This document shows positions 1 through 51,399 of a stretch of DNA of 51,399 nucleotides, piece by piece (positions within the stretch are counted from its first letter, which is position 1; each line of letters starts with the position of its first letter). The DNA comes from Candidatus Moranbacteria bacterium UBA1362. GTDB lineage: Bacteria > Patescibacteriota > Minisyncoccia > Moranbacterales > GWC2-37-73. The translations under genes were made by a program, and so were the position numbers. Location of the stretch: NCBI GenBank assembly GCA_002306085.1, contig DBRS01000008.1:1-51399 (forward strand), in the 5' to 3' direction. Below the pieces are notes generated by a model. That model was given only the letters and a program-made list of their open reading frames with translations. It had not been told where the DNA came from and ran no database searches.

Positions 1-144
1 ATCATTTTGGTTTTCACGGGAATCGGAGCCCTTTTGAGAAAAGAAAAATATTTTGAGAAATCTCTGATAATAGGCTTGATTTTGATGATGGCATTCATGT
101 TGTATATAATATTCGACGTGATAATTTACAGGTATTATCTATAA
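1..144 (+). CDS. 3' end of a membrane protein (partial, runs in from the left edge)
   Basis: Frame 1 is open from base 1 (IILVFTGIGALLRKEKYFEKSLIIGLILMMAFMLYIIFDVIIYRYYL) to TAA at 142-144 and is hydrophobic. Confidence 0.7.
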   Translation: MILVFTGIGALLRKEKYFEKSLIIGLILMMAFMLYIIFDVIIYRYYL

Positions 145-163
145 ATCCATTAAGCTGCAAGTT

Positions 164-844
164 ATGAAATTTATTTCAGGTAAAAAAATACTGCTAATTT
201 TCGCAATGATAATGTTTGTGGCTGTCTTTTGGAAGTTTTTCTGCCTACTCTCTTTTCCGGATTCTTCGGTCACCTTAAAAAAAGGTGATCCCCTCTTTGA
301 ATTGAAAGACGGCGCTTCGTTCACGCAAATGTTTACGGCAAACGAAGACAACCTAAACAAGCTGGAATTTTTATTGCGCACTCCCGGACCCAAAAATAAA
401 AGTTCCGTCAGAATGGAAATTGCTGACGCAACATGCGAAAAAACATTAAGACAAGGGACTCTCAGAAAATCGTTCGTATCCTCGGGCAATCTGCATGAAT
501 TCAAATTCGACATAATCCCTGATTCTCAAGGAAAAACATATTGCCTGAAAGCTGAGTTTTCGCGCAAAAAGCCGGATCCAAAAAAAATAAGGTTTTTCAC
601 GATGAAAAGCGACGATCCGAAATTTGCGATAAAAAACGAAGATGGCAACAATGAAAACGACGGTTTGTCACTCTCAATGAGAACGGTTCATAAAAGCGAC
701 AGCTTGACGCAAAACCTGGGCGAACTCAATGAAAGGATCTCGCAATACAAGCCCTTTTTCTTGAAACATTATTTTCTCTATGCAATCGTTTTTTTGTTCC
801 TGGCAGCATCCGTTTCGCTGGTGGTGATATTGATTGTTATATAA
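164..844 (+). CDS. Hypothetical membrane-anchored protein (N- and C-terminal TM segments, extracytoplasmic middle)
   Basis: 226-aa ORF with hydrophobic ends; follows the upstream CDS by 19 nt and ends at a terminator hairpin. Confidence 0.75.
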   Translation: MKFISGKKILLIFAMIMFVAVFWKFFCLLSFPDSSVTLKKGDPLFELKDGASFTQMFTANEDNLNKLEFLLRTPGPKNKSSVRMEIADATCEKTLRQGTLRKSFVSSGNLHEFKFDIIPDSQGKTYCLKAEFSRKKPDPKKIRFFTMKSDDPKFAIKNEDGNNENDGLSLSMRTVHKSDSLTQNLGELNERISQYKPFFLKHYFLYAIVFLFLAASVSLVVILIVI

Positions 845-876
845 AAAAACCGCCTAATCCGGTTCCGGATTAGGCG
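844..876. terminator. Intrinsic terminator between convergent genes
   Basis: Perfect 12-bp inverted repeat CGCCTAATCCGG-TT-CCGGATTAGGCG (851-876) preceded by an A-tract, which is a U-tract on the minus strand. Confidence 0.8.
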
Positions 877-884
877 CGTGTTTG

Positions 885-1514
885 CTATGTTGACACAGGC
901 ACAACTTGCAAATTAGCTCTTTTTCTTGCTATGTCTGAAATAAGAGATGAAATGAGATAATGGTAAGAGTGCCCATACTCAAGAGGAACCGCAGCCTTGG
1001 ATATTCTGGCAATGTCCCTTTCAAGGGCGATCGAGCTCATTTTGCTGAAATCGGTCTCCTTGAAATGCCTCATACAATGCGAGCAGTACCAATCGCGAAG
1101 CACATTGCCACAACCCTTGCAAATTACCGCATCGAAATTGAGCCACGCGTTTATTTCTTCGAGCTTCGCCAATACTCTTGTCAGGGTTATATAATTCTGC
1201 TCCCCGCTGCTGATTTTTGCGCGCTTATCCAAAGTAATACTGCAACAGGACAAGAGCGCTTCATGAAGCTTTTCTTCCCATACATAATGAGCTGATTCAC
1301 CCAACCTACCCAGGAAAAGATTTGACGCAAAATTGCCTATTTCCTGGTCAAGGTAAATCTCTTGCTTGTAATCGTCTACGATACTTCTGGCATCAGCGAA
1401 GAGAAATTTTTCCAACGCGTCGGGCAACATCTTTTCAACAACTTTCTTTTGCCATTCGCTGCTCCCAACAACCAACATTACATTCCTTTTGCCATCAATT
1501 TCAAAACTCGTCAT
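885..1514 (-). CDS. Hypothetical protein with a CxxC-x8-CxxC zinc-ribbon-like motif
   Basis: 209-aa ORF, strong SD (GGGAGGAG) upstream, motif CKGC-GNVLRDWY-CSHC, own terminator. Confidence 0.7.
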   Translation of the reverse strand: MTSFEIDGKRNVMLVVGSSEWQKKVVEKMLPDALEKFLFADARSIVDDYKQEIYLDQEIGNFASNLFLGRLGESAHYVWEEKLHEALLSCCSITLDKRAKISSGEQNYITLTRVLAKLEEINAWLNFDAVICKGCGNVLRDWYCSHCMRHFKETDFSKMSSIALERDIARISKAAVPLEYGHSYHYLISSLISDIARKRANLQVVPVST

Positions 1515-1650
1515 CCCTCTTACTCCTCCCTTTGTTTTATATTCTGTTGAAATACCGACAAAACCTGTCTTATTCTCTTGTTAAACTACATTTTCATTCT
1601 GACAAGAATAGCACAAATAATAAATTTAGTCAAAACAAATCACAATATTT

Positions 1651-1679
1651 TTGACAAAAAACGATTTTTGGTGTATAAT
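1651..1679 (+). promoter_or_regulatory. Sigma70-type promoter with no sense gene downstream
   Basis: TTGACA (1651-1656), 17-nt spacer, TATAAT (1674-1679). Confidence 0.6.
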
Positions 1680-1701
1680 TATAATATGGACTAGAAAGCG
1701 C

Positions 1702-1726
1702 AAAAATCCCACGAGGGGATTTTTTT
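1702..1726. terminator. Bidirectional intrinsic terminator
   Basis: AAAAATCCC-ACGA-GGGGATTTTTTT. Confidence 0.75.
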
Positions 1727-1747
1727 GTGGCTCAAATAGGCCTATTT

Positions 1748-2209
1748 TTATAGCTTAAATCTTCTCCCCTCTACATACACCGCTTTCCAGCCCCAGAAGC
1801 CCAGGAAAATTCCGAAAGCCAATCCGCAAAAAAGCAAAAGGGCGCAAAAAGATGCTGGAATATAACTTTCAAGTCCCAAAAAGTAGCTTGGCTCAAGTTC
1901 GATACCCCTGGCAATCGATCTTTTCAAATATACTATATCTGCCAAGAAACGAAGCATCGTTCCTGCCAGCAATCCTATGAGCACTGAAAGAGTCATATAG
2001 ATGAATTGCTTGAAAGAAGTTTTGGAACCTTTACCGCCCATGTCTTTTTGAGCTGCTTTTAGAAAATTTTTTGTAAGCAGAACTGTTTTTGCCTCCATTT
2101 TCTTAATCGCCAGAACCGCTGACGGATTGGATTTTTTCGCTAAGACCGCTTTGCTCGCGCGCCTTTTTTTCTTTGCATTCTTTTTTGTTGTTTTCTTTTT
2201 GTTTTGCAT
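1748..2209 (-). CDS. Hypothetical membrane protein (Lys-rich N-terminus, two TM helices)
   Basis: 153-aa ORF with two hydrophobic segments, ending just before a terminator. Confidence 0.7.
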   Translation of the reverse strand: MQNKKKTTKKNAKKKRRASKAVLAKKSNPSAVLAIKKMEAKTVLLTKNFLKAAQKDMGGKGSKTSFKQFIYMTLSVLIGLLAGTMLRFLADIVYLKRSIARGIELEPSYFLGLESYIPASFCALLLFCGLAFGIFLGFWGWKAVYVEGRRFKL

Positions 2210-2311
2210 AATTTTATTTTTAGAAGAATTGTCTTATGAAATTATTATAACACAAAAAATTAAAAAAAGAAATCTTCAAAAACAATATATCAATGAAATA
2301 AAATTTAAATT

Positions 2312-2923
2312 TTAGCAGTCTATTTTTACTGCTCCTTGTCGCAAAACATTAAGTTTTCCTTCTTCGTCAATGCTTGCAAGAGTGGAAGGTTTTGATTCCA
2401 AATTTCCCGCATCAACATAAAAATCAATCGCGTCTCGGAAATATTCTCTTGCTTCTTCCAGATTTTCAGCTGGAGCGCATCCTTCGACGTTCGCGCTTGG
2501 AGCGACAAGCGGTCCGGTTTTTTCAAGAACACGATTTAAAAAATCGTCATTTGGCATGCGAAATGCAAGCGTTCCGCTTTCTCTGTGAAGATATCTGAAT
2601 TTTTCCGAATCGCACTTCAGAACTATGCTTATCTTGCCCGGCCATAGCGCAGAAAGTCTTTTTTTCCGTTTTTCATTCAGCGCTATCTCAAAATCATCAA
2701 GGTCTTTAAAAGAAGATATTAAAACAATCATAGGTTTTTGGGGATTTCTCTTCCGAAGCGCGTATATCCTATCAATAGTCTCTTTTTTAAGCGCGCTTCC
2801 AACCAAGCCATAAAGCGTATCGGTCGGTAAAACTCCCATTCCACCGGACGATAGTATGGGAACAATCTTTTCTATGATATCCAGGTTTTCTTCGCCTTCA
2901 ACTTTTTGCAATTTCAACTCCAT
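2312..2923 (-). CDS. tsaC: L-threonylcarbamoyladenylate synthase (Sua5/YrdC/TsaC family)
   Basis: Motifs PTDTLYGL, K-R-x3-KP and APSAN. Confidence 0.93.
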   Translation of the reverse strand: MELKLQKVEGEENLDIIEKIVPILSSGGMGVLPTDTLYGLVGSALKKETIDRIYALRKRNPQKPMIVLISSFKDLDDFEIALNEKRKKRLSALWPGKISIVLKCDSEKFRYLHRESGTLAFRMPNDDFLNRVLEKTGPLVAPSANVEGCAPAENLEEAREYFRDAIDFYVDAGNLESKPSTLASIDEEGKLNVLRQGAVKIDC

Positions 2924-2959
2924 AATATTTGCGCGCTTGGCTTAATGATGATTGGCGTG

Positions 2960-3247
2960 CTATACAATCATGGGATTTATGTTTGAATGCGATTGGTCTT
3001 CATGTTTGCTTTCTTCCCCACTTCCGCTAGAAAATTTTTTCCGCTTCCATTTGCTGAAGATGAAAATATACAGGATATCCAAAATTGCCAGCGTGTTAAG
3101 AACCAAAAGCGCCACAAACCAGCCGAGATGGCCTCTTCTTGCCGACATCCAAAGCGCCACACCCTTCCAGGGAAATGACCAAAGAAGGACGAGAACAAAA
3201 ACCCAAGTTTTTTCAAAAATAAACTGCTCCATGAATTTTGATTGCAA
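2960..3247 (-). CDS. Small membrane protein, DUF5652-like
   Basis: WKGVALWxSAR...WF...LNTLAILDILYIF pattern recalled from this family; start could be the ATG at 3232. Confidence 0.7.
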   Translation of the reverse strand: MQSKFMEQFIFEKTWVFVLVLLWSFPWKGVALWMSARRGHLGWFVALLVLNTLAILDILYIFIFSKWKRKKFSSGSGEESKHEDQSHSNINPMIV

Positions 3248-3388
3248 GATGAAAGCGTAAATGTGTGAAAATGGCCTGCGATGTCAGAAGCCGCCTTCGC
3301 ACCGTACATGATCATTTGCAAAATGATTTAATTATTTATTGCTCAATTTATATTTAAACAACATGGATTAATTGTATCACAAACAGAT

Positions 3389-4018
3389 TCAATTCGCACG
3401 GACATAAAGTCCTACCAAAGTGTATTGATCAATGATGTGTCCCTCCATTGCGCGTTCAACATCATGCTTTTGTGCATCCTCATCGAGCAGAAGACGCGAA
3501 TCAAAGGCGTAGATGGAAAACTCGTAATGATGCGCGTCTTTTAGATAATCATCTTTGGTTTGCAAATCAGTTTTTTTGCTGTGAGGCGGACATGGCCCTC
3601 CGTAACCTGTTTTTCCAAAACTTGTGGTCCCCTCAACAGATCCCTGTGGCACGCTGTTTTCCGCAATATATGAAACGGAGGGATCAATATTGAAAACTAC
3701 CCAATGCGTCCATCCACCGCCGGTTTTTGCGTCGGGATCATGCACTATAAGCGCAAGCGACTGCGTTTCAACCGGAACATTTTCAATTCTGAGCGGCGGA
3801 TTCATATTTTCTCCGTCACAGGTATATTTTCGGGGAATCATTTCATTGTTTCCGAATGCGTCAGAAGAAAGCCTGAGTGTTTCTTCCCCAACATCTTCTG
3901 CTTCAGAAACCGTAACGCTTTTTAGGAAAAGTCCGTTGCCGTCATGGGCAAAAACAGCCAAATACATTTTTTGGATTCCCATAAAAAACATCGCCAACAA
4001 TCTGATAACTTTTTTCAT
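3389..4018 (-). CDS. YbhB/YbcL family PEBP (Raf kinase inhibitor-like) protein
   Basis: Motifs YTCDGENxNPPL, HDPDA, WTHW, YGGPCPP and HHYEF. Confidence 0.92.
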   Translation of the reverse strand: MKKVIRLLAMFFMGIQKMYLAVFAHDGNGLFLKSVTVSEAEDVGEETLRLSSDAFGNNEMIPRKYTCDGENMNPPLRIENVPVETQSLALIVHDPDAKTGGGWTHWVVFNIDPSVSYIAENSVPQGSVEGTTSFGKTGYGGPCPPHSKKTDLQTKDDYLKDAHHYEFSIYAFDSRLLLDEDAQKHDVERAMEGHIIDQYTLVGLYVRAN

Positions 4019-4074
4019 ATTTATTAATTAGTACCAAGCATAAATCCACTTATTTCTGCCCCGTATCTCCGCTC

Positions 4075-4653
4075 CTACCTCACCATTTTGATCACTGCGG
4101 GCGTCACAAAGGTTTCAATAAGCGCCGCCAGAAACAACAGCGGAAGCACGATTCTTACATATTTCCTTACCGCAAGTATGAAATATTCTTTAAACGGCTC
4201 CCTAAAAACAAGAAATTTGAAAAATCTGTATCCCAGCCAAAAACCATAACTCGCTGAAAGAATTATAGCAGGAATTTCCAAGATTCCATGCGGAAGCAAC
4301 CCTATCATAATCCGAAAAGTTACAGAAGCCGTCTCCCCCAATCCCAGAATTAAACCAATAAATTCTCCGTTACTGAAAAGAAAAACAAACGGGAATATTC
4401 CGAAGAATGTTCCCGACAGCATTGCCAAAAAGCCCTTGATGCTATTATTGAAAAAAATGTAGAGAAAAATTGAAAACGCATTCAGGTCCTTTATATATCC
4501 GAATTGCGACGTGACTTCCCTGACAATATTTTCCGCATCTTCAAAATTGACGCTGGCGATAACAAATCCAAAGATTACTGAAGATACAAAAACAAAAGAC
4601 GAAAATGCGATGCACCAGAAAATCTGCTTTTCGATTGATTGATCGCTACCCAT
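4075..4653 (-). CDS. SpoIIM-like (DUF95) integral membrane protein
   Basis: Motifs IFFNNS, LPHGILEIPA and AALIETFVTP. Start placed at ATG 4653, which overlaps the MGMT stop, rather than the ORF-track 4701. Confidence 0.85.
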   Translation of the reverse strand: MGSDQSIEKQIFWCIAFSSFVFVSSVIFGFVIASVNFEDAENIVREVTSQFGYIKDLNAFSIFLYIFFNNSIKGFLAMLSGTFFGIFPFVFLFSNGEFIGLILGLGETASVTFRIMIGLLPHGILEIPAIILSASYGFWLGYRFFKFLVFREPFKEYFILAVRKYVRIVLPLLFLAALIETFVTPAVIKMVR

Positions 4654-4963
4654 TGTTTTTGATGGTACCTTCTTTTTCCAGAAGATACTTCTTTTTTTCA
4701 CTGCCGCGGTTATATCCTCCGATCCCGCCGTCGCTCCTTATTACCCGGTGGCAAGGAATCCTTGAATCGTAGTTTCCGTTCAGAATGTTTCCGACTGCTC
4801 GATATGCACGGGGATTTCCCGACAATTGAGCGACTTTTTTGTATGTCAAAAACTTTCCCCTTGGAATCTTTCGCACAATGCTCAAAACTTTAAACTTGAA
4901 AGATGAAGGGGTTCTGTATCCCGGCAAGCCCCGCCTGCCGCCTGTCATGGAATAATTTCGCAT
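4646..4963 (-). CDS. Methylated-DNA--protein-cysteine methyltransferase (MGMT), C-terminal domain only
   Basis: IPRGK-x2-TY, RAVG and IPCHRV (catalytic Cys retained); start uncertain. Confidence 0.9.
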   Translation of the reverse strand: MRNYSMTGGRRGLPGYRTPSSFKFKVLSIVRKIPRGKFLTYKKVAQLSGNPRAYRAVGNILNGNYDSRIPCHRVIRSDGGIGGYNRGSEKKKYLLEKEGTIKNNG

Positions 4964-4983
4964 AAAAATTTTTACCTTAGATA

Positions 4984-4999
4984 TATTACAATTGTAATA
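4984..4999. promoter_or_regulatory. Perfect 16-bp palindrome, possible operator, upstream of MGMT
   Basis: TATTACAATTGTAATA, inside a minus-strand TTGCAA-16-TAATAT promoter-like arrangement. Confidence 0.35.
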
Positions 5000-5202
5000 C
5001 TTTTTTGCAAGTTTTATGTTTCGCTTTGGCGCTGCAAATTGCCGATATCACAATTCACTGGCAAATTTGGCAGTACTCATTCTTTCAGTGTTTGCCTGTT
5101 TGACAAACCTATTATATAATTATATAAGAAAACAAACATCAAAAATACGGGTGGCGTTTAGGGAACCGACTGTTTCCTATGATGTTCCCGTTTAAAACAA
5201 AA

Positions 5203-6015
5203 ATGGCAACCAATCAACAAACAAACGAAATAAGCGAAAGCGATAAGGCACATAAGATTGAAACGCTCCGTCAGATGATTCTCAATGCCGAAAAAACAAT
5301 GCAAAGCGCAAAGGCGATGCTTTTGCAGCTCGAAGGCAAAAAGAAAACCGGCCGCAGAAAAAAAGAGGAAGAAACGGACGGTACGGTGGTAGAAGGAACA
5401 TTCGACGGACAAATAATGGTCGGAAGTGACGGGAAACAATATCCGGTCCCCGCAAATTACGCATCAAAATCAAAACTTGTCGAAGGTGACGTGCTTAAGC
5501 TAACGATAACCTCCGATGGGTCTTTTATATATAAACAGATCGGTCCGGCTCAAAGAAAAAGCATGATAGGGATAGTGAGCCAGGACGAAAAAGGAAATTA
5601 CTTTGTTTTCGCAGAAGGCAAGCCCTACAAGGTCTTGCTTGCTTCGGTGACATATTTCAAAGCGGAACCCGGAGATGAAGTCGTGGTAGTAGTTCCGCGC
5701 GGAATTGAGACTTCATGGGCCGCTATAGAGAACGTTATTTCAAAAGGCGGAAGCGCTGCAACAACTTCTCACGCTCACAGCAGCAACAAAAACGACAGCG
5801 CGATTGAGGCAAAGCATAAGAAAAAATTCCCTGCCGATGGCGGTCTTAATTCCTGGAAAGATGATTTCGAAACAGAGAAAAAAGAAAAGAAAGAAAAAAA
5901 GACCGAGGAAGATGAACAGCCCCAAAAGAAAACGGAGACAAAAAAAGAAGACTTGGTAGATGAATGGACATCAGATATAGAAGATTTGGAAAAAGAAATT
6001 AAAGCGCAACAATGA
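5203..6015 (+). CDS. Conserved hypothetical protein (EGTFDGQ...VPANYASKSKLVEGD core, acidic/Lys-rich tail)
   Basis: Long ORF with an N-terminal coiled coil, beta-rich core and low-complexity tail; start placed at ATG 5203. Confidence 0.8.
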   Translation: MATNQQTNEISESDKAHKIETLRQMILNAEKTMQSAKAMLLQLEGKKKTGRRKKEEETDGTVVEGTFDGQIMVGSDGKQYPVPANYASKSKLVEGDVLKLTITSDGSFIYKQIGPAQRKSMIGIVSQDEKGNYFVFAEGKPYKVLLASVTYFKAEPGDEVVVVVPRGIETSWAAIENVISKGGSAATTSHAHSSNKNDSAIEAKHKKKFPADGGLNSWKDDFETEKKEKKEKKTEEDEQPQKKTETKKEDLVDEWTSDIEDLEKEIKAQQ

Positions 6016-6090
6016 TTGATTTAGATTCATTTATTTCATCCTGATTTACGATCAGGAGTTGTATTGTTAACTATTTTTATTCTTTATTTT

Positions 6091-6753
6091 ATGGAAAACA
6101 AAACAGAAATCCGTATCACCCAAAGAGATTATTACCTAAGCATCACGGCGGGTTTCCTTATTGGATTGCTGCTTCTTCCAATTCTCAACGCAGCAAATCC
6201 CGCGCTTTATGATAAGTTATTTTTGGCAATAATTCCGTTTTTTGTTCTTGCGACACCACTTGGTTTAAGAATCGCTTTTTTTATTGGAAAAAAAGTTGCA
6301 ATAATATATCAAATTGCAAAATTCGGACTTATCGGAATGCTGAACACCCTTGTTGATATAGGAACGCTCGCATTTATCACTTTCATTCTCAGGTCATATT
6401 TCAACATGCAGCCTGAAACATCCATTGTGGGAGTAATAACCTTCTATTCCGTCTACAAGGCAATTTCCTTCGTGATCGCAAATATTAACAGCTTCTTTTG
6501 GAACAAATATTGGACATTTAAGCAAGGAAACGGAAAAAAATCCCCTACTGAATTTGTTCAATTTTTTGGCGTTAGCATAGTAGGCTTCCTTGTGAATGTT
6601 TTCGTGGCTTCATTCGTGTTTAAGTTTGTTCTTGGATCACTTGCAGGACTATCACCGGATCAGGTGGGCCTCATCGGAGCGGCTGCAGGAAGCATTGTCG
6701 GACTTACCTGGAATTTCATTGGATATAAACTCTGGGTGTTCAAATCCAGGTAG
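6091..6753 (+). CDS. GtrA family membrane protein (putative lipid-linked sugar flippase)
   Basis: KFGLIGxxNTLVD, NSFFWNKYWTF and WNFIGYKLWVF motifs. Confidence 0.9.
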   Translation: MENKTEIRITQRDYYLSITAGFLIGLLLLPILNAANPALYDKLFLAIIPFFVLATPLGLRIAFFIGKKVAIIYQIAKFGLIGMLNTLVDIGTLAFITFILRSYFNMQPETSIVGVITFYSVYKAISFVIANINSFFWNKYWTFKQGNGKKSPTEFVQFFGVSIVGFLVNVFVASFVFKFVLGSLAGLSPDQVGLIGAAAGSIVGLTWNFIGYKLWVFKSR

Positions 6754-6782
6754 CGCACAGAGCGCATCGTGCATCATACATG

Positions 6783-6805
6783 AACCCCTCTTTAGAGGGG
6801 TTTTT
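6783..6805 (+). terminator. Intrinsic terminator after GtrA
   Basis: AACCCCTC-TTTA-GAGGGGTTTTT. Confidence 0.8.
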
Positions 6806-6822
6806 GACGAAAATTTCGTTAT

Positions 6823-6851
6823 TTGCGAAAGCCTACTCGCGATGCTACAAT
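6823..6851 (+). promoter_or_regulatory. Putative dnaX promoter
   Basis: TTGCGA, 17-nt spacer, TACAAT with an extended -10 TG. Confidence 0.55.
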
Positions 6852-6890
6852 GAAAAAGTTAAGAAAATTTGGTTTACACAAGATACAATT

Positions 6891-8576
6891 ATGACTTCTT
6901 TATACAGAAAATACCGGCCGCAAACTTTTTCGGATGTGATCGGGCAAACACATATAGTACAGACACTTTCAAATGCCATAAAACATGGCAAAATCGGGCA
7001 TGCCTACCTTTTCACGGGCCCTCGTGGCACTGGAAAAACCACCCTCGCCAGGATATTCGCGCAGGCGATAAATTGCGCAAAATCTGACGGCGCCAATCCG
7101 TGCCTCAAATGCGACGCGTGCAAAAACACCGCCATAGGAAAGTCACTGGATATCTTTGAGATAGATGCCGCTTCGAACACGGGAGTGGACAATATCAGGG
7201 AACTCAGAGAAAACGTAAAACTGCCCCCGACATACGCAAAATACAAAGTCTATATAATAGACGAAGTTCACATGCTTTCGACGGGAGCTTTTAATGCCCT
7301 TCTTAAAACACTTGAGGAACCGCCCGCTCACGTGATTTTCATCCTTGCGACAACCGAAATACACAAGGTTCCCGAAACTATCATATCGCGTTGCCAGCGC
7401 TATGATTTTGGCCGTCTTTCGATAAATCATATCACGAAAAAACTCTCCTTCATCGCAAAAAAAGAAGAAGTTGAAATCGAAAAAGACGCGCTTGAAATGA
7501 TTGCAATTTCCGCCGAAGGAGGAATGCGCGATGCTGAGTCGCTATTGTCTCAGGTTATGGCGCTTGAAGATAAAAAAATCACAGCTAAAGAAGTGGAAGG
7601 AATTTTGGGAACAACAAGGCGTCAGTCCCTTGAAAAAATGGCTGATTTCTTGTTTTTAAAGGATGTTTCAGGCGCGCTTGGCCTTGTGAATGAAATTTCG
7701 CGAGAAGGTTACGATCTTGATGTTTTCAATAAATCGCTCCTCAATTACCTCAGACAGGCAATGCTCCTCTCCGTCAGCAGCGATCTTTTAAAAATATTTT
7801 CTCATGAGCTGACCAACGAACAAGCAAAATCACTTGCAGAAAAAGCAAACGGCCGAAATCCCAAAGAAATATTGTCCATCATTGAATGTTTTGCTGAAGC
7901 TCAGGGAAAAATAAGATCAGCCTTTATTCCCCAGCTTTCGCTTGAAATGGCGATCATAAAGGCGTTGGCCAACACAGAATCAGACGAGAAAAGCGTGGAA
8001 AACTCTCTAAAATCAGATTCCAGCCCCCAAAAATCCCCGACATCTCCAAATATTAACCAGCAGGGCTCCCAAGATGCCCCGATTTCCCCTTCTACGGCAA
8101 AAAGCGAAGTTATGCCAGCCCCGGAAAAAAAGCCTGAAATAAAGCAAAATATGGCCAACCAAAAACCGGACAAAATGTTGGAAACTGAAAATGGCCCTAA
8201 AATATCCCTTCAGGAGGTAAAAAAATGCTGGAATCAGGCTGTTTTCGAAATAAAAGCGCTTAATCACAGCCTCTCAGCTATTCTGCAAAGCTGCCAGCCG
8301 GTCAAGACAGAAAACGGCATCTTGAGCATTGCGGCAAAATTTCCCTTTCACAAAGACAAGCTGAATGAGCGATCCAACCGATTGACATTGGAGTCTGTTT
8401 TTGCTAAAATTTTGGGATTAAAAATAAGTATAAAAACCATAACAAACGAAGAAGCGGGAATCAAAAAAACAACAAGCAGCAAAGTATCGGCGACAATAAC
8501 TGAAGAAAAACCAAAAAAAACAAGTTCATTACTTAGTGATGCTATGGGAATATTAGGTGGGCAAATTATAGAATAG
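6891..8576 (+). CDS. dnaX: DNA polymerase III subunit gamma/tau
   Basis: LYRKYRPQ, Walker A GPRGTGKT, zinc cluster, EIDAAS, IIDEVHML and SRC motifs; start placed at ATG 6891. Confidence 0.97.
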   Translation: MTSLYRKYRPQTFSDVIGQTHIVQTLSNAIKHGKIGHAYLFTGPRGTGKTTLARIFAQAINCAKSDGANPCLKCDACKNTAIGKSLDIFEIDAASNTGVDNIRELRENVKLPPTYAKYKVYIIDEVHMLSTGAFNALLKTLEEPPAHVIFILATTEIHKVPETIISRCQRYDFGRLSINHITKKLSFIAKKEEVEIEKDALEMIAISAEGGMRDAESLLSQVMALEDKKITAKEVEGILGTTRRQSLEKMADFLFLKDVSGALGLVNEISREGYDLDVFNKSLLNYLRQAMLLSVSSDLLKIFSHELTNEQAKSLAEKANGRNPKEILSIIECFAEAQGKIRSAFIPQLSLEMAIIKALANTESDEKSVENSLKSDSSPQKSPTSPNINQQGSQDAPISPSTAKSEVMPAPEKKPEIKQNMANQKPDKMLETENGPKISLQEVKKCWNQAVFEIKALNHSLSAILQSCQPVKTENGILSIAAKFPFHKDKLNERSNRLTLESVFAKILGLKISIKTITNEEAGIKKTTSSKVSATITEEKPKKTSSLLSDAMGILGGQIIE

Positions 8577-8629
8577 TATAAAGCACCACATATCAAGCTT
8601 TTAAATTTATAATAAATTTTGCTCAAAGT

Positions 8630-8701
8630 TGGGCTGTAGCCAAGTGGTAAGGCACCAGGTTTTGGTCCTGGCATGCGGGGGTTCGAATCCCTCCGGCCCA
8701 A
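8630..8701 (+). tRNA. tRNA-Gln (anticodon UUG), CCA not encoded
   Basis: Cloverleaf: acceptor TGGGCTG/CGGCCCA, D-arm, anticodon arm CCAGG-TTTTGGT-CCTGG, T-loop GGTTCGAATCC. Confidence 0.95.
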
Positions 8702-8716
8702 CTTTGCGCAAAAGTT

Positions 8717-8890
8717 ATGCAATATTTCGTTTATATTTAGAAAAGCCTAAAAGATTCAAAACTTTTATTGAACAAACAAATAATCTTAAGAACAGATTAG
8801 ACAGACACAAAAAGGATAAGTGATAGCAATAAAACGCAGAAGATCTCTTGAACCGGCACATAGCGAAACTCATAATCGGCTGCAGCCTTG
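8717..8890 (+). pseudogene. Degraded small GIY-YIG nuclease gene
   Basis: Reading across one stop and two frameshifts gives MQYFVYI*KSLKDSK / TFIEQTNNLKNRLDRHKKD / KVIAIKRRRSLEPAHSE, matching the YVYIL...YIGxTxNLxxRLxxH...KxTKxRRP pattern. Confidence 0.7.
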
Positions 8891-8915
8891 ACTTTTTTTT
8901 CGCTTATGCTAGAAT
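8888..8915 (+). promoter_or_regulatory. Promoter for the 8972 ORF
   Basis: TTGACT, 16-nt spacer, TAGAAT with an extended -10 TG. Confidence 0.55.
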
Positions 8916-8971
8916 CTTTTGGGTTCCAAAGTGCACAAATTAAGACAAAAACCTCGAAGGAAGGAGCAAGA

Positions 8972-9349
8972 ATGAGCATAGGCATCACATGTGATATGAG
9001 ATTATGTGGAAAGCAAGATAACCAAGAAAATCCTGATCAGGGGAGTGGATATGACGAATACGACATCATGGCAATAGCCGGCCAAGGGACAAGAGTAGCC
9101 GTTCTCGACGGAGATTCCGACATGCTCGATCATCTAATGAAAATCGTTTCAGAAAAGATGAAAGACGCCAGCAACGGCATTGTTTCTCGAATCGGATGGG
9201 CCTACAGAGGTCAAAAGGCTGAAGTATACCATCTTGGAAGCGTTTACAGCCGCGAACTCGCGCGTAAAATCATCAGGAATATTTATATTTCTTCCAAAAG
9301 CAATTTGGGAATCACGAGAACAACAAAAAAACTGGCAGTATCCAGCTGA
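8972..9349 (+). CDS. Hypothetical protein
   Basis: 125-aa ORF from ATG 8972 with SD AAGGAG, its own promoter and terminator. Confidence 0.65.
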   Translation: MSIGITCDMRLCGKQDNQENPDQGSGYDEYDIMAIAGQGTRVAVLDGDSDMLDHLMKIVSEKMKDASNGIVSRIGWAYRGQKAEVYHLGSVYSRELARKIIRNIYISSKSNLGITRTTKKLAVSS

Positions 9350-9373
9350 AGAATGAATAGCGCACCAGAACCC

Positions 9374-9410
9374 ATGGGCTCCCCGCAAAGTTTTGCCGGG
9401 AGCCATTTTT
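9374..9410 (+). terminator. Intrinsic terminator
   Basis: GGCTCCC-CGCAAAGTTTTGCC-GGGAGCC followed by ATTTTT. Confidence 0.75.
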
Positions 9411-9588
9411 CTTGCTCAGAATTTTTATGAGATTTAATGCTTAGCTGATACATATTTTAATGTTTTTCAATGTAATTTTTAAGCGCAAGCATGCTGATAT
9501 CCCCCCGCCCGCCTCAGCGGATTTTTGCCTGAGAAATTATGTACCCGCATAAAAGTAATATTTCTTATACGATTAACTGCATGCGGCT

Positions 9589-9903
9589 ATGGACGAATCG
9601 AAAACAAGATTTAAATCCGAACTCTATGACGCGTTATATGAAACGGCAGATTCGATACTCAAAAAATACGACCCCTGCAAATTCAAAAGCGGCACATGTA
9701 AAACCCGCGGGAATTGCTGCGAAGGATGTAAGTACCTTTCGAAAAACGGCTGCACCGTAAAGGCGCTTTCATGCAAACTCTGGCTGTGCGACGATGTCCG
9801 CAGAAGCTGTCCCGAGTGCGCGGCAGCACTTGATTCGCTCTGCAGCGTGTCGCAAAAATTCAATCTCTACGGTTTTCGCATGCGCAAAGAAGACATAATC
9901 TGA
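9589..9903 (+). CDS. Small cysteine-rich protein (11 Cys), putative metal-binding
   Basis: 104 aa with CCxGCxYL-x3-GC-x6-CKLWLC; stop abuts the convergent GT4 stop. Confidence 0.75.
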   Translation: MDESKTRFKSELYDALYETADSILKKYDPCKFKSGTCKTRGNCCEGCKYLSKNGCTVKALSCKLWLCDDVRRSCPECAAALDSLCSVSQKFNLYGFRMRKEDII

Positions 9904-9905
9904 AA

Positions 9906-10964
9906 CTATCCCAAAAATTTCATATAAGCTTCCAGGTATCTATCAGCCATCTTCTTGGATGAGAAGTTCTTTTTAACATGTTTGTGGCAATCAAGTCTTT
10001 CTATTGCGCCTATTTGTTCTATTTTTTCCACCGCCTCATCAATGCCGTCGACAATAAATCCCGTCTTCCCATCCACAATTATTTCAGGCACCGAACCCAT
10101 TCTATTGGCAATGACTGGCGTTCCGCATATCATGGATTCAATAAAGTATAATCCGAAAGGTTCTTCCCATTGAATGGGCGCAATAAGAGCTTTCGCATTT
10201 CCCAAAAGCTCTACTTTTTCCTCGTGTCCGATCTCGCCGATGAATTTTATTTGCTCTCCATCAATCAGCGGCTCTATCTTATTTTTAAAATATTTTTCAT
10301 CAACCGGATCTATTTTCCCGGCCATAACAAGATTTACTCGTGCTTTTTTTGCTATTTGGATCGCTTCAAATGCTCCTTTTTCTTGGGATATTCTCGCCAA
10401 AAACGCAAAGTAATTTTTTGGTTCGGGAAAAAATCTAAACTTTTCAATATTGATACCGTTGTATACGTTTGCAATAAAATTAAGTTTAGTTTGTGCAGAT
10501 TCCCTCTGGTTCATGCTTATGCTAATATAGTTATGATCGGCATAATGCCTGTACACCTCGGCTTCATAGGATGCTTTCAGAAACCCGTGGAAAGTTGTTA
10601 CCACCGGCATTCCGGCAATTCCGGCAATTCCGGCAAAAGGCAAAAACATCCAACCAATATGGTTATGCACTATGTCAAATTCCTTATCCTTGAGATATTC
10701 AACAACTCTCCCGGCCCCGATTATGCTAAGCGCTCTCCTGACATCGATATTTTTGGACTCCGGAAGCGTCCTGATGGCTTTCGGAAATACGGGAACCAAG
10801 TTAACATTCGTTTGCGAATCGCCGGAAGCCAGAAGAGTTACATCGTGCCCTCTGCTTGCAAGCTCTTCCGTAAGATTGTGCACAATCAGTTCTGTACCTC
10901 CGTATTTTTTCGGCGGGACCTGTTCTTCTATAGGCGCTAGCATGGCTATTTTCAGTTTTTTCAT
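9906..10964 (-). CDS. Glycosyltransferase family 4 (GT-B)
   Basis: PPxxYGGTE, GHDVTL and EPFGL-x2-IESM-x-CGTPVI motifs. Confidence 0.93.
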   Translation of the reverse strand: MKKLKIAMLAPIEEQVPPKKYGGTELIVHNLTEELASRGHDVTLLASGDSQTNVNLVPVFPKAIRTLPESKNIDVRRALSIIGAGRVVEYLKDKEFDIVHNHIGWMFLPFAGIAGIAGMPVVTTFHGFLKASYEAEVYRHYADHNYISISMNQRESAQTKLNFIANVYNGINIEKFRFFPEPKNYFAFLARISQEKGAFEAIQIAKKARVNLVMAGKIDPVDEKYFKNKIEPLIDGEQIKFIGEIGHEEKVELLGNAKALIAPIQWEEPFGLYFIESMICGTPVIANRMGSVPEIIVDGKTGFIVDGIDEAVEKIEQIGAIERLDCHKHVKKNFSSKKMADRYLEAYMKFLG

Positions 10965-11112
10965 AAAATTATCCCAATAATCAGCCTATAAACTTATACA
11001 ATTAACGCGTATAATAAATTATAGTCAGCGATTTTTCCACTTTTTATTGTCTTGTTTTACAATTTATTAAAAAGTCTGATCGCATGATAAATTATTTCCG
11101 TTCAAAAGCGCC

Positions 11113-12147
11113 ATGAAGTATCAAATTTACACCACCTCAAAAAAAGCATGGGACGCCATGATTGAAGCAATCGACGAAGCCCAAAAATCCATATACATCG
11201 AGATGTATATTTTTCTCGATGACACCGCCAAAAGCCACGATTTTATCGGGAAATTAAAAAAGAAAGCGCGCGAAGGACTCAAAGTCGCCATTGTCGCAGA
11301 CGCTTTTGGAAGCAATAAATTGTCCGCGCAAGCAATTAAAGAAATCAAAAAATCAGGTGCTGAACTTATTTTTTTCAGCCACTGGCTGAGACACATCCAT
11401 CGCAAAATTCTCGTCATTGACAAATCAATTGCTTTCATTGGAGGTGTAAACATCGGAGAAGCATTCAAAAAATGGAACGATTTAGAGATGAAAATGCACG
11501 GTCTTCTTGCGAGAAAACTTTTGCGTTCTTTTGCTTACACCTATGAAATGGCGGGAGGAAAAGACAAAAAGATCCTGCGACTCAGAGAAAAAAAAATTAT
11601 CAGGAAACTTAAATCGAATCTTGTCGAACATTGGCCGATAAAAAACATTTATTCCATGAAAGAACATTATATTGAAAAAATAAAAAACGCAAAACATAAC
11701 ATAAAAATGGTTACACCCTATTTTACTCCGCCGCGCTGGCTCATTTCCCTTCTGGACGATGCGGTGCGAAGGAAATTAAAAATTGAAATCCTGGTTCCTG
11801 AAAAAGCCGATTGGAAAATTTCAAACTCAATCAACTATCATTATATGCACAAATTGCACGACATGGGAATAAGATTCTATCTCACGAAAAAAATGAATCA
11901 TGCAAAGCTTCTTTTGATTGACGATAAAGAAGGACTTGTCGGATCGCAAAATGTTGATCCCTTGTCTTTTCATGTTAATTCTGAAGCTGGAATTTTTTCA
12001 AAAGACAAAAGACTCGCGAAAGAAATATCGGAGATATTCAATCGCTGGAAGAAAAATTCCAAATTTTTCCGTCCGGGAAATTATAAAATGCATCTAGCGG
12101 ACTATCTGGCCTTGATCTTAATAAAAATACTTCGCCCCATTTTATAA
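11113..12147 (+). CDS. cls: Cardiolipin synthase / phospholipase D family protein
   Basis: Two HKD motifs (HRKILVID, HAKLLLID) plus GGxN and GSxN. Confidence 0.88.
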   Translation: MKYQIYTTSKKAWDAMIEAIDEAQKSIYIEMYIFLDDTAKSHDFIGKLKKKAREGLKVAIVADAFGSNKLSAQAIKEIKKSGAELIFFSHWLRHIHRKILVIDKSIAFIGGVNIGEAFKKWNDLEMKMHGLLARKLLRSFAYTYEMAGGKDKKILRLREKKIIRKLKSNLVEHWPIKNIYSMKEHYIEKIKNAKHNIKMVTPYFTPPRWLISLLDDAVRRKLKIEILVPEKADWKISNSINYHYMHKLHDMGIRFYLTKKMNHAKLLLIDDKEGLVGSQNVDPLSFHVNSEAGIFSKDKRLAKEISEIFNRWKKNSKFFRPGNYKMHLADYLALILIKILRPIL

Positions 12148-12272
12148 AACAAACTTTGGCATCATTTTCTTGGCTTTCGAAAAATGAAAATTTATTTCAT
12201 TTTCATAAAAGGATTTTGTTTGACTTTGTTTGTATTATTGAATGCTATTTTAAAATTTTGCACAACATTAAA

Positions 12273-12818
12273 ATGAAAATTCCAAAACAGTTGCCACAGT
12301 TTGAAAAACCCGCGCTTTTCATTTCCGCCGGGGAATATGAAGCAAAATTTTATATCGCTCAAAACGGAATTTTAGAAAAGACAGCACATATAAAAATGCC
12401 CCCGCGCAAAGAAGCAAAGGAAAAACAAGGTTTCATTGGGAAAAGAGCTGCAAAAAAAGACCTTGCTTCAGTCTCACACAAAGGCCGCTACCTTGAAGAT
12501 CTCAAAAGAAAGTTCAAGCGTGAAGTCCATCGTGTAATACACAAAACTTTGGCAGAATATAAACTCAAGGAAATTTATATTTTCGCTCCTGTTTATGCTG
12601 TAAGAAGAATAGAGAGTCAATTAGACAAATCCGAGAGAAAAAATATCCGCATGAGATTTTTTAAAGAAGACACAAAATTCAACGCACTCAATATGGTCGT
12701 TAGGTCCTGGGAAGAGGAACAAAAAGAAGTTTTTCCGGGATCTGTGGCAAAAAATTCGGCGAAGAAAATCCTCAAAAAACCGAAGATAAAAAATGGCAGA
12801 AAACATAAGGTAATATAA
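12273..12818 (+). CDS. Hypothetical protein, possibly host-attachment / bacterial eRF1-like (baeRF) fold
   Basis: Start at ATG 12273; the pattern F-x2-E...IYIFAP...L...EDTK resembles that family (weak recognition). Confidence 0.5.
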   Translation: MKIPKQLPQFEKPALFISAGEYEAKFYIAQNGILEKTAHIKMPPRKEAKEKQGFIGKRAAKKDLASVSHKGRYLEDLKRKFKREVHRVIHKTLAEYKLKEIYIFAPVYAVRRIESQLDKSERKNIRMRFFKEDTKFNALNMVVRSWEEEQKEVFPGSVAKNSAKKILKKPKIKNGRKHKVI

Positions 12819-12856
12819 GAAGGAAATGAGAAAAAATAATATCGACACAAACAAGA

Positions 12857-12887
12857 CAAAAACCCAGCCTTAGTGGCGGGGTTTTTG
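12857..12887. terminator. Bidirectional terminator
   Basis: AAAAACCC-AGCC-TTAGT-GGC-GGGGTTTTT between convergent genes. Confidence 0.75.
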
Positions 12888-12935
12888 CAATGTTCGATTC
12901 GCATTCAACTACGAATCAAAACTGATAATCTTGGA

Positions 12936-13349
12936 CTATTTCAAAGTTACAGTTGCTCCTGCATCTTCAAGCTTCTTCTTGATTTCTTCGGCCTGGGCTT
13001 TTGCAACCTTTTCTTTCACCACCTTCGGAGCTGCATCAACCAGGTCTTTTGCTTCCTTAAGTCCCTGTCCTGTGATTTCGCGAACAGCCTTGATCACGTT
13101 GATCTTTTGAGCTCCGGCCGCAGTGAGTTCAACATCAAATTCAGTCTTTTCCTCAGCTGCTTCTGCTGCTTCTCCGGCTGCGCCACCCATAGCAGGTCCC
13201 ATCATTACCGGAGCTGCCGCGCTTACACCGAATTTTTCCTCGAGAACTTTAACCAGTTCCGAGAGATCCAAAACGCTCATTTTTTCGATTTCTGCAACAA
13301 TTTTCTCAAATTTTGCAGGAACCTTTGCTTCCTTTTTTTCCTCTGCCAT
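12936..13349 (-). CDS. rplL: 50S ribosomal protein bL12 (L7/L12)
   Basis: [18 protein letters not shown], KINVIKAVR and GLKEAKDLV. Confidence 0.98.
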
Positions 13350-13465
13350 AATATTTTCCCTACTAACTTTCTAATCTTTTACTAATATACCGATAAAAAC
13401 TTTTATAAGTATATTCAAAAATGATTAGTAATTTAGTTGATATTATTAAAATTAATTTAAATTTA

Positions 13466-13984
13466 TTATTTTTTCTCGCTTACTGTTTTCAAAACCTGAA
13501 CCAGCCCTCTCAAATTTCCGGCCAAAACGTTGACAAACCCGGAGACAGGAGCGTTCAAAGTGCCAACAAGCTTGGCGAGCAGTTCTTCTTTAGAAGGAAC
13601 TTTTGCCAGTGCTTTCGCTTGCTTAGCATCCATGATTTCGGTTCCCAAAACCCCTCCGAGCATCTTAACATTCTCGTTTGTTTTGGAAAATACGTCGATA
13701 ATCTTGGCTCCGGCAACTTCGTCTTCATTTGAAAGAGACAAAGCAATCTGTCCTTCCATCGATTTCACGTCGACATCTTTGATTCCGGCATCTTTAAAAG
13801 CCAGATCCAAGAGAGTCTTGCGAACGACAACATACTCGACTCCTGATTTTCTCAAATTCTTTTTGAGTTCAGTGAGATCTTTGACTTTAAGGCCTTTATA
13901 ATCCAGGAAAATAGCGGATTTTGCAGCCTTAATCTTTTCGGTCAGGGTTTTTACCAATTCGACTTTCTGATTTTTTGTCAGCAT
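13466..13984 (-). CDS. rplJ: 50S ribosomal protein uL10
   Basis: DYKGL-x-V-x2-L, VVRKTL and PSKEELLAKL. Confidence 0.97.
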   Translation of the reverse strand: MLTKNQKVELVKTLTEKIKAAKSAIFLDYKGLKVKDLTELKKNLRKSGVEYVVVRKTLLDLAFKDAGIKDVDVKSMEGQIALSLSNEDEVAGAKIIDVFSKTNENVKMLGGVLGTEIMDAKQAKALAKVPSKEELLAKLVGTLNAPVSGFVNVLAGNLRGLVQVLKTVSEKK

Positions 13985-14098
13985 ATTCTAACGAATTACG
14001 AATCTATTACAAATTTACGTAGCTATGAAAAGTACAAAATTTTAAAAATTTATTTGTACATTTGTAAATTTGTAATCAATTTGTATTTTCGTAATAAA
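13985..14098. repeat. Periodic (about 8-nt) imperfect palindrome, family C
   Basis: ACGAATT/TACAAAT units on the left, ATTTGTA/TTCGTA units on the right; 26/30 identity to 45777-45806 in inverted orientation. Confidence 0.75.
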
Positions 14099-14210
14099 TT
14101 AAAAAATCTGCGTTTCCGCAGATCGACCTTTGAAACCGCAAAGCGCAGATGCGCTTGCGGACTCCTCGGCAGGACTTAAATAAAATTAATGCCTGCTGTC
14201 TGCGGAAATA
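14099..14210 (-). ncRNA. L10 ribosomal-protein leader with attenuator terminator
   Basis: Minus strand CCGCAGACAGCAGGC...UUAAGUCCUGCCGAGG matches the L10-leader consensus; followed by GAUCUGCG-GAAA-CGCAGAUUUUUU, upstream of rplJ. Confidence 0.88.
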
Positions 14211-14237
14211 ATCTATTAAATTGACCCCTTATCTAAA

Positions 14238-14606
14238 TTATTCTGTTTTTTTCTCTTCTTTTACTGTCTCTTCTTTGGGCACTTGCTGGCTTTTCGCTTC
14301 TTCTGTTTCATTCTCCGCTGCCGGAGATTCTTTCGCTGCAACCTTTTTCATCTTTATTGCCCGCTTCTTTCCTTCAACAATCTTTTCCCTTAAAAGCAAG
14401 TTATATACGCTATCCGACACCTGAGCTCCTTTCGATATCCATTCTTTTATTTTGTCTGCCTTTAATACGACTTTTTTCTGGTGTGGATCATAATTTCCAA
14501 GCATTGCAACATGGCGCCCTCCCGGAGCCGCCGTATGCTCCTGGAGCACTATTCTGAATTGAGCCCTATTCTTTCTTCCAACACGCGCAAATCTGATGGT
14601 TAACAT
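14238..14606 (-). CDS. rpsP: 30S ribosomal protein bS16 with a charged C-terminal extension
   Basis: MLTIRFARVG, LGNYDP and GAQVSDSV. Confidence 0.97.
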   Translation of the reverse strand: MLTIRFARVGRKNRAQFRIVLQEHTAAPGGRHVAMLGNYDPHQKKVVLKADKIKEWISKGAQVSDSVYNLLLREKIVEGKKRAIKMKKVAAKESPAAENETEEAKSQQVPKEETVKEEKKTE

Positions 14607-14692
14607 ATTGTTCTTTTTATCACGAAAATTAATAGATATTTCTGAAATACCCTTATTTTGCCTTTATTGAGCTTGATTTTCAATGCTTTCCT

Positions 14693-14721
14693 AGTATACT
14701 ATCATCGGTCTGTATTGTCAA
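14693..14721 (-). promoter_or_regulatory. rpsP promoter
   Basis: TTGACA, 17-nt spacer, TATACT on the minus strand. Confidence 0.7.
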
Positions 14722-14729
14722 CACCCCAA

Positions 14730-15161
14730 TCAGTCGTCGCCAGGAACCGTGAAAACATCTAAATTTCGGACGATACCGCCATTCGCCAAAGAAATTTTGT
14801 CCAAAATCGGCTTGTCGTTGCCCACGAAATCAAGCTGACTGATCTCTTCCCGCGAAACCCATCTTATTTCGTCATGCTCTCGCAGATTAAAGTTCTTGTC
14901 ACAGCATTGCGCGGTATACGCCGCAAACTTTATTGTATCATTGTCATAGTGAAAAGTATGCCCGTCAAAAAATTCTCCGATTTCCACTTCGACATCAAGT
15001 TCTTCCTTAAGTTCACGTTTCAGTCCCTCTTTGAATGATTCCCTTTTTTCAATTTTGCCTCCGGGAAATTCCCATTTCCCGCCGACAACACCTCCAGCTT
15101 TTCTTTTGGCAATAAGAAATTTTCCGTCTTGTTCTATTATGGCTGCTGCCACTTTTTTCAT
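14730..15161 (-). CDS. mutT: NUDIX hydrolase, MutT-like
   Basis: WEFPGGK and the Nudix box G-x5-E-x7-RE-x2-EE. Confidence 0.85.
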   Translation of the reverse strand: MKKVAAAIIEQDGKFLIAKRKAGGVVGGKWEFPGGKIEKRESFKEGLKRELKEELDVEVEIGEFFDGHTFHYDNDTIKFAAYTAQCCDKNFNLREHDEIRWVSREEISQLDFVGNDKPILDKISLANGGIVRNLDVFTVPGDD

Positions 15162-15227
15162 AAGTCTAACATCAATTGCGGTAATTAATCACAAATAATA
15201 CTACAAATTTTCAAGAGCAACATTGCA

Positions 15228-15259
15228 CAAAAAAACAAAGCTCCTGTGTGGAGCTTTGT
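15228..15259 (-). terminator. Terminator after the HU gene
   Basis: ACAAAGCTCC-TGTGT-GGAGCTTTGT with a U-tract on the minus strand. Confidence 0.8.
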
Positions 15260-15280
15260 CGTTATCAAACCAGCATTTTG

Positions 15281-15562
15281 CTATAAAACAGCCTCTTTTA
15301 CGGCTTTTGCAACTCTGAATTTGACAACTGTTTTTGCTGCAATTTTGATTTTTTCTCCTGTTGCAGGATTAACTCCCATGCGAGCCTTTCTTTTCACTTT
15401 TACCAACTTTCCAAAACCCGGGAGAACAAATTCTCCGGCTTTCTTAACTTCCTTGTATGCTACTCCTGCGAGAGCATCAAAAAAACCATTCACTTCTTTC
15501 TTCGCCAAGCCTGTTTTTTCAGACAGAGCTGTCACGATCTGTGACTTCGTCATTTTTGCCAT
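15281..15562 (-). CDS. hup: HU family DNA-binding protein
   Basis: GFGK, RKARMGVNPATGEKIKI and KFRVAK. Confidence 0.95.
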   Translation of the reverse strand: MAKMTKSQIVTALSEKTGLAKKEVNGFFDALAGVAYKEVKKAGEFVLPGFGKLVKVKRKARMGVNPATGEKIKIAAKTVVKFRVAKAVKEAVL

Positions 15563-15718
15563 AACGTTTTTTATTTAATTAATTTATTATTTGCATGATG
15601 GTTCATGCATACATCAATTATACACCATTTTTAAAAGCTTTGGAAGACCATATTGCTTTTTTTGTCAATAGTAATGAGCATTTTCGCCATAAAACCATTG
15701 AACATATATGCGAACTTC

Positions 15719-16636
15719 CTATTCGTTCATTTCAAGCGCAATTCTATCAAAGCACACCCTCCCTGAATCATGCCTCCAGTCGCTCGATACATAGCTTACC
15801 ATGATGTCATTGTCGTCCTTGTTGGATCGTTCGAAATCGGCGCATAACCTGTAGATATTGCCGATGCGCATTTCATAGACAATATTGGCGCTGCTTTGCC
15901 ACACCTCCGGAGAAAGATCAGTCTTTCGCATATCATCAAGAGTCTTGGGCAATTTTCCCGTTTTACTGAAATAATTTCTGACTGACATGTCGATAGATTG
16001 GAGATTATTGACAGTTTCCTGGTCAACCCTTTTTTGTTTAGAAACCCGCGGAGAATCAATGATGAAGCATGCGGAAATAAAAATTACGAGAAGAACAGAA
16101 CCCAATCCGTAGGCAATAATAAGATTTATCTTGTTTTTTTTCGCATCGCTTGTCGGGCTCCACATATTCCAGAAATAATACCCGAGAATCGCCCCGGCCA
16201 TGAGCAATACGACAAGAGCCTTCAGGAAAAAAGCTGCCGCCGTCTCTCCATTGAGAAAATTCATTATCAGCGTTACCATGTCTCCGATAATTGTCGTGGC
16301 GGCAAACAACAACATTATATATGTAAGCCATTTGCGCACACTCGAATCTTTCGGAGTCTTCTTACTCTTCAGCCTGTCATTCACCACCCCCGACAGAAAG
16401 AAAAATAGCGGACTCGCTATAAGAATTGAAGCGATGCCGAATTTTACCGAATCCTGATCAAAAAAGGAAATACCTGTTCCAAGCGAACTGGGAACAAATT
16501 TGTTTATGAACTGAAAAAGAAGAGTCCCTGTTCCGAAAGTTATGAAAGCCAGAGAAATAAAAAGGAGGAAATAGAGAAAAAAGTCTTTTGCAGGATTGTT
16601 ATGAAAACCTGCGTTGACCAAGGTTTTTGTTTTCAT
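15719..16636 (-). CDS. Membrane protein, DUF5671-like
   Basis: Five TM segments, RKWLTY-x2-LLFAA-x4-GD...FLNGE...FFLK; soluble C-terminal domain. Confidence 0.75.
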   Translation of the reverse strand: MKTKTLVNAGFHNNPAKDFFLYFLLFISLAFITFGTGTLLFQFINKFVPSSLGTGISFFDQDSVKFGIASILIASPLFFFLSGVVNDRLKSKKTPKDSSVRKWLTYIMLLFAATTIIGDMVTLIMNFLNGETAAAFFLKALVVLLMAGAILGYYFWNMWSPTSDAKKNKINLIIAYGLGSVLLVIFISACFIIDSPRVSKQKRVDQETVNNLQSIDMSVRNYFSKTGKLPKTLDDMRKTDLSPEVWQSSANIVYEMRIGNIYRLCADFERSNKDDNDIMVSYVSSDWRHDSGRVCFDRIALEMNE

Positions 16637-16656
16637 ATGTTTTTGTTTTAAAAAAA

Positions 16657-18966
16657 TTATTTTGCAATGATTTTTCCTCCCTGCCCCACCTGGTCAAGAC
16701 GCACCGACAAAAGCTTTGAAATTCCGTCTTCGCTCATGGTTACTCCATAAAGGAGTGAGGCTTGGCGCATTGTTTCACGGTTATGCGTAATCGCCACAAA
16801 CTGAGTTGATGCTGAAAGCTCCTGAAGAATCTTTCCAAAACGTCTGGAATTAGCTTCATCGAGAGCAGCTTCCACTTCGTCAAGGATCGCGAACGGCGGA
16901 GGATTATATGAAATTATGGCAAACAGCAAGGCAATGGCAGTCAAAGATCTCTCTCCTCCGGAAAGAACGGCCAGACTTGAAATTTTCTTTCCCGGGGGAC
17001 AGGCAAAAACATCCACTCCCATCTCCTCTTTTTCATCAGTGCCTTCTTCTGTCTGTTCCTCAATATTGCCCTCATTCAGGTCGTCTTCTTTTGCCTTATT
17101 CTTTTCTTTTTTTGTTTTAGATTTTATCAAACGCGCGTTTCCGCCACCGAAAATAATTTTGAAATATTTTGCAAATTCTTTGTCAATTTCCGCAAAAGCC
17201 TTTTCAAATTCGGTTTTGATGCGCGCATCCATTTCTTTTATCACCGTACCGAGAGATATTATTGCATTTTGCAAATCCTTGAGCTCCTGAGTAAGAAAAT
17301 CAAACCTTGCGGACGTTTCATTATATTCTTCCACAATCATCGGGTCTATGCCGCCTATGTGCTCAAGCTGCATTTTAAGCTTGTTTATTTCTTTTTCAAT
17401 GGCATCCCTGTCAATTCCGGTATCCACTTTTTCATTTTTAAGTTGCGACGGCTCGCATTTAAGCTCACTGCGGATCTCGTTGGACAAATCTTCTTCACGA
17501 ACTTCTATTCTTGCAAGTTTTATTTTTGCCTCATTGAATTGATCTTTCAGGACAGACAATTGCTCCTGCTTTACTCTTGATTCCCTCTCCAGTTCAAAGA
17601 AACGCTCTCTTGTTTTTTTCACCCTTTCCGTCTCTGCAGCCATTTCTTTTTCAATCTTCTCAATTTCAACTCTCAACTGCTTCTCACGGGATTGCAAATC
17701 CTTTTTCTTTTCCTCAAACTCCTCTATCTTTTTCAATATTAACGCAGTTTCTTTGGAATTGTCTTTTTTAATCGAAATTTCGCCTTTGCCGGATTCTCTG
17801 TGCAGATCGTGAAGCTGCTGCTGAATGGCTCTGGCATGCTCCTTTATTTCTTGGAGATCTTCCAGCTTCTCAACGCTCTCGATTCTTTTTATGAGCCTTT
17901 CCTGCGCTTCGCGAATATTCTTCAATTTATCCTGAACATATTTTAAATCTACAGGTATTGTTTCAATCAATTTTTGGTTTGCAAGCTTTTCTTTCTCAAT
18001 AATAACGCGTCCTTCGGAAATTATCAACTCCCTCTCAACTTCGTTCAACTTTTTTTGCAGCTGACCCTTTTTGTTTTCAAGCTCCTGTTGAAATTTCGAA
18101 TCTTGGAAACTTTTCGATTCCCGGCCAAGCTCATCGTTCATCTTATCAACCTCGCGCTGCATGTTCATCATCGATGCGCCAAGAGTTTCCTTCTGGCGGG
18201 AAAATTGCTGTCTTTCCGACTGGAATTGATTCCAGAGAAATGAAAATAATTTTATCTGTTTTTCTTTTAATTTTTCCGCGATGTCTTTCCCCTGCACCGC
18301 CTTTTCGGCTTGCCGCTTGAGCATCCTAAGATGCGGCTGGATTTCACGAATAAGTTCCTCCACGCGCTCCATGTTTTCTTTGGTCGACTCCATTTTTCTC
18401 TGAGCTCTTGCTTTCTTTATCTGATATTGCTTAACTCCCGCGGCATCTTCAATGATCGTACGCCTGTCATAAATAGACGCGTTCAAGAACGCGTCTGACA
18501 TTCCCTGATTGATGACCGAGTAGCTTTCTTTGCCGACACCCGCTTTGGCAAGCAAATCAATCACGTCAATAAGCCGCACTTTACTGCCATTTATCAGATA
18601 TTCGGATTCTCCCGAGCGGAAAACTTTTCTGGCAATCGCAACTTCCGAAAAATCCAGCGGTATCCTTTTATCAGAATTGTCGAAATGCAAAACTACGCTC
18701 GCGCTTGAGAGCCTCGCTTTACTGCCGCTTCCGGCAAAAATTATATCTTCGGATTTCCTTCCGCGCAGATTTTTCATGGACTGCTCCCCCATCGCCCATT
18801 TGATTGCGTCGGCAACATTGGATTTTCCACTGCCATTGGGACCGACAATAGCAGTAATTCCTTTCGCTTCTTTGCCACTGCCAAAATTACCCGCCGGAAG
18901 AAACTCCAGTACGGCCTTATTTGCAAACGATTTGAATCCCATTATTTCAACTTTTTTGAGATACAT
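16657..18966 (-). CDS. smc: SMC-family ATPase, short (about 770 aa), no recognisable hinge
   Basis: GFKSFA, Walker A GPNGSGKS, signature LSGGE, Walker B/D-loop ILDEVEAALD; start placed at ATG 18966. Confidence 0.88.
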   Translation of the reverse strand: MYLKKVEIMGFKSFANKAVLEFLPAGNFGSGKEAKGITAIVGPNGSGKSNVADAIKWAMGEQSMKNLRGRKSEDIIFAGSGSKARLSSASVVLHFDNSDKRIPLDFSEVAIARKVFRSGESEYLINGSKVRLIDVIDLLAKAGVGKESYSVINQGMSDAFLNASIYDRRTIIEDAAGVKQYQIKKARAQRKMESTKENMERVEELIREIQPHLRMLKRQAEKAVQGKDIAEKLKEKQIKLFSFLWNQFQSERQQFSRQKETLGASMMNMQREVDKMNDELGRESKSFQDSKFQQELENKKGQLQKKLNEVERELIISEGRVIIEKEKLANQKLIETIPVDLKYVQDKLKNIREAQERLIKRIESVEKLEDLQEIKEHARAIQQQLHDLHRESGKGEISIKKDNSKETALILKKIEEFEEKKKDLQSREKQLRVEIEKIEKEMAAETERVKKTRERFFELERESRVKQEQLSVLKDQFNEAKIKLARIEVREEDLSNEIRSELKCEPSQLKNEKVDTGIDRDAIEKEINKLKMQLEHIGGIDPMIVEEYNETSARFDFLTQELKDLQNAIISLGTVIKEMDARIKTEFEKAFAEIDKEFAKYFKIIFGGGNARLIKSKTKKEKNKAKEDDLNEGNIEEQTEEGTDEKEEMGVDVFACPPGKKISSLAVLSGGERSLTAIALLFAIISYNPPPFAILDEVEAALDEANSRRFGKILQELSASTQFVAITHNRETMRQASLLYGVTMSEDGISKLLSVRLDQVGQGGKIIAK

Positions 18967-19065
18967 AAGAAAATAAGATACAAACAAAATCGCAAAACCA
19001 ACCCGAACGGTTTTCGCTCTTCATCTTAACTTTATACCTTCATATTTTACCATGTTTTTGAATAT

Positions 19066-19357
19066 AAAAAAAGCCCTGGGATTGGGCATTAAAAAACATG
19101 TTTAGCGTTCACGATGCGATGCATGATTGCGTTCCGATATTATGGAATTAAGAATATATCGGGAGCAAAGGCGGGGATACAACCCAATTCACTTTGCTCC
19201 CATAGTGATCAGGGCTGTATTGAAGACCGCATGAGATAGTTTTTGGCTATCACAGAATCGCCAGCAATGAGTATAGCTACTGTCCGCCTAGACTTTCGAC
19301 CCTATGCCGGCAGTCCTCTTCACAAGCCTTTGATCCATCGAAAGAACTGGGGAAATT
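19066..19357 (-). ncRNA. Candidate structured non-coding RNA (about 290 nt), family unidentified
   Basis: Upstream TTGATA-17-TAAACT promoter (19364-19392), multiple nested stems, and a GCCC/GGGC hairpin with U7 at 19066-19087. Confidence 0.45.
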
Positions 19358-19517
19358 AAATATAGTTTAACGCGTAAAATTAAATTTATCAATAAAAAAG
19401 CCGACTATAAAAAGAAAAAGCGCCTACATTGAGGAGCCTGTGGTGAAATAAGTTCACTGTTTTATGAAATGTGCTTTTTTAGTTTAGCAAACTTACTTAC
19501 ATTTGCGCAGCTACTTT

Positions 19518-19623
19518 TGTCAAAAATGGTGGCTCGGAGAGCAGGAAGTTTTATGTTTTCGATGAAACACTCCCTGCCCTCCGACCGGTGTAACGGATAA
19601 CTATCCAAGAGGAGCTTCGGCTG
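19518..19623 (-). ncRNA. Candidate small RNA (about 100 nt), family unidentified
   Basis: TTGACA-16-(TG)TATAAC promoter (19629-19656); 18-bp stem with G-U pairs only on the minus strand, then a U5 tract. Confidence 0.45.
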
Positions 19624-19730
19624 ATTTAGTTATATCATAATAATTAATTTTGTCAAATTTAAAATCACCAAAAACTTGCTTTTCGAAAAAGCGCATGTTT
19701 TTTAGTGTTTAAGCAATATTTTTAAAATTT

Positions 19731-20723
19731 TTATTTCGAAATATATTCCGCCATTTCCACCAGTCTGTTCGAGTATCCCCATTCGTTGTCATACCATCCG
19801 ACAATTTTTACAAGATTTCCCTGGGACATCGTGAGCGGAAGATCAACAATAGCGCTCAAAGGGTTCATCTTATAGTCCATTGAGACGAGTTTTTCTTCAG
19901 TTGCGCCCAAAATATTCTTGAGACTTTCTTTTGAAGCCTCTATGAATGCTTCGTTGATTTCCTCAACCGTCTTGGAGCTTTGCACAGTGCAAATAAAATC
20001 AACGATTGAAACCACTGGAGTCGGAACGCGAAATGCAATTCCGTCCAGTTTTTCTTCAAGATGCGGAATTACTTTGCCAACGGTTTTTGCCGCTCCAGTC
20101 GTCGTCGGAATGATGCTGAGCGCAGCTGAACGGGCTCTGCGCATATCCTTATGTGGAAGATCAAGAAGATTTTGATCATTTGTATAGGAATGAGTTGTCG
20201 TCATAAAACCTTTCTCCACTCCGCAGAGATCATCCAGAACTTTTATCATTGGGGCAAGACAATTCGTCGTACACGATCCGTTTGATATTATCTGCTCACC
20301 CTTATATTCTTTCTCGTTTACTCCGAGAAGATAGACCGGCGTGCCATCTTTTGGAGGAGCGCTCAAGACAACTTTTTTCGCGCCTGCCATAATGTGCTTT
20401 TCTGATGATTTTTTGTCAAGAAAGACACCGGTACACTCAAGGACGACGTCCACACCCATTTCTCCCCACGGCAGCTGCAACGGGTCTTTTTCGGAAAAAT
20501 ATTTAATGCTTTTTCCGTCTACGATGATTTCACTGTTTTCCTTGTCGACAGTCACATTTCGGTGATACACGCCATAGGAAGAATCATATTTCAAAAGATG
20601 CGCCATCGTTTCGATATCGGTAAGATCGTTTATTGCGACGACATCCATGTTGCGCTTTTCAAAAATAATCTTGAGAGATGGACGACCAATCCGGCCAAAC
20701 CCGTTAATCGCTATTTTTAGCAT
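19731..20723 (-). CDS. gap: Type I glyceraldehyde-3-phosphate dehydrogenase
   Basis: INGFGRIGR, SCTTNCLAP and WYDNEWGYS. Confidence 0.98.
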   Translation of the reverse strand: MLKIAINGFGRIGRPSLKIIFEKRNMDVVAINDLTDIETMAHLLKYDSSYGVYHRNVTVDKENSEIIVDGKSIKYFSEKDPLQLPWGEMGVDVVLECTGVFLDKKSSEKHIMAGAKKVVLSAPPKDGTPVYLLGVNEKEYKGEQIISNGSCTTNCLAPMIKVLDDLCGVEKGFMTTTHSYTNDQNLLDLPHKDMRRARSAALSIIPTTTGAAKTVGKVIPHLEEKLDGIAFRVPTPVVSIVDFICTVQSSKTVEEINEAFIEASKESLKNILGATEEKLVSMDYKMNPLSAIVDLPLTMSQGNLVKIVGWYDNEWGYSNRLVEMAEYISK

Positions 20724-20855
20724 AAGTTTTTGCTTATAAGTTAATTATAAAAAAATTAAATGTTATAAGTTTTATAAAATTCCAAGCAATTACGATAAAC
20801 AAAGGTTTAAATAATAAAAAAGCTTGGGATTTGTATTTTGTAATTTTAATATATA

Positions 20856-21137
20856 TTAAAATTCATCCGTTTCTATGTTTAGAATCTTCCAGTTTTTCCC
20901 GGCGGTCTTTTTTATATCAAAATCTGCTTCTTCCAAAATAGTATTTTTTGCAATTGATTGCAGTCCAAACTTAAGATTCTCGATACTGATGTCTTCGACG
21001 TGCTCATCAAATCCGTCATGCGCCATGGAAATTTCCCCTATTTCCAAACTTACCTTCCTGATTTTTGAAAGTTTTTTTTCGCGGGAAATTTTTAAAATTT
21101 CGTCAACTATTTCTTTTGCCAATAAAAAATCGTGCAA
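20856..21137 (-). CDS. hypA: HypA-like nickel chaperone lacking the zinc-binding domain
   Basis: Start TTG-CAC-GAT gives M-H-D (HypA starts MHE); V-x-LEIGEIS, GT/EGA-equivalent NTILEEA, and terminal G-x-N-W-x-I-x2-IE; no Cys. Confidence 0.75.
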   Translation of the reverse strand: MHDFLLAKEIVDEILKISREKKLSKIRKVSLEIGEISMAHDGFDEHVEDISIENLKFGLQSIAKNTILEEADFDIKKTAGKNWKILNIETDEF

Positions 21138-21245
21138 GAATTTGGATTCACGAATCAAACCCTAATTATATCCGAACATCTTGAATACATTCCAAACATC
21201 CGCGATTATTAGTGAAAAATTCGTGCAGATTAGCAATTTATATCC

Positions 21246-22511
21246 TCAATGCACGGCGCAGCTTATGCAGGGATCATACGCGCGGATGAACGCGCGCATC
21301 TTTTTTTCTCTTACCTTTTCATCCTTTTCATCAAGTATCCCCGGAATGAACGCCGCGATGTCGTCTTCAAGGTGCGTCAAAAATTGCGCAGTGGGCGTTA
21401 TAATATTAACGCCCTTTATATATCCTTTGAAGTCAACATCAACCCAATAATACAGCGTTCCGCGCGGAGCTTCAACCGCGGCCGCTGCCTGCCCTTCCCG
21501 GACTTCATATTTCTTTGTCAACGCATTTTTAAGATCCGAATGCCCGAGTTCTCTCAGAAGTTTTGTTGAATCCTCAATGCAATGAATTATTTCAACCATT
21601 TGATAGAGCACGTTATGAAAAGGATTAAAGTCCGGATTCTTGAAATTAAGCGAACTGAGAAAATGGCGCGCCCGCATGCTGAGTTTCTCGCCTTGATTAT
21701 TGACCCTTGCGATTGCGCCCACCATATAACTCGTCCTTCCGTCTCTCATCACTCTTTTTATCATTTCTTTGGGTCTTTGGAATTCATGAAATCTGTCTTC
21801 GAAATTATCCGCCTTGACGTGAAGACCCTTGTTCGATGTTATATTCCCATCGTAAATTGCATATTCGCCTTTCTTGTAGAGACTGACATATTCCGTCGGA
21901 CGTGAAAATTCCGGAAGCTTTATTTTCTTGAAAAAATTTCCAAGCTCCATAGCCACAGGCAAAATTTCTTCGCCTTTCACTATCAATTCCCTTATTTCCT
22001 CCAATGTTGGAACTTTTTTGAACCCGCCGACTTCATTCGTAAGCGGATGCACAACTCTGCCCCCGATTGTTCTCACAAGATCCATCCCGTATTCCCGGAT
22101 TTTGATGGCTTTTTTCGTTTCCTCCGGATATTCTTTCACGAGATTAAGGTCATTTTCAATATCAAGAAAATCCGCCAGCGACAAAAAGAAAAGATGAAGC
22201 GCATGCGAGTGGATAAATTGCGCATGTTCCATGACTTTCCGAAGCTTTATGGCCTCTTCGCTGACCTTAACCTTCATCGCGTTTTCGATCGCTTTTATCG
22301 AAGTAAGATTGTGCACAACCGGACATATTCCGCAGATCCTCTGCGCCACAATGGGCATGTCTTTATAGTGTCTGCCGATAAGAATCCCTTCTATAAGCCG
22401 AACTCCCTCTCTCACCTCAATTTTCGCCGACTTAACGTCGCCCCTGAGCACGCTTGCCATAAAACCCGCGTGTCCTTCAATTTTTGCAATATGATTTATC
22501 TGAATTTTCAT
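21246..22511 (-). CDS. [NiFe]-hydrogenase large subunit (group 3b-like)
   Basis: KIEGH, L1 motif RICGICPVVH, EAPRG, and L2 motif DPCISCAVH directly followed by the stop. Confidence 0.95.
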   Translation of the reverse strand: MKIQINHIAKIEGHAGFMASVLRGDVKSAKIEVREGVRLIEGILIGRHYKDMPIVAQRICGICPVVHNLTSIKAIENAMKVKVSEEAIKLRKVMEHAQFIHSHALHLFFLSLADFLDIENDLNLVKEYPEETKKAIKIREYGMDLVRTIGGRVVHPLTNEVGGFKKVPTLEEIRELIVKGEEILPVAMELGNFFKKIKLPEFSRPTEYVSLYKKGEYAIYDGNITSNKGLHVKADNFEDRFHEFQRPKEMIKRVMRDGRTSYMVGAIARVNNQGEKLSMRARHFLSSLNFKNPDFNPFHNVLYQMVEIIHCIEDSTKLLRELGHSDLKNALTKKYEVREGQAAAAVEAPRGTLYYWVDVDFKGYIKGVNIITPTAQFLTHLEDDIAAFIPGILDEKDEKVREKKMRAFIRAYDPCISCAVH

Positions 22512-22597
22512 GTTAATTATTTTAATTAGATCCTGATTACACTTTTCAACGTCTTTCGGATCCAGAAAAAAATATTTAATATCATTGATTGTCCAAT

Positions 22598-23638
22598 TTA
22601 TTTCGAATCCAATTTATATTCCCGTTCAAATATATCATCCCTTAGCCCGTATATTTCCGTCACGTTTTCAAATTCCTCATCTGTCATCATATTCTTAAGC
22701 GTCGCGCGCATAGCTTTGATATTTCCCTTCGGACGAAGACCTCTACATCCCTGACACATCATCCCCGCGCTCGGGCATACAGCGTCACAGCCTCCCTGAA
22801 TCATCGGTCCAAAACACGGTTTCTTATCAAGCAGCATGCATCTGTTTCCCTTGGCTTTACATTCCACGCACACAGGCTTGTCGGCAAGCTCGGGAAGACT
22901 TTTCCCGGTTTTAGCGCTTTCAAGAAGCATCGGGAAATATTCTAAAAATTCTTCTCCTGTGATCGGACAACCCGGAAAAGTAAAATCAACCTTCACAAAA
23001 TTATCCACTTCCTGGATTTCGACGTTATCAATTCCCCGGATGTATTTATAGACATGTTTTGCGGTATTTTTTTGTTCCTGATAATTTTTTATTTCCGGAA
23101 CTCCGCCCATCGCGGCGCAATTTCCCAGCACCACAAGAAGTTTGCTTCTTTTGCGAAGAGCCTTGAGAGTCTTTTTATTTGCTTTGGTCATAGGATTACC
23201 TTCCACAAATCCAATATCAAGCTTTTCGCCGCTATCTTCCTCGTCTTCAATCAGCCTGAAATCAACCATGTCAACCTTTTCCATAGCTTCCATGAATTTT
23301 TCGCCCAAATCCAGAAGCGCAAATTGGCATCCCTCGCAAGACGTAAGACTGACAATCGCAATCTTTGGTTTTTTCTCTTTTTCTTCCGTTTCTTTCACTT
23401 TCTCGTCGTCCGCATTTACCAAAACAGCCCGATATTTCTCCGAATCTTTTTCGCCATTCTTTTCAGAATCAGGCGCGGGAAGATTCCATGGCAAAACCTC
23501 CGGAAATTTGTCAACGACTTCTTCGTCAAAATCATTTCCGATAGTCTCACGTGCGCTTTTTTCCTTTTGAGGTTTCTTTGTGTTTTTTTGCACGTTTAGG
23601 TTTCTTATTTTTATTTTTATCACTTCGTCTGATTTCAT
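22598..23638 (-). CDS. [NiFe]-hydrogenase small subunit (group 3 delta-like) with a charged N-terminal extension
   Basis: SCEGC, VEG, GNCA-x2-GG, PGCP, then the distal Cys series CVEC...C...CFG...C...CP...CQGCRG. Confidence 0.92.
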   Translation of the reverse strand: MKSDEVIKIKIRNLNVQKNTKKPQKEKSARETIGNDFDEEVVDKFPEVLPWNLPAPDSEKNGEKDSEKYRAVLVNADDEKVKETEEKEKKPKIAIVSLTSCEGCQFALLDLGEKFMEAMEKVDMVDFRLIEDEEDSGEKLDIGFVEGNPMTKANKKTLKALRKRSKLLVVLGNCAAMGGVPEIKNYQEQKNTAKHVYKYIRGIDNVEIQEVDNFVKVDFTFPGCPITGEEFLEYFPMLLESAKTGKSLPELADKPVCVECKAKGNRCMLLDKKPCFGPMIQGGCDAVCPSAGMMCQGCRGLRPKGNIKAMRATLKNMMTDEEFENVTEIYGLRDDIFEREYKLDSK

Positions 23639-23668
23639 AAGTTAATATTAGCATATTTTGGAAAAAAT

Positions 23669-23706
23669 AAAAAAGCTCCGCACGGTGAAAATTTCACCGC
23701 GGGAGC
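23669..23706 (-). terminator. Long hairpin terminator
   Basis: GCTCC-GC-ACGGTGAAA-A-TTTCACCG-CG-GGAGC with an A-tract on the left. Confidence 0.75.
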
Positions 23707-23724
23707 CTACTTTTGGCATGTTTG

Positions 23725-24168
23725 TCATGCTGCTTTCAACATGAGCGCAAAATCATTTTCCTTGAATATCATTTCCAGATCGATACACCCGTCATTCCAT
23801 CTGTTACCGGGACCAAAGAACATGCATCGTATACATATACTGCCTTTTGCATTAAGATATTCCGTCCCCCAGAAGTATATAAAGCGATTGTTTCCATATT
23901 TTCCCTTCCAGGTTTCAGGAATAACCACGGGATTGGCAAGAAAGAAGTCCAGCATGCAAGCGTTTACTTTTTTCATGCCCTTAAGATCTTCCAACTGTTT
24001 CTTGACATCATGACCTCTTATCGGTTTTTTGTCTGCCCGCATTTTGGACGCATAGAGCCGAAAATTTCGAGGATCCCAAACGACAATACCGCCTTTTTCA
24101 TGGTTTTTCAGTTTCAACCCCAGCCCCTCAGGAACAGAAGGTTCCACGTTGCAGTCAACAATCAGCAT
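23725..24168 (-). CDS. Conserved hypothetical protein (LNA-x2-LD-x-L...IPExWK...FWGT family)
   Basis: 147-aa ORF with strong SD AAGGAGG, own promoter and terminator. Confidence 0.75.
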   Translation of the reverse strand: MLIVDCNVEPSVPEGLGLKLKNHEKGGIVVWDPRNFRLYASKMRADKKPIRGHDVKKQLEDLKGMKKVNACMLDFFLANPVVIPETWKGKYGNNRFIYFWGTEYLNAKGSICIRCMFFGPGNRWNDGCIDLEMIFKENDFALMLKAA

Positions 24169-24274
24169 ATTTATCCTCCTTCTTTATGTTTTTGTTGCAA
24201 TCCGAAGCTTAAAGCAGAATTTTGGCTATAATAAGCCTATTTTGGTTATACAAAGAACTTGCGCTCAACCTTTA

Positions 24275-24303
24275 ATTATACTCCTAAATAACCTTTTTGT
24301 CAA
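24275..24303 (-). promoter_or_regulatory. Consensus sigma70 promoter, divergent from hypF
   Basis: TTGACA, 17-nt spacer, TATAAT on the minus strand. Confidence 0.75.
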
Positions 24304-24382
24304 GCTTGCATTATTCCGCGCCTTCCTGTATATAGTTCGAGTATTCTGGCTTGTTCTTTTCAAAAATGATACGCTGATATTG

Positions 24383-25537
24383 ATGGAAACGATAAAAATA
24401 CCAATAAAATCCCAAAAAACGATACTTGCACTCGGCGCGGAATCTGCCGGAAACTTTTCGGCATATCACAATGGCAGAATATGGTTTTCACAGGATTTCC
24501 AAGACTTGCTCGATGAAAAAAATTTCAAAAAATATTCGCGCAACTTGCAAAAATTTCTGAAAGACAATTTGCTTAAGCCCGACGTTGTCATTTCCGACTT
24601 TCATCCTGAATTTCGCACGACAGAACTCGCAAAGAAACTTTCCAAAAAATATGGCGCAACACATCTTTTTGTTCAGCATCATTTGGCTCACATTTTTTCT
24701 TCAATCGGTGATTGGATCATTTCAAAAAACCACCGACACCAAAAATTAAGCCCGGATTTTTTCGGAATCGCCTGCGACGGAACAGGGTACGGCGTGGACG
24801 GCAAAATTTGGGGAGGAGAAGTTTTTAAAATAAAAATTAAAAATGGCAAGCTGCAAACAGCAAGAATCGGTCACCTTGAAAATCAAACATTGATCGGAAG
24901 CGAAACTGCCATCAGAGAACCCGCACGCGTTCTTATTGCAATACTTTCAAAATTTCTTGATGAGGAAAAAATTTATGAAATTATAAAAAAGTATTACTCG
25001 CAAAAAGAATTCGATGTAATTTACCGGCAGCTTATGCAAAATTTCTACTGCATTGAGTCATCGGGCGCGGCGCGCGTTTTTGATGCGGTTTCGATCCTGC
25101 TCGGATTTTCAAAAAACGAAAGACTTTCAAAACATGCGCCGGCAAGGGCGCTCGAAAAAAACTCCACTTCTCCGTACAAACTCAAGCCCGTCACAGTATT
25201 TTCCAAAAAAGAAAAAGCGGCTGTCTTAAAAACCGCGCCGCTTTTCAAATTTCTGATAAAAAACATCAAAAAGGACAAGCGGAGACTTGCTGCGACTGCG
25301 CAAACATATGTTGCCGAAGGTCTTCTTGGGATTGCGGGCAAAAATCATCTTGTGTTTTTTTCCGGCGGAATGGCAAACAATATGATAATGCGAAAATTTT
25401 TTAAATCGCGCGGCGCGCATGTGAACGAAAAAATTCCCTGCTCGGACGCGGGAATTTCATTCGGACAAATAATCTTTCACCTGCTAGCAGATTCTCGGAA
25501 TCATTTTTCCGCCAGGCATCTCGATCGGGCGAAGTGA
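24383..25537 (+). CDS. hypF: HypF-like carbamoyltransferase, Kae1-like C-terminal domain only
   Basis: ILALGAE, DFHP, VQHHLAH, DGTGYGxDGxIWGGE and SDAGISFGQ; no acylphosphatase, zinc-finger or YrdC domain; start placed at ATG 24383. Confidence 0.85.
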   Translation: METIKIPIKSQKTILALGAESAGNFSAYHNGRIWFSQDFQDLLDEKNFKKYSRNLQKFLKDNLLKPDVVISDFHPEFRTTELAKKLSKKYGATHLFVQHHLAHIFSSIGDWIISKNHRHQKLSPDFFGIACDGTGYGVDGKIWGGEVFKIKIKNGKLQTARIGHLENQTLIGSETAIREPARVLIAILSKFLDEEKIYEIIKKYYSQKEFDVIYRQLMQNFYCIESSGAARVFDAVSILLGFSKNERLSKHAPARALEKNSTSPYKLKPVTVFSKKEKAAVLKTAPLFKFLIKNIKKDKRRLAATAQTYVAEGLLGIAGKNHLVFFSGGMANNMIMRKFFKSRGAHVNEKIPCSDAGISFGQIIFHLLADSRNHFSARHLDRAK

Positions 25538-26464
25538 GCCAAGCTCTGTTTTCAGAAAAACTCCTTTTCCCTTTTCCGCCCTTCCGATTATTTTCGCTTC
25601 ACGGTTGAACTTCCGGAGAATCTTCAAAACTTTGCCGGCATCTTTTCGGGAAAATGCCGCAATAAATCTTCCTTCCGACGCGAACGAAAAAACATCCAGC
25701 CCCAAAAGATCCGCCAATGCAAACGTCTCTTTTTTATAAGGAAGATTTTCTTCTTCAAGCACGATTTTCACATTTGACTTTTCAGCCATTTCGACAATGT
25801 TGGCAGCCAAACCTCCTCGGGTTGGATCTTTTGCGGCATGCGCGTATTTTGCCACGGCCGTCATCTCTTTGATTACAGGTTTTGAGTCCGTCTTGATTTT
25901 CGAACTATAGCCAAACCGGAAGCTGAGAAGCGCAACCGTGTGCTCGCCCAAATCACCGGAAGAAATGATTATATCTCCGGGCAAAACTCCATCATTTGAT
26001 ATAATCTTCTTTGCCAGGCCAACTCCGGCAGTCGTGATTTCGATTTTGTCTATTTTTCCCTTCTCAGTTACCTTAGTGTCGCCGGTTACTATCGGCACGC
26101 CTGTTTCTTTCGAAACCTTGCTTATGGATCTTATTATTTTCAGAAAATCATCCTTTGAAAATCCTTCCTCAATGATAATGCTAAGCGAAAGCCCTATCGG
26201 TTTTGCGCCCATAACAGCAAGATCGTTTATAGTTCCGCACGCGGCGATTTTCCCGATGTCCCCGCCGGGAAAAAAGATGGGATCAATAATGAAAGCATCA
26301 GTGGTAAACATGAGTTTCTGATCTCCCAAACCATAGGAAGCGGCATCATCTATGCAATGCTTCCACTTCTTGCAAAGCGGAAGAATTTTCCTTATCTCGC
26401 CAATAAGCTCAGCCGATTTAAGACCTCCTCCTCCCTGATCAAGTTCTATTTTTTGTGTATCCAT
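25484..26464 (-). CDS. hypE: Hydrogenase maturation protein HypE
   Basis: GGGG, FTTD, GDIGK...GTINDL, TGDTKV, KDPTRGG, and C-terminal PRIC. Confidence 0.96.
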   Translation of the reverse strand: MDTQKIELDQGGGGLKSAELIGEIRKILPLCKKWKHCIDDAASYGLGDQKLMFTTDAFIIDPIFFPGGDIGKIAACGTINDLAVMGAKPIGLSLSIIIEEGFSKDDFLKIIRSISKVSKETGVPIVTGDTKVTEKGKIDKIEITTAGVGLAKKIISNDGVLPGDIIISSGDLGEHTVALLSFRFGYSSKIKTDSKPVIKEMTAVAKYAHAAKDPTRGGLAANIVEMAEKSNVKIVLEEENLPYKKETFALADLLGLDVFSFASEGRFIAAFSRKDAGKVLKILRKFNREAKIIGRAEKGKGVFLKTELGSLRPIEMPGGKMIPRIC

Positions 26465-26467
26465 AAT

Positions 26468-27511
26468 TTATTTTAGGCTTCTAAATTTATACTCCACACT
26501 GCACGCGCCTTCCTGAGAAACCATACAGGGACCAAAAGGTTTCTTTGGAGTGCATGCTTTCGCAAACATTGGACACTTCTCCGGCGCCAGAAGCCCGCGA
26601 ATAATTTCCCCACATTTGCATCCGCTCTGCTCTTTTATTTTTGACGCGTCCATTTTTGCAATAACTCCTTTATGCACAATTTTCGCATTAAGTTTGGGAT
26701 CTTTCACCTCAAGTCCCGAGCGCGGAATCATGCCGAAGCCCCTCCATTTGGCATCCGAAATTGTGAAATATTTTGAAATAATTTTTTGCGCGACGAGATT
26801 TCCTTCTTCTTTCACCGCCCTTTTATATTCATTTTCCACCTCACGTCTTCCCTCCGCAATTTGCCTAAGCAGCATGTATATCCCGACAATTAGATCTTCT
26901 GTCTCAAAACCGGTAATAACTTGAGCCATTTTCATGCGCCGATAGGGCTCGATGCCGGCAATCGCGGAAACGTGTCCGGGACTTATGAAGCCGTCGATTT
27001 TCGTTTCATTCATTTCAAGCAGCGCTTCCATGGCAGGCAGAAAAAGCTTGTGCACGGAATATGTGATCAAACCTTCTTCTAAAGCCACCGCTGTCATCGG
27101 AGCAGTTGTGTCAAAACCTAGCCCGAAAAAAACAAGGTTGGGATGCTGCTTTCTAAGTCTTAGCGCATCTTCAACCGAATATACGGAAAAAACTTTCGCT
27201 CCAGCACTCCTTGCTTCTTCAAGGCTGCCGAAATTTCCCGGAACGCGAAGCATGTCGCCATACGTCGCAATCGGAATCCCTGAAAGGGCAAGATGCACCA
27301 CCATATCAATGTCTTCCTGCGCCGTGACGCATACCGGGCATCCGGGACCGGAAATCAATTTAATATTTTTAGGCAGAATATTTCTGATTCCCTTCTCGCT
27401 TATAGCTTGCGTGTGAGTTCCGCAAACTTCCATCAAAACAACGTCCCTGCCGATTTCGGCAGCAGTATTTTTGATTTTTTCAATAAGAGGATTAATTGAT
27501 TTTCTTTTCAT
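26468..27511 (-). CDS. hypD: Hydrogenase maturation protein HypD
   Basis: MEVCGTHT, GPGCPVC, GHVS and GPCMVSxEGAC; start placed at ATG 27511. Confidence 0.96.
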   Translation of the reverse strand: MKRKSINPLIEKIKNTAAEIGRDVVLMEVCGTHTQAISEKGIRNILPKNIKLISGPGCPVCVTAQEDIDMVVHLALSGIPIATYGDMLRVPGNFGSLEEARSAGAKVFSVYSVEDALRLRKQHPNLVFFGLGFDTTAPMTAVALEEGLITYSVHKLFLPAMEALLEMNETKIDGFISPGHVSAIAGIEPYRRMKMAQVITGFETEDLIVGIYMLLRQIAEGRREVENEYKRAVKEEGNLVAQKIISKYFTISDAKWRGFGMIPRSGLEVKDPKLNAKIVHKGVIAKMDASKIKEQSGCKCGEIIRGLLAPEKCPMFAKACTPKKPFGPCMVSQEGACSVEYKFRSLK

Positions 27512-27704
27512 ATTCTTTGAGAACTTCCCACGCGTCTTCTTTTGAAAGTATCTGTATCGCAAATCCGGCATGCACAATCACGAAATCACCCGCTTTTGCA
27601 TCGGAAGTTAGTGATATGTTGATTTCTTTTCTAATCCCGTCAAAATCAGCAACCGCTTGCCGTCCGCTGACGCTGATTATTTTTCCGGGAAACGCAAGAC
27701 ACAT
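27492..27704 (-). CDS. hypC: Hydrogenase maturation protein HypC
   Basis: N-terminal MCLAFPG and VIVHAGFAI; start at ATG 27704. Confidence 0.96.
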   Translation of the reverse strand: MCLAFPGKIISVSGRQAVADFDGIRKEINISLTSDAKAGDFVIVHAGFAIQILSKEDAWEVLKEYEKKIN

Positions 27705-27830
27705 ATGCGAGCGCAAATCAATTATTATCTTAATATTATACCAAAAAACAAAAGCCGCAAAAATTGCGGCATGGATTTTAAACTTTATGCACCAAAAAAT
27801 TTTGTTGACAAATATTTTTGCAAATGATGT

Positions 27831-28694
27831 TTAAGCCTTTCCTTCGCTGCCAAAAAAACGAATTTTTTCCTTCACGGAATTTTTCACCGCTTTCCTGGCA
27901 TCTCCGAGCAGCTTCCTTATATCAAAAGATATGTCGTTTTGCGCGCGCACCGCTTTCACAAGACTATTCACAAAAGCAAGTCTTATCGACGTATCAACAT
28001 TAAAACAGCAAACTCCTCTCTTGATGACTTCAACTACTCTTCCGTTTTCCCAATCAGACGCGCCGTGCAAAATTAGCGGAATGGAAACTCTTTTGCGTAT
28101 TTCTTCAAGCCTTTTATAATCAGGTTCTTTTCTTTCCTTGAAAAATCCATGCGCATTGCCTATCGCGACTGCAAGCGCGTCTATTCCCGTTTCCGAAACG
28201 AATCTTTCTGCTTCCTCCGGATCTGTCATATATTCGTCCCAATCAATATCGCCCATTCCCGTTTCGCCAAGATACGGCACGCTTCCAAGTTCTCCCTGAA
28301 CCGCCATACCTCTTTTATGGCAAAATTCGACAACTTCTTTGGTCACGGAAACATTGTCCACAAAGATCTTGCGCGATCCGTCATACATGACGGACGGAAA
28401 GCCTATTTCAGCACAGCGCTCAATAATCTCAACACTCTTGCCGTGATCAAGATGGATTCCAATCGGAATTTCGGGTGCATAGAATTCGGCGGAATTTTTG
28501 ACCAGATTAAATATCGCCCTTCCACCGGCGTATTCCATAGTTTTTTCCGTGATCTGCACTATCACAGGAGATTTCATTTCATTGGCCGCGTCAATAATGG
28601 CCCTTGTGGTCTCAAGGTTTGTAGTATTGAAAGCTCCAACGGCATAGCCGCCCTTTTGGGCATTTTCCAAAATTTCTTTTACGGAAGTTATCAT
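27831..28694 (-). CDS. fba: Class II fructose-bisphosphate aldolase
   Basis: AVGAFN, HLDHG, SVMYDGS, AIGNAHG, LHGAS and NVDT. Confidence 0.94.
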   Translation of the reverse strand: MITSVKEILENAQKGGYAVGAFNTTNLETTRAIIDAANEMKSPVIVQITEKTMEYAGGRAIFNLVKNSAEFYAPEIPIGIHLDHGKSVEIIERCAEIGFPSVMYDGSRKIFVDNVSVTKEVVEFCHKRGMAVQGELGSVPYLGETGMGDIDWDEYMTDPEEAERFVSETGIDALAVAIGNAHGFFKERKEPDYKRLEEIRKRVSIPLILHGASDWENGRVVEVIKRGVCCFNVDTSIRLAFVNSLVKAVRAQNDISFDIRKLLGDARKAVKNSVKEKIRFFGSEGKA

Positions 28695-28822
28695 AATATA
28701 TCGATGCGAGACATTGCGGACAAGCAAGCGTGTTCGGGTTCGCTAATTATTTTTATAAATTTATTCGTCAATTCTCATGTTTGCCGGCAGGCGAAAATGT
28801 TATTTGCGGATTGGAATTGAGT

Positions 28823-29599
28823 TTAATTTTTGCCAATTGCCTCCGCTATCTTTGCAAATTGAAAAGGCGCAAGACTCTCTTTGCCAACCAACGCCCCGTC
28901 CATCGCGGAATCAACACACGATTCTTCCACATTGGCGGACGAAACCGAACCCCCGTATATTATTCTCACTTTTTCCACAAGCTTCGCTCCGAAATTATCC
29001 ACGATGAATTTTTTCATAAGAAGTTTCGCCGTCATTATTTCGTTCGATGTCGGAAGATGGTCGGGATTATTGGTACTGATTGCCCAAACCGGTTCATAAC
29101 AGACGATGATCTTTTCCATTTGGACAGAGTTTATATTCTTGAAACACCCCTTAAGTTGCCTAAAGACCGCCTCTTCGCCTTTTCCAGATTTCTTTTCTCC
29201 GGCATTTTCGCCTATGCAAACGATCGGCGTCAAACCGCTTTTCAGCGCAAGTATTATTTTTCGGTTTATCTGTTCGTCCGTATCATGAAAATATTTTCTT
29301 CTGTCGCTATGCCCGAGAATAACATAATCCGCTCCCGCACTTTTTGCCATCGGCGCCGAAACTTCGCCGGTGAACGGTCCCTTTTCCTCTTGAAAAATAT
29401 TTTGCACTCCGACAAAAAAATTCTTCATTTTTATATTTTTTTTGAAACTTTCAACATGAACAAACGGCGGGCAAAGAACGATTTCAACGTTTTCAACTTT
29501 CCTTTTCCTAAATTCTTCCTTGAGTGACGCAAAATATCTTTCGCGTTCCGCCAAAGTAAGTATGTTCATTTTGATATTGGCCGCAACAAGCTTATTCAT
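28823..29599 (-). CDS. tpiA: Triosephosphate isomerase
   Basis: ANxKMN, ILGHSDRR, YEPVWAI and YGGSV; start placed at ATG 29599. Confidence 0.95.
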   Translation of the reverse strand: MNKLVAANIKMNILTLAERERYFASLKEEFRKRKVENVEIVLCPPFVHVESFKKNIKMKNFFVGVQNIFQEEKGPFTGEVSAPMAKSAGADYVILGHSDRRKYFHDTDEQINRKIILALKSGLTPIVCIGENAGEKKSGKGEEAVFRQLKGCFKNINSVQMEKIIVCYEPVWAISTNNPDHLPTSNEIMTAKLLMKKFIVDNFGAKLVEKVRIIYGGSVSSANVEESCVDSAMDGALVGKESLAPFQFAKIAEAIGKN

Positions 29600-30257
29600 A
29601 TTTTTTTTGAGCGCTTTGCGCGCCAGATTTTTCATCTTTTTCGTTCTTTTTTATGTTCAAATGCCTTTTCACAAACCACACCAAACCAATCAAAATTAAC
29701 GCGCCGATCACCAAATCAAACTTATGAAAATACACGCCAAGCGTATTCCAGTTTTCTCCGAGCTTCTTTCCGATATAAGCAAGAAAATAGCAAAAAGGCA
29801 ATGAACCAAAGAAGGTATAGATGACAAATTTTGGAAAATTCATTCTGGCAATTCCGGCAGGAAGCGATATAAATGTTCTTACAACCGGAAGAAGTCTTGA
29901 GACAAACACCGCCGTATTTCCATATTTTTGGAAAAATCTGTCCGCAAGATCCAAATCATGCTTTGTAATCAAGACATATTTGCCGTATTTTTCAATAAAC
30001 GGTCTTCCGCCCCAGATTCCAACCCAATATGCCAAAACCGAGCCCAGCACGCAACCGACGGCTCCGGCAAAAGAAACCCAAAAGAGAGAAAATTCTCCTG
30101 TATGAACCAGATATCCGGCAAAAGGCATGATAATCTCCGACGGAAGAGGTATGCATGCGCTTTCAATTGCCATCATAAGAACGACCCCGCTATAGCCCAG
30201 CATGGAGATCGACGCTATAATGAAAGTCGCCAATATTTCTATAATTGTTGTGATCAT
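29592..30257 (-). CDS. DedA family membrane protein
   Basis: ESACIPLPSEIIMPFAG and RLLPVVRTFISLPAG. Confidence 0.93.
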   Translation of the reverse strand: MITTIIEILATFIIASISMLGYSGVVLMMAIESACIPLPSEIIMPFAGYLVHTGEFSLFWVSFAGAVGCVLGSVLAYWVGIWGGRPFIEKYGKYVLITKHDLDLADRFFQKYGNTAVFVSRLLPVVRTFISLPAGIARMNFPKFVIYTFFGSLPFCYFLAYIGKKLGENWNTLGVYFHKFDLVIGALILIGLVWFVKRHLNIKKNEKDEKSGAQSAQKKYE

Positions 30258-30274
30258 GTGTTAAATTTCTTTCC

Positions 30275-31294
30275 TTAAAGTTGCTTTCTGAGATATTCAG
30301 CCGCCACCTCAGGTTGGATTGTTGAAACCTCTATTCCCGTGTCGAGCTCGAACCCCGCCCACGTCGCAGTATGAGGGAGTATTTCTATATGCCAGTGATA
30401 GTGCGGATAATCCTTGCCATCGCACGGAGAGCTATGAATATAAAAATTATACGGGGGATCATTGAGGGCTTTGTATACAGAATTCAAAGCTTTCTGAAAA
30501 ACTTCCGCAAGCTTGATTTTCTGCTTATCGGTAATCCTTTCAAAATACGGACTGTGTTTCTTTGGCATCACCCACACCTCGAACGCCGCTCGCGAAGCAA
30601 ACGGGCAGAATGCTATGAAATCCTCGTTTTCAAAAACAACCCGCTTTTTTTCTTTGCTTTCATATTCAGCCATCACACAAAACACGCAGTGTCTGTTGCT
30701 TCTGTGATACTTTTTCGCGCCATCGAGCTCAAGCTTGATATACGGAGCCACGACGGGAATAGCCATTAGTTGCGAATGCGGATGCGGGATTGACGCTCCG
30801 CATTCCTTTCCGTGATTGTGAAATATTGCGATATAGTTCACATTCTTTTTATTCATAAGGTCGAGATACCTGTCCTGATACGCATCAAAAACTTCCGCAA
30901 CTTCCATGGCATCCATAAGCGCAAGCTGTCTCCAGTGATCGCGGGTTACGATAACTTCGTGGTATCCATTTCCGGGCATTGCGTAATACGGACCTTCGGA
31001 AATATCTTCCTTTGAGCCTCCGTCAAAAGCCGGGTATTTGTTTGGGAAAACCCTGAGAGTCCATTCTCCGTCCGACCTATGATAGATCAGGACGTCTTTC
31101 TTTTGCCCGGTCGCAACAGGATCTTCAAACAGGCATTCCTCAATTCCTTTGTCATCTTTGATCCGTTCGGTTTTGGCAAAATCGTCCGGGCGCTTGGCGC
31201 GTCCCGTGGCGATCACCACCCAGTCGCCGGAAACAATGTCCTGCCTGAGTTCGGAAACGGCTTCTTTTTTTTCTTTATTTTTATTTTCTTCCAT
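30275..31294 (-). CDS. galT: Galactose-1-phosphate uridylyltransferase
   Basis: RAKRP, RVFPNKYPA and active site HPHSQ; start placed at ATG 31294. Confidence 0.93.
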   Translation of the reverse strand: MEENKNKEKKEAVSELRQDIVSGDWVVIATGRAKRPDDFAKTERIKDDKGIEECLFEDPVATGQKKDVLIYHRSDGEWTLRVFPNKYPAFDGGSKEDISEGPYYAMPGNGYHEVIVTRDHWRQLALMDAMEVAEVFDAYQDRYLDLMNKKNVNYIAIFHNHGKECGASIPHPHSQLMAIPVVAPYIKLELDGAKKYHRSNRHCVFCVMAEYESKEKKRVVFENEDFIAFCPFASRAAFEVWVMPKKHSPYFERITDKQKIKLAEVFQKALNSVYKALNDPPYNFYIHSSPCDGKDYPHYHWHIEILPHTATWAGFELDTGIEVSTIQPEVAAEYLRKQL

Positions 31295-31344
31295 ACTATG
31301 GATTTGAAAAATCAAACCAAAACTGTTCCCTTTCTTTTCCCAAT

Positions 31345-32136
31345 TTACTGCTGCCCAACCACCTGATCGGTCTTCACCGAATTTATTTTCTCTATATTGT
31401 ATTTACCGGTAATAAGTCTCCATTTCGTTTTAAAAAGATCGATAAGCACCTGAATGAATCCATTCGGACCGGTAAGCCTTACTGTCGAGCCTTCTTCATT
31501 CATCCATCTAACCGGCAACTGTTTTATTTTAAATCCGAGTTTCTCGGCAAGCACTATAAGTTCAAAATCGAATCCGAACCTGTCCACAACCATTCTTTTG
31601 GCAATTTCATGCGCGGCTTTCCTCGTGAGCATCTTGAAACCGCATTGCGTGTCAGGATAGCTCCATAGACCCAGAACAATTCTGATGAGCCAGTTTCCCC
31701 CTTCTCCCATGATTTCCCTGTATTTGGGCTGATGAATCTGAATAAAAGCTCCCTTAATCTTGCGCGATCCTACAAGCACTTCGGCATTTCCGTTTTCAAG
31801 TTCTGGCAAAAATTTTTCAACATGAGTGATCGAAGTTGATCCGTCGGCATCCAGAAACACGGCGTATTTTCCCTTTGATTCCAAAAGTCCCTGGCGTATA
31901 ACGTAGCCTTTCCCATGATTGACTTCGTTATTAATGACGCGCAGATTTTTTACTTGTCCGGAATAGTTTCTGGCAATTTCCGCGGTATTATCCGGTGAGC
32001 CGTCAACTACAACGATGATTTCATAGTCAAAATTTTTGCTGGACAGGAAATTTTGTATTTCCAAAAGATTATGTCCGATGCGTTCCCCTTCTTTATAAGC
32101 GGGGATGATTACTGACAAATAAGGATTATTTTCCAT
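31345..32136 (-). CDS. GT2 polyprenol/dolichyl-phosphate glycosyltransferase
   Basis: SVIIPAY, DGSPD, GKG, DADGS, DTQCGFK and FGFDFE. Confidence 0.9.
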   Translation of the reverse strand: MENNPYLSVIIPAYKEGERIGHNLLEIQNFLSSKNFDYEIIVVVDGSPDNTAEIARNYSGQVKNLRVINNEVNHGKGYVIRQGLLESKGKYAVFLDADGSTSITHVEKFLPELENGNAEVLVGSRKIKGAFIQIHQPKYREIMGEGGNWLIRIVLGLWSYPDTQCGFKMLTRKAAHEIAKRMVVDRFGFDFELIVLAEKLGFKIKQLPVRWMNEEGSTVRLTGPNGFIQVLIDLFKTKWRLITGKYNIEKINSVKTDQVVGQQ

Positions 32137-32281
32137 TGGTTTTTTGTTATTGCTATTTATTATTCTTACACTTAAAATCGCCTGCTTTCAGGTTATTATC
32201 ATTATATCATAGACTGTAGAATTTACCATATTTGACAACAAGTCCGCCATTTATCCCCTACCTCATGTCCCTTACCCCTCG

Positions 32282-32719
32282 TCACTTGTCACTACCACTT
32301 TTATCCAGCCAGCTTTGCAATATAATTCTTGCCGCCTCTTGATCATCACTTTTGGCAATATTCTTTTTGCCGCGCTTTTTGATGTTATCCTGGGCCATTT
32401 TCGTCGTAAACATCTCCTCTTCATATTCCACCTTTATTTTCAAGGCCTGAGCAATTCTTTTGCCGAATTTTTTTGCCGCATGAATTTCATTGTTGGCCTT
32501 AAATGTCGGAACGCCTATCACTATTGTTTTCACGTTTTCGCACCCGACGATCTCCTTAAGATTTTTCAAAAATTCCCTGTCATTGGCAAGCGTGTCAAAG
32601 GCAAACGCGATTTTTGTCTCCTCATCGGCAATTGCGACTCCTATTTTCGCCTCTCCAAAATCAAGCCCTAAAATTGTGCTTATTTTAGCTATTTTTGACG
32701 ATGGTATTGACTTTTTCAT
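32282..32719 (-). CDS. ruvX: RuvX/YqgF family nuclease (pre-16S rRNA maturation)
   Basis: LGLDFG-x2-KIGVAIAD, EEMFTT and D-x2-AA-x2-ILQ. Confidence 0.92.
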   Translation of the reverse strand: MKKSIPSSKIAKISTILGLDFGEAKIGVAIADEETKIAFAFDTLANDREFLKNLKEIVGCENVKTIVIGVPTFKANNEIHAAKKFGKRIAQALKIKVEYEEEMFTTKMAQDNIKKRGKKNIAKSDDQEAARIILQSWLDKSGSDK

Positions 32720-32774
32720 AGAAATATGATATCATTAAAAGTTAGTACAATTGTTCTTTACGAAGGAGGAATTC

Positions 32775-33179
32775 ATGAAAAAACTGTTTCTAGAGGTACT
32801 TGCAATACTTTCCGTTATTACAATACTGTATGCTATTGGTGATTTAACGGTTTCGGCATATAAAGAAAGATGTACAGATAAAAGACCGCTGGTCAGTGTG
32901 GAGGAAATAAATTTTACTCCCGAGCACTATATCAGAAAAGGCGATTACATGCACATCAACGAAGATGTATGGCACTCAAAAATTTACCAGGATTTCCGTA
33001 ATGGCATAAGCGACAAGTGGGTTACCGAGTATAAGTATGTATACAAGCTAAAGAAGAACACGGTACGAAACTTCAGCAGAGTCGCTTACCGCAACGCACA
33101 TCCAAATGATGCAGTGGACAAATGGGTAATTTTTTCAAATAACCTTCCTGATCCGAAAGATTTTAGAATAGAGCAGTAA
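32775..33179 (+). CDS. Hypothetical exported or membrane-anchored protein
   Basis: SD AAGGAGG before ATG 32775, N-terminal hydrophobic helix, own terminator; lies opposite to all neighbours. Confidence 0.7.
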   Translation: MKKLFLEVLAILSVITILYAIGDLTVSAYKERCTDKRPLVSVEEINFTPEHYIRKGDYMHINEDVWHSKIYQDFRNGISDKWVTEYKYVYKLKKNTVRNFSRVAYRNAHPNDAVDKWVIFSNNLPDPKDFRIEQ

Positions 33180-33214
33180 TTTGTGATTTTGGAAACATAT
33201 TCCTCCCTCTCTTG

Positions 33215-33252
33215 ACCCCTAGCTGGCGAAACTTTGCCGGCTAGGGGTTTTA
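33215..33252 (+). terminator. Intrinsic terminator
   Basis: ACCCCTAGC-TGGCGAAACTTTGCCG-GCTAGGGGT-TTT. Confidence 0.8.
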
Positions 33253-33325
33253 ATTTTTCAAATTCTCACAAAGTTTATTTATCTTCAGGAATATCAAATA
33301 CCAAATACATTCTACATGATACGTG

Positions 33326-34090
33326 CTACACGGTAAGCACTTCTACTCCGTTTTTTGTAACCGCGATTGTGTTTTCATAATGCGCAGACAAAGAACCGTC
33401 GGCGGTCTTAAACACCCAACCATCGCTTCCTACCGTTGTCTCATAGCTCCCCGCATTAATCATCGGTTCAATGGCAAATGTCATTCCGGATTTTAAATTT
33501 ATTTCCCTAAAATATTTTTCATTATAGTTGGGAATTTGCGGATCTTCGTGAAGTTTTTTTCCGATGCCATGGCCCACAAGATCCCGCACCACTGAAAAAC
33601 CGGCCGCGCTGGCAACTTTTTCCGCCACCCTCGAATATTCGCTAAGTTTCGCGCCCTCTTTCATTTTCTTCACGCCTTTCCAGAAACACTTCTCCGCCGT
33701 TTCGGAAAGTTTTTTAGCTTCTTTGCTAATCTTGCCGACCGGAAAAGTTCTTGCCATGTCTGAAAAATACCCGTCAATCTCTATTCCTATGTCAACTTTC
33801 AAAATATCTCCTTCCTTCAGGATACGCGTGGCGCTGGGAATCCCATGAACGATTTCATCATTCAGAGAAGCGCAGATTGTTGCCGGAAAAGGATTTCTTT
33901 TCCCGCCATATCCCTTAAAAGCGGCTTTTCCTCCATGCGCAAAAACAAGCTCTTCCGCGAGCTTGTCCAACCTCATCGTGTCTACGCCGGGCTTTACTTC
34001 TCTTTGAATCTCACGCATTATTTCAGCCAGAATCTTGCCGGCTCTTCGCATTTTTTTCAATTCCGATTCGTTTTTTATTGGAATATGCAT
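33326..34090 (-). CDS. map: Type I methionine aminopeptidase
   Basis: SLNDEIVHGIP, D...D, GHGIG, EPM and SAHYENT. Confidence 0.97.
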   Translation of the reverse strand: MHIPIKNESELKKMRRAGKILAEIMREIQREVKPGVDTMRLDKLAEELVFAHGGKAAFKGYGGKRNPFPATICASLNDEIVHGIPSATRILKEGDILKVDIGIEIDGYFSDMARTFPVGKISKEAKKLSETAEKCFWKGVKKMKEGAKLSEYSRVAEKVASAAGFSVVRDLVGHGIGKKLHEDPQIPNYNEKYFREINLKSGMTFAIEPMINAGSYETTVGSDGWVFKTADGSLSAHYENTIAVTKNGVEVLTV

Positions 34091-34125
34091 AATTTTAACA
34101 ATTTCAAATATAGCATAATTTTCGA

Positions 34126-34764
34126 CTATAATTCGCTTGCTATATCCTCAAAAACCTTGTCTATGTTTTGAGTGCCGTCCACTTCGATCAGCATGTTTTT
34201 CTTTCTGTAATATTCAATCACCGGAACGGTAACTTTTTGGAAAGTGTCCAGCCGCTTGATGATTCCGTCAGGCGTGTCGTCAATCCTTTGAGCTATCAAC
34301 CCCCCGCAATCAGGGCACGGATTATCAAGATCTTTTATGCTTTCTCCGAGCACAAATTGCTTGCGGCACATAATGCATGTGAAACGCTTACTGATGCGTT
34401 TAAGCGATTCTTCATGCGGCAATGTTATGGATATAGCTTTATGAATAGGTCTTGCAAGTTTTTCAAGCATTTTTTCAAGCGGTTCTATCTGTCCGGTTGT
34501 TCTCGGAGCGCTATCGATGATTATTCCGATTTTATCTGATATTTCTTTTAATCTTTCACTCAAAATTTTCATCGTAATGTCATCCGGGATCATCTCTTTC
34601 TTTTCGTTCATCTCGTATATAAACTGCCCCAATTCTGTTTTTTCTTTGGCAATTTCTCTGAATATCTGTCCGGTTTCTATATGAACAAGACCAAACTTTG
34701 CGCAAAGTTTTTTAGCTTGTGTCCCTTTCCCGCATCCCTGCGGACCAAATATCACTAAGTTCAT
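34126..34764 (-). CDS. adk: Adenylate kinase with a Cys4 zinc lid
   Basis: GPQGCGKGTQA, CxxC...CPDC lid, RIDD. Confidence 0.93.
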   Translation of the reverse strand: MNLVIFGPQGCGKGTQAKKLCAKFGLVHIETGQIFREIAKEKTELGQFIYEMNEKKEMIPDDITMKILSERLKEISDKIGIIIDSAPRTTGQIEPLEKMLEKLARPIHKAISITLPHEESLKRISKRFTCIMCRKQFVLGESIKDLDNPCPDCGGLIAQRIDDTPDGIIKRLDTFQKVTVPVIEYYRKKNMLIEVDGTQNIDKVFEDIASEL

Positions 34765-34855
34765 TATTTTAGCTTTTCAGGCTTTAGCTTCTTAGCTCTT
34801 TAGCTCTCTGGATTAATTTTTAAAGGCTAACACCTAAGAAACCAATAAACTTTTA
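34765..34855. repeat. Periodic TTAGCT/AGCTAA element, family B (secY-adk spacer)
   Basis: TTAGCT repeated at about 8-nt spacing, with a degenerate complementary arm. Confidence 0.7.
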
Positions 34856-36127
34856 TTAAAATCCCTCATAATCTCTCATGACAAGCTGGCTCTCGATTTG
34901 CTTGATTGTTTCGATAACAACAGAAACGACAATAAGAATGCCGGTGCCGCCGATCTGGAGAAATTGAATATGCGTAATGCCCTGGACGATAAAAGGAAGG
35001 ACTGCGACAGCTCCCAAAAAAATAGAACCTGAAAGTGTGATGCGGTTCATAATTTTGTAAAGGAAATCCGCCGTGTTTCTTCCCGGCCTTATTCCAGGGA
35101 CATAGCCTCCCTGTTTTTGGAGATTTTCGGAAATTTTTTCAGGATCAAACACCACCGCCGTATAGAAATATGTAAACGCTACCACTAACAGGAAATACAA
35201 CGTTCCATAAAACCACTGGTTTTGAAAAAGATTGTTTACTGCTGTTGCCGCTCCCGCGACGAATTCGTTATTAACGCGCATCAAAAAACTTGCAATCATT
35301 CCGGGAAAGAGCATGATGGACATGGCAAAGATGATTGGAATAACTCCCGCCTGATTGACGCGAAGCGGAAGATGCGTCGAACTGCCTCCGTAACTTCTGT
35401 CGCCACGAATCCTTTTCGCATATGACACGGGAATATTCCTCTGGCCTTCTGAAACTATTACGACTCCCGCAATCGTAACGAGCGTGATTGCAAGAATGGC
35501 GGCATATGTGAAAAACTGCGTCGAATCGAAAGTAACATAAATGTTTGACAAAGCACTTGGAAGCCCGCTCACGATTCCGGCAAATATGATAAGCGAAACT
35601 CCGTTTCCAATGCCTTTTTCCGTAATAAGTTCTCCGAGCCACATCAGAAAAATAGTGCCGGCCGTAGCTACAACCACTATCACAAAAATATCGACTGCTG
35701 AAGAAACCATGAGCACCCCCTGCGATCTCAGAAGAGCGACCATGCTAAAAGTCTGAAGCGTCGCCAGTGGAACAGTGAGCCACCTCGTCCACATGTTAAA
35801 TTTTTGCCTGCCTGCCTCTCCTTCCTCTTTATACATCTGCTCGATTCTGGGAACAATCATTGTCATGAGCTGCATAATGATCGACGCGGTGATGTACGGA
35901 CCCACGCCAAGCATCACTATGGAAATGTTCGAAAGTCCTCCTCCGGAAAAAACATTGAGCATTCCGAGCAATTGATTTCCTTCAAAAAGCCTGCGCAGCT
36001 GCTCGACATTGACTCCCGGAAGCGGAATGTTGGCCGCAACGCGAAAAACAACAAGAATCCCCAAAATAAAAAGGATTTTGTTTCTAAGCTCGCGCACTTT
36101 GAAAATTTGGGTGATTTTTTCCAGCAT
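34856..36127 (-). CDS. secY: Preprotein translocase SecY
   Basis: LGVGPYITASII, GIGNGVSL, GVIPIIFA, GIRPG and GGTGILI. Confidence 0.98.
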   Translation of the reverse strand: MLEKITQIFKVRELRNKILFILGILVVFRVAANIPLPGVNVEQLRRLFEGNQLLGMLNVFSGGGLSNISIVMLGVGPYITASIIMQLMTMIVPRIEQMYKEEGEAGRQKFNMWTRWLTVPLATLQTFSMVALLRSQGVLMVSSAVDIFVIVVVATAGTIFLMWLGELITEKGIGNGVSLIIFAGIVSGLPSALSNIYVTFDSTQFFTYAAILAITLVTIAGVVIVSEGQRNIPVSYAKRIRGDRSYGGSSTHLPLRVNQAGVIPIIFAMSIMLFPGMIASFLMRVNNEFVAGAATAVNNLFQNQWFYGTLYFLLVVAFTYFYTAVVFDPEKISENLQKQGGYVPGIRPGRNTADFLYKIMNRITLSGSIFLGAVAVLPFIVQGITHIQFLQIGGTGILIVVSVVIETIKQIESQLVMRDYEGF

Positions 36128-36226
36128 GTGTTAGCTTTATTAGGCACTAGCTTTTTAGCTTCTCAACTTCTTGATTGGAAAAAGAAAAGCATTTCCCAAA
36201 AAGCTAAGAAGCTGAAGCCTAAAAAG
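36128..36226. repeat. Periodic TTAGCT/AGCTAA imperfect palindrome, family B (rplO-secY spacer)
   Basis: Left arm TTAGCT...CTAGCT...TTAGCT; right arm AGCTAA...AGCTGA...AAGCTA. Confidence 0.7.
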
Positions 36227-36661
36227 CTATTTGACTGTTCCTCCCGACTTAATAATAGCATTTTTAGCCGTTTCGGAAAGGAAAATGCCTTTTTCAATCG
36301 AAAGTTTTTTTGTGAGCTTTCCCGTACCAAGAATCTTTATGGCGTTTTTTGCAACGTTATTTCTGATTACTTTCGCCTCCAACAAGGTCTTTTTTGAAAT
36401 TTCATCTCCGTTCTTAAATCTCTTTTCCAGGTCGCTCAGATTGATTGCAAAGTTTTTTGGTTTGCGAGATTTGAATCCCCTGATTTTTTTGAGTCTCATG
36501 ACAAGGGTCGATCTTCCTCCTTCAAACAAAGGATCTATCGATCCACCCGATCTCGCCTTCTGTCCCTTATTTCCCCTGCCTGAATATGTACCTCTCTTGC
36601 CTCCTCGCCCGACAGTCTTTCTCCTTTTGCGTTTTATTGTGTTGAGTTCGTGAATCTGCAT
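36227..36661 (-). CDS. rplO: 50S ribosomal protein uL15
   Basis: GRG...GRGNKGQKARSG and FEGG. Confidence 0.97.
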   Translation of the reverse strand: MQIHELNTIKRKRRKTVGRGGKRGTYSGRGNKGQKARSGGSIDPLFEGGRSTLVMRLKKIRGFKSRKPKNFAINLSDLEKRFKNGDEISKKTLLEAKVIRNNVAKNAIKILGTGKLTKKLSIEKGIFLSETAKNAIIKSGGTVK

Positions 36662-36727
36662 AATTTTAATTCTAACTGTTCTAATTGTTCTATGTTCTAA
36701 TGATTTTTATCTAAACAATTTAGATAT

Positions 36728-37216
36728 CTATTTCTCGTTTTTAACACGCGGTGCTTTCAAGCTCTTCAGCGCTTCAATCGTGGCCCTTGCCACGTTCAAT
36801 TTGTTTGAATTCCCGATGGATTTTGAAACTATGTCTCTAACTCCTGCCAGATCTACAACAGCTCTTACAGCTCCTCCGGCAATAACGCCGCGCCCTTCAG
36901 AAGCTGGCTTGAGAAGTATTTTCGCGCTTCCCAATTTCATCTCCACATCATGAGAAATCGTATTGCCGGAAAGTTTCACATTGATCATGGATTTTTTCGC
37001 ATCATTATAAGCCTTCCGAATGGCATCAGAGACGTCAGCTCCTTTTGCCACACCGACCCCGACCTTGCCTTTCCTGTCGCCAATTACAAGAGTCGCGCGA
37101 AACCTGAACCTGCGCCCTCCTTTGACAACACGAGTCACGCGTGCCAAGTCCAAAAGTTTCTGTTCAAACTCCGGCTTTTCGCGCCTCATATTCTTTTTTC
37201 CTAGTTTCTTATTCAT
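36728..37216 (-). CDS. rpsE: 30S ribosomal protein uS5
   Basis: RVTRVVKGGRRFRF and GVIAGG. Confidence 0.98.
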   Translation of the reverse strand: MNKKLGKKNMRREKPEFEQKLLDLARVTRVVKGGRRFRFRATLVIGDRKGKVGVGVAKGADVSDAIRKAYNDAKKSMINVKLSGNTISHDVEMKLGSAKILLKPASEGRGVIAGGAVRAVVDLAGVRDIVSKSIGNSNKLNVARATIEALKSLKAPRVKNEK

Positions 37217-37319
37217 ATGTGTATATAATCTCTAATCTACACTAATTTTATCACTAATTATCTCTAATGCATTTATTCGCAATTTCGCACAGAATTCGAA
37301 AGATTCGCGATTTTTATCC
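37217..37319. repeat. Family A spacer element, copy 1 (rplR-rpsE)
   Basis: TCTCTAATCTACACTAATTTTATCACTAATTATCTCTAAT arm plus an ATTCG-periodic arm. Confidence 0.85.
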
Positions 37320-37670
37320 TCAGAATCCCAACCCTTCTTCTCTGGCTCCTTCCGCCAAAGCCTTGATTTTTCCATGATATTTATAGCCGGCCCTGTCGAA
37401 TACAACGGATTTTATCTTCTTTTCTTTACATTTTTTTCCGATAAGCTTCCCTACTTCTTTTGCCCCCTCAACATTATCCGACACTTTTTTAATCCCAAGG
37501 GTACTGACACTTACAAGAGTCTTTCCGGACGTATCATTAATAACTTGCGCATATATGCCACGCAAACTTTTAAATACCGAAAGACGAGGCCTTTCTTTTG
37601 TGCCTGAAATCTTCGCACGTATCCTGCGCTTCCTATGCAATCTTAATTTGTTGTTACTTGTCTTTTTCAT
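37320..37670 (-). CDS. rplR: 50S ribosomal protein uL18
   Basis: [19 protein letters not shown] and AREEGL. Confidence 0.98.
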
Positions 37671-37754
37671 AATTTTACCGATGCGAAACTATAAATTAAA
37701 CGCGGTTCTACGAAACTTTTTGAATGTGCGCTTTCGTAGAAGCGCTTTCAGATA

Positions 37755-38291
37755 CTATTTAGCCGATTTCTTTCCTTCTTTTCTTCTCACATGTTCACCC
37801 GAGTATTTAAAGCCCTTTCCTTTGTAAGGCTCAACCGGCTTCGATGCTCTTATATCTGCGGCAAATTGCCCAACCTTACTTTTATCTATACCGGATACGG
37901 TCATCACATTACCTTCGATCGCAACAGTGATTCCTTCAGGAATATCGACAGCAACAGGATGCGAAAATCCGAGAGCCAAATTAATTTTCTTACCAGCAAG
38001 AGACATGCGAAAACCGACTCCGTTGAGCTCAAGCTGCTTCTTAAAACCATTGGTAACCCCTTCAATCATTCCCTCTATGATTCTAGCGGTAGTACCCCAT
38101 ATAGCAGGCACTTTCTTGCCTTTGCCTTTCTTTTCAACGATGACATCTGCTTCGGAAATTTTAACCGACACATTTCTGTCATATTTAAAATTGAGAGTTC
38201 CTTTTGGGCCCTTCACAACAACAACATTCTTATCAACCGTAATGCTGACTCCCTGCGGTATACTGATTGGTTTTTTTCCTATTCTTGACAT
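37755..38291 (-). CDS. rplF: 50S ribosomal protein uL6
   Basis: MSRIGKKPI and EPYKGKG. Confidence 0.98.
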   Translation of the reverse strand: MSRIGKKPISIPQGVSITVDKNVVVVKGPKGTLNFKYDRNVSVKISEADVIVEKKGKGKKVPAIWGTTARIIEGMIEGVTNGFKKQLELNGVGFRMSLAGKKINLALGFSHPVAVDIPEGITVAIEGNVMTVSGIDKSKVGQFAADIRASKPVEPYKGKGFKYSGEHVRRKEGKKSAK

Positions 38292-38385
38292 ATATTTTTC
38301 TCTAATCTACGCTAATTTTATTATCTTCACCACGTTTATTTGCGATTATTCGAACTAAATTCATGTTGATTCATGACTTCTATTC
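38292..38385. repeat. Family A spacer element, copy 2 (rpsH-rplF)
   Basis: Same arms; 33-nt identity with copy 7 including the start-codon region. Confidence 0.85.
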
Positions 38386-38790
38386 TTACCAAACCTCGCA
38401 AATCACTTCTCCTCCAAATCCGGATTTTTTTGCTTCGTCTCCAGTCATTATCCCCTTGGATGTCGAGATTATCGAGATTCCGTATCCGTTCTTGACTCTT
38501 TTTATCCCGCTCTTTCTTACATAAATGCGTTGTCCCTGATGGCTGACTCTCCTGATTTCGCGTATAGCCGGATTTTTTTCAGTGTTTGAAACCGTCTCAT
38601 ACTTTAGAGCTATCTTAATGATTTGCTTGCCGTCATTTTCTTCCTGTTTGACCGAATCTATGAAATTTCTTTGCTCTAAGATCTTAGCAATGGACATTTT
38701 CAGCTTCGAAAAAGGCACGGCAACTTCATTGTGCCTTGCTCTTTGCGCATTCCGTATTCTTGTGAGCATGTCTGATATTGGATCTAGCAT
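38386..38790 (-). CDS. rpsH: 30S ribosomal protein uS8
   Basis: DPISDMLTRIRNA and STSKG; start placed at ATG 38790. Confidence 0.98.
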   Translation of the reverse strand: MLDPISDMLTRIRNAQRARHNEVAVPFSKLKMSIAKILEQRNFIDSVKQEENDGKQIIKIALKYETVSNTEKNPAIREIRRVSHQGQRIYVRKSGIKRVKNGYGISIISTSKGIMTGDEAKKSGFGGEVICEVW

Positions 38791-38910
38791 ATTCTTATAA
38801 TTCAAAATTTAAATCTCAATGTAAAATTTTCATGTCGCTTCGCAACAACATCAAACATTCATGAGCGAAGCAAATACTGAAATATAATTTTTAATTTTTG
38901 GGTTTATTTA

Positions 38911-39096
38911 TTACCAGCTGCTTTTTTTGACTCCGGGAAGCTCTCCTTTGCTTGCCAGTTCCCTGAAACATATTCTGCAGATATCAAAAGCGCGAAGATA
39001 TCCATGCTTACGCCCGCACCTCCAGCATCTGCGGACAATGCGGGTTGAAAATTTGGGTTTCTTCTTGGCTCTAGCTGCTGTTGATGTCTTCGCCAT
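38911..39096 (-). CDS. rpsZ: 30S ribosomal protein uS14, zinc-binding type Z
   Basis: RCxxCGR...CRICFRE and LPGVKKSSW. Confidence 0.97.
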
Positions 39097-39189
39097 AATA
39101 TAATTAATTCTCTCCTACAAATGATTCAGTTATATTTATTGATTAGAATGTCATTCGTAGGTCGGTGTTATTTACAATTTTATTATTTT

Positions 39190-39744
39190 TCATTCTTTAT
39201 CGGACTTCATCGGAAATCCCAGCAATTTGAACAGTTCCAATCCTTCTTCATGTGAATTCGCATTTGTTGAAATCGTAACCTGCAAACCGAAAATGTTCCT
39301 AACCTTTTCGGGAGAAATCTCCGGAAAAATTATATGCTCTCTTATGCCTATATTCAGATTTCCCTTGCTGTCAACGGCTTTCTCGCTAATCCCCTGGAAA
39401 TCCCTGGTCCTGGGAAGAGTCGCGTTGATGAGCCTGTCAATAAATTGCCACATGCGAGCTCCTCTCATAGTAACCTTCACTCCTATCTCCATATTTTCTC
39501 TCACTTTAAATCCGGAAATTGCTTTTTTCGCTTTTGTCCTGACTGGTTTTTGGCCAGTAATAGCAGCCACAGAACTTGCCACTTCTTCGACTTTTTCACC
39601 TTCTTTTGCAAACTTTCCTATTCCAACATTAACAACAACCTTACCGATACGAGGTACTGCCATCGGACCCTTGTAACCAAATTTCTTTCTCATTTCTTCA
39701 ACAACGATCTTCGAATATTTTTCTTTTGCTGGAGTAATGTTCAT
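39190..39744 (-). CDS. rplE: 50S ribosomal protein uL5
   Basis: ITGQKP, AKKAISGFKVRE and PRTRDFQG. Confidence 0.98.
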   Translation of the reverse strand: MNITPAKEKYSKIVVEEMRKKFGYKGPMAVPRIGKVVVNVGIGKFAKEGEKVEEVASSVAAITGQKPVRTKAKKAISGFKVRENMEIGVKVTMRGARMWQFIDRLINATLPRTRDFQGISEKAVDSKGNLNIGIREHIIFPEISPEKVRNIFGLQVTISTNANSHEEGLELFKLLGFPMKSDKE

Positions 39745-39909
39745 GTCTTTCTTTGTGAGCTACGAGTCCGTACGAATGTACAAATTCATCGCCCATATCC
39801 AATTGTCCTATTAAAACTTCTTGTTATTCGTTAATTATATTAATCTCACATTGGTATATTCGCATTGATTCGCCTGCTCGCTCGGTAGGCAGATAATTCA
39901 CAGAAACTG

Positions 39910-40215
39910 TCAAAATTCTTTTTTACATTTTTTACAAATGCGGGTTTTCTTATTCTCAGTTGAGATATATCCTATCCTTGTAGCCTTGCCGCAAGAGGGA
40001 CAGATAACCATAACATTTGAAGCATCAAATGGAGCAAAAATTTCAACGCGCTGTCCACGCTCTCCCTGCCTGCGCGGCTTCGAATGTTTCTGAACAATGT
40101 TCATTTTTTCCACGACAATCTTGCCTTCCCTGGGAAGAACTCTTATTACTTTTCCTTCTTTCCCCCTATCCTTCCCCGCAATCTTTTTTATTGTATCTCC
40201 TTTCTTGATGCGCAT
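39910..40215 (-). CDS. rplX: 50S ribosomal protein uL24
   Basis: IKKGD-x-V/I-x2-IAGKDRGK and SNVM. Confidence 0.98.
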   Translation of the reverse strand: MRIKKGDTIKKIAGKDRGKEGKVIRVLPREGKIVVEKMNIVQKHSKPRRQGERGQRVEIFAPFDASNVMVICPSCGKATRIGYISTENKKTRICKKCKKEF

Positions 40216-40318
40216 AATTTTCTCTATATATAATCAACACTAATTTATCACTAATTATCTTTAATGTTTTATTCGCGATTATTCGGAATAAATCCGAGTA
40301 AATTCACAAACCATTGTC
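40216..40318. repeat. Family A spacer element, copy 3 (rplN-rplX)
   Basis: CACTAATTTATCACTAATTATC arm plus TTATTCGCGATTATTCG arm. Confidence 0.85.
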
Positions 40319-40684
40319 CTATAACACTTCCGGCGCCAATGATACTATTTTTGTGTAGCCTCTTTCTCTGAGCTCTCTTGCCACCGGTCCGAAAATTCTT
40401 GTTCCCTTCAGCTCTGTTCCATCCAGAATCACCGCCGCATTTTCATCGAATTTTATGTACGATCCGTCTTTTCTGCGAAGCGGTTTGCTCTGCCTCACTA
40501 TCACGGCCCTGACTTTATCGCCTTTTTTAACACTGCCACGCGGTTCTGAAGATTTAACACTGCATACAATAACATCTCCTATGTATGCATAGCGCCTTTT
40601 GCTTCCTCCAAGAACCTTGAAACACTCGAGAATTTTTGCTCCCGTATTGTCAGCTGCCTTCAATCTTGTTTCTGCCTGAATCAT
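40319..40684 (-). CDS. rplN: 50S ribosomal protein uL14
   Basis: [22 protein letters not shown] and SLAPEVL. Confidence 0.98.
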
Positions 40685-40778
40685 ATAGTTATTAACCTCT
40701 AATTTACACTAATTTTATCACTAATCATCTCCAATGTTTATTCGAAATTATTCGAAATAAATCCAATGGATTCGCGAG
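40685..40778. repeat. Family A spacer element, copy 4 (rpsQ-rplN)
   Basis: Same arms; shares AATGGATTCGCGAGTTAT (18 nt) with copy 5. Confidence 0.85.
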
Positions 40779-41009
40779 TTATAAAATCTTATGCCTCTTG
40801 TCCTTACTAATAGGTTTGCACTCGATGAATTCAACAACATCGCCTTTTTTGAATTTGTTCTCTTCGTCATGTACCTTGTATTTCTTGGTTGACTTATACT
40901 TCTTAAGGTATTTCTGATGAGTCTTCAATGATTGCGTGATAACTACGAGTGTTTTATTCCCGGCATCGCTTACAACTATTCCTTTTTTCTTGGCTATTTT
41001 CTTTGCCAT
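40779..41009 (-). CDS. rpsQ: 30S ribosomal protein uS17
   Basis: GxVVSD...KT, HDE and PISKxK. Confidence 0.96.
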   Translation of the reverse strand: MAKKIAKKKGIVVSDAGNKTLVVITQSLKTHQKYLKKYKSTKKYKVHDEENKFKKGDVVEFIECKPISKDKRHKIL

Positions 41010-41066
41010 AATGTCTTTGGACGAAGCGAGAAGCTTTTTGCAAACATCTCGCGCCGATCCGCTGAA

Positions 41067-41258
41067 TTATTTTACTTCTTTCTCTTTTAAAATCGTCAAT
41101 GCTTGCGCAATTTCTTTTCTAGTCTTCCTGTACTCCCTGTGATTCTTGATTTGCTTGGCTGAAATATCAAACCTGAGTTTCACGGACTGTGTCCGTTTTT
41201 CGCTGATGAACTTTTTCAGCTGTTCTATATTCATTTCTCTTATTTCTGATGCTTTCAT
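41067..41258 (-). CDS. rpmC: 50S ribosomal protein uL29
   Basis: MKASEIR...LRF...RKxIA-x2-LT, and its operon position. Confidence 0.92.
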   Translation of the reverse strand: MKASEIREMNIEQLKKFISEKRTQSVKLRFDISAKQIKNHREYRKTRKEIAQALTILKEKEVK

Positions 41259-41356
41259 ATTCTCTAATTTACGCTAATTTTATCACTAATCATCTCTAAT
41301 ATATTTGCAATTATTTTAGACAGGATTCGAATGGATTCGCGAGTTATTATCTGTCC
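41259..41356. repeat. Family A spacer element, copy 5 (rplP-rpmC)
   Basis: TCTCTAATTTACGCTAATTTTATCACTAATCATCTCTAAT arm plus GGATTCG arm. Confidence 0.85.
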
Positions 41357-41770
41357 TTACTTTTCCTTAACAACAATTTTTGTCTTAACACACAATTTAT
41401 GCGAAGCAAGTCTCAATGCTTCTCTGGCAACCGTTTCTGAAACTCCATCCATCTCAAACAACATTTTCCCCTGCTTTGTTTTGGCGACAAAATGGTCCAC
41501 ACTTCCTTTTCCTTTACCCATCGGAGTTTCGTCTCCCTTTTTTGTCATAGGCTTGTCGGGAAATATTCTTATCCAAATTTTTCCGCCTCTTTTAATATAC
41601 CTTGTCATAGCCCTTCTAGCAGCCTCAATCTGTCTTGCTGAAATAAGACCGGACGTTGTTGCCTGCAAGCCAAAACTGCCGAAACTTACAGCGTTTCCTT
41701 TCGTTGCAATCCCGCGGATTTCACCGCCTCGATGGATCTTTCTATGCTTTACTTTCTTTGGCATCAACAT
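41357..41770 (-). CDS. rplP: 50S ribosomal protein uL16
   Basis: [18 protein letters not shown] and MGKGKG. Confidence 0.98.
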
Positions 41771-41815
41771 ATATGTATATAATCTCTAACTATACTAATT
41801 TTATCACTAATTATT
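41771..41815. repeat. Family A spacer element, copy 6 (half element, rpsC-rplP)
   Basis: Only the start-proximal arm TCTCTAACTATACTAATTTTATCACTAATTAT is present. Confidence 0.75.
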
Positions 41816-42469
41816 TTAATTATTTTTATTCTCAAATATTTCCCCCTTATACAACCAGACTTTTACCCCTATCGCTCCGTATGTCGTAAATGCGGTGGCT
41901 CTCGCAAAATCAATGTCCGCGCGCAAAGTGTGAAGCGGAACAGTTCCCCTGGACAGCCACTCCCTTCTTGACATTTCTGCGCCTCCTAATCTTCCGGAAA
42001 CTTCAATTTTCACTCCTTTGATGCTCCTGTTTTTTTCAACCTGGTCGAGCATTGATTTAAGAACCCTCCTGAACGGAACCCGTTTTTCAAGCTGTTCCGC
42101 CACATTCTGAGCAACAAGAGAAGCGTTTTCCTCAAATTGCCTGACTTCCTGGGCCTCAATCTTAACATCAACCTTTTTTCCTTTGAAAAATTTCTCTTTT
42201 ATTGTCTGACCCATATCAGTTATGCCTGTTCCTCCTCTTCCAATCAGAACCCCGGGACGCGATGTTTTTATAATAAGCCTCAACACATTCGCGTTCCTTT
42301 CTATTTCAACATCGGCAATTGCAGCAGCTTTCCACTTTTTCATCACAAAATCGCGAATTTGCACGTCTTCCTTGAGTCTCTTCCTATAATCCCGTTCTGA
42401 AAACCACCTTGATTTCCAAGTTGTTGTTATACCTATTCTTAATCCTGCTGGATTTACTTTATGTCCCAT
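41816..42469 (-). CDS. rpsC: 30S ribosomal protein uS3
   Basis: MGHKVNP, RPGVLIG, GRLGGAE, PLHTLRADID and GVKVW. Confidence 0.98.
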   Translation of the reverse strand: MGHKVNPAGLRIGITTTWKSRWFSERDYRKRLKEDVQIRDFVMKKWKAAAIADVEIERNANVLRLIIKTSRPGVLIGRGGTGITDMGQTIKEKFFKGKKVDVKIEAQEVRQFEENASLVAQNVAEQLEKRVPFRRVLKSMLDQVEKNRSIKGVKIEVSGRLGGAEMSRREWLSRGTVPLHTLRADIDFARATAFTTYGAIGVKVWLYKGEIFENKNN

Positions 42470-42564
42470 GTTTGCTATCGCAGAATTACACAGAAATTTA
42501 CGTAATGACAGATAAAAACTCTGTACACCTGTCTATTCTGTTTTATTCCGCGTTAATTCTGTTA

Positions 42565-43131
42565 TTATACAGATTTTCTTTGAAAAACTTTTTTCAAAAA
42601 CCCACTTTCCTGCTTCCGACTTCCTCCCATGTCCTTTTTTACGATATCAGGCTTTTGGGAAGACTTATCATTGCTTTCTGCGATTATTTCTTCCTTTTCT
42701 GCTCGTGCCGCTTCTTCTTTTTCCATTTTTGCCCTTTCAGCTTCACGTTGCTTTCTCTCTTTTTCCATCTGCTCTTTAGTTTTCCTGTTTTTTCCTTCAA
42801 TCCTCTCTTCGAGTTCCATCACAATATGCGTTGTGCGTTTCAAAATCAAAGTTGCTCTTCCCTGCGCCCTCGGAAGCCATCTCTTCAGCCTTGGTCCTTC
42901 CCCCACAAGTATACTGCTGACATACATATTGTTTCTGTCCAAACCAAAATTATTTTCAGCATTCGCCAATGTGCTTTGAAGAAGCTTCTCAACCGGCGTT
43001 CCTGATCTTTTTATCAAATGCCTGAGATGAACAAGCGCCTCTTCAGCATCCATTCCCACAATACTGTCCGTAACCAAACGCACTTTCCTTGGGGCTATTC
43101 TTAAATTTTTCAGCGTAGCTGTGATTTTCAT
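42565..43131 (-). CDS. rplV: 50S ribosomal protein uL22 with a long charged C-terminal extension
   Basis: RIAPRKVRLV, ANAENN and PRAQGRA, plus about 70 extra residues. Confidence 0.96.
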   Translation of the reverse strand: MKITATLKNLRIAPRKVRLVTDSIVGMDAEEALVHLRHLIKRSGTPVEKLLQSTLANAENNFGLDRNNMYVSSILVGEGPRLKRWLPRAQGRATLILKRTTHIVMELEERIEGKNRKTKEQMEKERKQREAERAKMEKEEAARAEKEEIIAESNDKSSQKPDIVKKDMGGSRKQESGFLKKVFQRKSV

Positions 43132-43244
43132 ACAATATAATCCGATTCTATTAATTAATCCTGTCTACAAATACTTTTTTTAATTTTTCCGTTAATTACT
43201 TGCCTGTGATAAAGCGGAGACGCATTCGTAGATTTGAATCATTT

Positions 43245-43589
43245 TTATTTTTTGCCTTCCGACTTCGTCTCTTCTTTCGCAGCCTTGGCAACCTCCAGTT
43301 CTTTCTGTTTTGCAGCCAACTCCATTTCCTTCTGCATCTTTCCACCGTGTCTGGTGAATTTTCGCGTCGGAGAAAATTCTCCCAACCTGTGTCCCACCAT
43401 TTCTTCAGTCACATAGACTGAAACAAATTCTCTTCCGTTGTGAACTCCAAAAGTAAAACCTATCATTTCCGGAGAGATTGTGCAAGCTCTCGACCACGTT
43501 TTAATAACCCCTGATCCTGGCTTTGCATTCAGAACTTTCTTGAGAACTCTCTCGTCTACATATGGTCCTTTTTTTAGACTTCTTGACAT
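43245..43589 (-). CDS. rpsS: 30S ribosomal protein uS19
   Basis: [13 protein letters not shown] and MVGHRLGEF. Confidence 0.98.
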
Positions 43590-43690
43590 ATATTTTTCTC
43601 TAATCTACGCTAGTTTATCATTAATTATCTTCAATTCTTTTTATTCGTGATTATTCAAGACATAATTTGCGTTAATTTGTGATTTCTCTC
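43590..43690. repeat. Family A spacer element, copy 7 (rplB-rpsS)
   Basis: Same arms as copies 1-5. Confidence 0.85.
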
Positions 43691-44521
43691 TTACTTCTTA
43701 TGTCTTCTTTTTACTATAAATTTATCGCTATACTTTTTCTTTTTTCTCGTTTTCTTTCCAAGCGCCGGCTTTCCCCAAGGAGTTTTCGGGTTCTTCAAAC
43801 CGATTCCCTGTCTTCCTTCTCCTCCTCCATGCGGGTGATCAACCGGATTCATTGCGCTTCCGCGAACCGCAGGTCTTTTCCCCATCCATCTGCCTCTCCC
43901 GGCTTTTCCGATACTCATCGCTGAATGTTCAAAATTGCTTACTCTTCCAATCGTGGCGAAATTTTCGCTGCTTACCACTCTTATTTCTCCTGAAGGCATC
44001 TTTAGCTGCGCCATTTTTCCGTCAATAGCCCTGAGTGTTGCTCCACTTCCGGCACTCCTGATGATTTGCCCTCCTCTGCCGGAAATCAACTCCACATTTG
44101 AAACGATCGTACCGTAAGGAATATTTTTAAGAGCCGTTCTGTTGCCTTCCTTGATCGGCGCATTGAAAGACGACAAAATCTTTCCTCCCGCCTTCATTCC
44201 TTCTGTTGCCAGTATATATCTTTTGTCTCCATCATTATATGAAATCAAAGCTATCAAAGCACTCCTGTTTGGATCCTTTTCTATAGCAACGATCCTGCCT
44301 GGAATATCAAATTTCTGCTGTTTAAAATCAATAAGCCTGTAGCGTCTTTTGTGCCCGCCTCCCTGATGCCTTACCGCAATTTTTCCATTTGATCTTCCAG
44401 CCTTGTTTTTGATCGGAGCAAGCAAAGACTTCTCCGGCTTTTTATCGGTAAGTTCATCTGGCTTCACAATCGACATATTTCTTCTGCCAGCAGTATTCTT
44501 TTTGTAAACCTTTATGGACAT
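43691..44521 (-). CDS. rplB: 50S ribosomal protein uL2
   Basis: [15 protein letters not shown] and [13 protein letters not shown]. Confidence 0.99.
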
Positions 44522-44589
44522 ATGTTCTCTAATCTATTCTAATTTTACCATTAATTATCTCCAGCTTTTTTATTCGCTATTTCTATTCT
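44522..44589. repeat. Family A spacer element, copy 8 (rplW-rplB, truncated distal arm)
   Basis: TCTCTAATCTATTCTAATTTTACCATTAATTATCTCC then TTATTCGC. Confidence 0.8.
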
Positions 44590-44973
44590 CTATGCTCCTT
44601 TGAACAACTCTATTTTATCGCCTTTCTTTAATGTGACCGTCGCTTTTCTCATTCCTTGTTTTATCGCCAAATGTCTTCCGTATGATTTCATTTTCGCCTT
44701 GGTATTAACTACGGTGACTTTCTTCACTTTTACGTCATATATGCCTTCAATCGCCGTTTTTATCTGCTTTTTCGTTGCGCCCTTAGCAACCTTGAATGAA
44801 TATTTATCATTGCTGATAGCGCTGTGCGTCTTCTCCGTTATCCACGGCTCTACCAAAACCTTGCTGGAAATGGCAACATTGATGTCAAAAGCAGAGTTGT
44901 CTTCTTTTTTCGACAATTCTTTCGCAACCCTTTTTGCTTTTTTATCATCTCTCTTTGTTTCAACAATTGCCAT
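44590..44973 (-). CDS. rplW: 50S ribosomal protein uL23 with an N-terminal extension
   Basis: P-x-ITEK, ATKxQIKxAIE and KATVTLK. Confidence 0.95.
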   Translation of the reverse strand: MAIVETKRDDKKAKRVAKELSKKEDNSAFDINVAISSKVLVEPWITEKTHSAISNDKYSFKVAKGATKKQIKTAIEGIYDVKVKKVTVVNTKAKMKSYGRHLAIKQGMRKATVTLKKGDKIELFKGA

Positions 44974-45055
44974 AATATTATTCCTATCACAAATTAACTT
45001 TAATCTATAAATGAATTCTCACTAATCACTTGCGTTCATTGACAAATTGAAAGAA

Positions 45056-45691
45056 TTAGATCTTGTTGCCAAACTTCTTTTCCAGAAAATTTATCGATTC
45101 CTTGCTTAATAGCAAATATTTGTTATTTAGCAAATCCATTACATTCAAATCCTTTGTGAAAATATTTTTGACACTTCTGATGTTTCTGCTAGCCAAAACA
45201 CTTTCCTTTTCAGTGTCAGCAAAAGAAACCAAAACTTTGCCTTTAATCTTTAGTTTTTCCAGAATTCCCGCAAATGTTTTAGTTTTAGGCTTCTCCAGCT
45301 TCAGAAAATCCAATGCTATCAATTCCTTGCTTCGTAATTTATCGCTAAGCGCGATTCTTACGGCTTTCTGTTTCATTTTACTGTTCAGATTTCTCTTAAA
45401 ATTCCTTTCGCTTGTAGGTCCAAAAGATATTCCCCCGCCTTTCATTATCGGGTTTCTTTTCTGTCCTTGTCTGGCGCTTCCTGTTCCTTTTTGCCTAAAT
45501 GGTTTCTTTCCGCTTCCTGCCACTTGTCCCTTGCCTTTCGTATGTGCTATCGAACTTCTCTGATTCCCTGAAATCACCATGAAAACTTGATGGAGAAGCT
45601 TATCATTTTTCTTCTCATTGAAAACAGAATCTGAAACTTTCAGATCTTCAATTTTCTTGCCGTCAAAATTGTGAATAGCTATCGTTGCCAT
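45056..45691 (-). CDS. rplD: 50S ribosomal protein uL4
   Basis: TK-x3-V-x-GSGKKPFRQKGTGxAR and GG-x2-FGP. Confidence 0.97.
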   Translation of the reverse strand: MATIAIHNFDGKKIEDLKVSDSVFNEKKNDKLLHQVFMVISGNQRSSIAHTKGKGQVAGSGKKPFRQKGTGSARQGQKRNPIMKGGGISFGPTSERNFKRNLNSKMKQKAVRIALSDKLRSKELIALDFLKLEKPKTKTFAGILEKLKIKGKVLVSFADTEKESVLASRNIRSVKNIFTKDLNVMDLLNNKYLLLSKESINFLEKKFGNKI

Positions 45692-45811
45692 ATTTAATCT
45701 TTATATCTAACTAAAATACAAACCTCATTGCAAATTTACAAATATACGAAACGCTTTTAATTTGTTTTTATACATTCGCAAATCTGCAATTGATTCGTAA
45801 TTCGTTAGAGC
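45692..45811. repeat. Periodic imperfect palindrome, family C (rplC-rplD spacer)
   Basis: CAAAT/TACGAA units versus ATTCGCA/ATTCGTA units; inverted match to the rplJ element. Confidence 0.75.
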
Positions 45812-46372
45812 TTATCCTCTTATTTCAACTATTCTTCCGACAACTCCAGGCACTCCTCCGAGAACTGCCAAAATTTTTCTTTTTGGGTCTACATGGGCAA
45901 TTTTCATATTTTTCACGGTAACTCTTTCTCCTCCCATGCGCCCGGCCATCTTTTTCCCTTTGATAACATGCTGCGGCTGCTGCGCACCGATTGATCCGGG
46001 AGCCCTGTGATCATGCTTGTGGCCGTGTGTCTGCGGAGCTCCTTTAAAACCATGCCTTTTCATGGCGCCCTGGAAGCCCTTGGCTTTGGAAATTCCGCTT
46101 ACTTTCACAATGTCTCCAACTTGAAAATTTTCAACCGTAACTTTGCCGCCTATTTCTATCGATTCATCACTCTCAAGGCGAAATTCTTTGCGGTGAACTC
46201 GCTTTTTGGTTTTTAGAATCTCAAGCTGAACAGAAGAATAGCCGTTTTTCTCTTTGCTCCTTACGGCTGAAATGGTGTTTGGCTGACACTCAATTAGCGT
46301 CACACTCAAAGCCCCCTGTTTCTTGTCATACAGCGTCGTCATTCCCAATTTTTTTCCGAGGATACACTTCAT
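45812..46372 (-). CDS. rplC: 50S ribosomal protein uL3
   Basis: GKKLGMT, GYxxVQ, KAKGFQG, PGSIG and GKKMAGRMG. Confidence 0.97.
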   Translation of the reverse strand: MKCILGKKLGMTTLYDKKQGALSVTLIECQPNTISAVRSKEKNGYSSVQLEILKTKKRVHRKEFRLESDESIEIGGKVTVENFQVGDIVKVSGISKAKGFQGAMKRHGFKGAPQTHGHKHDHRAPGSIGAQQPQHVIKGKKMAGRMGGERVTVKNMKIAHVDPKRKILAVLGGVPGVVGRIVEIRG

Positions 46373-46465
46373 ATTCTCTAATCTACTCTAATTTATCATT
46401 AATTATCTCCAATTCTTTTTCGCGATTATCCAAAATACGATTCGCGTGGATTGGTGATTTTATCA
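46373..46465. repeat. Family A spacer element, copy 9 (upstream of rplC)
   Basis: TCTCTAATCTACTCTAATTTATCATTAATTATCTCCAAT arm plus TTCGCGATT/ATTCGCG arm. Confidence 0.85.
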
Positions 46466-46648
46466 ATAAAAATACTGGCCTCAAGCCAGCACATCAGGGT
46501 TAATCCTGATTAGCTAGTTGAGTATCCAGCTCTTTGCAAGCAAAGAAACTGGACTTTAACTAGTTGCATACTAATGCGAAACTGCGAATACTCTCCGAGC
46601 GAACACATAAGGCTTTTGGAGAGCGCTTTCGCGGCACGCTTTCAAATG
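46466..46648 (-). ncRNA. Candidate cis-regulatory leader/attenuator between rpsJ and rplC
   Basis: At least five hairpins, ending in GCUGGC-UUGAG-GCCAGU-AUUUUU. Confidence 0.55.
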
Positions 46649-46978
46649 CTACATCTTTATTTCTACATCAACCCCGGCAGGCAAATCCAAACTTGTCAGA
46701 TTTTCAATAGTCTTCGGTGTCGGATTCCAGATATCAATCAATCTTTTGTGGATTCTCATTTCATATTGATCGCGCGCGTCCTTATCCACGAATGTCGCTC
46801 TATTGACAGTAATCTTATGAATTTCCGTTGGAAGCGGAACCGGACCCGTTATTTTCGATCCTGATCTTTCCGCAGTTTCCACGATTTTGCGCGCTGATTG
46901 GTCTATAACCTTATTGTCGTACGCTTTAATCTTGATCCTGATTCTTGTTGATTGATCTGTGTCTTTTTTCGCAGCCAT
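46649..46978 (-). CDS. rpsJ: 30S ribosomal protein uS10
   Basis: [15 protein letters not shown] and HKRLIDI. Confidence 0.98.
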
Positions 46979-47049
46979 CGAGGTACTTTACTTCTTTTAA
47001 TAAATAACGACTTAATTTTTTAGCCACTTGTTGCATCAAGTGAACACAA

Positions 47050-47075
47050 GCAGACATATTGTACAATATGTCTGC
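47050..47075 (-). terminator. Perfect 26-nt palindrome after tuf (terminator or processing hairpin)
   Basis: GCAGACATATTGTACAATATGTCTGC; weak U-tract. Confidence 0.6.
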
Positions 47076-47090
47076 ATAGTTTACTCGAGG

Positions 47091-48281
47091 TTATTTTAGA
47101 ATCTTGGTTACTGCTCCCGCTCCCACAGTTTTTCCTCCTTCACGAATCGCAAATCGCATTCCTTCTGACATGGCAACCGGAGCAATAAGTTTAATCTTTA
47201 GGTTAACGGTATCTCCGGGCATAACCATTTCGGTTCCTTCCGGCAAAATAACTTCTCCCGTAACATCGGTTGTTCTCACATAAAACTGCGGCTTGTATCC
47301 TTTGAAAAATGGAGTATGCCTTCCGCCTTCTTCTTTTGTCAAAACGTATATTTCACCTTCAAATTCGGTGTGAGGAGTGATTGAGCCCGGTTTCGCAAGA
47401 ACCTGTCCGCGGGCAACATCTTCCTTCTTGATTCCGCGAAGCAGAAGTCCGGCATTATCGCCAGCTTGTCCTTTGTCGAGAGATTTATTGAACATTTCCA
47501 CTCCGGTAACAACTGTTTTTGTTGTAGGTTTAAGCCCGACAATTTCAACTTCCTCGTTCAAATTGATAACGCCACTCTCAATTCTTCCGGTAACAACAGT
47601 TCCGCGTCCTTCAATCGAAAAAATGTCTTCGATAGGCATAAGAAACGGCTTGTCAATGTCACGAACTGGTTCAGGAATCTTTGTATCAAGAGCCTGGATG
47701 AGTTCAAGTATGGGTTTAGCATCAGCATCATCAGCCGATTTGGCTTCAAGAGCCTTGAGAGCTGATCCTCGAACAACTGAAGCATTGTCACCATCAAATT
47801 CATATTTCGAAAGCAATTCTCTCACTTCTGCTTCAACAAGGTCAATAAGCTCAGGATCGTCAACCATATCAACTTTGTTGATGAAAACTACTATCGCAGG
47901 CACACCGATCTGGCGAGCCAAAAGTATATGCTCACGAGTCTGCGGCATAGGTCCATCAGTTGCGCTTACAACCAGAATTGACCCGTCCATCTGGGCAGCA
48001 CCCGTAATCATGTTCTTGATGTAGTCGGCGTGTCCGGGACAATCAACATGCGCATAGTGTCTTGTGTCAGATTCATATTCACAGTGCGATGTAGCAATGG
48101 TGATTCCACGCTCTTTTTCTTCCGGAGCATTATCGATTTCAGCAACATTTTTTTCTTTTGCAAAGCCCTTAAGGCTCAAGACATGCAAAATAGCCGCGGT
48201 AAGAGTGGTCTTGCCATGGTCGACATGTCCGATTGTTCCCACGTTCACATGGGATTTTGTTCGTTCAAATTTACCCGCCAT
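47091..48281 (-). CDS. tuf: Elongation factor Tu
   Basis: [25 protein letters not shown] and FAIREGG. Confidence 0.99.
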
Positions 48282-48458
48282 ATTGATTTTTGTCGCGAAA
48301 CGCTATGGCTTTCGAAAAGCCAAACATATCGCACGTTATAAGATAACTTTTTATGAATTGTATGAATTGATTAATTCAGTCCTCTCAAAACCGCGCTTGT
48401 TATACCTTTTTTCAGGCAAACACAAAAATCTCCTTTGTCTAAAAACAGTACATTGCTT

Positions 48459-48486
48459 ATTCTACACGATAAATAAAACTTGTCAA
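48459..48486 (-). promoter_or_regulatory. Putative tuf promoter
   Basis: TTGACA, 16-nt spacer, TAGAAT on the minus strand. Confidence 0.6.
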
Positions 48487-48587
48487 GAGTCATTACCATA
48501 CCCGCCAGTACACCCCCGAAATGTGAAAAATGACATATGGCAGGAAAAATTTGAAACATCTGTCCAGCTAAACAACGCCTGTGCATC

Positions 48588-49697
48588 CTATTCTTGATTC
48601 ATTTGGAAAATAAGCCCCTTAAAATTTTTGGCTATCTGCTGAAGAACGGTATCTTTAGGAATTGGAGTTCGGAGAGAATAATCCTTGGAAACCGCCAAAT
48701 TGCCGTTTTCATCTTCCGAGATTACCTTAAAATAATATACCGTTCCAGCCTTCAATGTTGTCAGAACAGCCGCATGTTTTATTGTTTTTTTATCGCTTAT
48801 GACTATTTTTTTTCTTTCGCCGTTAGTCCCTTCGCTATACTCAAGCACCGTCGTTGCCGGAAAATTTGTTTTCCATGAAATTATTGTCTGCACCTTGTTC
48901 TGAGGCTGCAGATGATTTTCGTTTTGGACGTTAGAAATTTTAAGAGTCTTGTCTTCTTCTGTTGCTTCTTCAGCATCATCAATACTTTCGACATTTGTAA
49001 AATCTGTTTGCTGAACGACCGCGTTTTCATAAAAACTTTCCTTGTTTTCCTGTTGAAGCACAATCATGTTCCGAATTTCATCTGTTGTACATTTGGGAAT
49101 AATAGGTTCTCCGGTGGTAAAAACCTTGATTGGATCTTTTCCTTCTCCCCAGGAAAATACTTTCTTTGCGTTGGAAAAGTCGGCTGAATCAGAAGCAACA
49201 ATTTGGAAATAGTACTGATTCCCTTCCTTGAGATTATTTATCGGTATCATGTGCGTAACCGCATAGTCGGATTCTTCGCTTTTTGCCACCATTTTTTTAA
49301 GATTTTCGTCTTCATAAACTTCCACATAAGCCTTGGTCGCAAGCGGTTTTTTCGCATCCCTCGCGTTGAGTGTTTTGAAAATAACAGTAGCTTGATTTTT
49401 TGAAACGTTTCCGATCAAAATATCTCCACGCCCGCTTGGAATATATATCTCCGCCTTATAGGTAACAGGAAGAATTGCGGGACCTATTACGACCCCCAAG
49501 AGCAAAAGTACTATTCCACCAACAAAAGACATGAATATTTTTCGCACCTTCTTTTGGTGCTTTTTGAGCTGAGTGTAGGAATAGAATTTCTTTTTCCCGC
49601 TATGCGATAGAATAATTTGGTTTTCAGCCGCGCCGAAAAAAATCATGCTAAAATATTCTTCCAAAAACGCAATCAATCGTTTCATGTTTTTTTTCAT
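48588..49697 (-). CDS. Membrane-anchored protein with Fn3/purple-acid-phosphatase-N-like domains
   Basis: One TM helix, then two beta-sandwich repeats (H-x5-L-x2-G-x2-Y(Y)F; ISWxT...YYFKV). Confidence 0.78.
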   Translation of the reverse strand: MKKNMKRLIAFLEEYFSMIFFGAAENQIILSHSGKKKFYSYTQLKKHQKKVRKIFMSFVGGIVLLLLGVVIGPAILPVTYKAEIYIPSGRGDILIGNVSKNQATVIFKTLNARDAKKPLATKAYVEVYEDENLKKMVAKSEESDYAVTHMIPINNLKEGNQYYFQIVASDSADFSNAKKVFSWGEGKDPIKVFTTGEPIIPKCTTDEIRNMIVLQQENKESFYENAVVQQTDFTNVESIDDAEEATEEDKTLKISNVQNENHLQPQNKVQTIISWKTNFPATTVLEYSEGTNGERKKIVISDKKTIKHAAVLTTLKAGTVYYFKVISEDENGNLAVSKDYSLRTPIPKDTVLQQIAKNFKGLIFQMNQE

Positions 49698-49730
49698 ACT
49701 TTTGTGTTTGTATTTGTGGTTAACGAAAGA

Positions 49731-50888
49731 TTACATGATAAATCCGATCTTTTCCTTCACTTCTTTTATTTTTTTCTCGGCAAGCGGACGGGCTTTCTCC
49801 GCGCCTTCTTCAAGAATTTTCAAAACCTCTTCATTCGAAAAATCCTTGAATTTCTTTTGGAAGGGCTCGAGAAATTTTATTATTTCTTCTGACAGGTCGT
49901 TTTTGAAATCAGCATAGCCTCTGCCTGCATACATTTTTTCAATTTCTTTTGAAGTTTTTTCTGAAAATGCTGAATATATATTGATAAGATTTTTGAGTGC
50001 AGGCTTGTCGTCGCTGTAAACTATTTCGTTTCCGCTGTCCGTGACGGCTTTTTTGATTTTTTTCTTGACCGTTTCAGCATCATCAAGAAGTCCGATGTAG
50101 TTGTATTCGGATGTCGCCGATTTTGACATCTTTTTTGACGGATCATCCAAACCCATGATTCTCATGCTTTCTTTAGTGATATGCGACTCCGGCACGACAA
50201 AAGTTTCGCCAAACTTGCTGTTGAACCTTTTCGCCAAAGTTCTTGTCAGCTCCACATGTTGCAACTGGTCCTCACCGACGGGAACAACCTCAGTGTCATA
50301 CAAAAGAATATCTGCCGCCATCAGAACTGGATAATCAAAAAGACCGACGCCTGGTGAATTAAATCTCTCGATTATAAATTTTTTATAAACATCGGCAGCA
50401 GCATGTGTTGCAGTTTTATAAACAGCATCTATGGCTGCCTCCTTATCTTGTAAAAGAAACAATTTTTCTAATTGATCTGTTCTTATAAAATCTTTAAGCT
50501 TCCTATCTCCTAACTCTCTCAATTGTTTTTCAAAAAACTCAAAGTCTAATCCAGTCTTATCTTTAAATTGAGTCATTTTATTAAGATCTCCATTTTTTGT
50601 AAGTGTATTCAATATCCACATAAGTTCCGCATGTTCTTTCACATGCGACTGGATGAATATTGCAGATTTTTTAGGGTCAATTCCCGCAGCAAGATATATC
50701 TTGGCAATTTCCAAAGTTTTCTCGCGCAAAACTTCGGGATCTTGCGGAATCGTGATCGCATGCATATCAACAACGCAGAAAATGGACTCGTACTCGTCCT
50801 GAAGTTTCACCCAATTTTTGATCGCGCCCAGATAGTTTCCGATATGCAGTTTTCCGCTCGGTTGTACGCCCGAAAAAATTCGCGCCAT
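49731..50888 (-). CDS. trpS: Tryptophan--tRNA ligase with an internal insertion
   Basis: SGxQPSGxLHIGNY, YPVLMAADIL, VPVGEDQ and KMSKS. Confidence 0.97.
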   Translation of the reverse strand: MARIFSGVQPSGKLHIGNYLGAIKNWVKLQDEYESIFCVVDMHAITIPQDPEVLREKTLEIAKIYLAAGIDPKKSAIFIQSHVKEHAELMWILNTLTKNGDLNKMTQFKDKTGLDFEFFEKQLRELGDRKLKDFIRTDQLEKLFLLQDKEAAIDAVYKTATHAAADVYKKFIIERFNSPGVGLFDYPVLMAADILLYDTEVVPVGEDQLQHVELTRTLAKRFNSKFGETFVVPESHITKESMRIMGLDDPSKKMSKSATSEYNYIGLLDDAETVKKKIKKAVTDSGNEIVYSDDKPALKNLINIYSAFSEKTSKEIEKMYAGRGYADFKNDLSEEIIKFLEPFQKKFKDFSNEEVLKILEEGAEKARPLAEKKIKEVKEKIGFIM

Positions 50889-51031
50889 AAAACAAAAATC
50901 TAGTAAGATATGATTATCATTGTTTTAATATTACCTAAAGTTGCTTCTTTTTGCAACAAAAAATTTCAACCAGTCTTAAAAAGTTGAAATTTTTTTGAAT
51001 CTTGAAACAGAAATTAAATTTTATTTTATGC

Positions 51032-51399
51032 TCAGCTCACATTTAATCCGCTAGGTGCAGCTGGTGGAGTGGTGTCTCCAGTTTCACCACTTTCATTTCC
51101 CTGATAATCGACAGCCGTCACTTTGTATTGCGTCGAACCATCCTGATTCCCGAGCCAATCGACATAGGTAAACGCTCCATCCTGATCATAGTCAAATGTC
51201 GCGGGAATTGAAGCTATGCGACGTTGTTGAATTGCTGAAGGCTCCGATCCGTCTTGCGCATATATATTATAGTAACGCACATTATCGCCATTTGCAGGCG
51301 CATTCCATGAAATCACATATTGTCCATCGGCAGTAGCAGGTGATTGTCCATGCGCATAAGCTACGTTTGAAGGGTTCCCTGGCCGCGCGGTTTCGAAAT
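51032..51399 (-). CDS. C-terminal part of an extracellular Fn3-domain protein (partial, starts beyond the window)
   Basis: Frame open from the edge (FETARPGNPSNVAYAH...ISWNAP...YNIY...YKVTAVDxxGNES...DTTPPAAPSGL). Confidence 0.8.
   Translation of the reverse strand, partial: FETARPGNPSNVAYAHGQSPATADGQYVISWNAPANGDNVRYYNIYAQDGSEPSAIQQRRIASIPATFDYDQDGAFTYVDWLGNQDGSTQYKVTAVDYQGNESGETGDTTPPAAPSGLNVS

Follow-up and report, generated by a model that had tools for sequence, protein, structure and literature searches.

In RsaE/RoxS and the other UCCC-motif sRNAs of the Bacillota, C-rich words pair with G-rich ribosome-binding sites. Tandem paralogous sRNA genes are represented by OmrA/OmrB in E. coli and by PrrF1/PrrF2 in Pseudomonas. 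To our knowledge, almost nothing is known about RNA-based regulation in the CPR/Patescibacteria, and literature searches turned up no publication dealing with small or non-coding RNAs of Moranbacteria or with 6S or SRP RNA in CPR bacteria. Herein, these systems are compared with a candidate RNA of about 290 nt, named RNA-B, which is read on the minus strand from 19357 to 19066 of the window (the whole stretch of DNA that was analysed, 51,399 nt from Candidatus Moranbacteria bacterium UBA1362). Like RsaE/RoxS (RF01820), RNA-B is predicted to run from its own promoter to a Rho-independent terminator, to lack an ORF and to leave several C-rich words unpaired, and it likewise adjoins central-metabolism genes (gap, hydrogenase). 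It differs in its length (about 290 versus about 100 nt), its large multibranch domain, its phylum, and its C-rich word, which is conserved neither in sequence nor in position among relatives. Membership of the RsaE/RoxS family was rejected, with no RF01820 match at E <= 10 in 18900-19800. The resemblance to OmrA/OmrB and PrrF1/PrrF2 lies in the arrangement: RNA-B and its upstream partner, RNA-A, are neighbours on one strand, have a promoter and a terminator apiece, and show related ends (5' motif, hairpin, terminator) with diverged middles. They have no sequence kinship with these pairs, and RNA-A and RNA-B are far more divergent from each other. The reading favoured here, held at about even confidence, is that RNA-B is a stand-alone sRNA gene, the downstream member of a tandem, within a conserved but fast-evolving modular locus.

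The window is contig 1 of a 911-kb assembly (0.91 Mb) in 24 contigs that is rated 96% complete, and every named relative of its Smc protein belongs to Candidatus Moranbacteria (CPR/Patescibacteria). The species recurs in contigs from many samples, from digester and sewage; the sources of the contigs include SRR23983920, JGI 3300010365 and 3300025737, SRR5182962 and ERR6175457. RNA-B lies in the spacer between gap and smc, which measures 764 nt (18967-19730) and contains no ORF longer than 48 aa, in agreement with the ORF-free gap of about 0.75 kb described in an earlier note on this DNA. The tiny ORFs of 16 aa (start 19338) and 11 aa (start 19124) reported there are present as well, both without a Shine-Dalgarno sequence, and the candidate as a whole shows no coding potential (ORFs of at most 26 aa, without Shine-Dalgarno sequence and not conserved). 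A longer ORF remnant had been considered as another explanation of the region; when the spacer was compared by tblastx with 29 family loci and with its own genome, no protein remnant was revealed. The features of the locus, in the direction from gap to smc, are as follows.

19731-20723, minus strand: glyceraldehyde-3-phosphate dehydrogenase gene (gap), the upstream flank of the spacer
19405-19656, minus strand: RNA-A, the upstream tandem partner, running from about 19622 to 19409; part of it had been reported separately as a second sRNA at 19518-19656
19629-19656, minus strand: RNA-A promoter with strong consensus, TTGACA (19656-19651), 16 nt, TGA-TATAAC (19637-19629)
19531-19586, minus strand: 18-bp hairpin of RNA-A (-31.7 kcal/mol)
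19409-19439, minus strand: RNA-A terminator, AGGCUCCU/AGGCGCUU followed by the U-run U5CU5; 8-bp stem with a mismatch (-6.2 kcal/mol)
19364-19392, minus strand: promoter P2 of RNA-B as read from the sequence, TTGATA (19392-19387), 17 nt, TAAACT (19369-19364)
19341-19357, minus strand: unpaired 5' tail, AAUUUCCCC and then the AGUUCUUU motif (19348-19341); unpaired probability 0.98-0.99
19207-19335, minus strand: P1, a long-range stem (19335-19310 with 19230-19207) around a three-way junction in the MFE and centroid folds
19161-19201, minus strand: hairpin C, GGGAGCAAAG (19201-19192)/CUUUGCUCCC (19170-19161), a perfect 10-bp stem with a 21-nt apical part
19091-19160, minus strand: 3' tail with a weak stem-loop (-3.2 kcal/mol), CCGAUAU (19162-19156)/AUAUCGG (19140-19134), loop UUCUUAAUUCCAUA, and after it the family terminator in a degenerate copy, with U6 (19096-19091) at its end
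19066-19087, minus strand: RNA-B terminator, GCCC-AAUCCCA-GGGC and then U7; 4 bp, -6.7 kcal/mol, z = -5.2
19044-19074, minus strand: predicted smc promoter with the extended -10 element TGGTAAAAT (19052-19044), between RNA-B and smc
16657-18966, minus strand: smc, the condensin gene, the downstream flank of the spacer

All of the sequence elements that the earlier note had named for 19066-19357 were found on the minus strand where it placed them, but their strength against chance is modest. The promoter sequence TTGATA-17-TAAACT is a 9/12 match, and there are 4 such sites in 900 nt versus 2.2 +/- 1.2 in shuffles. The complementary segments predicted to close the multibranch domain are present as described, GAUCA..GGCU..GUG..GAGGACUGC (19335-19310) and GCGGUCUUC..UAC..AGCC..UGAUC (19230-19207). 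Folded alone (19335-19207), this domain reaches -41.8 kcal/mol (z = -1.9) on the minus strand versus -34.5 kcal/mol (z = -0.8) on the plus strand, and 9 of its 44 pairs are G-U pairs that would be A-C on the plus strand. The perfect 10-bp stem noted earlier is that of hairpin C, the one strongly non-random piece (-22.1 kcal/mol, z = -4.3). A terminator does stand upstream of smc, with GCCC/GGGC and U7, but its 4 pairs fall below the 5-pair rule of the terminator scan, which therefore missed it; the UCCC in its loop is predicted to be fully unpaired.

On the minus strand, the whole RNA-B folds with a free energy of -84.2 kcal/mol (z = -2.15; 3 of 100 shuffles were as stable), versus z = -1.13 on the plus strand. 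The minus strand is therefore favoured structurally, both by the G-U pairs of the multibranch domain and by the better fold, so that the orientation does not depend on the promoter and terminator alone, as had been assumed. The accompanying remark that some stems pair slightly better on the plus strand holds for the terminator hairpin, the only such piece, whereas the whole fold and the P1 domain favour the minus strand. Likewise, the alternative stem CCGAUAU/AUAUCGG is present, but it overlaps hairpin C by 2 nt only and neither of the two overlaps the terminator; since just 2 nt are shared, the pair forms no real switch. The motif UCCC occurs four times in RNA-B versus 1.0 expected (p ~0.012), a marginal enrichment for a motif that was chosen after inspecting the sequence; the prediction leaves two of the copies fully unpaired and a third partly so, and places the fourth in a stem. 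Three C-rich words are predicted to be exposed: UUUCCCC (5' tail), AAUUCCA (a loop) and AAUCCCA (terminator loop).

The earlier observation that the element carries no signature of a known RNA was borne out. At gathering level, the sole Rfam match in the window was a tRNA; at E <= 10, no family fell on the RNA-B element within 18900-19800, and a scan of 15 related loci was likewise empty. The lone spacer match with E <1 was to a 27-nt model of a viral pseudoknot and fell on the other strand; it scored 24 bits against a gathering score of 39 and was taken as chance. In addition, ARAGORN reported neither tRNA nor tmRNA in the spacer, and a search for a phage origin of RNA-B gave no match. RNase P RNA and tmRNA are located elsewhere in the genome (C18:37072-37488, 181 bits, and C9:17011-17419, 122 bits, respectively). 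SRP RNA was rejected on several grounds: the models RF00169 and RF01854 found no match in the genome or in 33 family genomes, and a regular expression for the SRP helix-8 motif matched only an ORF start. Furthermore, neither PF02978 (Ffh M domain) nor PF00448 (SRP54-type GTPase) was found in the genome, and the motifs DTAGR and TKxDGxxKGG occurred in none of its open frames. With neither Ffh nor FtsY in the genome, an identity as SRP RNA is excluded.

Within the species, eleven contigs from several samples are 100% identical over the part of the spacer that they cover (two begin inside it), and a twelfth is 98.6% identical, its neighbouring gene calls looking fragmented. The next-closest Smc in a collection of 5.8 billion proteins is 77% identical. 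In the closest other species (loci L050, L051 and L060-L062, with Smc 74-77% identical) the multibranch domain is not alignable, and blastn and tblastx returned no homolog of it in relatives or in the genome itself, which makes it specific to this species. Comparison of the whole spacer by blastn and tblastx with 29 family loci and the same genome revealed no homolog and no repeat, and blastn of the candidate against 61 relatives found nothing beyond a 32-nt promoter-like stretch. This AT-rich stretch (19074-19043) is 88-91% identical in five relatives and lies about 70 nt upstream of smc in G002, the nearest GTDB relative; as far as its sequence can tell, it is the smc promoter.

What recurs among relatives is the layout of the spacer. 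The gap-smc synteny is present in 20 of 29 family loci, with spacers of 200-1300 nt, and a modular unit is visible in at least 18 of 34 loci (the family spacers plus five closer metagenomic relatives). The unit begins with the gap terminator, a near-consensus TTGACA-17-TATAAT promoter and, 10-31 nt later, the motif (A/U)AGUUCUU. A long-range stem around an unrelated insert of 20-260 nt and an AU-rich linker follow, and then the long hairpin C, in which a purine-rich 5' arm (GGGAG.., GGGAGGAG.., CAGGAGCG.., GGAGGGAU..) faces a complementary run of pyrimidines in the 3' arm. The unit is completed by a linker poor in G and rich in C and A, the terminator (GACAUCU..AGAUGUY-U5CU4 in one clade) and the smc promoter. 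RNA-B carries all of these modules in the same order. For the proposed family, the gap-smc spacer RNA, the defining features are the position, the promoter with its downstream motif and hairpin C. RNA-B lies between gap and smc on their strand, upstream of the smc promoter; its promoter is followed by (A/U)AGUUCUU within about 30 nt; and 5' of its terminator stands a hairpin with a GGRAG../..CUYCC base, for which the model match described below is borderline (E ~0.09). Judged from these comparisons, the conserved part is the scaffold with short single-stranded words and not a large domain, and RNA-B is most likely lineage-specific, its layout being kept in relatives with hardly any of its sequence.

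The 5' motif is found as AGTTCTT at 19348-19342, 15 nt past the TAAACT of P2, and it occurs 10-31 nt past a consensus promoter in at least 12 related loci. A GUUCUU-type 5' motif is also present in the leader of RNase P RNA, in the RNA upstream of yraN and in some mRNA leaders of this genome. Genome-wide, AGTTCTT was not enriched downstream of promoters (2 versus 1.8), and GTTCTTT was weakly so (7 versus 2.7). The conserved terminator word, used as a pattern on 121 genomes of the order, proved to be locus-specific and not a repeat. The first unit serves in other genera as the leader of short ORFs that have good ribosome-binding sites (for example MKRRQPV... in L019 and L026); the spacer of this species contains no ORF of that kind.

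Since MAFFT alignments of the 3' module were too poor for a family model, a covariance model, R1, was derived from the hairpin as it occurs in just two relatives (L060 and L061) and run without filters over both strands of the entire window (51.4 kb; 102,798 positions, 102.8 kb). Its best match was hairpin C of RNA-B (19208-19149, 14.6 bits, E ~0.09) and its second the hairpin of RNA-A (19592-19527, 14.4 bits), while the third scored only 10.4 bits; the E-values are borderline (~0.1) and roughly calibrated. Both top matches are on the minus strand and inside the 764-nt spacer, out of the 102,798 positions searched. In addition, R1 recovered the pre-terminator hairpin in L050, L045, L035, L042, L062, L037, L030 and L033. 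The resulting alignment covers 12 hairpins, and canonical pairs make up 192 of its 199 cells, with 3-5 pair types at most positions (for example GGGAGC/GCUCCC, GGGGGC/GCCCCC and CAGGAGC/GCUCCUG), a count biased towards structure because the alignment is model-fitted and made of individually stable hairpins. By hand count over the same 12 hairpins, the 7 nt past hairpin C contain about 49% C and 2% G, the linker of RNA-B being the least C-rich of the set.

The neighbouring RNA-A offers a further comparison. The earlier note had overlooked the tandem: RNA-B is the second unit beside the RNA that it reported at 19518-19656. The RNA-A promoter, its first bases (AAAUCAG..AUAGUU) and its stem (GGUCGGAGGGCA.. 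/ ..UGCUCUCCGA) can be aligned to L050, which has a single unit, and an 18-nt segment of its terminator, TCAATGTAGGCGCTTTTT, is identical to the terminator of L018. RNA-B and L018 share the 3' arm of hairpin C and its flank (CUCCCGAU..AAU), and the 3' tail of RNA-B can be aligned with L018 and L050. The word UUAAUUCCAUAAU in this tail is similar to AAUUUCCAAAG in L042 and AUUUUCCACAAAG in L037. The simplest history would be that one ancestral unit was duplicated in tandem and that the two copies then underwent divergent loss; L042 carries an independent tandem duplication of hairpin C and the terminator.

The recurring layout and the hairpin C model make a standalone ncRNA the best-supported of the identities proposed earlier, although the promoter and terminator ascribed to it, P2 and the 4-bp stem, are weak. 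Transcription of RNA-B as its own unit from P2, with ends at the U-runs in 19096-19066, is given even odds or slightly better. The same weaknesses invite the reading that the region is a non-functional spacer, a decaying duplicate of a neighbouring RNA or small-peptide unit whose signals are leftovers or chance. This reading, which we consider unlikely, accommodates promoter-like sites that are as frequent as in shuffles, the weak terminator, a P1 domain that is unique to the species and about 2 sd better than shuffles, the degenerate ancestral terminator, and the relatives' spacers, which vary from 200 to 1300 nt with differing contents that include short ORFs with a Shine-Dalgarno sequence. 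It is at odds with the retention of hairpin C, its 3' flank, the 5' motif and the module order, with the 764 nt kept at this site by a 0.9-Mb genome under reduction, and with the 9 G-U pairs on one strand. Moreover, a second U-run terminator directly after the degenerate one is what would be expected if termination were still selected. The weakness of P2 next to the strong consensus of the upstream promoter also raises the improbable alternative of one RNA of about 560 nt, starting from the promoter at 19656-19629, in which polymerase would pause or partly stop at the internal U-runs and P2 would play no part. In L050, L051 and L060, a single promoter drives everything from the 5' stem through hairpin C, the locus in the window resembles that unit with about 330 nt inserted between stem and hairpin C, and the stem of the RNA-A terminator contains a mismatch (-6.2 kcal/mol). 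That terminator is nevertheless an 8-bp stem with U5CU5, with 18 nt identical to the functional-looking one of L018, and a further hairpin-less U6 comes after it; the recurrence of AGUUCUU right after P2 is expected for a second start.

A role in cis was also proposed earlier, in the form of an smc attenuator, with transcripts from P2 reading through the weak terminator and their structure tuning smc. RNA-B shares its strand with smc and stops 100 nt short of the start codon, its terminator has 4 bp, and smc itself has no Shine-Dalgarno sequence and a structured 5' UTR, all of which would suit a leader. Between terminator and smc, however, lies the conserved extended -10 promoter, the relatives have strong terminators of 8-10 bp at this site, and the search for an antiterminator pairing found none. 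The intervening promoter and the barely overlapping stems (2 nt) make the attenuator decidedly unlikely, and this part of the earlier proposal was given up. The other part, a divergent 6S-like RNA, fared worse still. RNA-B shares with 6S RNA a non-coding nature, a promoter-to-terminator extent and a length of a few hundred nt, and a search of the genome with RF00013 detected no 6S RNA. The RF00013 model was likewise without a match at the gathering score in the window and at E <= 10 in 18900-19800. The MFE and centroid folds form a three-way junction and then separate hairpins instead of a rod with a central bubble, and the sequence is poorly conserved, even between genera of one family, which speaks against any housekeeping RNA. 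With RNase P RNA and tmRNA placed elsewhere and SRP RNA excluded, a 6S or other housekeeping identity is very improbable. A protein-binding RNA is named as an alternative function for RNA-B.

For RNA-B as a stand-alone sRNA, the following course may be proposed. P2 would produce a transcript with a short unpaired 5' tail carrying the GUUCUU motif; the long-range stem would hold a freely varying insert, and hairpin C would resemble a Shine-Dalgarno sequence paired to an anti-Shine-Dalgarno sequence. The long stems may serve as stabilising scaffolds, with UUUCCCC, AAUUCCA and AAUCCCA as candidate pairing words for mRNA sites. The G-poor, C/A-rich linker and the intrinsic terminator would end RNA-B, and smc would start from its own promoter. 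Because the C-rich-motif design is that of RsaE/RoxS, pairing in trans of the unpaired C-rich words with G-rich ribosome-binding sites is ranked first among the mechanisms, at a low probability and as a tentative suggestion by analogy. A broader and more doubtful picture would make the gap-smc spacer a birth-and-death locus of tandem regulatory sRNA genes built on one scaffold (GUUCUU 5' tail, stem resembling a Shine-Dalgarno/anti-Shine-Dalgarno pair, C-rich single strand), with RsaE/RoxS-like translational regulators of ultra-small CPR bacteria, tiny peptide genes in some genera (dual-function) and RNA-A and RNA-B as the current copies in this species. If real, the locus would show that stand-alone sRNA genes can be retained, duplicated and rapidly remodelled at one fixed place on the chromosome even when the genome measures only 0.9 Mb. 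RNA-A and RNA-B form a concrete candidate pair to look for in digester and sewage metatranscriptomes. Taken alone, RNA-B is an orphan sRNA, of value mainly as one more documented unclassified RNA of Moranbacteria.

The same genome offers another RNA for comparison, the large structured RNA upstream of yraN (G000:C3, ~78118 to 77450), which likewise belongs to no Rfam family, has GUUCUUU near its 5' end and exposes C-rich unpaired loops. It differs in its conservation, being 75-97% identical in 33 of 33 family genomes, whereas RNA-B has no sequence homolog. A profile of the 5' module of its second unit scored 6.1 bits against 19349-19325 of RNA-B, with an E-value of 0.012 when only the spacer was searched, 0.74 for all smc spacers together and >10 genome-wide. 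The RNA-B segment AGUUCUUUC..AUCAAAGGCUU is similar to the start of the second half of the yraN-upstream RNA.

RNA-B, the candidate sRNA gene, is preceded on the minus strand by RNA-A, its tandem partner in the spacer between gap and smc, and smc itself has a leader of its own. The two flanking features are as follows:

19405-19656, minus strand: RNA-A, with consensus promoter, hairpin and terminator
18967-19043, minus strand: smc leader

The hairpin of RNA-A comprises 18 bp with a folding energy of -31.7 kcal/mol, and its terminator shares an exact 18-mer with a terminator in the genome of the nearest GTDB relative (G002). In the window, smc lacks a Shine-Dalgarno sequence before its ATG (18966). 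In relatives, the smc 5' UTR is long, hairpin-forming and built of CAUAAAGU-type repeats. Same-species contigs from Logan, JGI, ENA and NCBI samples (L047-L049, L053-L059) were identical over the portion of the 764-nt spacer that each one covered. This identity among contigs of different samples points to a very clonal and widely distributed population.

Spacers upstream of smc in relatives hold further elements. In several genera, the post-gap unit carries short ORFs of 12-45 aa with strong ribosome-binding sites (L019, L026, L032, L036, L038, L042), one of which, beginning MKRRQPV..., is kept in two genomes of one genus; these may encode small secreted peptides or represent dual-function RNAs. 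Furthermore, different genera share the sequence AAAGACAUCU..AGAUGUUCUUUUUCUUUU in the terminator hairpin located 5' of the smc promoter (L037, L038, L042, L050, L051, L060-L062), a degree of conservation that is unusual for a simple terminator. By pattern search, this hairpin sequence was confined to the locus among 121 genomes of the order.

Searches of the UBA1362 assembly, which contains only 524 N, extended to the signal recognition particle (SRP). No match to SRP RNA (RF00169, RF01854), to the Ffh M domain (PF02978) or to the SRP54-type GTPase domain (PF00448) was found in this assembly, and none of its open frames contained DTAGR or TKxDGxxKGG motifs; with no PF00448 match, neither Ffh nor FtsY was detected. 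Across the 33 family genomes of Moranbacteria, PF00448 gave only P-loop-sized matches of 18-22 bits, and it was found in 0 of 91 sampled Patescibacteria genomes. SecY was present in 41/41. Altogether, sequence searches found no apparent SRP system in UBA1362, the family or the sampled Patescibacteria, and the literature searched on this point yielded nothing that supports or disputes the absence.

A short word, GUUCUUU, occurs 5-30 nt 3' of strong promoters in several unrelated transcripts of the UBA1362 genome, including the RNase P RNA leader, an RNA upstream of yraN and some mRNA leaders. Its sites are listed below:

window 19348-19341: in RNA-B
C18, about 37504: leader of the RNase P RNA
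C3, 78098
C1, about 24260
C19, 75931
C20, 34527 and 36506

The word was present at 7 of 366 promoter-like sites in this genome, against 2.7 expected, and could be a 5'-leader signal shared across transcripts.

The yraN-associated transcript is a large conserved non-coding RNA 5' of yraN (UPF0102):

C3, about 78118->77450 (L075, 1625->950), minus strand: yraN-upstream RNA

It was recovered by blastn in all 33 family genomes at 75-97% identity and had no Rfam match. One hairpin combines an invariant loop, AAUUUCCCCCUAUUU, with covarying stems, AAAACAAAAACAAAAA forms an invariant stretch, and the second half contains long-range helices.

Follow-up and report, generated by a model that had tools for sequence, protein, structure and literature searches.

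A repeated quasi-palindromic element at ribosomal-protein gene junctions of a Moranbacteria genome is probably a gene-less relative of GxxExxY nuclease-gene cassettes

In Candidatus Moranbacteria bacterium UBA1362, one element of ~100 nt fills nine spacers of the S10-spc ribosomal-protein cluster, always on the mRNA (minus) strand and in a single orientation. The window is the whole stretch of DNA that was analyzed, i.e., 51,399 nucleotides of contig DBRS01000008.1. Together with three siblings in the alpha operon and diverged copies elsewhere in the genome, these nine copies probably (we put the chance at about 0.68) belong to a family of quasi-palindromic cassettes associated with PF13366, the GxxExxY family, as its gene-less members. 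As gene-less copies of a nuclease-gene cassette, they look less like a signal made for translation than like an undescribed sort of repeat, either selfish or partly domesticated.

Copies of the element at operon junctions

The copies in the window, and elements of other families at further junctions, are the following.

37217..37319, minus strand: copy 1, L18/S5 junction; full, with 5' CGAAU arm and 3' AUUAG arm; covariance-model match 37214-37318, 68.8 bits
38292..38385, minus strand: copy 2, S8/L6 junction; 3' arm short of one unit (deletion); covariance-model match 38289-38384, 47.5 bits
40216..40318, minus strand: copy 3, L14/L24 junction; full, last unit degraded; covariance model 80.5 bits
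40685..40778, minus strand: copy 4, S17/L14 junction; full; covariance model 82.6 bits
41259..41356, minus strand: copy 5, L16/L29 junction; full; covariance model 75.4 bits
41771..41815, minus strand: copy 6, S3/L16 junction; 3' arm only or mainly; nhmmer 25.6 bits
43590..43690, minus strand: copy 7, L2/S19 junction; full, 5' arm with several G-to-A changes; covariance model 71.5 bits
44522..44589, minus strand: copy 8, L23/L2 junction; 3' arm and truncated 5' arm; nhmmer 35.7 bits
46373..46465, minus strand: copy 9, 3' part of the 276-nt S10/L3 spacer; full; covariance model 81.9 bits at 46361-46465
44974..45055, minus strand: decayed tenth copy, L4/L23 junction; GTGATTAGTGAG...ATAGATTAAAG...AATTTGTGATAGG
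39745..39909, minus strand: TACGAAU/AUUCGUA family with a large loop, L24/L5 junction
42470..42564, minus strand: ACAGAAU/AUUCUGU family, L22/S3 junction
45692..45811, minus strand: another family, with ACGAAU/AUUUGU words, L3/L4 junction; strong hairpin, -38.8 kcal/mol
21140..21250, no strand assigned: diverged mosaic copy, hydrogenase/hypA-like junction (genes on the minus strand); covariance model 36.9 bits

The first-pass annotation had listed nine same-orientation copies, and all of them were recovered on the mRNA strand, as were the 33 identical nt that it had seen in copies 2 (38292) and 7 (43590); this identity runs 10 nt into both coding regions (ATGTCAAGAA). Its description of copy 6 as keeping a single arm holds, the arm being the 3' one, and the conserved arm that it placed near the AUG is a 3' module ending 2-15 nt before the ATG, the 3' arm of copy 5 stopping 2 nt short. 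The other families also have relatives: the L3/L4 arms resemble those of other GxxExxY genes (PF13366 at L133 and L134), the L24/L5 element is homologous to the L18/S5 element of genome G017, and the ACAGAAU/AUUCUGU family sits at other junctions in G011, G006, and G015.

Scanning with nhmmer and the covariance model revealed further copies both in this genome and in its relatives. The same family lies upstream of rplQ, rpsK, and rpmJ in the alpha operon (contig C11), and ~7 diverged copies occur elsewhere, most of them adjoining translation genes (nusG/rplK, rpmI/rplT, rpsF/ssb, and rpsB/tsf); the hydrogenase/hypA-like junction also holds a copy in G015. Placement and orientation, for which a random pattern would have told against the first-pass view, are non-random: all 12 strict copies of the genome fall in ribosomal-protein operons, a bias that a random inserter would not predict, and the orientation relative to transcription is the same in 305 of 312 strong copy pairs. 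Word-armed hairpins as a wider class are spread over many operons, with scores of at least 30 in 113 intergenic spacers and of at least 35 in 56, of which 46 are co-directional junctions. Rfam covariance models run over 36600-47100 gave no match at E <= 5 save one spurious hit within a coding region, and the element thus matches no curated ribosomal-protein leader or other Rfam family.

Arm pairing and RNA folding

The element consists of inverted arms of four words each: CNAAT in the CGAAT-periodic 5' arm and ATTNG in the 3' arm, whose consensus module reads ATTrGAGATrATTAGTGATAAAATTAGyGTAGATTAGAGA; within each arm the words are ~10-11 nt apart. The arm complementarity with systematic G-A mismatches that had been claimed from the sequence is real. 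The left arm matches the reverse complement of the right arm at z = 2-5.7 over shuffles, the stem stays in register over 44 positions, and 31 columns pair in 89.8% of cells across 21 copies when in register, compared with 24-40% after sliding one arm against the other. Purine-purine mismatches are fixed in about seven columns, which read G.A in 9-18 of the 21 copies, and where the bases of a word mismatch are swapped they mostly remain mismatched (G.A 166 and U.C 25 vs. G-C 17 and U-A 10). Such retention may point to some constraint on the hairpin form. As proof of sense-RNA function, however, the G.A pattern is not enough: purines are abundant on the coding strand, and the antisense strand folds with comparable energies.

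With a phasing of ~10.5-11 bp, all words would lie on one face of B-DNA, and the two arms present the same word, ATT[A/C]GnG, on opposite strands. Both features would suit a DNA-level protein-binding array, with inverted ATTMG words once per helical turn, that serves transcription or nucleoid organization. We regard such an array as very improbable: the element occurs strictly at intra-operon junctions between co-directional genes and always points the same way, inspection of the sequence finds no sigma-70-like -35/-10 pair that fits the conserved part, and the sites turn over between congeners.

As RNA, the hairpin is thermodynamically weak. Folding z-scores of the copies range from +0.4 (+0.38) to -2.6, pairing of the two arms gives the minimum-energy structure in ~3 of 12 copies, and RNAalifold predicted no consensus structure for the element. 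When covariation, which the first-pass annotation had singled out as a test, was scored, no compensatory signal emerged (0.103 vs. 0.108 for shuffled alignments, with 382 of 500 shuffles reaching the observed value); double changes occur in only three pairs, and no excess of G.U (157) over A.C (172) was found. There is thus no sign of selection on RNA pairing, and a generic structured cis-regulatory RNA finds no support, compensatory changes being no higher than in shuffles.

These folding results also bear on whether the element is an mRNA counterpart of rRNA intervening sequences, in which RNase III would cut the arm-arm helix and so release monocistronic mRNAs whose leaders are very short. 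In architecture, with inverted arms and an ORF present or absent, the element does parallel the RNase III-excised intervening sequences of 23S rRNA (PMC4990558), the genome encodes RNase III, and genes for four-helix-bundle intervening-sequence proteins with word-periodic arms are common in relatives, where these arms share words with some gene-less ribosomal-spacer hairpins. Yet mismatches break the helix of the nine-spacer family at intervals of 4-6 bp, most copies have another fold as their minimum-energy structure, and z-scores are near zero, all of which would make the helix a poor RNase III substrate. Given also that covariation is absent and that the cognate gene encodes a PD-(D/E)XK protein rather than a four-helix bundle, we think this role for the element quite improbable.

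The observation that the downstream starts lack a Shine-Dalgarno sequence is true but not special to these genes. SD-like 4-mers precede 7.8% of 630 genes, compared with 8.4% in a control window, and the 16S 3' end of the genome is canonical; the missing Shine-Dalgarno sequence is a genome-wide trait.

Turnover among relatives and a GxxExxY gene between the arms

Whether orthologous spacers are empty in relatives had been raised as a check, and in 20 relatives the S10-spc spacers proved bimodal, measuring either 1-40 nt or ~85-190 nt; in filled spacers the element occupies the entire stop-to-start interval. Close relatives differ widely in copy number, with 71 model matches in G015, 61 in G042 (the highest numbers, both strands counted), and seven in the sister genome G009. 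The family is patchy, occurring in 14 of 33 genomes of the taxonomic family, 23 of 151 of the order, and five family-level clades. Individual sites behave likewise: the L29/S17 spacer is 118 nt in G009 and 1 nt in G015, the copy 1 site (L18/S5) holds the same family in G015, G009, and G019, and four congeners have four different repeat families at L18/S5. At L4/L23, G006 has an intact copy while only the last 20 nt are left in G014, G019, and G023, and deletions that erode the element leave the ~20 nt next to the ATG in place. Comparisons of filled and empty sites showed no target-site duplication; the whole stop-to-start spacer is replaced and the flank is not duplicated, which speaks against a MITE despite the inverted arms.

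Such turnover has to be weighed against strong conservation of the arms. Arm identity between genera is 73-79% while four-fold sites are saturated at 34-39%, so a purely neutral relic would be unexpected unless transfer were recent. Conservation is somewhat higher in the 3' arm than in the 5' arm (0.79 vs. 0.73; 1.59 vs. 1.37 bits per column), five truncated copies have kept the 3' arm, and orthologous 3' arms upstream of S5 are 86-93% identical across genera with saturated four-fold sites. Together with constant orientation and the concentration of copies at translation genes, seen also in G015 and G042 (S12/S7, IF3/L35/L20, S6/ssb/S18, S16/L10, and L13/S9), these data speak for a cassette dedicated to initiation or post-transcriptional control at genes of the translation apparatus. 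Lying just upstream of the AUG, the AUUAGnG array would then be bound by a trans-acting RNA-binding protein or by 30S/S1, as a common leader coordinating synthesis from SD-less ribosomal cistrons, with the 5' arm as an anti-leader tuning access; a mobile origin would be compatible with this role. However, relatives whose spacers are empty (1-40 nt) manage to express these genes with no element at all, and unrelated families stand at the same junction in congeners, so that there is no conserved regulon. Other copies in G015 and G042 lie upstream of groES, fba, hrcA, and further genes, and the expectation that copies always abut start codons failed in G015, where the S10/L3 spacer has its copy at the 5' end, 162 nt from the ATG. 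Neither complementarity of the element to the canonical 16S 3' end nor a candidate binding protein was found. We therefore rate a dedicated control cassette as unlikely, if worth keeping in view. Against the standardized initiation, coupling, or processing cassette put forward in the first-pass annotation stand the absent covariation, the lack of a G.U excess, the weak fold, the genome-wide spread of SD-less starts, and the relatives with empty spacers; arm conservation, constant orientation, and retention of the 3' arm speak for it.

What points instead to gene-less cassettes is the gene found between the arms in other genomes. A link to four-helix-bundle/GxxExxY passenger genes had been suggested in the first-pass annotation, and in four other genomes, representing three family-level clades, PF13366 (GxxExxY) orthologs are flanked by arms of the nine-spacer family (G042:C94, G015:C11, G026:C76, and G054:C4; one arm pair reads ATAAATCTCTAATCGACACTAATTTTTCTCGAATAATCTCTAAT ... 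ATTCGCGATTATTAGTGATAATATTCGCGTTGATTAGGGA). They are 63-84% identical, lie just upstream of nusB in G042:C94 and G015:C11, and encode a 125-aa product with the PD-(D/E)XK "GxxExxY" nuclease fold. In G006, the dominant ribosomal-spacer family matches the arms of that genome's own PF13366 gene at C16:35691. No PF13366 gene was found in G009, and the Moranbacteria genome studied here (96% complete) yielded neither a PF13366 match nor a homolog of the G042 protein. With no such gene in the element or the genome, the window copies are orphan, gene-less members that cannot currently be mobilized in cis.

According to the gene-less cassette reading, the full form would carry the 125-aa PD-(D/E)XK gene between its arms, and the nuclease, or host recombination, may copy the arms into transcribed co-directional junctions, where copies would be gained and lost. 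Gene-less copies would persist by doing little harm, being tolerated because their sense RNA, rich in A/U and in purines, has a weak fold and no terminator. Their fold-back would set the upstream stop beside the downstream start and, as the host does not use Shine-Dalgarno sequences, downstream initiation may stay intact. The idea of a non-autonomous mobile element at stop-start junctions, also raised in the first-pass annotation, is thus favored in this form by filled and empty sites, family swaps, wide differences in copy number, truncated and decayed copies, and the GxxExxY arms. Counting against it are that no movement of copies has been observed, that no target-site duplication was seen, and that so many copy pairs are co-oriented relative to transcription. 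Arm conservation, constant orientation, and translation-operon enrichment leave room for secondary co-option, and the first and last of these suggest that some copies may now affect expression.

Comparison with known systems and significance

ERIC/IRU and related elements are imperfect palindromes of 100-130 bp in enterobacteria, and ERIC is not known to have an associated gene. They share with the present family a length of ~100-127 bp, transcribed intergenic regions or operon junctions as sites, and presence/absence polymorphism between relatives, but lack phased pentamer words and a concentration in ribosomal operons, and the sequences are unrelated. The seg/mob genes of phage T4 encode homing endonucleases and stand free between conserved genes of the phage. 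Here too a small nuclease gene lies between conserved co-directional genes and is present or absent among relatives, and whole-spacer replacement fits co-conversion; homing genes, however, are not enclosed by repeat arms, have a single target site, and leave no dozens of gene-less copies at different junctions.

REP/REPIN elements with RAYT (Y1) transposases, reportedly described by Bertels and Rainey in 2011, are likewise short, imperfect, multicopy palindromes in intergenic sites inside transcription units; a gene that is present once and lies between such repeats is the presumed mobilizer, and orphan repeats occur in many genomes. The present gene is a 125-aa PD-(D/E)XK (PF13366) gene rather than a Y1 transposase gene, the arms are ~45-nt arrays of four phased words rather than 20-35 nt, and the elements fill stop-to-start junctions. 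Identity with REP/REPIN-RAYT was rejected: the RAYT-like Y1_Tnp gene of the studied genome (C9:65750-66103) is flanked by an unrelated inverted repeat (AAAAGGGGTCAGGTACC...) rather than by nine-spacer-family arms, and no Y1_Tnp gene was found in G015, which has the most copies, or in G054.

The relation proposed above between nuclease and arms resembles that of RAYT to REPINs or of Ssn to NTS repeats. Ssn GIY-YIG single-strand nucleases associate with NTS/SRM repeats (PMC11893778), so that a small nuclease gene is tied to hundreds of copies of a specific repeat around genes and the nuclease-repeat pairing differs by lineage, as here. The PF13366 proteins, whose nuclease activity is predicted and for which no published biochemical activity was found, belong to another superfamily, their phased-word inverted arms enclose the gene, and the junction and ribosomal-operon bias has no counterpart described for Ssn. 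The 23S rRNA intervening sequences of Coxiella, Leptospira, and Salmonella, with or without an ORF (PMC4990558), also insert hairpins into genes that are strongly conserved and heavily transcribed, with a small loop ORF present or absent, tandem short repeats in the stem region, sporadic distribution, and suspected horizontal spread. They sit inside rRNA helices, with long near-perfect RNase III-cut stems and four-helix-bundle S23p proteins, whereas the nine-spacer family lies between protein genes with a mismatch-rich weak stem and a PD-(D/E)XK partner gene.

A bolder proposal, which we hold only tentatively and consider doubtful, is that GxxExxY proteins and phased-word inverted arms form an undescribed nuclease-driven class that homes into stop-start junctions of conserved, strongly transcribed operons, the once-per-turn purine-purine (or pyrimidine-pyrimidine) mismatch being a mark that the nuclease reads on extruded hairpin or cruciform DNA, and that the gene-less Moranbacteria copies have been domesticated as interchangeable standard leaders of SD-less ribosomal-protein cistrons.

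Few gene arrays in bacteria are as conserved and compact as the ribosomal-protein operons, whose junctions usually measure a few bases. In the Moranbacteria genome and a patchy set of ultra-small relatives, nearly every ribosomal junction holds a ~100-nt repeat, which may explain how ribosomal operons of the candidate phyla radiation (CPR) came by their long spacers and offers a natural system for the tolerance of insertions in essential operons without Shine-Dalgarno use. PF13366, a function-less family barely mentioned in print, gains a testable nucleic-acid partner, and the nuclease, if sequence- or structure-specific, would be a potential tool. If homing and domestication did take place, a selfish element would have rebuilt the architecture of the ribosomal operons in Moranbacteria.

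The CGAAT/ATTAG element and its copies

The S10-spc ribosomal-protein genes of UBA1362 run on the minus strand from ~47.0 to 36.7 kb of the window, which is contig C1 of a 911-kb genome (24 contigs, 96% complete), and all of their spacers are unusually long (45-276 nt). Inspection of the sequence bore out the first-pass annotation in its central claim, i.e., that nine of these spacers carry one common element, in the sense orientation throughout; a decayed tenth copy was also found.

CGAAT/ATTAG elements of the S10-spc cluster
37217, minus strand (sense), start of element
38292, minus strand (sense), start of element
40216, minus strand (sense), start of element
40685, minus strand (sense), start of element
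41259, minus strand (sense), start of element
41771, minus strand (sense), start of element
43590, minus strand (sense), start of element
44522, minus strand (sense), start of element
46373, minus strand (sense), start of element
44974-45055, decayed tenth copy in the L4|L23 spacer

The 3' arm (consensus ATTrGAGATrATTAGTGATAAAATTAGyGTAGATTAGAGA) consists of four ATTAGnG words spaced by ~11 nt, and the 5' arm of four CGAAT words in the same phase. The 3' arm had been placed within about 20 nt of the downstream start and was found to end 2-15 nt before the ATG. The copy at 41771 had been described as keeping only this arm; it keeps mainly this arm, and so does the copy at 44522. The 33-nt identity reported for copies 2 and 7 was confirmed, and 10 nt of it lie inside the coding region in both cases: the first 10 coding nucleotides of rplF (L6; 38282-38291) and rpsS (S19; 43580-43589) are alike (ATGTCAAGAA) and continuous with 23 identical nucleotides of the upstream element. 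Either gene conversion whose tract entered the coding sequences or the chance agreement of two MSR- starts may account for this.

A whole-genome profile search recovered three further copies in the alpha operon on contig C11 (upstream of rplQ, rpsK, and rpmJ); all 12 strict copies lie within ribosomal operons. A covariance model, whose match counts are about twice the number of elements because it matches both strands of the palindrome, added diverged mosaic copies at nusG|rplK, rpmI|rplT, rpsF|ssb, rpsB|tsf, rplI|pyrG (inverted), hydrogenase|hypA-like (window 21140-21250), and two sites on C16. Using crude gene calls (longest ATG open reading frames), we counted 56 intergenic spacers of UBA1362 with a hairpin score of at least 35, 46 of them at co-directional junctions, and 113 with a score of at least 30. 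These word-armed hairpins fall into many word families and occur in the ATP synthase, gatC, fpg, and many other operons. The class is thus not ribosome-specific, while the CGAAT/ATTAG family is nearly so; in the relatives G015 and G042, most of its copies adjoin translation genes and some adjoin groES, tpiA|fba, hrcA, and others.

Other structured spacers were seen in the window. Hairpins of the ACTAAT/ATTAGT and ACAAAT/ATTTGT families occupy L10|L7/L12 (13350-13465) and S16|L10 (13985-14237), the latter spacer also holding a GC-rich hairpin upstream of the word-armed one. In each of the 20 relatives, also where the other spacers are empty, S10 and L3 are separated by a long spacer (113-318 nt). 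In UBA1362, the 5' part of this spacer (46466-46648, minus strand) holds a conserved structured stretch, CUAGUUAAAGUCC...GGAUACUCAACUAGCUAA, followed by a terminator-like hairpin with a U-run (GCUGGCUUGAGGCCAGUAUUUUU); Rfam gave no match.

Pairing of the arms and start signals

The arms are complementary, as had been proposed (5' arm against the reverse complement of the 3' arm, z = 2-5.7 over shuffles). When 21 full copies from five genomes were aligned, 89.8% of the cells in 31 column pairs were Watson-Crick or G.U, compared to 24-40% when one side was slid by 1-3 columns; at the sequence level, the element is thus a hairpin. The regular G.A mismatches also proved genuine: about seven further column pairs were G.A in 9-18 of the 21 copies and three more were A.A or U.U, so the helix would be broken by a mismatch every 4-6 bp.

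Support for the element as an RNA structure is nevertheless poor. RNAalifold predicted no consensus structure for the 12 UBA1362 copies, which folded no better than dinucleotide shuffles (z +0.38 to -2.6) and had the arm-arm helix as the minimum-energy fold in only about 3 of 12 cases. Copies from G015 do adopt the arm-arm fold (-21.6 and -24.5 kcal/mol), with the antisense strand about equally good. Covariation of the arms did not exceed that of shuffles (0.103 vs. 0.108). In 91 hairpin-forming spacers, drawn from 21 genomes and covering all families, G.U oppositions (157) were not above A.C (172), and purine-purine mismatches far outnumbered pyrimidine-pyrimidine ones, as expected since the coding strand is purine-rich. 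Since the antisense strand reaches similar minimum free energies and G.U is no more frequent than A.C, sense-specific folding found no support, and the earlier argument from G.A mismatches to an RNA-level hairpin was given up. At four word positions, base swaps kept the mismatch (G.A 166 and U.C 25 vs. G-C 17 and U-A 10; odds ratio 24; 65 distinct elements), although the copies are not independent, which inflates P values throughout. This hints at a constraint on hairpin form; nested inversions between the arms would be expected to give the same picture.

The absence of Shine-Dalgarno (SD) sequences at these starts is true, yet it is a genome-wide trait rather than a peculiarity of the element-bearing cistrons, since SD-like 4-mers occur at -20 to -4 in 7.8% of 630 genes, compared to 8.4% in a control window. 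The 16S rRNA terminates in the canonical sequence (GGATCACCTCCTTTCT) and keeps its CCUCC tail although SD is unused; on these two grounds, an altered anti-SD and a substitute for SD were both rejected. A+T makes up 74% of the 20 nt preceding starts. By inspection only, hexamer spacing in the 3' arm is unfit for a sigma-70 promoter or leaderless start. Rfam, searched at gathering thresholds and at E <= 5, returned no family for the element, and a literature search found no description of junction repeats of this kind or of PF13366 arms.

Filled, empty, and swapped spacers in relatives

In the 20 relatives whose S10-spc cluster we located, orthologous spacers were either empty or filled, with bimodal lengths (1-40 nt vs. 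~85-190 nt). Spacers are almost all empty in G002, G005, and G008, and almost all filled in G006. Filled spacers follow a single plan (stop, periodic-word arm, loop, complementary arm, ~5-15 A/T-rich nucleotides, ATG) despite belonging to many unrelated word families. L18|S5 holds four different families in four congeneric genomes (ribosomal-protein identity 93%), and G009 and G015, also at 93%, have unlike families at several sites. Between these two genomes, L29|S17 measures 118 nt in G009 vs. 1 nt in G015, with no target duplication. At L4|L23, where G006 has an intact CGAAT/ATTAG copy, G014, G019, and G023 retain just the last 20 nt (TTTAGAGATTTATTAAATAT), a deletion remnant.

Of the 33 genomes in the taxonomic family, 14 carry CGAAT/ATTAG elements, and so do 23 of the 151 that were sampled order-wide; the carriers fall into five family-level clades. 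Copy numbers run from 0 to ~35, with a ten-fold gap between sister genomes. Arm identity between genera is 73% (5') and 79% (3') while four-fold degenerate sites are saturated (34-39%), and orthologous 3' arms upstream of S5 are 86-93% identical between genera with such saturated sites. Orientation relative to transcription agrees in 305 of 312 strong copy pairs. The strongly conserved arms and fixed orientation, a 3' arm and final 20 nt that tend to outlast the rest, and the bias to translation operons would fit a co-opted role in expression, which we consider unlikely on balance, with a probability of roughly one in five. Processing by RNase III, which would act on a paired hairpin, is more doubtful still and quite improbable, as the family is mismatch-rich. 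The RNase III gene of UBA1362 is apparently split over two contig ends (C14:6-161 and C17:8-133); C14 and C17 are therefore probably adjacent.

Association with PF13366 genes

The first-pass annotation had mentioned similar repeats around GxxExxY (PF13366) and four-helix-bundle (PF05635) genes. Arms of the CGAAT/ATTAG family flank PF13366 genes in four relatives and were seen at 0 of 40 PF05635 loci inspected. UBA1362 itself has no PF13366 gene. In G042, a 125-aa PF13366 protein (C94:12147-12521; E = 2e-29) is enclosed by ATAAATCTCTAATCGACACTAATTTTTCTCGAATAATCTCTAAT and ATTCGCGATTATTAGTGATAATATTCGCGTTGATTAGGGA, a mosaic form of the CGAAT/ATTAG family. Its orthologues in G015 (C11, 84% identity, at the same site upstream of nusB), G026 (C76, 70%), and G054 (C4, 63%) likewise lie between arms of this family; the genomes concerned represent three family-level clades. 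Among 30 genomes queried with the G042 protein, six had an orthologue that was 60% or more identical and all six also carried element copies, with the highest numbers in G015 and G042; none of the eight element-free genomes of this set had such an orthologue.

A second gene/repeat pair was found in G006, whose dominant ribosomal-spacer family (ATCCGAAT...ATTAGGAT, at at least 15 of 18 S10-spc junctions) is the arm family of one of its PF13366 genes, located upstream of the NiFe-hydrogenase large-subunit gene. Other PF13366 genes have ACAAAT/ATTTGT or TACGAAT/ATTCGTA arms, i.e., the families at L3|L4, L24|L5, and S16|L10 of UBA1362.

Second gene/repeat pairing
G006:C16:35691-36017, PF13366 gene
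G014:C50:7157-7483, member of the same pairing
G006 S10-spc cluster (locus L073), gene-less copies

In relatives, PF05635 genes are abundant and lie between word-periodic inverted arms; for some, the arm words recur in gene-less hairpins from ribosomal spacers of the same genome or of a congener (e.g., the GTTCTA/TAGAAC, CATAACG/CGTTACG, and AAAATC/GATTTT families).

PF05635 genes with shared words
G014:C2:4730-5032 (locus L123)
G006:C20:1411-1689 (locus L121)
G009:C4 and C13 (loci L111 and L112)

As partner of the CGAAT/ATTAG family, PF05635 was rejected: all 40 loci inspected had other word families. The only PF05635 gene of UBA1362 (C18:103300-104300, between a glycosyltransferase gene and a holB-like gene) is a pseudogene with one in-frame TAA and heptamer-periodic inverted arms (TGACGAA/TGACTAA ... 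TTCGTCA/TTTGTCA), whose word family has gene-less copies at atpD|atpC (C9:19893-20022) and C20:19128-19255. Numbers of filled spacers correlated weakly with gene counts (rho 0.43 for PF05635, 0.35 for PF13366; combined 0.58, p = 0.03). A RAYT/IS200-like Y1 transposase gene (C9:65750-66103, 230-aa frame, beside a tRNA gene) was rejected as mobilizer, since its own ~20-nt inverted repeat (AAAAGGGGTCAGGTACCTTTTTT / AAAAAAGGTACCTGACCCCTTTT) is unrelated to the element and G015 and G054 have no Y1 gene.

The evidence best supports an interpretation in which the nine elements belong, as orphans without a gene, to a nuclease-associated cassette whose arms are phased repeats, and in which operon junctions gain, exchange, and lose such elements; this interpretation draws on the common arms, presence/absence and replacement, the deletion remnant, patchiness, and the lack of RNA-pairing signatures. 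Its logic is comparable to that of REPIN/RAYT and Ssn/NTS, both of which differ in protein fold and repeat architecture. The PF13366 protein would act on the arms, and spread may proceed by transposition-like copying or by allele replacement via conserved flanking genes. Such insertions may be tolerated because the sense RNA is A/U-rich and weakly folded and SD is not needed, and fold-back could bring stop and start together.

Follow-up and report, generated by a model that had tools for sequence, protein, structure and literature searches.

A candidate uS8-sensing transcription attenuator between rpsJ and rplC in Moranbacteria-type Patescibacteria

The spacer between rpsJ and rplC in a Moranbacteria genome carries a structured RNA element that is conserved, shows extensive covariation, occupies a fixed place in the gene order, contains an internal loop identical to the core of the Escherichia coli S8 site, and has two nearly isoenergetic, mutually exclusive folds. 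The element is probably (at a probability of roughly 0.6) a uS8-sensing “OFF” attenuator that acts in cis on transcription, and not a relocated uL4/uL3 leader. It was found in the stretch of Candidatus Moranbacteria bacterium UBA1362 DNA analyzed here, referred to throughout as the window, whose full length is 51,399 nucleotides. All positions are those of the window, and all RNA motifs are read on the mRNA, which corresponds to the minus strand.

The rpsJ-rplC spacer and its conserved motif

The genes that surround the element, tuf (47091-48281), rpsJ (46649-46978), and rplC (45812-46372), are all encoded on the minus strand. The gene 5' of the leader, rpsJ, encodes uS10 (Pfam PF00338, E 1.5e-35), and rplC, which encodes uL3 (PF00297), would be the first gene under control of the terminator described below. 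After rplC the gene order continues with rplD, rplW, rplB, rpsS, rplV, rpsC, rplP, rpmC, rpsQ, rplN, rplX, and rplE, followed by rpsN, rpsH, rplF, rplR, rpsE, rplO, secY, adk, and map. The first genes past the terminator are rplC and rplD, with Pfam matches to L3 and L4. The gene for the proposed ligand, rpsH (38386-38805, minus strand; PF00410, E 1.8e-45), is the fifteenth gene 3' of the leader in the same cluster and on the same strand, and the uS8 that it encodes retains the RNA-contact motifs S-T-S and R-I-Y. Farther upstream, between tuf and rpsJ, positions 47050-47075 form a perfect 11-bp hairpin, GCAGACAUAUUGUACAAUAUGUCUGC, with no U tract after it, which may serve as a stabilizer or processing site.

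At 276 nucleotides (46373-46648, minus strand), the rpsJ-rplC spacer is long for such a junction. Its structure exceeds chance, as the minimum free energy (MFE) of -82.9 kcal/mol compares with -62.2 +/- 4.4 kcal/mol for 200 dinucleotide shuffles, none of which folds as well (z -4.7). A preliminary description of this DNA had listed a series of stems in the spacer, all of which are found on the mRNA strand: CGC-GAAA-GCG, CUCUCC/GGAGAG, the interrupted helix CUAGUU..UCCAG..UCUUUGC/GCAAAGA..CUGGA..AACUAG, AUCAGG/CCUGAU, and GUGCUGGC/GCCAGUAU followed by UUUU. It had also described the end of this RNA, before rplC, as terminator-like, and a consensus scan indeed calls GUGCUGGCUUGAGGCCAGUAU with its UUUU a terminator at 46492-46472. 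The same description had taken about 180 nucleotides to form one structured RNA; of these, the segment 46468-46575 is conserved, and about 70 nucleotides, comprising the CGC-GAAA-GCG and CUCUCC/GGAGAG stems, lie outside the conserved element. The spacer was searched against 60 relatives, and rpsJ-rplC spacers were aligned from 14 loci having both genes. Conservation is confined to the middle of the spacer, approximately mRNA positions 74-181 (window 46468-46575), and delimits a motif of roughly 100 nucleotides.

The sequences on either side of this motif are of quite different kinds. Immediately after the rpsJ stop codon, folding indicates an irregular, lineage-specific hairpin (46576-46648, minus strand) made of the CGC-GAAA-GCG and CUCUCC/GGAGAG stems; no counterpart of these first 73 nucleotides was found in the spacers of the relatives. 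A loosely similar insert, rich in GCGAAA/CGAAU, occupies this position in one relative (L013). In several genera the hairpin is replaced by a conserved AT-rich block (GGGCUUGCAUUAUUUUGAGAAAUGGUUUAAUAUAGAU). Situated between rpsJ and the leader, this block, GGGCUUGCAUUAUUUUGAGAAAUGGUUUAAUAUAGAUAAGUUAGAAAAA, is found at about 1600-1650 (minus strand) in L102 and likewise in other g11/g7 genomes, and it holds an extended -10-like TGGUUUAAU. The block may be a dedicated promoter of the rplC operon. A simple promoter scan makes no call on the block in these relatives and finds no promoter directly 5' of the motif in the window. At the other end of the spacer, a copy of a dispersed intergenic repeat of about 90 nucleotides (46373-46464, minus strand; copies 72-84% identical) abuts the rplC start codon and lies outside the leader. 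Further copies occur in the window at 43596-43685, 44525-44581, 40231-40290, 37229-37284, and 38298-38379, so placed that the repeat of about 60-90 nucleotides stands directly 5' of the start codons of several ribosomal-protein genes. The repeat is present also on other contigs (C11 and C16) and in relatives, in many copies in some (for example, G015).

Read 5' to 3', the conserved motif consists of CUAGUU-N-AAGU, a variable hairpin (P2), AUACU-N'-AACUAG-C(C/U)A(G/A), a second variable hairpin (P3), (G/A)CUGGCU, a loop, GCCAG, and a tract of 5-8 U residues. In the window the basal helix, P1, is formed by the 5' strand CUAGUU (46558-46563) and the 3' strand AACUAG (46514-46519); in the S8 site its counterpart is the lower helix (16S 588-593 for the 5' strand), and covariation in P1 is seen in both model-based and MAFFT alignments. 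Above P1 lies an asymmetric internal loop. Numbered as in 16S rRNA, its 5' half (46553-46557) is N594, here A, followed by the invariant AAGU at A595 A596 G597 U598, and its 3' half (46520-46525) is A640 U641 A642 C643 U644 followed by N'645, here C. The upper helix and terminal loop of P2 (46526-46552) vary in sequence and length and covary strongly in both alignments. The P2 pair adjoining the loop is C:G in 68 of 68 sequences from within the order, and G:C or A:U in a family outside it (f65). P3 (46493-46510; AUCAGG-AUUAAC-CCUGAU) is likewise variable and covarying, with compensatory changes in four of four modeled pairs, and lies within the predicted antiterminator. The motif ends in the intrinsic terminator (46468-46492), with stem GUGCUGGCU/GGCCAGUAU, loop UGA, and U tract at 46468-46472; the scan identifies it, it appears in the full-length MFE fold, and six of its six modeled pairs covary.

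A covariance model (R1) built from 13 spacers and covering 46468-46575 matches 168 of the 319 genomes of the order, representing 79 of its 106 genera. Each genome has a single match, except for one (G054) with a second, weak match. Of the in-order copies, 71 were fetched, and every one is a sense-strand element of the rpsJ-rplC spacer; many begin 0-10 nucleotides past the rpsJ stop and end 12-40 nucleotides short of the rplC start. Two further models were made, R2 by rebuilding on 68 diverse copies and R3 from the hairpin only. In a class-level search all 17 matches fall in the rpsJ-rplC spacer in the sense orientation; four families outside the order contribute 8 of these (R2), and R3 adds one copy, again in this spacer, from a genome of another class of the phylum. 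Altogether, 89 of 89 copies checked follow rpsJ and precede rplC in the sense orientation. One other match (G769, E 0.009) was taken as false, being coding-like sequence accompanied by neither rpsJ nor rplC. Named public records with the motif are mostly Candidatus Moranbacteria, Moraniibacteriota, Parcubacteria, or Patescibacteria, as are, by name, most of the 87 matches from an exact-pattern scan of all species genomes. Among exact-pattern matches in records labeled as other phyla, 19 of 20 tested are chance occurrences that lack the full motif; the remaining one, L269, is labeled Gammaproteobacteria and is probably a mislabeled bin.

Covariation across the rpsJ-rplC spacers of relatives, which the preliminary description had named as a check on its reading, is present, and the structure is conserved. 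In an alignment of 68 sequences fitted to the covariance model, standard pairs fill 95% of pair cells and compensatory changes affect 17 of 23 pairs, a level reached in 0 of 500 shuffles; partners slid out of register pair in only 26-44% of cases. An independent MAFFT alignment of the hairpin alone is 98.7% paired, with seven pairs changed on both sides. Among relatives, P1 is exchanged for CUCGUU/AACGAG, CUAAUU/GAUUAG, and UUAGUU/AACUAA. A variant in family f65 (L183, L184, and L189-L191) keeps AAGU/AUACU and has a long P2 with a G:C or A:U closing pair. Its downstream platform differs, with GCCAAUUU pairing with AAAUUGGU, and the geometry of its switch may differ as well.

The internal loop and the uS8 site of 16S helix 21

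Between the variable helices P1 and P2, the internal loop is nearly invariant. Its AAGU is found in 68 of 68 sequences, as are, on the 3' side, the A, A, C, and U at 640, 642, 643, and 644; position 641 is U in 66 sequences and A in 2. The loop AAGU/AUACU is identical at nine of nine positions to A595 A596 G597 U598/A640 U641 A642 C643 U644 of E. coli 16S rRNA, where it occurs in the same setting of a helix, an asymmetric internal loop, and a second helix. The E. coli sequence GUUAAGUCAG...CUGAUACUGGCAAGC was confirmed in all 5426 complete genomes, with numbering taken from the annotated rrs gene. Exactly these nine nucleotides have been defined as the S8 core, which includes the triples (G597-C643)-U641 and A595-(A596-U644) (PMC4176348). 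In the same core, which also includes A640, the invariant A642 stacks on a conserved Ser-Thr-Ser peptide, and natural sites have N at 641 (PMC4176348). The sole variable position of the leader loop is 641 and thus coincides with the position that varies in natural S8 sites. The hairpin as a whole, therefore, has the form of a helix-21-type uS8 site, an asymmetric loop of A595 A596 G597 U598/A640 N641 A642 C643 U644 between two helices.

Comparison of the leader with 16S helix 21 also shows where the likeness ends. The same nine core nucleotides and the same topology are accompanied by flanking helices that are unrelated in sequence. The flanking positions 594/645, non-canonical or wobble in both, are U.G in E. 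coli and A-C, C-A, A-G, U-A, or U-G in the leaders. R3 compared with E. coli 16S and with the organism's own 16S and 23S gives no match at helix 21, because the family-specific sequence of P1 dominates the model. The 911-kb genome has only three helix-flanked AAGU...AUACU sites, of which the leader, with seven upper and six lower pairs, far surpasses the other two. No helix-flanked AAGU/AUACU site occurs at rplE (39190-39744) or elsewhere in the cluster. Another of the three sites is on a different contig, in an ORF-free stretch with the look of a structured RNA gene that may, judging from its sequence, encode RNase P RNA.

The helix 21 of the order itself complicates this comparison. In 30 of 30 genomes examined (L194-L223; the organism's own 16S is at G000:C11:1021-2600), the helix-21 core is UAGU/AAACG, so that the leader, which agrees with the generic bacterial core at nine of nine positions, agrees with that of its own order at six of nine, differing at 595, 641, and 644. 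The nucleotides common to both, all of them in contact with S8, are A596, G597, U598, A640, A642, and C643, which include G597, A640, and A642, the positions of base-specific or 2'-OH contacts with uS8. The UAGU/AAACG core of the order is itself a departure, at 595 and 644, from the usual bacterial AAGU/A(U/A)ACU, and these changes probably give a re-registered base triple.

Because it is identical to the core of the uS8 site in 16S helix 21, the invariant internal loop points to uS8 as the ligand. The preliminary description had instead suggested uL4 or uL3, and had viewed the element as a lineage-specific ribosomal leader relocated behind rpsJ. The first part of that view holds in that a conserved attenuator-type leader with an intrinsic terminator does stand ahead of rplC; the suggestions of a uL4 or uL3 ligand and of a relocated S10 leader are not supported. 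A permissive cmscan of 44000-51399 against Rfam 15 (E up to 10) returned nothing in the spacer, so that no relation to the E. coli S10/L4 leader can be detected. Even so, the same attenuator architecture might be built around a hairpin that binds another ribosomal protein of the cluster, such as uL4, as in the S10 operon of E. coli, or uL3. As rpsH is about 8 kb downstream, the ligand may be one of these proteins, which are encoded nearer the leader by rplC and rplD, the first genes beyond the terminator. A precedent exists in E. coli uL4, which triggers termination in the S10 leader (PMC10931766), and the three positions at which the leader core departs from helix 21 of the organism also fit a ligand other than uS8. 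However, a chance coincidence between nine invariant loop nucleotides and exactly those of the S8 core is unlikely, Rfam offers no ribosomal leader match, and motif searches of the organism's own 23S rRNA, made with mimicry of a uL3 or uL4 site in mind, revealed no counterpart of the loop. Another ligand from the cluster, such as uL4 or uL3, is accordingly considered unlikely. The 23S rRNA gene of this genome (L170; G000:C14:3958-7403) is 3446 nucleotides long as compared with a 2925-position model, with insertion(s) of about 0.5 kb.

Terminator, antiterminator, and the proposed switch

The GC-rich hairpin and U tract upstream of rplC, conserved and covarying, are those of an intrinsic-terminator attenuator. 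Thermodynamic prediction adds an antiterminator that shares sequence with the sensor helix and cannot coexist with the terminator. Its 5' strand, UCAACUAGC (46513-46521, minus strand), overlaps U644, N'645, and the whole P1 3' strand, and its 3' strand, GCUGGCUUGA (46481-46490, minus strand), identified from predicted folds and duplex energies, is also the 5' half of the terminator. When the window transcript is cut before the 3' half of the terminator, P1 is predicted to be open and UCAACUAGC (46521-46513) to pair with GCUGGCUUGA (46490-46481) around P3. Folded at full length, the RNA of the window has almost the same energy in the terminator state (-39.8 kcal/mol) as in the antiterminator state (-39.4 kcal/mol), and the MFE structure of the whole spacer likewise shows the antiterminator.

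Similar behavior is predicted in the relatives. The segment that follows P1, (CU)AGCCAG or AGCUAA, is complementary to the terminator 5' half, CUGGCU or GCUGG. Transcripts ending before the terminator 3' half fold into the antiterminator in 58 of 63 cases, and P1 is intact in 37 of 63 full-length MFE structures. Pairing of the P1 3' region with the terminator 5' half has a mean duplex energy of -8.2 kcal/mol versus -3.8 kcal/mol for shuffles, and complementarity is kept where the terminator differs, as in L146 (GGCUU/AAGCC), L156 (CUAGCC with GGCUAG), and G723 (CCUGUG with UGCAGG). Covariation of the antiterminator was assessed in two registers, in which 88% and 80% of pairs are compatible, no better than in column shuffles. 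As covariation does not exceed what conservation yields, the antiterminator model rests on energetics and these few helix-level swaps.

From these structures a negative feedback loop can be proposed, in which binding of uS8 and ligand-dependent termination are the steps that we infer from sequence and from modeled folds. The hairpin of P1, internal loop, and P2 (46514-46563) would copy the docking site for uS8 in 16S helix 21. When rRNA is limiting, free uS8, the product of rpsH, would bind this hairpin and clamp P1, so that neither the P1 3' strand nor the CCAG/CUAA after it could pair with the 5' half of the terminator. With the antiterminator thus blocked, the terminator at 46468-46492 would form, RNA polymerase would stop before rplC, and expression of the S10-spc string would fall. 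When uS8 is instead consumed by rRNA, the weak 6-bp P1 would be displaced and the antiterminator (46513-46521 with 46481-46490, around P3) would form, allowing read-through into rplC and the genes beyond, rpsH included.

The same observations bear on simpler explanations. A ligand-free element, either a constitutive partial terminator or stabilizer that sets the ratio of tuf-rpsJ to downstream expression or an independent small RNA of about 110 nucleotides, would be in keeping with conservation of the terminator and, in several genera, with the conserved promoter-like AT-rich block and its TGGUUUAAU before the motif. A plain terminator, however, leaves the nine invariant loop nucleotides, the covarying P1 and P2, and the alternative fold of equal energy unexplained. 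For a small RNA the difficulty is one of space, since a motif that starts 0-10 nucleotides after the rpsJ stop, as in many genomes, leaves no room for a promoter of its own in those genomes, and the AT-rich block is not called by a simple promoter scan. Such an element is quite improbable. A small-molecule or ion riboswitch acting on ribosomal-protein synthesis would share the OFF-switch architecture typical of that class, and no known family matches; it is nevertheless very improbable. Conservation is limited to 9 nucleotides of internal loop in one hairpin, and no junction, pseudoknot, or contact between loops is conserved. In addition, the loops of P2 and P3 are free to vary, the genes around the element are all ribosomal, and the internal loop equals a known protein site.

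Several known RNA motifs were also considered for the loop and the flanking sequence. A K-turn was set aside, as there is no tandem G-A, and an 11-nucleotide tetraloop receptor or AA platform was set aside because loop sizes differ and no GNRA loop is conserved. A boxA was set aside because it would be on the wrong strand.

Relation to known regulatory sites and implications

The closest known relative of the proposed regulation by uS8 is in E. coli, where an mRNA mimic of helix 21 at the start of rplE mediates repression of the “spc” operon by S8 (PMC3616713; PMC10931766); this site is confined to Gammaproteobacteria (PMC3616713, PMC10931766). Both elements are mRNA copies of the helix-21 loop, with the A-(A-U) triple, the G-C pair, and the bulged A, and in both, as proposed here for the leader, uS8 would exert negative feedback on an operon that contains rpsH. 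The E. coli operator, which overlaps the start codon of rplE, acts by blocking translation, whereas the present element lies between rpsJ and rplC, 12-180 nucleotides upstream of the rplC start, is tied to an intrinsic terminator and antiterminator, and heads the whole S10-spc string. Beyond the core, the two sites have no sequence in common.

Other leaders resemble the element in its mode of action rather than in its sensor. As in the E. coli S10 leader, an intrinsic terminator that is proposed to respond to a ribosomal protein would govern rplC, rplD, and later genes. The S10 leader, however, is upstream of rpsJ and uses hairpins HD and HE, while the present element is 3' of rpsJ in 89 of 89 copies; moreover, control in E. 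coli involves uL4 and NusA at a paused complex and mimicry of 23S domain I, and the Rfam scan detects no homology between the two. In the L10(L12)4 and L20 leaders of Bacillus subtilis, a protein stabilizes an anti-antiterminator helix and so favors the terminator (PMC10931766), a logic like that proposed here, although the proteins, RNA folds, and operons are all different.

The searchable literature yielded no account of an attenuator responsive to uS8, or of any ribosomal-protein leader in Patescibacteria. A 2024 review regards the regulation of the spc and S10 clusters as unknown outside Gammaproteobacteria and sees no advance in phylogenetic work on uS8 autoregulation (PMC10931766). In the same review, the regulation by uS8 that is known is translational and limited to E. 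coli and Vibrio, other phyla being unexplored (PMC10931766). The principle of recognition in the present case is thus already known; the RNA family, its location, and its proposed mode of action are new.

A broader interpretation, for which the odds are about even, is that in Moranbacteria-type Patescibacteria a single uS8-sensing transcription attenuator at the rpsJ-rplC junction is the master feedback valve of the S10-spc string of more than 20 genes. Such a valve would extend uS8 riboregulation for the first time beyond Gammaproteobacteria and, also for the first time, to transcription, and it would use the ancestral bacterial helix-21 core despite drift of the lineage's own rRNA site. The element is a concrete candidate in that it combines a short RNA, a predicted ligand, a clear structural model of the ON and OFF states, and more than 160 natural variants. 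The mismatch between the core of the leader and that of the rRNA in the same lineage bears on how much variation in its site uS8 tolerates. If the interpretation is true, a mimic of helix 21 has been recruited independently to attenuation, as opposed to a block of translation, and at another place in the cluster, and the element would provide a first view of the control of ribosome synthesis in the uncultivated, reduced-genome bacteria of the CPR.
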